A stretch of DNA of 57,380 nt, counting the filler, from Dugesia japonica (taxonomy: Eukaryota), in the NCBI GenBank assembly GCA_001938525.1. It is 5 parts of 5 records of this genome, joined end to end, with 100 filler letters (N's around TTAATTAATTAA, not from the genome) between each part and the next. Parts side by side here need not be neighbours in the genome. Positions count along the whole stretch, not along the records: positions 28,502 to 36,814 come from MQRL01648146.1; 4 more parts are not named here. One strand, written 5' to 3'. Within the stretch, counting starts at the first letter, position 1; each line of letters starts with the position of its first letter. Positions 1 to 57,380 of the stretch are shown here, piece after piece. Made by a program: the position numbers and the translations under genes. The notes under the pieces are model-generated. The model searched no databases and was not told the origin of the DNA. It saw nothing but the letters and a program-made list of their open reading frames with translations.

Positions 1-12339: not shown

Positions 12340-12700
12340 TTTTTTGTTTTATTTGTGTAATAAAGTCCTACTATTTATTTGTCAACATCACCAAACTACA
12401 ACCAATGGTTTACTCAAAAAATGTGGAGATTTTATGCTAGATAAAAAAAATCGACGTTTTTATATAATATAATAATCAATAACAAATATAAGGATTATAA
12501 AATTCGATAAGTTCTGAGAAAATTAAACTTATTCATTGACAAGAACTTTTGATGTAAATTTTTTTAATTAGTTTGAAAATTTCATTCATCTAGTTGACGA
12601 GAAGCATAAAAAATTCAAAGAATCAAACTCTCAGTGTTCTTAATGACAAACGAACTGTAACAAGTAAATATTTTGTAACAAATATAAAATTTTCATTTGT
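12340..12700 (+). pseudogene. Possible Penelope-like GIY-YIG endonuclease remnant
   Basis: Frameshifted fragments MVY.. CGDF.. NRRF and REA*KIQRIK resemble the PLE VY..C..C..FY.G.T.R and EA..I motifs; directly downstream of a hammerhead repeat. Confidence 0.4.
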
Positions 12701-13799
12701 CTCAGATAATTTCATAAATATACGTATAAAATTTCGGATAACTTTGAATTAAACAACAAAACTGTCAGTGTTAAAAAAATAATAATAAAATTAAATATTT
12801 TCAAAGATTTTTAAAAATAATATAGAACATATTAAAGCAGTAATTATTAACCTTTAAATTATATAAAGTGTAAATCAAACTATTTATTTCCTCAGCAATA
12901 TTGAACTGAAAAATATTTCAATCAATATCTATCTCTAATACGCATGATTTAATTCTTTTTATTTCAATGAAAATAAATTTAAATAAAATTTAAATATTCG
13001 ACGAATAGAAACAATATAATTTATTGATTAAATTTAGCATTAGATATATATATATATATATTAAAGAGAATGTATTGTTTTTCATTTGACAGGTGAAAAC
13101 CATTGGTGTTAATTATTAACTGAAATTTATAATTATTTCTCTAAGAAAATATTTTATTTGTTTTTCTTTTCAATGGTTCAAATTTTCTACATTAGCTTTT
13201 ACTAGGAACCATTTAAAAATTTATTTAACTAAAAATTTGCAAAGTCTTCTATGGTTTGTCATTAATTGTTATTTAGTTGTTGATCGACATATAAACTAAG
13301 TAGACTATATTAATGTTTATTATATATTACCTAATTGAATTTTTAAATTAATTATGAGTCAATTAAATGTATTAATTGATTTACACCCTTATTCCAAAAT
13401 TAGTAGAAATATTCCAAAAATTAGTAGAATTTTATGAAATTAGAAAATCCGTAAAAACAATGTATAAATGGCTGATTAAATATACAGCCTGTCATGAAAA
13501 GGCTGCGAAATTATTTTATAAGATGCAAAAGAAGTGAGTAAACTAGCTGAAAATCCGTAAAAAAATATTTCAATCTTAAACCAATCTTGTATTGAAAGAT
13601 AATATTTGATAAATAATTCAATCTGACTGTAGCATCTGACCAAAAGGTATTGGAGCTAAACTAGAGGCGAAAGGAATTAATATTTCTCAAAGCCCTATTT
13701 CAAAAGCGTTAAATAAGCAAAAGTTACAAGGAAATGATTACGAAGAAAATTGGTAAAAAATTACTTCTCTTGAAGTAATATCTTAACGTAAATCATTTA

Positions 13800-14051
13800 T
13801 TTAAAATAAAAGCTTCGATCAAAATTTTTGTTTTTTTTTACTGATATTTGATAACAATTCGATATTTCGACTTTGTCTTTTTCAGGAATTCAGAAAAGTC
13901 AATTCCTGAAGAAGACTAAGTCGAAATATCAAATTGTTATCAAATATCAATAAAANNNNNNNAAAATTTTGATCGAAGCTTTTATTTTAAATGAATTCTG
14001 TAAAACGATCAATGGTTATATCCAACAATTATTCTCACAATAATTGCAATT
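13800..14051 (+). mobile_element. Palindromic double-hammerhead insertion, copy D, inside a Tc1-like transposase
   Basis: 12-bp TSD GTAAATCATTTA (13788-13799, 14052-14063). Plus core CTGAAGA-A-GACTAAGTC-GAAATATC at 13906-13930. Confidence 0.88.
13900..13936 (+). ncRNA. Minimal type I hammerhead ribozyme (stem I first pair mismatched)
   Basis: CAATTC-CTGAAGA-A-GACTAAGTC-GAAA-TATC-AAATTG. Confidence 0.72.
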
Positions 14052-15769
14052 GTAAATCATTTACTCAAGAAATGAGTAAAATTAGAAATTCGAAAAATAT
14101 TATTTTTGAATGAGACTGGATTTAATCTCCATACCAAAAAAAATATGGTTAACAAAAAACGCAAACGCATTTGTTATGGTTCAGGAATATTACCGTCTTC
14201 TCCATATTATCTTCACCTGAATTAAACCATATAAAAATTGTTGTTTTTGAAATTTTCAGAAGATTTTGTTAAGTATTTAGAAATTAATGATTTCCCAATT
14301 TGGGTTATGGATAAGGTAAAATTTCATTATTTCAAGGAGATGAAAAGTTTAGCAGAGAGCAATATCATTCAATTAAGATATTTGTCGCTCTATTCACAGG
14401 ATTTAAATCCAATTGAAAACGTCTTTAGTACATTAAAACCAAGATATTATAATATTCATTCAACACCTGAAACGTATAAAGAATTCAAGTAAACAATTTT
14501 TAATGTAATTTCAAAAATGAATAGAAATGTAAATTATATTGCATTTTACGAGAATACGCAAGAATATCTCGATAGTACCTTTAATGGAGAATTGTTTTAA
14601 TTAATGTAAATCTTTGTTTATATTTTATTGCTTTTGAAATAGATATTTACATGTATTATGCCGTTTGTTTCTTATTTATAATTGACGTAATTTAGTTTGA
14701 CTTGAGTAGTTTTATAACATTTTCTACTAATTTTGGAATAAGGGTGCATAGTTTTTCATAAAAATTTAAAAAACTAATATTTTTGTAACTTTTCGCCATA
14801 GTACTCCAGGTTTAGATTACTTTATGTCTTTTATATCTTTTATGTCAACTAAATATATTAAATTAACTTAATAATAAATTAATGATATATATGCGTTTGA
14901 ATTTATGTATTAACACAATCACTTTCTAAAACATTTTGTAGTTAGAACTGCTGTCTAAAAATCAGATTCCATTAAAAGTCACATGCAAACATATCGATAA
15001 CTCAGTATTGTTTGACACTTTTTTGTGTTTAACACTAAGCATTTAAGAAACAAAACTTCAGCACATGCGCCACATTGCATAGCTTAGAATTTATTAGAAC
15101 AAAGCCGACATAAAGACGTTAAACCTAGTAAAAATTCTTTACATGACTGCAGAAATTGTACGACTCTGTATTTTTAAATAAAATAAAAAATAAAATAAAT
15201 ATTTAATAGTTGAAATTTGAGATCAAGATTAATCCTACTTAAAATACATTTCAATGAATTTCTCTTTGAAAATAGAATTGAAATTTTAATTCGCAAATTT
15301 TTTCTCAAGTGATATGTATACCTAATACTGAACATGAAATATTCTGTATATATTAAATATTATTATAAAGATACACATGCAATGCCAATAAATTTTAACA
15401 TATGTTTTTNAATACGCATTTTTCAATCAATTTTTGTCGTTTAAAAGGCTAGAATTTATTTCTGAAAAAACATTACGCAATAATAAGGAATTTTTGTATT
15501 TATCATAATATTGATTACTATTTCATTAGTTAACGAGCATTCTTAAATTACTTTAAATGAATTATTAATTAAATCCTTAATTAAATTTTAATATAATGAA
15601 AAATTATCGATTCAATCAATTAAATTAATTTAAATTATACTTATTACATTTTAATGCTAATTAAAAATTATTGACAAATTAGTATTCGTTAAAGCTTCTA
15701 AATTACTGTAAGTAATTGTTCATAATATCGATTGATTTTTAAAATGATTTATCAAAACAATATTAATGA

Positions 15770-15832
<63 letters not shown>

Positions 15833-16096
15833 NNNNNNNNNNNNNNNNNNNNNNNNNNNNNNNNNNNNNNNNNNNNNNNNNNNNNNNNNNNNNNNNNNNN
15901 NNNNNNNNNNNNNNNNNNNNNNNNNNNNNNNNNNNNNNNNNNNNNNNNNNNNNNNNNNNNNNNNNNNNNNNNNNNNNNNNNNNNNNNNNNNNNNNNNNNN
16001 NNNNNNNNNNNNNNNNNNNNNNNNNNNNNNNNNNNNNNNNNNNNNNNNNNNNNNNNNNNNNNNNNNNNNNNNNNNNNNNNNNNNNNNNNNNNNNNN

Positions 16097-16275
16097 CAAA
16101 TTTGTTTTTGATAATAATTCTAATTTTCGACTTTGCCTTCGTCAGGAATTGAAAAGTCAATTTCTGATGAAGGCAAAGTCGAAAATAAGAATTATTATCA
16201 AAAACAAAAAAAAACAAATTTTGATCGAAGCCTTTATTTTAATGAATTCTGAAAAACGATCAATGGTTATGTTCA
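16097..16275 (+). mobile_element. Palindromic double-hammerhead insertion, copy E (left end in gap)
   Basis: Minus core CTGACGA-A-GGCAAAGTC-GAAA-ATTA and plus core CTGATGA-A-GGCAAAGTC-GAAA, followed by the gatc stem and ATGGTTA tail. Confidence 0.82.
16115..16151 (-). ncRNA. Minimal type I hammerhead ribozyme
   Basis: AATTC-CTGACGA-A-GGC-AAA-GTC-GAAA-ATTA-GAATT, with an AATT stem III palindrome. Confidence 0.75.
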
Positions 16276-16788
16276 ATCCAAGAAACAACCAAGAATAGGT
16301 TCAATAAATTTAATGTTATAATTACTAACTAATAAAAATAAGATTTCTGAAAATTGTGTTTGCATTTGAAAAATTTTAACAAAATTTATTGAAAAATGAT
16401 TCGTGAAGAAAGCATGACCGAAATATTGAACAATTTATAAAATATAAGAACAGCAATTTCGATCTTGCTGGTGAAAAATTTTAAATAAAAAATTGTTTCA
16501 TCAAAATTATTTACTTGCATAAAAATTAAGAAATTTACACAGTTTTNNNNNNNNNNNNNNNNNNNNNNNNNNNNNNNNNNGACGACAAGGAAATAGTTAC
16601 AGGTATTCTCAAAGGTTTTTATAGTTGATTTGCTAGAGATTATTGTAAATATTGTTCGTGGTAATGTAATTAGAAGCAAAAAGAGAAAATTAGCATTACA
16701 ACATCATAAAAGGTAGTTGGATTTACCATTGGATTTACAATTATTCTCGCAATAATTGCAATTATAAAATAATTATTATTAATATTAA

Positions 16789-16825
<37 letters not shown>

Positions 16826-17814
16826 GAACAATTTATTTTATATTTAAAAAATTCCAGCTCCAATTAATTAATTTCATTTTAAAATAATTTTTCGAACTAA
16901 GGTAAAAAAAATGAAAATGTCATATTATTAAAATTAACAATAAAATATTTATAAAATACTGTAAATTCAATCAATATTATTAATAATACAATAGAAAATA
17001 TTATCGACAAATTAATATTCGTTAATGTTTCTAAATTACTGTGAAGTAATTGTTCAGTGTATTGAATCTATTTTTATTGTTTAAGATTATTAAGAAACCA
17101 GTTAAATAGAAAATATACGAAATAATAAGAAATTATTTTATTAATTGTATCGATAAAATAAAATCAATTAATTAAAAATATAGTAAAAATAAAAAATCCA
17201 ATTTTTACAATTTCTTTCGTAAAATGATCCATTATTTCCATAATCAATAACACACATAATTAATAACAAATGATCATAATAGAATGAACCCTGCAATCAA
17301 CAGACTAATATTTATTATCCTCGACAAATTCGTATTGAAGATTCCAACCTCTATAGAAAAATACATAATAGAAATATTTGCATCGAAACAGATTTACAAA
17401 AAGGAAACATTCATCAAACGCAAAAAACTCAGTAAATAAATGTTTTCTTTGTTGAATATCAAAAAATGGATTTGTTTATGGATTTTGATTAATGTTTAAT
17501 TAGGATTATTTCCGAGCTTATTCTACTCAGGTTCTATTTTATTTTTTTTTGTTTGGTTTATATTCAATACTTTTCATTAAATTTGGTAATAATCTTTATT
17601 TAAAAATGCGATAGCAATTATTATAAAATAACAATTTGGTTTTTTAATGAGAATCAACATAATAAAATTAATTTACTGATATATTGATCAATATATTTAC
17701 AAGATACTAATTACAGAATTTTTCACATAAATTAACTATTTTTTGAAATAAAATAAAATATTTTATCAAATGATAAATCTATTTTGTCAAATTAACTGTT
17801 AGAATAATAAATAT

Positions 17815-18250
17815 ACCATGAAAATCCATAAACCATGAATCAATTTTAAATTTAAATTGTGGGCTGTACAATATAAATCAACATAAGAAACAACTATCTG
17901 ATGAAACAAGGAATAAAAAATTAAATTAAAATACGAATCGGGAATGTAATATCTAGATATTAACAAGAACACTGAAGTAAAATATTAAACTGTTAGGAAT
18001 GTAATAAACATGTTTAAGAAGTTTGCAAAAATTTAATTCTATTAAAAAACGAACACAAAAAGTCTAAATAAATTACTGCAGACATTGAGAATTTTATAAA
18101 AACAAAAATCAGTGAAGATTGTTCAATTACTAAAAATCAATGAAATCTTTAATATACATTCAAAAATAAATCAGAGTTTCATTTTCAACAATCAAAATGG
18201 TGATAGAGTTTTTTATTTGACAAAATAATTTTTTTTTATGGATTTTTTAT
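17815..18250 (+). mobile_element. Internally deleted Tc1/IS630-like element
   Basis: HTH-like fragments QLSDETRN, TVRNVINMFKKF, KISEDCSIT; short inverted motif aaaatccataaa / tttatggatttt. Confidence 0.5.
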
Positions 18251-18263
18251 TTGATTAAATATT

Positions 18264-18412
18264 TTTATAATTACAATTATTGTGGGAATAATTGTTGGAC
18301 TTAACCATTGATCGCATTTGAGATTTCATTAAAATAAATAAAAGCTTCGATCAAAATAAAATTTATTTGTAAAAAAGTTCAAATTTTCGACAATAGTCTT
18401 CTTCAGGAACAT
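18264..18412 (-). mobile_element. Single-arm hammerhead element, copy F
   Basis: Minus strand gttc-CTGAAGA-A-GAC-TATT-GTC-GAAA-ATTT-gaac (18410-18377), then ttgatcg...cgatcaATGGTTA...caattattcccacaataattg. Confidence 0.8.
18377..18410 (-). ncRNA. Minimal type I hammerhead ribozyme
   Basis: Stem I GTTC/GAAC, CTGAAGA-A, stem II GAC-TATT-GTC, GAAA, palindromic AATT stem III, U17. Confidence 0.78.
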
Positions 18413-18536
18413 GTTGGCTTCTTGAGATATTCAATACAATAGATCTTTGTTACTAAATTCTCTAAATTTTATCGAAATTTTATTGGTTTATTTTTTTTAA
18501 CTTTTAATTTTAATGATTTTAATTTTTATTTTTAAA

Positions 18537-18636
18537 NNNNNNNNNNNNNNNNNNNNNNNNNNNNNNNNNNNNNNNNNNNNTTAATTAATTAANNNNNNNN
18601 NNNNNNNNNNNNNNNNNNNNNNNNNNNNNNNNNNNN
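18537..18636. other. Artificial contig spacer N-TTAATTAATTAA-N (also 28402-28501, 36815-36914, 46642-46741)
   Basis: The same 12-mer, with stops in all six frames, is centred in ~100-nt N blocks four times. Confidence 0.9.
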
Positions 18637-21379
18637 TAACAAATTATTAATTAAATTATTATATTTAATGTATGATGGGAAATATTAAACAAACTTATCA
18701 ATTAAAAATCTAATGAACTGCAGATTTTGTCGTAATTTATCGAAAAAAAANNNNNNNNNNNNNNNNNNNNAGAATAAAAATAATTCCTTAATTAAAATCT
18801 TACCTTGTTATCATAAACCTAAAGCATTAAAAGCATAATTTTCCATCAATCGAAATGTTACAATGATAGTTGAAATATTACAACATCATCAATTCGATCT
18901 ATCCAATCAGATTGAATTTAACAATTTATTGTTATTATTATATACAATAAACTAAAATTAATTATTTTGCTTGTTTTAATCAGACTTTTTCGTTTCAATT
19001 ATTTGATTAAAATTAAACAAATCTTATTTTCTTCAAATGAGACGTCTTTCATTTTTATCGTATAATAATGTCTATAATTAATAATTGCATTTTATTGTTA
19101 ATTTATATTTATTAATAAATTGTAGATTATTCATTGTGAAATAAGAAATTATATTATTGATATTATATATTTTAATTCAATTGTAAAACATTATAATTAT
19201 ATTAATAACAGTTTTTTCTTTTTTTCAAAATATTATATTTGTAATCATAAAATTATTGGAAAATATAAATAATCAATATAAACAAAATAGTATAATTATT
19301 GTTAGGTAGATCTTCAATTGTTAATTCATTTTGTAAATCAGAATTCATATTGTTAGACATTTATTATTTTACTACTNNNNNNTATATTTCATAAGATAAA
19401 TAATTATGAAATACAAGTATTTGAATATTAATATTTAGATATCTCAATTCCTATTGGGTGAGATTATTAATTAATAATTATTTCCTTATAATTATGAAAG
19501 TGGATTAAAACTTTTTCATAATAAAACAAAGTATAATTTAATTAATGTTTATTTTAAATATTTTATTCATTATTAAATAAAATAAAAGTTTTCGTTAATT
19601 TTATTAATTTAAATTAATTATTTATTTCATTAAAATAAAGCAATAGGTTCGATTGCTTGTATGTGTTAAATTTCTCTCAAATAATCTAAAATTAAATATT
19701 AGATGCTATCACAAAGATATAAATATTAGAGTCTTCCCTGAGAAACATTTGAATTTGAATACTCAGCCGTGTGAACATTACAGTGAGTAGATAGATATAT
19801 CCACGGTGTCCTTTAATATTCATCCATGGGTAGAAAATATTTTGATGCTTAAATTTCATTTTAATTAAATTTTATGTATGTTGATTAGGTAATAATATCG
19901 TCATCGCCATGCAATGATTAAGTAATCATTATGTAATAATTACTTTTCTTTTAGTTAATGAATTTTTATGACTTTTTGTTTAAATTGATTGAATTAGTTT
20001 TTAAATTTTCTATTGAATTAAGTGGAGATTTTTACTTTTTGTTTACATTAAGTGAAAATAATGATTCTTTTTGTTTAAATTAAGCAATATCAATGATATT
20101 TTGTATAAATTAGGGGAATTAACGATTTTTTTTAAAGTAAATTAAGGTTGTAAACTATGAGATGTCTATTGGTTCGCACTCTTGACTCCACTTGTAAGAA
20201 GATGCTCTTCACTCATACTATTAGATGCTTCAGCATTAGATGATTTTTAGCTTATTAATAATAGCTACTTATCCGAGAAAACGGTTGCTCTCCCGAGAAG
20301 AACATTGTTAATATCTAGGTTTAAGTAAAATTATTTTTTTTCATAGTTTTATTAATGATGATAATTAATGATAATTTTATTTGTATTCTAAGTAAAACTA
20401 TTATCAATAATATCATTAAACATTATTTTCATACATTGTTTCAATAACAGTTTTGTTTTCATTCTATAACATTACATTACCCCTTCCTACATGTACACTT
20501 CGACGAAGCGTATCCACCAGGGAATGTAGTTTTAACTTGATTACATTATGTTTATATCTTGTAGCAATGCTTTCAAGCGTCTATACATTTCTACAACTGT
20601 CTAAAATTTATAAGAAAAAAACAGTTAGTCATCAACGTCATTATTTGGCTAGATGCAGATCTCTAAAATGGTCAAGAATTTAAGGTAATCTGTTATCAAT
20701 TCCTTGCATGATATTAAAAACATCTTTAAATTCATCACTTATTATAATTGACATTAAATAGTTCAAGTCGTAGGCATTAAATAATTCATCAATAACATTA
20801 AATAAATTCATAAACATTTTTAAATAAAACGTTATAAATAATTATTTAAGATAAACATTACAAATAAAAATTAATTTTTTTATAATAAAATTATATCCCA
20901 TTGACATATCATTTGTATAATAATATATTTTATTACACATTTATATTGTTATCCATGTTAAATTTATCATAAATTTCTAAATAAAAAAATATATTAATTT
21001 AAATTTATTAATAAATTAAACTCTTGTTTATTTGAAAAAGTGATGAAATAAAATGTACATTTTACTTATATAGATAGCTGATGCACCAATTGTTTCATTC
21101 CGGGCATATAAAATTAATATGATAAAACAAAATTGTTTAATAATAATAAATAGTTTTCTGACATATTTTAATTAATATGACCAAACAAAAATTGATTTTA
21201 AAAACATATTAATTATAATTTGATAATTTTAAAAACATGTTAATTATAGATTAATTAATTATAAACTTATTAGTTTTAAACTGATAAATCTTAAATAATG
21301 TGAATTTCAAGCTTTTAAAATTTAATTTGTATTAATTTAAAGCCATTAAATTGATTCTTAATGAAACTATAATTTTCCA

Positions 21380-22180
21380 TGACAAATTTATTATTTTCCA
21401 TCATAAAGTGTTTATTTTATGTAATGAATCCTATATTTTACATGCTGATTTAGAAATTTAATGTGTTGTCTGTGCGTTTTGTGTGATGAAATGCAATTTT
21501 AGTGTGATGGGTTATAATTTTTATATATATTAACTTAAAGACCTTACATTTTGAGTGATAATTTTACGTTTTAACTTAGAATTATATGTGACGGAAAATA
21601 ATTTGAATCCAATTAAATATATTTTTAGTGTGATGGATTATAATCTTTAAGTAATTTTTGATTTATGGAATATACTTGTTTGTGTGAATTAAAAATATTA
21701 TGTGTTGACTAAGAAATTTTATTGACTTCTTTGTANTTTATGAAAATGTTTAATGACTTCTTTGTAATCTTTGAAAACTTCAATGAAATTTATTATAATT
21801 TTTAATGACTTCTATGTAAGTTTAGTGCGATTGATTATAATTTTATGTGTTTGCTTAAAAATGTTATTTGTAAACTTTTAACTTTGTGTTATTGAATACA
21901 ATTATAATGTGATGAACTAAAGTTTTTATGTGTTGACTTAAAGGTTATACACGTAATTGTTAATATTTATGTGTTGGCTTAGAAATTGGTCTGATGGAAT
22001 GTAATTTAGTGTATAAAATGTGATTTTAGTGTTATGGATTACAATTTTAATATGTTTAATTGAAATTAAAATGTTAGAAGTTTTAATTTTCATATAGTGG
22101 CTTATAATTTTATGTGTACGACTTATGGAAATTTGATTATATTTGTATGATAGTATGGAATTTATATGTCTTAGTGAAAA
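21380..22180. repeat. Degenerate ~20-nt tandem repeat array
   Basis: Recurrent aatttta(t/g)gtg(t/a)tg at about 20-nt period. Confidence 0.6.
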
Positions 22181-22499
22181 TATAATTATAAAATCCTATA
22201 AGAACTATAGAAAATCCTTAAATTCTATACTTAAAGACTTATTTGTCCACAATATTAATGTTCCCCAGATAATATAAATGCCAAAATATTTTTCCTGGCA
22301 ATATTAATATTAATGTTAAAATCCTCCGGGTAATATTAATGTAAATATTTGTAGGGCTGTATTAGAATCATATTGTTCTCAAATAATGTTAGAAATAATG
22401 AGGCGTTTTAAAAGAATTTTTTAAAAAGATGATGGTTTAAGTGAAAAATCTCTCTCAAGTAAAGCTTATTTTTTAGGCTCATTATTTTTATGTAAAATA

Positions 22500-22915
22500 G
22501 TTTGTAAAGATTAGGATATGAAATTTCATAGTTTAGATAAAGGTGTGAAAGTTCACGTCAAAGATGTGAAAATTTACAGTTTATATTAAGGTGTGAAAAT
22601 TCACGTCTTATAAGTAAAAATTTAAATAATAATAACAATAATAATATTTTTGAAGTGTGAAATTTCACACGTCAATAAAAACTAGAGAAAATGATGTTCA
22701 ATTTTTGAATTAAATTGTAAAAATTCTCATTTAGGCTCGTCATTTACTGTGAATTAATTAAAAGTTTTGTAAAGTTTAGGATGTGAAAGTTAACAAATTT
22801 TTTATTAAGATGTGAAGTTCACACCTAATAAAAAACATTTTAATAATAAAAATAATGTGTGAAAATCTTTTCGCCAAAATATAAAATATTGGTGTTAAAA
22901 GTTACACCTATAAAA
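22500..22915. repeat. Degenerate repeats of a quasi-palindromic GTGTGAAA(A)TTCAC motif; they resume at 25360-25485
   Basis: gtgtgaaagttcac, gtgtgaaaattcac, gtgtgaaatttcacac, gtgtgaaattcacac. Confidence 0.6.
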
Positions 22916-22932
22916 TTATTTAAATAAAATTG

Positions 22933-22999
<67 letters not shown>

Positions 23000-23049
23000 N
23001 NNNNNNNNNNNNNNNNNNNNNNNNNNNNNNNNNNNNNNNNNNNNNNNNN

Positions 23050-23084
<35 letters not shown>

Positions 23085-23124
23085 TATAATTATAATTATA
23101 ATTATAATTATAATTATAATAATG

Positions 23125-25359
23125 AGAACTAATTCCAGTTCACTAAAATTATACTATAATAAAAGTGTCAATTACACACCAATTGCATTCTTAAATATGG
23201 GGAATATAAGTGATGCAATGATTCAAGAAATATATTATATAATTCACAATGTTTATACGGGTCACATCAATCACAACATACATATGGATCAAATCAATAT
23301 TTAATTATCAGAAATATACCTTACTCATATCTACCCCAACCAATATGGCGTAAGCCAGTCGATATTTCGAAAAATTTCAGTACCATCAGTTTATCTAATT
23401 TTATAGCTCCTATTGTGTAGTTTATCAATTATAGCGTAACGACTATCGTATCGTTTTTTTTGTTAATTTCTAACATCAATTTTACTCCAAATTTTTTCAC
23501 CAATTTTTATACTCCTTTCTATATTATTATTCATTAGATTCGATATATTCTCATTGGTCAGAAATTTATTTGAGCTTTCAAATTTATCTATACTTAGATG
23601 TTTTTCTAAAAATTATTTCTGCACGACTTATTTTAGTACTTTTATAAATTTTCGAATTCATAGTAAATTTTATTTGAGGTAAACATTCTTCCAAATTTCT
23701 GAATAATTTATCTTCGATACAGCAATATATCCAGTCTCTAATCGTTCGAAATCGACGTTCTACTTGACCATTTGCTTGACGGTGGTATGGACTACAATAT
23801 TATATTTTAAAATTAAATTTCTTTGCCAAATCTTTGAAATTTGATGATAAAAACATATTCCATGGTCAACATGAATCGATCTCGGTGAACCAAACTTCAA
23901 TAACTAATATTCACTTCAAATCTTGATTAAAGTTTTATCATCTTAATTTTTTACGGCTTCTAGTAAAATATATTTGCTATACTGATCAATAATTACAAAT
24001 ATATACTTTTTTCCTGTTTTATCAATTTAAATGGTCCGCAAAAATCTATGTAAATAGATTCAAATGGTTCATTAGTAGCTAATCTTTAGCATTCCTCTTT
24101 CGTTTTCATTGAATAAACTTTTCCTTCATGAAATATTCTGCAATTCTTTAAATATTTCTTTACATATTCTTCACGTTTTTCCATATAATAATTTTGTTTC
24201 ATACAATCTAACACCTTTTAAAATCCAGTGTGGCATAATTTCTGTTGAATTTCTGTCACGATGTCATATTGTTTATCTTTAGGAACATATATTTCATTAT
24301 TTTTAAAAATAATTCCGTCTTGATATTCAAATTTTTTCTGTCTCTTTATTAGCAATCTTATTTATTATTTCATTAATTTCTTCATTATTTCTCTGCATTT
24401 CATATTTGATGATATTTTCATTTGCAATTAATAAACGAGTTTGGGCTTTTCTAGTTTTAGTATCAGTGTGTTCCATATTAAATTTTTTACACAACTGATT
24501 ATTCAATCTTGATAAAGCATCTGCGTTTGAATGTTTCTCTCCTTTTCTGTACTCCAACTTGATATTTAAACTACTGAGAAAATTTATCCAATTTTAAAAT
24601 TGAGCTGTAATTGGTTTAACATAAAAGTTATCGCATTATGGTCTGTTCGCAATAAAAACATTTTGCGTATAAATAATGCTTAAAGTGTTGAGTAAAGTGA
24701 AATACAGCACTAATACTGTCAAAACCTGCGTCCGTATCTAGAATAAATAAACAACTGAAATCAGGGAGACATAATATATGAGCATTTGACACTTTATCTT
24801 TCAGTTTCTCTAATGCTATTTCACATTTAGATGTCCAAATATTTTCTTTCGTACTTAATAAAGATTCCACTTTATCAGTATCAGTCAGTATTCTGTCAGT
24901 ATTAATTACATGACATAAAAGTTTTATTTCTGATACCAGAAATTTCCATTTATCAGGATTAATTTGTAAACCAGATTTAGATATCCTTGGAAATAGCTTG
25001 TTCAAAATCGAAATATGGTCATCAATTGTTTTTGAAAAAATTAAAATATCATCCAGACAGATCAAACTTTCTTTCTAATTCATGTCTCCTATAATAATCG
25101 TAATTTACTTTTGAAATATGGATGCCGCTGCAGCAATTTTAAGCGGCATTCTATTAAAATAATATTACTCATATTTTAAGGAAAATGCTGTTTTAATGTT
25201 TGATTCATCCTCCAATTCAACTTGGTAATGTGCATTTCCAAGGTCGATTGATGAAAAGTACTTAGCTACATTTAGTGAATCTACCATTTGGTTTACATTA
25301 GGAATATGGAATGCAGGTCTAACTGTAGTTTTATTTAACAACCAAAAATCCAAGCACAT
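23125..25359 (-). mobile_element. Gypsy/Ty3 LTR retrotransposon pol remnant (RT-RNase H-integrase) with probable 3' LTR remnant
   Basis: MCLDF..LNK, YFSSIDL..AHYQV, KTAF, LDDILIFS, FILDTDA, YRKGEKHSNADALSR, IDFCGP, FGSPRSIHVD, SPYH.QANGQVER, in Gypsy order with many stops and frameshifts. Confidence 0.93.
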
Positions 25360-26944
25360 TTAAAATTCACACATTGTTTACTTTAAAAGGTGTGAAATTC
25401 ACACTTCGAGTGTAATTTCAATGTGTACGTTAATGTGTGAAAGTTTACAACTATTTTTTTTTACATTATGACGTGTGAAGTGAACTGTCAATCATCTGCT
25501 CTCAACAGCTCATTTCCATCTACTGATGTCTATGATTTGAGATTTATTAAATATGAATTCGACAATGCGAATATGTGTGACTGTATGTCTATTTTTAATG
25601 TATGTTTGAATGAATGTTTGAAAAATTAATTAGATTGTTTTGTTAATTCGAATGTTTCTTTATATAATTTTGATGATTATTTTGTTAGTGAATTGGATGT
25701 AATGTTGATTCAGTAATTTACAAATATACTAAATACACTAGTAAAATAGTTGAGATGAAGTTGAGATAGTAGTGCGTCTGGTTTGTATTGATCAATCAGT
25801 CATGATTGGACATCGTCAAAGATTGGAACATCTACCATTTTCTAAAAACGAAAATATTGCATTTTAAAATTTCGATGAACGAATACCAAAATATTTTTGA
25901 TTGCCTACCAATCATCAAAACAAGCAAATCGTGATTACGGCTCATTTTCTTCGACATTCTCAAATTTTATTGTGAAGTCAATATGGTTGGCTGGAAAATT
26001 TGGTTATCGATAAACATATACTACTGACTATACTGAGGCATATGTACAATCGATTATTAGTAAAATGGGTCTGTTAAATGTAGACCGAAAAATTGGTATT
26101 ACTATGAAGACATTTAAAGATACATACACGTTTTTTCAACTTTGTATTCGTTCCGGAATTTTCTGTTTATTTATCAAATAAAATCATTTTAATTTTAGCA
26201 TACTTTGTTTTTCTAAAGATAATAAACACAATAATTTCTTTAAAATTTCGATTAATATAAATTCAACATATAATTATAATATATAAATAAAATATATAAA
26301 TAAAATAATTTTATTTTAAATTAATATGAATTTAAAATTTAAAATATTTTAATTTAAATTAGCTTTATTATAAAAGTAACAAATCAGAAAAGTTTTAATA
26401 ATCTATAAAAATATCTAAATTGAATTCTCAACGATTGTTTAATATTAATATATTTCAATTTATTATTATAATTATTATTATTATTATTATTAAACTAGCT
26501 TGATTGGTAAATTATCCTACAAATTTTATTTTTCGGGACCTTACTAATTGCAAACCGAAGAAATCAGTCTAGTCAATAATTTATTTATTGGAGAGATTAG
26601 AAATTATGAAGATATCTCTTCAACTAATTACTGAAGATTAAAGGCTATGTAAAGAAAAAGATTTTTCTGGGTTTTGATAATAAAATTTAAAATGATTCTT
26701 AATAAATACATTTTTCTGCGTAAATAAAGAAAACTAATTCCATAAAACAATATTGGACATTTTCTATAAAAATTATTATCTTTTATAATAAAATACGTAC
26801 ATATGAAAATAAAATTTGAAATAAAATAATATTTATATTATAAAATCAATAATTTATCAACTGTCATAAAAATCAATACTTTTTTTTAATTTTAACATTT
26901 TGATAGATTAAAACTCTGAGTGCTGAAATATTAAAAAGTTTCTA

Positions 26945-27460
26945 CTCTGATCCGCACCATANTTTTGTATTAATTTTACTCAAAAAATCAATAAATAATA
27001 TTGCATTGATTTTCATTTATTTTTTGTATTTTATTATATTAATTAATTACCGCCGATTTTTTTACTAATTTTTCTGTTTTAACTGTTTTAGAAATGTAGC
27101 ATTTTAATTGGTTGTTACGATTACGTAAATCATAATTATTTCCCTATATCCCCCGTCTTAAGAAACTTTCTAAAATTTTCCACATTTCTTTCAAATCGCT
27201 GTCTATTTTCTCTTTGTATTTCATACCGCCTTTCATAAATTTTTTCAATTATTTTATATGGTCCTTCAAATCTATCTTGACTTTTTTTCGTGTTTCTATC
27301 TTGATGAGTACAAAATCACCTACTTTAAATTCTTTGTTAGTAATCACGTCTGAAGTGTTTTCTTTAGTTCTATCTGAAACCTCTGAGTCATACTACTTTT
27401 CTCTGCTAATTTTCTTTCTCGAAATTGTTCTACTTTCTTTAGTAACATTGTTTATATAGA
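26945..27460 (-). mobile_element. Gypsy 3' fragment: integrase GPY tail, PPT, short LTR, PBS-like site
   Basis: FKVGDFVLIK and DRFEGPYKIIE; purine tract AAGACGGGGGA (27159-27149); ~180 nt later TGGTGCGG (26959-26952). Confidence 0.6.
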
Positions 27461-27829
27461 TAGAATAATGGCAAATACCTAAATTAGTTAAGAAATAAAA
27501 GACTTGTTATAATAATTGTACATAGCGATTTAGAAATATTTGGCTTTTATAGGTTTACAGATCTATCTTGTAAAATTTCGTAATATTTTGTAATTTAAAT
27601 ATGGCAGTACACTATTATTCTCAAAGAATAAAACACATTTCAAAACCTTGAAATTAAACTAAAATCAAGAAAATCAATTACCGGATTTTCCCATAAATAA
27701 CATTTGGTCTTATTTTTTACAAGATTTAAAAAACTGAAAATGAGACAGCTCTTATTTTTGGGAACACGTATTTACGCAGAATAATATAATTTAAAAAATC
27801 TAAATTTATTATTATGTATAAAAAATGAA

Positions 27830-28000
27830 AATATATTTAATGCTAGAACATCTAAAGGTTGTAAATATGATTTAGTACGAAGAATACAAATGAGATTTGT
27901 ATTCCATGCGCTTAGTTCGTCTAGACCTGAAGCGTCTTAGTAAACAACAAACGAATCATGTAGTAACAATCTTTTACTTGTTCTTTTAAATGGCTTTGTA
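27830..28000 (-). pseudogene. pogo-like DDE transposase fragment
   Basis: KRLLLHDSF...NTNLICI...YLQPLDV. Confidence 0.6.
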
Positions 28001-30839
28001 ATATTCAAAAATAATTTAATCCAGGTTTTCATGATATTTGGTTGCTGATTTACTTGATAAGTTATTACATTCTTGGTTTTATTTTTGACTTTCATTCAAT
28101 TTTTCTTTGTTTTTATAAGATTTTCTACTTATTAATTGGTTTAGAAAATTATGTCATTTGATTATTTAAACGAATGCGCAATAAAAATATTTATAATTAT
28201 TCTTGCTAAGTTAATAATGGAAAATATACCATATTCACAAAAAAAGAATAAATGAAGAAGATAAACAAGAAGATAAAAAGAAGATAAAAAAGAAGATAAA
28301 AAGATAAAGAAGATAAACCTCAAATTAATGTAGTGTTCAACAATTACAAATTTTAAAAAAAAGAGATATTTTTGATAAAAAAAAAGTCTATATCAATATC
28401 TNNNNNNNNNNNNNNNNNNNNNNNNNNNNNNNNNNNNNNNNNNNNTTAATTAATTAANNNNNNNNNNNNNNNNNNNNNNNNNNNNNNNNNNNNNNNNNNN
28501 NCGATGAGCAACAATCTGCTAAGACAAATATGGAGATAAGAAACTGAAAAATACAATTTTTGGAAGAAAATATGGTAAAAGAGAAGAGAAGAAGAATAAA
28601 AACAATTACTGATGAATGATAAACAATCGGATTTCAATGGAGCCTATGTTATTCGCCAGTTTAAGGTAGAGCAGTGGGAAATGAAAAGTGTTTGTGTCTG
28701 ATCATATCTGAAATACGGTGGAGGAAGTCAAGAAATTCCAAAACTGTAAAGTTCAATTTGGAATCCATGCCGAACTCGAAGGAGATGAAAATGATCAAGA
28801 GAAGGAGATTAGGGAATGGTCGTGGTCATACAAAGCCATTAGATATTCAGAAGAGTTTTTAGAAAAAATAATTCAATTTTTAATTTTATTTTTGAATATA
28901 TATTAAGAAACATGGCCTTTTGATACAGACGATAAAGAAGAATGGGCAGTAAAAATACTGATGTAATAGAAAATAAATAAAATATAATAAAATAAAATAT
29001 ATTAGTAAAATTTACTTATGTATAAATATAGTTTGGGACTCGAGAGTGCCACAGAAATGCAATATTTTGATGGTGATTTGTGGCCTGATTAGACTGAAAC
29101 TTATAAAATAGAAAAACGCGATTGTAGGAAAGTTTTCAATTTAGAAAAAGAATTAGCAAAAATAATTATTAGCTTGTGGTTATTCTTAAGATAAATGAAA
29201 TGCCAATCAAGGACAAAGGCAATAACAATTTATAAAATATATTAACATACTTAACATATTAAAACGGTTCTGTTGAGTCTCTTAAGACTCATTCATTTTT
29301 AGTGTATTGTGAAGTGTACTTACATATTATGAGCGCATAATTTTATACTTAATCTTCCTAAAAACTCATAAACTAACAAAAATATTATGAACAACAATTA
29401 AACATATTTATTATTTGGAACATTTCAACGAAATAAACATTATCAACAATAAACACAGATTAACAATCCATCAGTTAGAATATTTTCTAAAACCACTCTT
29501 GCTCTTACCACTCTACTATTGACTCAGTTAGAAAAACCACAGATAACAAAATATACACGAAGACTCAACCGTTCTTAAGTGATGGTGAAAAGAGTATTTG
29601 CATAGTAAGAGCGTATGATTAAGTAATTAATCTATGTTCAAATCAATAATTAATTTTAATTACACTAAAGAAAGAATCAAATGGAAAACAGATTTACAAG
29701 AAATTTGGATTAATGAACAGTTAATTATTAACTATTTTTTGAGATATTTATCCAAGATAAACTTTGGTCTTTAATTTTTCACTAACGATTGATGCGGTTA
29801 TTAATTTATGGCTCGGGACTTCCTTGTATAACTTGTGCTAGATAATTTAGAATAAATATGAAAATTACCTGAAAGACATAAAAGATCTACAGGAAAAGCG
29901 GTGCATTGCTTATTATTCATTATATCTAGAATTTGTTAATTGTTCCCCTGTTTCACATTGAGCACAGCGGATTAAGATATGATATTTTGGAAAAATTTAA
30001 AAAGAAATCATAAAGCAAGAATAGGAAGAAATATCGATGTTTAATTTGAAATTGATTTGAAATCTCTTCTTGATATGCTTCCACGATCATTATATAAAGT
30101 TTTAATTTGAAACTTATAAATGTTGGGGTAAAATTCTTGAATTTCATTTGCGCTAAAATTATTATAGGTCATTTCCTGAATTTTAGAAGTTTTAAATTTT
30201 TTAAAACCTTTGTAAATATAATTTTTTTAATTTTAGGATAATCACTTTTAATATTAACATTTTCATCGTTAAAATAATCAAACCATTGTTTTAAAATGGC
30301 GAATAACGACTTTTATTTGAATTTTCTTGAAAATATCGAAAATGTCTATTTAGGGACAAATTAGAATAGTCAAGGGAATGATTAGTAGAATTTTGGCTAC
30401 TAATTTGCAAATCTGAAGGACAGACATTATTTGAAAAATTTATATTTTCATTATTGGTATTATTTTTTGAAGCAATATTATTGTTAATATCTGACTTATT
30501 ATCAAAAATTACGCAGCTAATTTTGCCATTAGTAGTCAATTTTACTTTTTCTACATGGTTTTACAGGATCAGCAGAATTATTAATGATATAAATAGTAGA
30601 ATTCTTACTTTTTTGATTATAAATGTAGCAGCTTTGCGACGATTATTAACATCACTAGGAGCTTTGACAGTGAAATTATGGAGAATCTTATGATACTGGT
30701 ATTATTGCGCCCATTGATGACAAAATTTGGTAAAGTTCCATTACTTATTTCTAGCTATTACCAAGCGCTATTGTATGCAATTAAGTAAATTTATAAAAAC
30801 GTTGTTGTTCTCCTCATTGTTCCACTCAAACGAATTCTT

Positions 30840-31890
30840 ATTTTGACACTGATGAGGAATTCATAAGCTATAACTACGATACAAGAGAAGCTACAAAACT
30901 TCACAGAAACTATACATTTAGCATGTCTTTAAATAAATTCAAATCAATGGAAGAATATTATTTGAATCTATAAAAAACAATGTCAAATATAGTTTATATA
31001 AATATGAGTCATATGTTTAGATTTAACCATTGACTTATATTTTTAGTGTCTGGCAGTGGATATAAACATGTCCAGGCATATACTGAATTCAAAAATGCTA
31101 TTAATTTCCACAGATCTCAAGATTTATTTCACGTTTCATAAGTGAAAAGCGTTCCAAAAGAAAATAAACGATTGGGGATACTGTATTGTACGAAACTACA
31201 AACAAGAAAATCATGAACAATGCCTTAATCGTATGGAATTCCATCAATTGATTGTTTTGATAATGAAACTGGTATAATAACTGTAAGTAAAAAATCTAAA
31301 AAAGTAAAAATGTATGGCATAATGCGTTTATTTTGTCTTAAAAAAACAGCTATCGAAATGATAAAAAATAATTTCCATGAAGTGTATTTGTGTAAAAATA
31401 GTGTTGAAAATAAAATCTCGAAAGTGAATATGGACATGCCACTTCTTATTTTCAAACGTTTAAATTAGATTTTATAAATGTATGGGATTTCAAGTCCCAC
31501 ATACTTATGGGTCGTAGTAATTTGGGCAAAACTAAATTTGCACTTGCTCATTTAAATAAACAGGTACATGTAAAAAAATGCAGAATTTTATTGATCCAAA
31601 ATATGTGATGGTATGGTACACTAAATACAAATGAGTTATTGGGTATATTAGACGTGACTAGAGAAAATAATGTAAATATAAAGTATACCACAGGTTATAT
31701 TCCCAATTTTCTTTCACAAAAAATTTGCTTAAATAAAAGCACGCAACCGTATCTAAAGAAATGTTCTAATGAAATTAACGAAGCAATCACTAGATGTATT
31801 GTCATAAATAATTTTAATGAAACTATATACGATAAATGCATTGATATTTCTACATTACAGATGTATGAGAAGGGGGAAAACGGGCCTTGA
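30840..31890 (+). pseudogene. rep: Endogenous CRESS-DNA-virus-like Rep (HUH endonuclease plus SF3 helicase), disrupted
   Basis: In one frame: RNYTF (motif I-like, 30905), SGYKHVQAYTEF (motif II, 31067), YCTK..TR (motif III, 31184). After a frameshift: GRSNLGKTKFALAH (Walker A, 31510), ILD...NIKY...IP...ICLN and EAITR. Confidence 0.8.
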
Positions 31891-33739
31891 CCAGGTTTAC
31901 TAAAAGGAACGAGTTTTACTGTTGTGAAGCAGACTCGGAAGAACGCGACATCTGTGGAACAATGTTCAGACATCGTTTTGTGAAAACTTGTTATTGTGAT
32001 ATTAAATGTCAATTAACTACTCTCCACGTGTTATATGTTTATACGTTACTATTGTGACTCGTGAATATAATCTGTTTAATATAAGTAAATTGCTTAGAAA
32101 AAAAGCTATGCAAAATAAAATGCTTAACGCAATGAACAAGTTTTCAAGCAAAAATGTTTTGTCATTTTATGTTTTATTAAGTATAATAAATTTTATACCT
32201 GAAATGCTTTCATGATTTTTGAATGTTTACATATTATTGGTTATTTAATTTTATTATTTATTTTAAATTTTTCAGTTAATTGTTATCGATGGTATATTAA
32301 TTATAACTTAGTTAATGTAATGAATTCATAAAACAATACGTGTGTAAATTATACTAAACTGTAATATTATGACCGATATTATTAATGTCCTTACAGACTT
32401 TTGTTATAAATTTGTTATCAACGCTTGTTTCTCTTATAATAATGGCCATTATTAACAGGTGTATGATGCTTACGAAGAACTAAATATGGCTGACAATAAC
32501 GAACTTCCTGAAATTGATGAAAATTTATTGGCGATGTATCTGATCCTTATCTGGAGAGCTGGAAAAACAAACGGAATCATATTTGTTGGGCTCCAGGCAC
32601 AGCAAATCTTTTTTGCACATCCTCGCAAGCGATTTTAAGAGAATTGGAAAGCAGCTAATCTCATTTTTATTTACTTCATTCTTTTTCAATTAGTTACCTT
32701 ATTCGTTAAATGACGTATATATTCATGGTCTCATATAGACATTATCACAAAGTCCAATGAAACAAAATTCTAAAGTATCATTGGTAAAACCTTTATAACA
32801 ACACTAATAACAGAAATAAGATCAGCACACAATTTCTTTGCTTAATTAGCAGTAATGTTATGATATTCAATTTAATTCAAGAATATTGTTCTCTTAAATA
32901 TTTAAATTGTTTAGGAAAACAAATCATTAAGATTTTAGCACAAATAATAAATTTTTCAGATTTTTAAAAGAAATTAAGAAAGAATTTTTCCGCAACCTAA
33001 AATACTAAGTTCATTGCAATATTTATACTGTCGGTTTTAAATAGATCCTATTCGAAGAGAAATTTCGTGGAATTATTGGTTTGACCTTGTGAAAAAATTT
33101 TCCAGAAATAAATAGCATTACTTTCTCAAATATAACCCATTTTACATCACTCGTAATGGTACCGAATAGCAATTATTCAGAAAATGTTTATTTTTGATAA
33201 TTTTATGAATTTTTTTAATTAAATAATAATATAAATAATTTCGATATTTTCATATAATAATAATTTAAATATGGAATATTAAAGTCATTTGTGTCTCATT
33301 TAGAAGATTTTCATTATATAGTAAAACCTATTCTTGCTCTTATCGCTTCAAATCGTTCCAAATTTTCATCATGAGTGAATTGGTTCCGACAAAACATAGC
33401 TACAAGTTTCAAATGCTAGAATTTCAACGCCATACAAAATTTGTCGGATTAGTGGTTGAATATCAGCTTTACTATATTCAAATGTTCATTTATAAAATCA
33501 AAAATAACTCATAATAATCGGAACTAATGAATAACAGCATAGTTATTGCTACAAATGATTGATTGTTTCTTTTATAATTACCCAATTAAATTACAACATA
33601 TAAAAACTTCCATTGATTTTTCCTAAAATGTTTGTTGTCTTTATTTACTAATCTACATTTATATGTAAATTTCCTTGAGGTTAAAATAAGTCAATATTGT
33701 TCAAAAATTTGATATAACTTGTACAAGCAGCTTGTGATG

Positions 33740-33935
33740 TGTGGAGCTATTTTTCACGTTTCTTTCTTTTTCAACACATTACTGCAATTAAGCGCTTAGT
33801 AGAAACTCAGTGGAGTTCGAAAAAGACGCTTAAAAAAAGAGATGTGTTATAAAAATAATTACACGAAAATTATACTTGCTTCAGAACAATTAACTGGTAA
33901 AGAAAATATAGCTACAAGATCAGATGCTGGAATAC
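33740..33935 (+). pseudogene. hAT (ZMYM1-like) transposase fragment
   Basis: IKRLVETQWSSKKD...IILASEQLT...TRSDA resembles LK.LS.TRWSSR.DA. Confidence 0.55.
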
Positions 33936-34264
33936 CAACTATTAAGATTGTAACAAAAATAATATATTTTTTTCAGATTTTCAAGAATGTTTTAGAATAT
34001 ACAAATTTCTCTGAATCGTCAATGTTGTCAATTGTTTCATTTATAGTTGTCATTTTCCAATTAAAGTCTTAATTTTTTATTGCTCACCCCTTTCTTTCGA
34101 TAAATCATTTTACTTTCAACTTTCCGCTTTATACTACTAAATTCATTAATTAAGTTATTTTATATTTGTTTTTATGTATTGCTCACTATTCTGAAGACTT
34201 GGAATTATGAATACTCAAATGCAATTTTATCTACAATTAACATATACACAATTACTACCCTTAC

Positions 34265-34550
34265 AATGTCTGACAATAACGGAATAATATAAGTGATGGA
34301 GTGCCGAAAAAGAAATTAAAACATTTAAAAACAAAATTCAATGACAAATGACTAACAAATATTAGGTATCAAAGTTGGTTACAGAAACAAATAACTTCAC
34401 GGCTTAGTGCAAGATGCGTGGCATGATTTTTATTATTAATATCTAATATTTATTTATTAAAAGGGAAAAATCCGTTAAACAACATGGTACAGCAATTAAA
34501 TGTTTGCATTGCTAAACTAGCTGCCGTATACCACACAATTGGAAAACCTT
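34265..34550 (+). pseudogene. hAT transposase N-terminal zinc-finger region fragment
   Basis: KFNDK*L...YQSWLQ...A*CKM and AKLAA. Confidence 0.45.
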
Positions 34551-34624
34551 CGAAATGAATTATAATTATGATAATTAAAATAATAATAATTATGATAATA
34601 AAATTAATAATAATAAAGATGATC

Positions 34625-34690
<66 letters not shown>

Positions 34691-34740
34691 NNNNNNNNNN
34701 NNNNNNNNNNNNNNNNNNNNNNNNNNNNNNNNNNNNNNNN

Positions 34741-34804
<64 letters not shown>

Positions 34805-35714
34805 GTAATATGAACAATATAGTTGGACTAGAACACCAATATTAATGAAATAAAAAGTGGGCATGTCATGGAGATAATAAGGTAATGAGATAATGTTGTG
34901 GTATGATATTCGTGTATGTGGTAAATGAAAAGTCAATTATTACTGGGAAATGGGAATATCACGGTCAAAAAAAATTTAATGCAATAAAAAAAATTATTTT
35001 TCAATTTATTTGATAAAATAATTTTTGTATCGAACATAAAATAGTTTACTTATGTGAGAAATCTTGTAATTGTCTACTTGTATCTCTTAAGTGATTAATT
35101 TTTGTTTAAAAAAATACAAAATGGGACGTAGCCAAATTGTTTCATCTTCAGTTGTTACAATTATTTGTGTGCCACATTTGAAAAGCTATAAAATTATTAT
35201 TTACTTAAATTTTTCCAAAGAATTTATTTTATTTATTGATTTTCTAATTTGTACTTCACTTCTCTGTCGAAAAAATACTTTAACTATCAACTATTTGCTG
35301 TTGTTTCGTTGGTTTTAGAGACGCCAAATGTTTCAATTTTTTCAGCGAATCACATTGATAATTTATTAATTTATATTACATTGGTAAGAAGAAAATTTCG
35401 CTATTTGAATCTTGTTTTTCAACTCAAACTCTTCATATCCAGATAATAATTACTAATTGAAATAACACCCATTTCAATCGGTACTTGAAATAAGTTCATT
35501 TGTCCTCGTAGAATAGATTTCCAGTGTTCTGGATTCAATAAACTGTCAGAAAGCATTTTCAGCAGCTTATTAGTTATAAAAAACTTTACTTTGTAGGAAA
35601 AGCCCACGATGTTTAAAGAAAAGATAATTGGTAGGTGTGAGGACTAGTGAATAGGGCAATCTTGTAGTTTTGATATTAATTATCCTATGAGAACTTCAAA
35701 CTCATCTAACAATG

Positions 35715-35957
35715 TTATTGAATTTTAATTGGATAATTTGTTTTATTCATTGAATTTTAATTGAATAATTTATTTATTTTATTGTTTTTTAATTGGATAA
35801 TTTATTTTATTGAATTTCAATTTGATAATTTAATTTATTTATTGAATTTTACTCGGATAATTTAGTTATTTTAATGACTTTTAATTGGATAATTTATTTT
35901 ATTGAATTTCAATAGGATATTTTATTTTATTGAATTTTAATTGGATAATTTATTTAA
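35715..35957. repeat. Minisatellite, ~30-35 nt unit
   Basis: Repeated tattgaattttaattggataattta(tttt). Confidence 0.8.
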
Positions 35958-48620: not shown

Positions 48621-51514
48621 TAAATAGTGCTATCCACTAATAAATTGTGCTATATACAACAGTGTGATCTCCGTAAACAGAACAAATATTATTTTTTCTT
48701 TAAGTAAATAATATAACATAAAGTACCTTAAATGCATTTTTATTTTAAATTTTGTTTCATAATTATGTAATTTCTAAAATGAAAATTAGTATCAATAATA
48801 ATTTCAAGTGATGCAGTAAAACAAGCTGTTTCATAAAAAATATACATGTCAAATATTCATGCCACTATATAATCTTGTTGATATGTTCAAACACAATATT
48901 GTAAAAATTCTACGAACTTATGTTCCAAACAAATGATTTGTTTAAATTTAATGAACAAAAAACAAAATAAATACAAATAATAATAATGGTATTTCAATAA
49001 AAGATAAAATCAGAAATAATTTAGGTTAAAATAATAAAAAAAAATCACGCGTGTACTCAATTGAAAATAAACTAATTTATAATAAAGCAATTATTATCAA
49101 ATTATGACCTGTCATTTTTGTTTTAACGAATTACATTTTACTCTGAGATAAATTGATTATTTCCCAAATAATAAAGCACTTAAATTATGATGCGTTATAA
49201 TTTTAAACACTTTCCGGTTAAAGAATTTAGTTTTAATTCTGGAAAACCTACTAAAATTTCTTAGGAAAATGAAAAATTTTTATAGTCATAAATTGTTAAT
49301 CTTTAATATACCAAAATGAAGAGAATTAATCCCATGAGTAGACGATTCATTATCTTTAGACTTCATTAGTAACAATACCAGTATCAACTAATCTCAATAT
49401 TTCATAACAATTTATTATTTATTTGTTTATCCGTAATGATACAAACATATAAATAGATTATCAATATAGTAACGAACCGATGTGAATATTACAAATAAAA
49501 ATAAAATAGTTTTTTGTTTGAGTGTAAAATGATTTTTAAAAAAAACATTTCTTTCATGATTTCTAATGAGAATTTACAGTGAAAATATTTAACTGGGGAT
49601 TATTTATTAAATAATTAATAAGCTTTCATTATAACAACAATACAATCATAAAATATTGACAGGCATTTAACTTCTCAACAAAACGCTTAATTAACTATGA
49701 GCAAAAGTTTTGAATTTGTTTTAAACATAGAAAAACGATTTTTTTAATTGGTTATTATTGGTTATATTTAAAATGTTTAAATTTCTAAGCTTTTTAATTA
49801 CTGTTTGAAATTATTAAAAACATACAAAAAATTAAAGAAAAAATAAAGAAAATTTATTTCAGCAAAAATAAATAATAATAATCATAATAATAAAATGAAA
49901 AATTATTTCATTAGGCTAAACACAAAAAAAAANNNNNNNNNNNNNNNNNNNNNNNNNNNNNNNNNNNNNNNNNNNNNNNNNNNNAAGATTAAGCGACAAA
50001 ATCTTTCAAAGAGAATAAAAGGATTTCTATTAAAAATTTTGAATCTTATTAAAATATTGACCATGGAAGCAGATTTTTAAATTGTTAAACTTTAAAACCA
50101 CATTTTTAACATATCATATTTCTGGGTTACTTTTTTAAACAGAATTAGTTTAGGATCATCTTTTAAATGTTTTATTTCAGGGTCAAACCTTTGATATGTA
50201 TTATTTGACTGTAATTTTAATACAATTTTTCTAATATTTAAATTGATATTAATTATAATTTCTTTGTTATTTATTAATTTAATATTTTTAACACGTGATT
50301 TAAAAATTACTATAAACATTCTAGTTTTTAGAAGACTACAATATTCACAATAAAATTTTCATATTTTGATTGGAATAAACGTTGTAGAAATCCGAGCAGG
50401 AAAATTAATTTTTAATTTTTTTAAAAATTTGAATTATTTTGAAAAAATTTTAATATTTAAACAAAATAAACCTTTTCTACTGAATTTCCGTGAAATTTAA
50501 TTAAAACTATTAATTTCAGTAAATTTAAACAAAAATCTTTAATTTCACATTATTTAAACAAAAAATTAAATTTCTGCTCGATTTCATAATAAATAGTGTA
50601 ATTATTTTTTATATCACCCATTCCCATTAAAATTTCCTGGATCCGTTGCTGATGAAGGCTTTATTGATCTCTAGTTACATTGTGAAATTAATACTTGGCA
50701 GTTAATCATAAATATAACTTTATTAACCCTCAAACAGCTCATGTTCAGATTACTGAATAAACAAAAATGCCGTTGTAAACATATGAGAGAAACAAAAAAA
50801 TAATTTTTAAAAAAATATCCTAACAAATTTATGCGTGTAAAAATGAGATTGGAGATCCATTTGAGAAATTTTGAGGTAATAAAGAAAATTTGAAATAACA
50901 AAGTTGTTTTTTTAAAAGTGCTTTCTTAAATTTAATTATGAGTAAGTGTTTAACCGTTTAACAATATAATTTTAAAGATTTTAGTCCTTAAAAATTAACA
51001 ATATGAACTACAATGACTGTTTGCAACATTAAAAAAAACATACTGTGGTGTGTAATATTTGCGTAAAATAAATATTATACAAAGCATCTTCAAAATTGGA
51101 CTTGCATCAACATTTAGTGCATATACATTCTATGATAAGATCCGCTAAAGAAAACTATTCGTCTGCCAAACGATTAATGATAAATAGAAAACTGACTTTA
51201 ANNNNNNNNNNNNNNNNNNNNNNNNNNNNNNNNNNNNNNNNNNNNNNNNNNNNNNNNNNNNNNNNNNNNNNNNNNNNNNNNNNNNNNNNNNNNNNNNNNN
51301 NNNNNNNNGCAAAAATCACAAATATTCAAAAGTGAATTTATACGAAGTAGTATAAAAATGCTTGCATTTACTCTTTTTTCGCAAACAAGAGATGTGATAT
51401 AGATTATTTTTGAATTCTATGAACAGATTAAAATAAATAATACTTACAAAATTAGTTAAATGAAATTTAAAAATAAAAAATTTAGTATTTCAATTGAGGA
51501 ATAAACAAGCTTTA

Positions 51515-51605
51515 TAGTTACAATTATTGCGAGAATAATTGTTGGACTTAATCATTGATCTCTTTTGAGATTTCATTAAAATAAAGAAAAAGTTACAATC
51601 AAAAT
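51515..51605 (-). repeat. 3' tail fragment of the hammerhead element family
   Basis: Minus strand gatcaatgattaagtccaacaattattctcgcaataattgtaact; another tail-only copy lies at ~16735-16770 (+). Confidence 0.7.
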
Positions 51606-52560
51606 AACAGGGTTATAATCATGCAATACGTTTAGCAATTATATAGGTTTTTTTTTTATTTAAAAAAATCAAGAGAATAGAACTTAATTTTGTAGAAAAA
51701 AGAACTTGAATGTAGAAATTATGGTAACTATAACTTTGAAGATATTATTAACAGTGACAAAGATGAAAATCAAAGTGGATTTTTTTTTTAAAGAAGAATT
51801 TTTACTTTCAGACAATATAGATTTATTAGGTACAATAAAAAATTTTTAAAAAAGGTAAAAATAATTAAGAATTCATCGGTAAGAAATTCGATTTTACAAA
51901 GAAATAATGAAATCAGATAAAATAGGAGTTGGTACTTCTTTTAAACTATCGCAAACAATGGACTAGTTTAACCGTAATAATAGAACGGTTCTTTCGTATT
52001 ATTAACCTTTTACATAAATATTTTAAGATTTAAATATGAACAGTATATGAAATTTGGAGAATACTCTTACCGAAAGAAACATGTTAAACATATTTCAACC
52101 TGTAAAGAGTGCTCTTGAAGATCTTGGTCAAAAAGATGCTAATCTTCTCACAAGCAAATGAGTTTCAAAGTTTTTATTTAGATTTCTACGTGCTGAAAAT
52201 TCAATTCTAAATAATAAAGTTTTAAATGAATTGAAGAACGAAATATCTAAATGAAGAAATAAAGTATTAATTTCAATATTAAAACTTCTTCGCGATTCAA
52301 GTAATTTACGTAATCAAGATGAGGAGTTCTTAAATTCTTCGCCAAAACAATAAAATCATTGAATTAGCTGAAATGTACACTCAAAAACCTATCTTTATTA
52401 ATGAAAATCGTATAGATATTCCAATAATTCAATTAAATTTAGTAGATGATACGGTAAACTATAAACCTGTAGCAAGTTTAAAACAACATTAGAAAGAGTC
52501 AATATAAGCTAGTTTAAAACAAGTTCAATCAGTTGTTACAAATAAGTGTATTACCTAACT
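51600..52560 (+). pseudogene. hAT transposase remnant
   Basis: SSVRNSILQ, WTSLTVIIERFFR, FQPVKSALEDLGQKDANLLT. Confidence 0.65.
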
Positions 52561-52602
52561 TTGGGAAAGTTTTAAAAATGCATTATTAAAAAAACGTCCT
52601 AC

Positions 52603-53582
52603 ATACATGATGTCCTAAAAGTCGTGCACCTTAAAAAATTTGAAGAAAAAAGATCAATTTTATGTGTTTTAATTGTTTATCATATGAATTGTTATTTCTT
52701 ATGCATTTCATATAGATTATAATTATTCTAATGTAATAATATTAATTATGTTATATCTTGAATAAATTGTAGAAGCTAAATTAACAAACAATGAAAAAAT
52801 AAAATTAGTTCTCATAAGTGGCTGGTCAAGTTCTTTCAATCAATTAATAGCAATTAGTTTTAATTTAAAATACTCACAAAGGAACAAAATTAATCAAGCA
52901 ACTATTGGGAGGCTAATAAAACGAATAGGTCGCATACAAGTAGTAATGATTTCTAAGAGGTCTTTACAAAAACTTGCTCAAGCATTAAGTATTAACAGGA
53001 ATTCTATCCGGCGAATTCTTAAAAAAACATCAATTTTATCCATTTTAAGTGTCCCTCGTTCAAGAATTGATGATAATGATTCCCGTATGGAAGTGTGGGC
53101 CACATTTTAGTGTAAACATCTTATCAGTCCATACTTGTCTTAAGTTATAGTTACGAAAGAAAGTTGTTTCCATATGTTACAGACATTCTTGATGCCTATT
53201 ACCAAACGAGCGAATATGTGGTTCATGATGCACCACAACATTTTTATATTCGTTCACAATTCTTTCAATGTTTCATTTCTAAACTAATGGATAGGTCGGA
53301 GTGGTGCTGCAGATTCTTCATCTATGTCTCCAAACTTCACTACTATCGACTTCTTTCTGTATATCGCTATAGAACTTTCTTAGATTAAAAAATTAATAAT
53401 AATGTTAGAATGTCCAAAGATCAATGCTCATGTATTGCAGAACGTTCGGACTTCTTATGCATGCCGAACTCTAAAGTTTTTAGAAGTTCGGGTCATCATT
53501 TTGAATATTTACTTAATAAACTGTTATTTTTATAATCAAAAAAAAGTTTCCTATGATGAACGATTTATCCGCTACCCTTTAT
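52603..53582 (+). mobile_element. Tc1/mariner-superfamily remnant
   Basis: FYPF..LVQEL, HDAPQHF, WIGR fragments; boundaries approximate. Confidence 0.6.
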
Positions 53583-53931
53583 ATTCAATATGAATAAAAC
53601 TTCTCAATTTCAGGTTAAAAAATGACTGAAAAGGAAACACATGATATTTATGGTCTTTGTTTTATAAAAGGTTATATTATGAAAAAATAAATTTTAAAAC
53701 ATTTATTATTTATTTGTACACGTGTATTTAAATATGTATTTAAATATATATTTATCAATTAGAATTTCATATGCATAATGCATTCCTACTTGTTATAATT
53801 ATTTTACATTATAGAAATTCAATTTAACTCATTTGACATAAATGTCGTAATTTGCTGGCCATTTCAAAATACAATAGGACTGTGTTAACAAGAAAACTTT
53901 TAAAAAGACGGTAACTTCAAAGGGGTTACAG

Positions 53932-54397
53932 CAGAGGTTGACAACTGCCGTCAAGATGTGCAATCGGGTCCGCGTTGTGAATTGGAATTTTTTGATTGTA
54001 TAGTAGATTATAATTTAATATAAAATTTGCTAGAAATTTCCAGAAAATTAAACTTTTCTAAATCAAATTAAAATTTTATAATTTTATAGATACAGAGCTA
54101 TCGCGCAATAGTATTGGCCCAATTTGTTTTGGTTAAAAAAGATCTTTTATCTTTTTAGTTTAAATTAACTGATTTAATTTTGATGTAATTATAGATCAGG
54201 AACATTCTAAGTTCGATACGTCGCATTGAACTTTTGGTACTATGTGAATATATCAATAAAACATTTTCTTACAATTTTTTCACTATTCTATGCTTATTTA
54301 TATTGAAATACTTAGTACTATTTATGTTAGTAAATCGCCCACGCGATGTTTAGGATTATCTCATTTGGCCCGTTGATGAAAAGTTGCCCACCACCTG
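53932..54397. mobile_element. hAT-type MITE
   Basis: CAGAGGTTGACAACT ... AGTTGCCCACCACCTG, flanked by (G)GTTACAG direct repeats. Confidence 0.68.
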
Positions 54398-55329
54398 GTT
54401 ACAGTATGTTTTTGCAATTTTATAAGATAATACTTTCAAAATTTCAGTTGAAAATTATTATAAAGCATAAATATTATTATAAAAAACAAATTTGATAATT
54501 TATAATCATAAAATACAACAAAAAGTCTATAATACTTTAAAATGAAACGCAAAACGATATTAAATATTTCGGAAAAAAAGGAGAAAAAATTCAAAGGCAA
54601 ATCAAATTTAATTTAATTTATTTATTGTTGAAATTTCGGAGTGTTTTGGAATAAATGAAAGGAAATAATTGGAATTTTTTCATGTTAAAATTGAAAAAAT
54701 AATTAGTTTTAAAATTCCTTAATTTGATATTTCAATATCGGAAATTTGTTTTTCGGAATTGAAGTTTCATGAAATAAAAAAATAGAAACGAAAATTTAAT
54801 AAAATTGAATGTGTGTATTTGTTTGGGTGCATTTGTGTGTGTCAACTAACAAATCAGTAATGTCAACTGTTTTGTTCTTGTCAATGAAATCAATTTATCA
54901 ACTATTTTCATGTGCAACCTCTAAAACCAGATTTTTGCGTAACACTGTTCGACATTTCAATAATAATGTCCTCTCGATATTCACCATAGAATATTTGACA
55001 TTTAAAACCAATTATCAATGAAAAATATTTTTAGATACATTATTATTTAATTGGAAAAAGATTCTCTCATTTAAGCAAATTATTATTGATTGAGAATTGA
55101 AATAATTATATTAATGCTTTATTTTATAAAAAATCCATTTATTTGTAGTCTGAAATAAATCTATTTGTAATGTTAAATTAAAAAAGCCTAATAATAAATA
55201 TTAGTAATGTGTAAATGAATAATCGCCTCCATTATCCTAACATATATGTTTAATAATTTCACTAAATTATTGACTAAATTACTATTATTATCTTTAATTA
55301 AAGAACTTTAATTATAGTACTGTTATTAC

Positions 55330-55660
55330 AATGTGTGTCTCAAATGTAGTGAGACGAGTCTAAAAACATGGATTAAATGATACACATCATAAAATGTTTA
55401 GCATAATTAAATAATGTAGAAATACGTGATCATTTTAATTTTATATTCCCAGAAAGAATGTTACAAGTTAAACTGTGAAGAATTCACTATATGATTCGAT
55501 AAAAATCTTGTACATTGAGAGTATTGTCATGAGAGAGGAAAGATGGATTTTTTAACTATGAACCTGAAACAAAAAAGTCTGGAGTGGCTAGGGAAAAAAA
55601 ACTCTTCAAAAGAATTTCAAAGATGTACAAATCAAAATTCGAATGCATGTTAGTAGATAG
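55330..55660 (+). pseudogene. mariner transposase fragment
   Basis: IESIVMREERWIF..YEPETK..S.EW resembles IVTGDETW..YDPETK.QS.EW. Confidence 0.5.
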
Positions 55661-55725
55661 ATAGTAGAAGTAAACCTCAGGCACACATGCAGTAACCCCC
55701 CCGTGTGTAAAAATTTATTACATAA

Positions 55726-57380
55726 CTTTTCCAATGGAAATACCCGAAGACACACATTAATGTGTATTACGTAACTGTTTCTCGTATTTTTTAAAAGTTT
55801 ACCGAATTATCGGGTTTTTAATGGACGAGTCAATTTATGTGTATTACGTAACTTTTGCTCGTATTTTTACATAGTTTACCGAATTATTTGACTAAATTAC
55901 CGAATTATTCGAATAATTAACCGAATTATCTGAATAGTTTATCGAATTAATTGAATAATTAACCGAATTATTTGAATAGTTTACCAAATTATTTGACTAG
56001 TTTACCGAATTATTTGAATAGTTTACCGAATTAATTAGAAAGTTTACCAAATTATTTGACTAGTTTACCGAATTATTCGAATAGTTTACCAAATTATTTG
56101 AATACTTTACCGAATTATTCAAATTTTTAAATTTTGGGACGAATTGTTCAGGAAATTCCTCGAGAAAGTTGATTTTTAGGTGTCTTGGTTGAATACTTCC
56201 ACAGGATTGGTCAGTTTGGGTAAACTTGGTCAGTTTTAGATAATTTTTGAACGATTTGGTTATGAATTTACTCGGTGAGGTCAAATAAGGTATTATTGGA
56301 TTAAAGAAAACAATCTTCTTCATCAATTTCAAAAAGGTGGATCTGAACATAAAGGATGTGTAGAACATAACTCAGTTTTGACTGCCGCTTTAGAATATTC
56401 AAAATTCAACAAATCGTGCCCAATTNNNNNNNNNNNNNNNNNNNNNNNNNNNNNNNNNNNNNNNNNNNNNNNNNNACTTTTCCAATGTAAATACCCAAAG
56501 ACACACATTAGTGTGTATTACGTAGCTGTTTCTCGTATTTTTTGAAAAGTTCACCGAATTATCGGGTTTTTAATGGACGAGTACATTTGTGTGTATTACA
56601 TAACTTTCACTCGTATTTTTGAATAGTTTGCCGAATTATTTGAATAGTTTACCGAATTATTTGAATAGTTTACCAAATTATTTGACTAGTTTACCGAATT
56701 ATTCGATTACTTTACCGAATTATTCAAATTTTTAAATTTTGGGACGAATTGTTAAGGAAATTCCTCGAGAAAGTTTATTTTTAGGTGTCTTGGTTGAATA
56801 CTACCACAGGATTGGTCAGTTTGGGTAAACTTGGTCAGTTTTAGGTAATTTTTGAACGATTTGGTTAGGAATTTACTCGGTGAGGTCAAATAAGGTAGAT
56901 TTTTGATTGGTTCAGGTGAATTTGGTCACTTATTTCCTCGGTTTTGGTCAGTTTGGGTAATTTTTAGATGTTTTGGTCAAATTTTTCCTCAGGATTGGAA
57001 AAATTTGGGTGATTTAGGTAAAATTGGTTGAAATTTTCCTCGATGAGGTCAAATAAGGTTGATATTTGGATGGTTCAGGTGAATTTGGTTGACAAATGGT
57101 TCGGTGAGGTCGAATGAGGTCGAGTTTAAGTTGGTTCAGGTGAATTGGTTCAATATTTCCTCGGGATTGCTCGGTTTGGATAATTTTTGGTAGATTTGGT
57201 CAATTATTTACTCGGTTTAGGTAATAATGGTCATATTTGTCCTCGGGATTGTTCAGTTTAGGTAATTTTTAGGCCAAAAAGTAGAATTTGTTTAAATTAT
57301 CAAGTATTTTAAAATTACTTTAAACTTTTGTGGTAAATTGGTGAAATTAGGTCATTTTTGTTTAAATTTTCTGATTTTTA
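55726..57380. repeat. Duplicated element end with 21-nt tandem subterminal repeats
   Basis: 55726-56292 recurs at 56476-56897; unit tagtttaccgaattatttgaa; further degenerate ctcgg-containing repeats run to the window end. Confidence 0.8.
56291..56425 (+). pseudogene. Non-LTR retrotransposon RT fragment (R2/NeSL-like)
   Basis: WIKENNLLHQFQKGGSEHKGCVEHNSVLTAALE matches QKGF....GC.EH...L. Confidence 0.7.

What the first reader, a model, noticed from the sequence alone, without database searches (positions are those of the whole stretch)
30840..31890. Endogenous CRESS-DNA-virus-like Rep fossil largely missed by the ORF track
Seen: RCR motif I-like RNYTF, motif II HVQAY.EF and motif III YCTK are co-linear in one frame despite stops, followed by SF3 helicase Walker A GRSNLGKTKFALAH, a damaged Walker B (CDGMV in a shifted frame), a motif C region and AITR. 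Known: an HUH plus SF3 helicase architecture defines Cressdnaviricota Reps. Inference: germline integration of a ssDNA virus, giving host evidence for a CRESS lineage in this (probably flatworm) host. The nuclease looks circovirus-like while the helicase is of the GKT.FA.AH type, possibly a chimeric Rep.
Basis: partly seen in the sequence, partly recalled or inferred. Interest (0 to 1): 0.78.

Follow-up and report, generated by a model that had tools for sequence, protein, structure and literature searches.

The report
Fossil virus gene with probable intron
This is a broken copy of the replication gene of a small single-stranded DNA virus, lodged in an animal (probably planarian) chromosome, and it points to an unnamed virus lineage whose replication gene probably carries a short intron at an unusual place.

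Summary
The Rep fossil is real and longer than reported (30812-31983, +). It has no direct Pfam hit, but aligns at 48% identity over 382 residues to an unnamed open-frame Rep, P0003, and at 44-52% to two more (P0004, P0006). P0003 has a circo/nanovirus-type HUH nuclease, a geminivirus-type central domain and an SF3 helicase. The fossil is dead: 5 stops, 8 frame changes and no Walker B acidic pair. Motifs I-III share a frame only through compensating shifts, and Walker A lies in another frame. It sits on an ungapped contig in an AT-rich animal scaffold; runs from three studies of one organism hold at least half of it. New here: fossil and relatives share a 17-19-codon unconserved insert between motifs I and II that behaves like a spliceosomal intron (about 70%). 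A named structural neighbour is the Rep of the planarian element PEVE, and an integrated relative (PIVE) is already in print, so Rep fossils in planarians are not new. The host is probably a triclad but this is not shown. No origin hairpin, capsid or terminal repeats were found; junction reads and splicing were not tested.

The parts
30812..31983 (+). Degraded Rep gene (HUH nuclease, central domain, SF3 helicase, C-terminal tail to its stop codon)
   Evidence: Frameshift-aware alignment to P0003 residues 44-449: 184 of 382 identical, 5 stops, 8 frame changes; stop at 31981 matches the end of P0003
30905..30919 (+). RCR motif I-like strand (RNYTF)
   Evidence: Aligns to P0003 residues 72-76; motif label recalled
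30967..31005 (+). Strand preceding the insert, in a different frame from motifs I-III
   Evidence: Best match to P0003 residues 93-106 lies in frame mod 3 = 1
31006..31046 (+). Remnant of a probable spliceosomal intron; acceptor-like TTTTTAG at 31040-31046; no in-phase donor remains
   Evidence: Only TTTTTAG on the + strand in the 1.17-kb Rep span, background 0.47 per kb; homologous unconserved inserts in P0003 and P0006, absent from P0005, P0007, P0008, P0009 and L003; frame test. Start coordinate approximate; splicing inferred
31067..31081 (+). RCR motif II (HVQAY)
   Evidence: the relatives' Viral_Rep hits start just before it
31184..31195 (+). RCR motif III (YCTK), catalytic tyrosine position
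   Evidence: Tyr column invariant in 7 of 7 aligned Reps; catalytic role from established knowledge
31297..31470 (+). Central domain, broken by three frame changes
   Evidence: Homologous to P0003 210-280, Gemini_AL1_M E 6e-6, 26.7 bits against cut-off 24; breaks near 31305, 31339, 31413
31510..31533 (+). Walker A (GRSNLGKT)
31577..31627 (+). Destroyed Walker B region: three frame changes, 4 and 8 residues of the relatives absent, acidic pair missing
   Evidence: Same events against 3 of 3 relatives
31720..31797 (+). Motif C region (KICLN) and arginine-finger region (AITR, followed by C where relatives have a second R)
   Evidence: motif labels recalled
29754..29837 (-). Ribosomal protein S25-like fragment: nearest recognisable host-type sequence, same ungapped contig
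   Evidence: PF03297 E 1e-4, 22.9 bits, below cut-off 28.8; no N run between 28502 and 34690

Best explanation
A rep gene of a Rep-encoding ssDNA virus or virus-like element entered the germ line of an AT-rich animal, probably a triclad planarian, and has decayed into a pseudogene. The donor's Rep worked by the rolling-circle scheme: the HUH nuclease nicks the origin through the motif III tyrosine, the central domain oligomerises, and the SF3 ATPase unwinds (established for the family; not tested here). The donor belongs to an unnamed clade (P0003, P0004, P0006) that joins a circo/nanovirus-type nuclease to a geminivirus-type central domain and a GKT-FA-AH helicase, and it probably needed host splicing of a 51-55-nt intron between motifs I and II. 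The insertion came from DNA, since the intron remnant is kept. Shown: homology, domain make-up of the relatives, decay, animal neighbours. Inferred: germ-line integration (about 0.9), intron (about 0.7), planarian host (about 0.7), integration by Rep nicking or end-joining (untested).
For: Only 3 of 1.84 billion representatives match the fossil nuclease piece at E<=0.001, best 2.6e-35. P0003: Gemini_AL1_M and Viral_Rep; Atlas first hit 0.98, Cressdnaviricota Reps; its model matches FBNYV, duck circovirus and PCV2 nuclease domains (Z 8.5, 8.4, 8.0; rmsd 3.2-3.3; 93-96 aligned) and the PCV2 ATPase (Z 10.0, rmsd 3.1, 116 aligned). Fossil helicase piece groups with P0003/4/6 at 96/95. Decay. Host context: BTBD2-like and TDG-like exons with splice sites, retroelement and hAT remnants; 6 of 24 listed runs, from 3 studies of organism A, hold half or more of the words of 30300-32300. 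Intron. Planarian link: PEVE Rep is rank 9 of the 50 listed BFVD matches, E 3.1e-18, 24% identity; the host-like BTBD2 is a long branch outside the mollusc and nematode groups sampled.
Against: No direct Pfam or PDB-sequence hit for the fossil. Viral_Rep scores of P0003, P0004 and P0006 are below the curated cut-off. No origin hairpin (5 of 5 folds had z between -0.82 and 0.45), no capsid hit in 12 flank read-throughs. Junction-spanning reads were not seen, and one of the three studies may be the source of the assembly. The relatives' DNA, circularity and hosts are unknown, so their splice sites are inferred from back-translation only. Eight unclassified CRESS Reps rank above PEVE. No flatworm reference was in the BTBD2 tree, whose bootstrap had not settled. 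The nuclease tree has no starred branch.
Confidence: 0.85

Rival explanations
1. The fossil is a piece of a genome-resident virus-like transposon of the PIVE kind (or a Replitron-like element), and P0003/P0004/P0006 are younger chromosomal copies in related animals, not free viruses.
For: PIVE is a multi-copy integrated element of Schmidtea mediterranea related to PEVE (PMC3198968 section 8 and supplement part 13); PEVE Rep is a structural neighbour; no relative found in 3 scans of viral contigs with P0002, P0003 and A2; an intron suits a long nuclear residence (inference).
Against: No terminal inverted repeat: the 25 longest of 154 pairs in 28510-34530 are 70-88% AT-rich matches of 24-40 nt; no NS1-like or transposase hit in the flanks; one copy in the window; the relatives' contigs are 3.0-4.3 kb, virus-sized. 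Replitrons lack a helicase (recalled).
Confidence: 0.2
2. The insert between motifs I and II is a real protein loop in P0003 and independent frameshift damage in P0004, P0006 and the fossil; there is no intron.
For: P0003 reads through it without a stop; the fossil has no in-phase donor; 7 of 869 unrelated 16-mers reach the same frame-test score; donor- and acceptor-compatible spots occur 1-3 and 4-6 times per protein by back-translation.
Against: Insert sequence is unconserved between P0003 and P0006 while flanks are 50-60% identical; P0004 and P0006 are open for 330 and 345 residues and their homology begins within a few residues of the predicted acceptor; the unanchored best shifted-frame match of P0006 1-16 (10 of 15; 2 of 2000 shuffles) ends at P0003 residue 106, where the donor-compatible site lies in both; the fossil's only TTTTTAG is at the predicted acceptor; pLDDT 23-31 over residues 111-130.
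Confidence: 0.27
3. The stretch is a contaminant or misassembly from a co-sequenced virus.
For: Junction reads were not examined; the assembly is gapped (28 N runs).
Against: A live virus would not carry 5 stops and 8 frame changes in rep; the contig is ungapped across both flanks; 18 of 18 holding runs carry one species label, three studies hold half or more of the words; GC 24-36% per 200 nt, like the flanks.
Confidence: 0.04
4. It is a domesticated, spliced host gene whose stops and shifts all lie in introns.
For: One break does coincide with an intron-like insert.
Against: Stops at 31139, 31214, 31226 and 31888 and the Walker B deletion fall in sequence colinear with the coding part of 3 of 3 relatives; no other pyrimidine-run AG on the + strand in the span.
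Confidence: 0.02

Closest known systems
Unnamed Logan Reps P0003 (449 aa), P0004 (330 aa), P0006 (345 aa)
   Same: 44-52% identity to the fossil along nuclease, central domain, helicase and tail; same insert position; one clade in the helicase tree
   Different: Open frames; single unnamed contigs of 3164, 4342 and 3032 nt with no host or annotation
[quoted passage not shown]
   Same: Planarian Rep-encoding elements; Q910M2 matches the P0003 model at E 3.1e-18; they are listed beside Geminiviridae in the Rep tree of PMC3198968 (supplement part 13), in keeping with the geminivirus-type central domain
   Different: Only 24% identity; no terminal repeats or NS1-like partner found here; sequence could not be fetched, so a shared clade and a shared intron are untested; the PEVE paper itself was not held
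Unclassified CRESS DNA viruses and cruciviruses with the GKT-FA-AH helicase (Periparus ater CRESS-DNA virus, giant panda associated circular DNA virus; P0008, P0009, L001, L003)
   Same: Best structural matches, 21-28% identity; same helicase type, 62-93 bits to the P0003 helicase against 11-15 bits for two RNA_helicase-type Reps
   Different: No insert between motifs I and II in P0007, P0008, P0009, L003; L001 has a Gemini_AL1 nuclease and a Gemini_coat-like capsid
Circoviridae / Nanoviridae Reps
   Same: Nuclease fold and HxQ-type motif II
   Different: No PF00910 hit in 3 of 3 relatives; central domain is Gemini_AL1_M; no NAGTATTAC hairpin found
Intron-bearing Reps (mastrevirus/genomovirus clade, porcine circoviruses, some cycloviruses and cruciviruses)
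   Same: Rep needs splicing; cyclovirus CN9E has a putative 56-nt GT-AG intron within the nuclease (PMC8622408, passages)
   Different: CN9E's downstream frame lacks motifs I and II, whereas here motif II is downstream of the intron; gemini/genomovirus and PCV introns are separate gains at other sites (10.1101/687855, passages; exact sites recalled)

Membership tests
Cressdnaviricota-type Rep | N-terminal HUH nuclease with motifs I-III | tested here: met
   Motifs present in the fossil; relative P0003 matches Viral_Rep at E 1e-4 (below cut-off) and solved nuclease domains at Z 8.0-8.5
Cressdnaviricota-type Rep | Fused C-terminal SF3 helicase (Walker A, B, motif C, arginine finger) | tested here: met
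   Complete in P0003/4/6, PCV2 ATPase Z 10.0; in the fossil Walker B is deleted
Cressdnaviricota (virus) | Circular ssDNA genome with nonanucleotide stem-loop origin | tested here: inconclusive
   One TAATATTAC at 32369 (-) in 28500-34600, hairpin z 0.08; decay could have erased an origin; relatives' DNA not available
Cressdnaviricota (virus) | Capsid gene | tested here: inconclusive
   No capsid family in 12 flank read-throughs; downstream 60-aa frame gave no Atlas hit above 0.77
Circoviridae | Viral_Rep nuclease with PF00910-type helicase | tested here: not met
   Nuclease type fits, but 0 of 3 relatives hit PF00910 and 3 of 3 hit Gemini_AL1_M; helicase has no similarity to two PF00910-type Reps
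Geminiviridae / Genomoviridae | Gemini_AL1 catalytic domain | tested here: not met
   0 of 3 relatives hit PF00799 while control L001 does at 2e-10
Geminiviridae / Genomoviridae | GRS motif | not tested
   No profile at hand
PEVE / PIVE elements | Rep in one clade with PEVE large-segment Rep | tested here: inconclusive
   Structural match only, rank 9, 24% identity; sequence not obtainable for a tree
PEVE / PIVE elements | Terminal inverted repeats and NS1-like partner gene | tested here: inconclusive
   None found in 28510-34550; element ends unknown and decayed
Endogenous viral element | Contiguous with host sequence and present in independent samples | tested here: met
   Ungapped contig 28502-34690 with an rpS25-like fragment; half or more of the words in 6 runs of 3 studies
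Endogenous viral element | Reads spanning the virus-host junctions at single-copy depth | not tested
   No read lay was obtained; left open

The most novel reading that the evidence does not exclude
The fossil and three unnamed contigs define a planarian-infecting Rep lineage, allied to PEVE/PIVE, that independently gained a short spliceosomal intron between RCR motifs I and II, so that Rep cannot nick unless the host splices it; the fossil dates that intron to before the integration and assigns a host to the contigs.
Probability: 0.45. Interest if true: 0.6.

Novelty: new variant of a known kind. Interest (0 to 1): 0.42.

Why it matters
Most CRESS viruses have no known host, and fossils are a main route to assign one (PMC7493932, PMC9615429: abstracts and term searches). 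This fossil ties an otherwise hostless three-member clade to one animal lineage. If the intron holds, it is a further independent intron gain in rep, at a site not described in the papers read here, and explains why gene callers truncate these Reps (P0004, P0006). If the host is a planarian, it adds a second Rep lineage to the little-studied PEVE/PIVE DNA elements of a main regeneration model. The fossil itself is dead and, as an endogenous Rep, ordinary.

Tried and rejected
No whole genome is held, so paralogues outside the window could not be sought. Pfam on 4 fossil read-throughs: 0 hits. Word search with the helicase piece among longer proteins: 0 of 153 candidates. PDB sequence searches: one chance hit at E 0.7 with P0001, none with A2. 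Viral contig scans with P0002, P0003, A2, P0009 and the L003 Rep: no relative; with P0008 and the L001 Rep only distant Reps; metagenome scan: 1 locus, 29%. tblastn of P0003 against plasmids and phages: none. Rfam on the window: 0. No read lay was obtained, so junctions, depth and expression stay open. Origin hairpins: 5 of 5 folds at chance level. Terminal repeats: none. Second fold from the 3-row alignment: mean pLDDT 34, uninformative; it drew the insert as strands. Nuclease tree: no starred branch. Earlier findings of the scan: nothing in 4 of 4 look-ups. Literature: term searches for flatworm, planarian, Schmidtea, Dugesia or intron in PMC9615429 and PMC7493932 gave 0 occurrences in the main text (supplements not searched and may list flatworm elements); searches listed no paper describing this clade. 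The PEVE paper and Repbase entries could not be read.

Full report
Observation. Motifs I, II and III lie in one frame (30905, 31067, 31184); Walker A, the motif C region and AITR lie in another (31510, 31720, 31783); CDGMV (31604) returns to the first. Read with X at stops, the pieces hit no Pfam family (0 of 4) and no solved structure by sequence. An exhaustive HMMER search with the nuclease piece found 3 proteins among 1.84 billion: P0003 (E 2.6e-35), P0004 (3.9e-28) and P0005 (1.7e-4, a plain Viral_Rep protein). A search with P0003 added P0006 (53%) and three distant Reps. P0003 matches both frames of the window (tblastn E 1.6e-75); a profile of P0003/4/6 scores 170 and 125 bits against at most 1.5 bits in 11 control sequences, with no second copy in the window.

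Extent and decay. A frameshift-aware alignment gives P0003 44-449 against 30812-31980, 184 of 382 identical, with 5 stops and 8 frame changes; P0004 and P0006 give 52% and 44%. The stops at 31139, 31214, 31226 and 31888, the shifts near 31413, 31577, 31600 and 31621 and the loss of 4 and 8 residues around Walker B recur against all three. The acidic pair of Walker B is gone, and the residue after AITR is C where the relatives have R. The gene cannot make an active Rep. Its natural stop survives at 31981.

What the donor was. P0003 hits Gemini_AL1_M above cut-off and Viral_Rep below it; P0004 and P0006 hit the same two families weakly. The Atlas ranks Cressdnaviricota Rep clusters first (0.98). 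A model of P0003 (mean pLDDT 54.6, helicase 70-90) matches the Vientovirus, AAV and PCV2 Reps in the PDB; domain-wise, the nuclease matches FBNYV, duck circovirus and PCV2 (Z 8.0-8.5) and the helicase the PCV2 ATPase (Z 10.0) (Z near 8 is not far above common levels, so these support but do not carry the assignment). The helicase is of the GKT-FA-AH type: it scores 62-93 bits against P0007, P0008, P0009, L001 and L003 but 11-15 bits against two RNA_helicase-type Reps, and the two types separate at 100/100 in an 11-row tree where the fossil piece groups with P0003/4/6 at 96/95. The same helicase is joined to a Viral_Rep nuclease in P0008 and P0009 and to a Gemini_AL1 nuclease in L001. No named family reference could be put into the trees, so family placement is open.

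Probable intron. Between the YQxE strand and motif II, P0003 and P0006 carry 17-19 extra residues that P0005, P0007, P0008, P0009 and L003 lack; the two inserts are unlike each other. P0004 starts inside the insert and P0006 has an unrelated N-terminus. Read in a shifted frame, P0006 residues 1-16 are compatible with P0003 92-106 at 10 of 15 positions; 2 of 2000 shuffles and 7 of 869 other 16-mers reach that. That match was found without anchoring and ends where a donor AG|GTAAR can be realised in both proteins; an acceptor TTYWYAG can be realised at the homologous position in P0003, P0004 and P0006 (such compatible spots occur 1-3 and 4-6 times per protein). In the window's DNA the only TTTTTAG of the Rep span lies at that acceptor (31040; background 0.47 per kb) and resembles the acceptor of the TDG-like host exon. 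The insert has pLDDT 23-31. The fossil is shorter than P0003 here and has no in-phase donor. The lengths implied are 51 nt (P0003, open) and 55 nt (P0006, frame-changing). This is inference: the relatives' DNA and any RNA reads were not seen. Retention of the remnant means the insertion came from DNA, not from a spliced transcript.

Host and integration. The window is 24% GC with 28 N runs. Rep lies on an ungapped stretch (28502-34690) with an rpS25-like fragment 1 kb upstream (below cut-off). Elsewhere are BTBD2-like exons, a TDG-like exon, and retroelement and hAT remnants. The BTBD2 exon is 72-77% identical to mollusc, arthropod and annelid proteins and 65-72% to nematode ones; the only near match (99% in this exon, 78% in the other) is an unnamed record, P0010, from a related species. 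P0010 is a long branch outside the mollusc and nematode groups; no flatworm was in that tree. Of 24 listed runs, 18 hold the stretch or a part, all labelled organism A; 6 runs from 3 studies hold half or more (one may be the assembly's source). Among the 50 listed BFVD matches, rank 9 is the Rep of the planarian element PEVE (24% identity). An AT-rich, repeat-rich animal absent from the named NCBI hits, plus the PEVE link, makes a triclad likely (about 0.7); it is not shown.

Surroundings. No capsid, NS1 or transposase hit in 12 flank read-throughs, no origin hairpin, no terminal repeats. The ends of the insertion are unknown.

Comparison with print. Rep fossils are widespread in invertebrates, including a tapeworm (PMC6186406 section 17); a Cap fossil is reported in Dicrocoelium (PMC10269781, passages). 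PEVE and the integrated PIVE of Schmidtea mediterranea are known, with their Reps listed beside Geminiviridae (PMC3198968 section 8 and supplement part 13). Rep introns are known from the gemini/genomovirus clade and porcine circoviruses (10.1101/687855, passages), cruciviruses (PMC7468197, passages) and cycloviruses, one with a putative 56-nt intron downstream of motif II (PMC8622408, passages). Nine searches listed nothing on this clade or on an intron between motifs I and II; subscription journals, Repbase and the PEVE paper were not readable.

Verdict. It works like, and by its two defining domains is, a Cressdnaviricota-type Rep; it fails the domain tests for Circoviridae and Geminiviridae/Genomoviridae and cannot be assigned to a family. 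The fossil is an ordinary dead endogenous element; the lineage it reveals, with a probable new intron site and a probable planarian host, is a new variant of a known kind. Interest 0.42.

Noticed in passing
window 39417-39734 and 40927-41178 (+): Two exons of a BTBD1/2-like host gene with GT donors; used to place the host.
   Followed up: yes
window 4033-4240 (-): Exon of a thymine-DNA-glycosylase-like (UDG superfamily) gene with canonical splice sites.
   Followed up: partly
window 23587-25359 (-): Decayed LTR retrotransposon: RT, RNase H-like and integrase fragments.
   Followed up: partly
window 42755-43009 (-): hAT transposase C-terminal remnant, E 3e-4.
   Followed up: no
window 29754-29837 (-): Ribosomal protein S25-like fragment, probably a pseudogene piece.
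   Followed up: partly
window 32453-32720 (+): GC-raised (34%), exon-like patch after an AG, downstream of Rep; no Pfam hit and no Atlas hit above 0.77. Could be a second viral gene or host debris.
   Followed up: partly
window 32006-32212 (+): A 69-codon ATG frame begins 22 nt after the Rep stop; no Pfam hit.
   Followed up: partly
window 28402-28501, 36815-36914, 18537-18636, 46642-46741: Paired 44-nt N runs 12 nt apart; in the two read (28402, 36815) the spacer is TTAATTAATTAA, an assembly linker with stops in all frames, not biology.
   Followed up: no
window 35715-35963 and 55871-56119: Tandem arrays with units of about 28-32 nt and 21 nt.
   Followed up: no
L001 (119-985, 1981-3570): Viral contig with a Gemini_AL1 nuclease joined to the same helicase type and a Gemini_coat-like capsid.
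   Followed up: partly
L002 (976-2208, 2846-4147): Viral contig with two different Viral_Rep genes in tandem.
   Followed up: no
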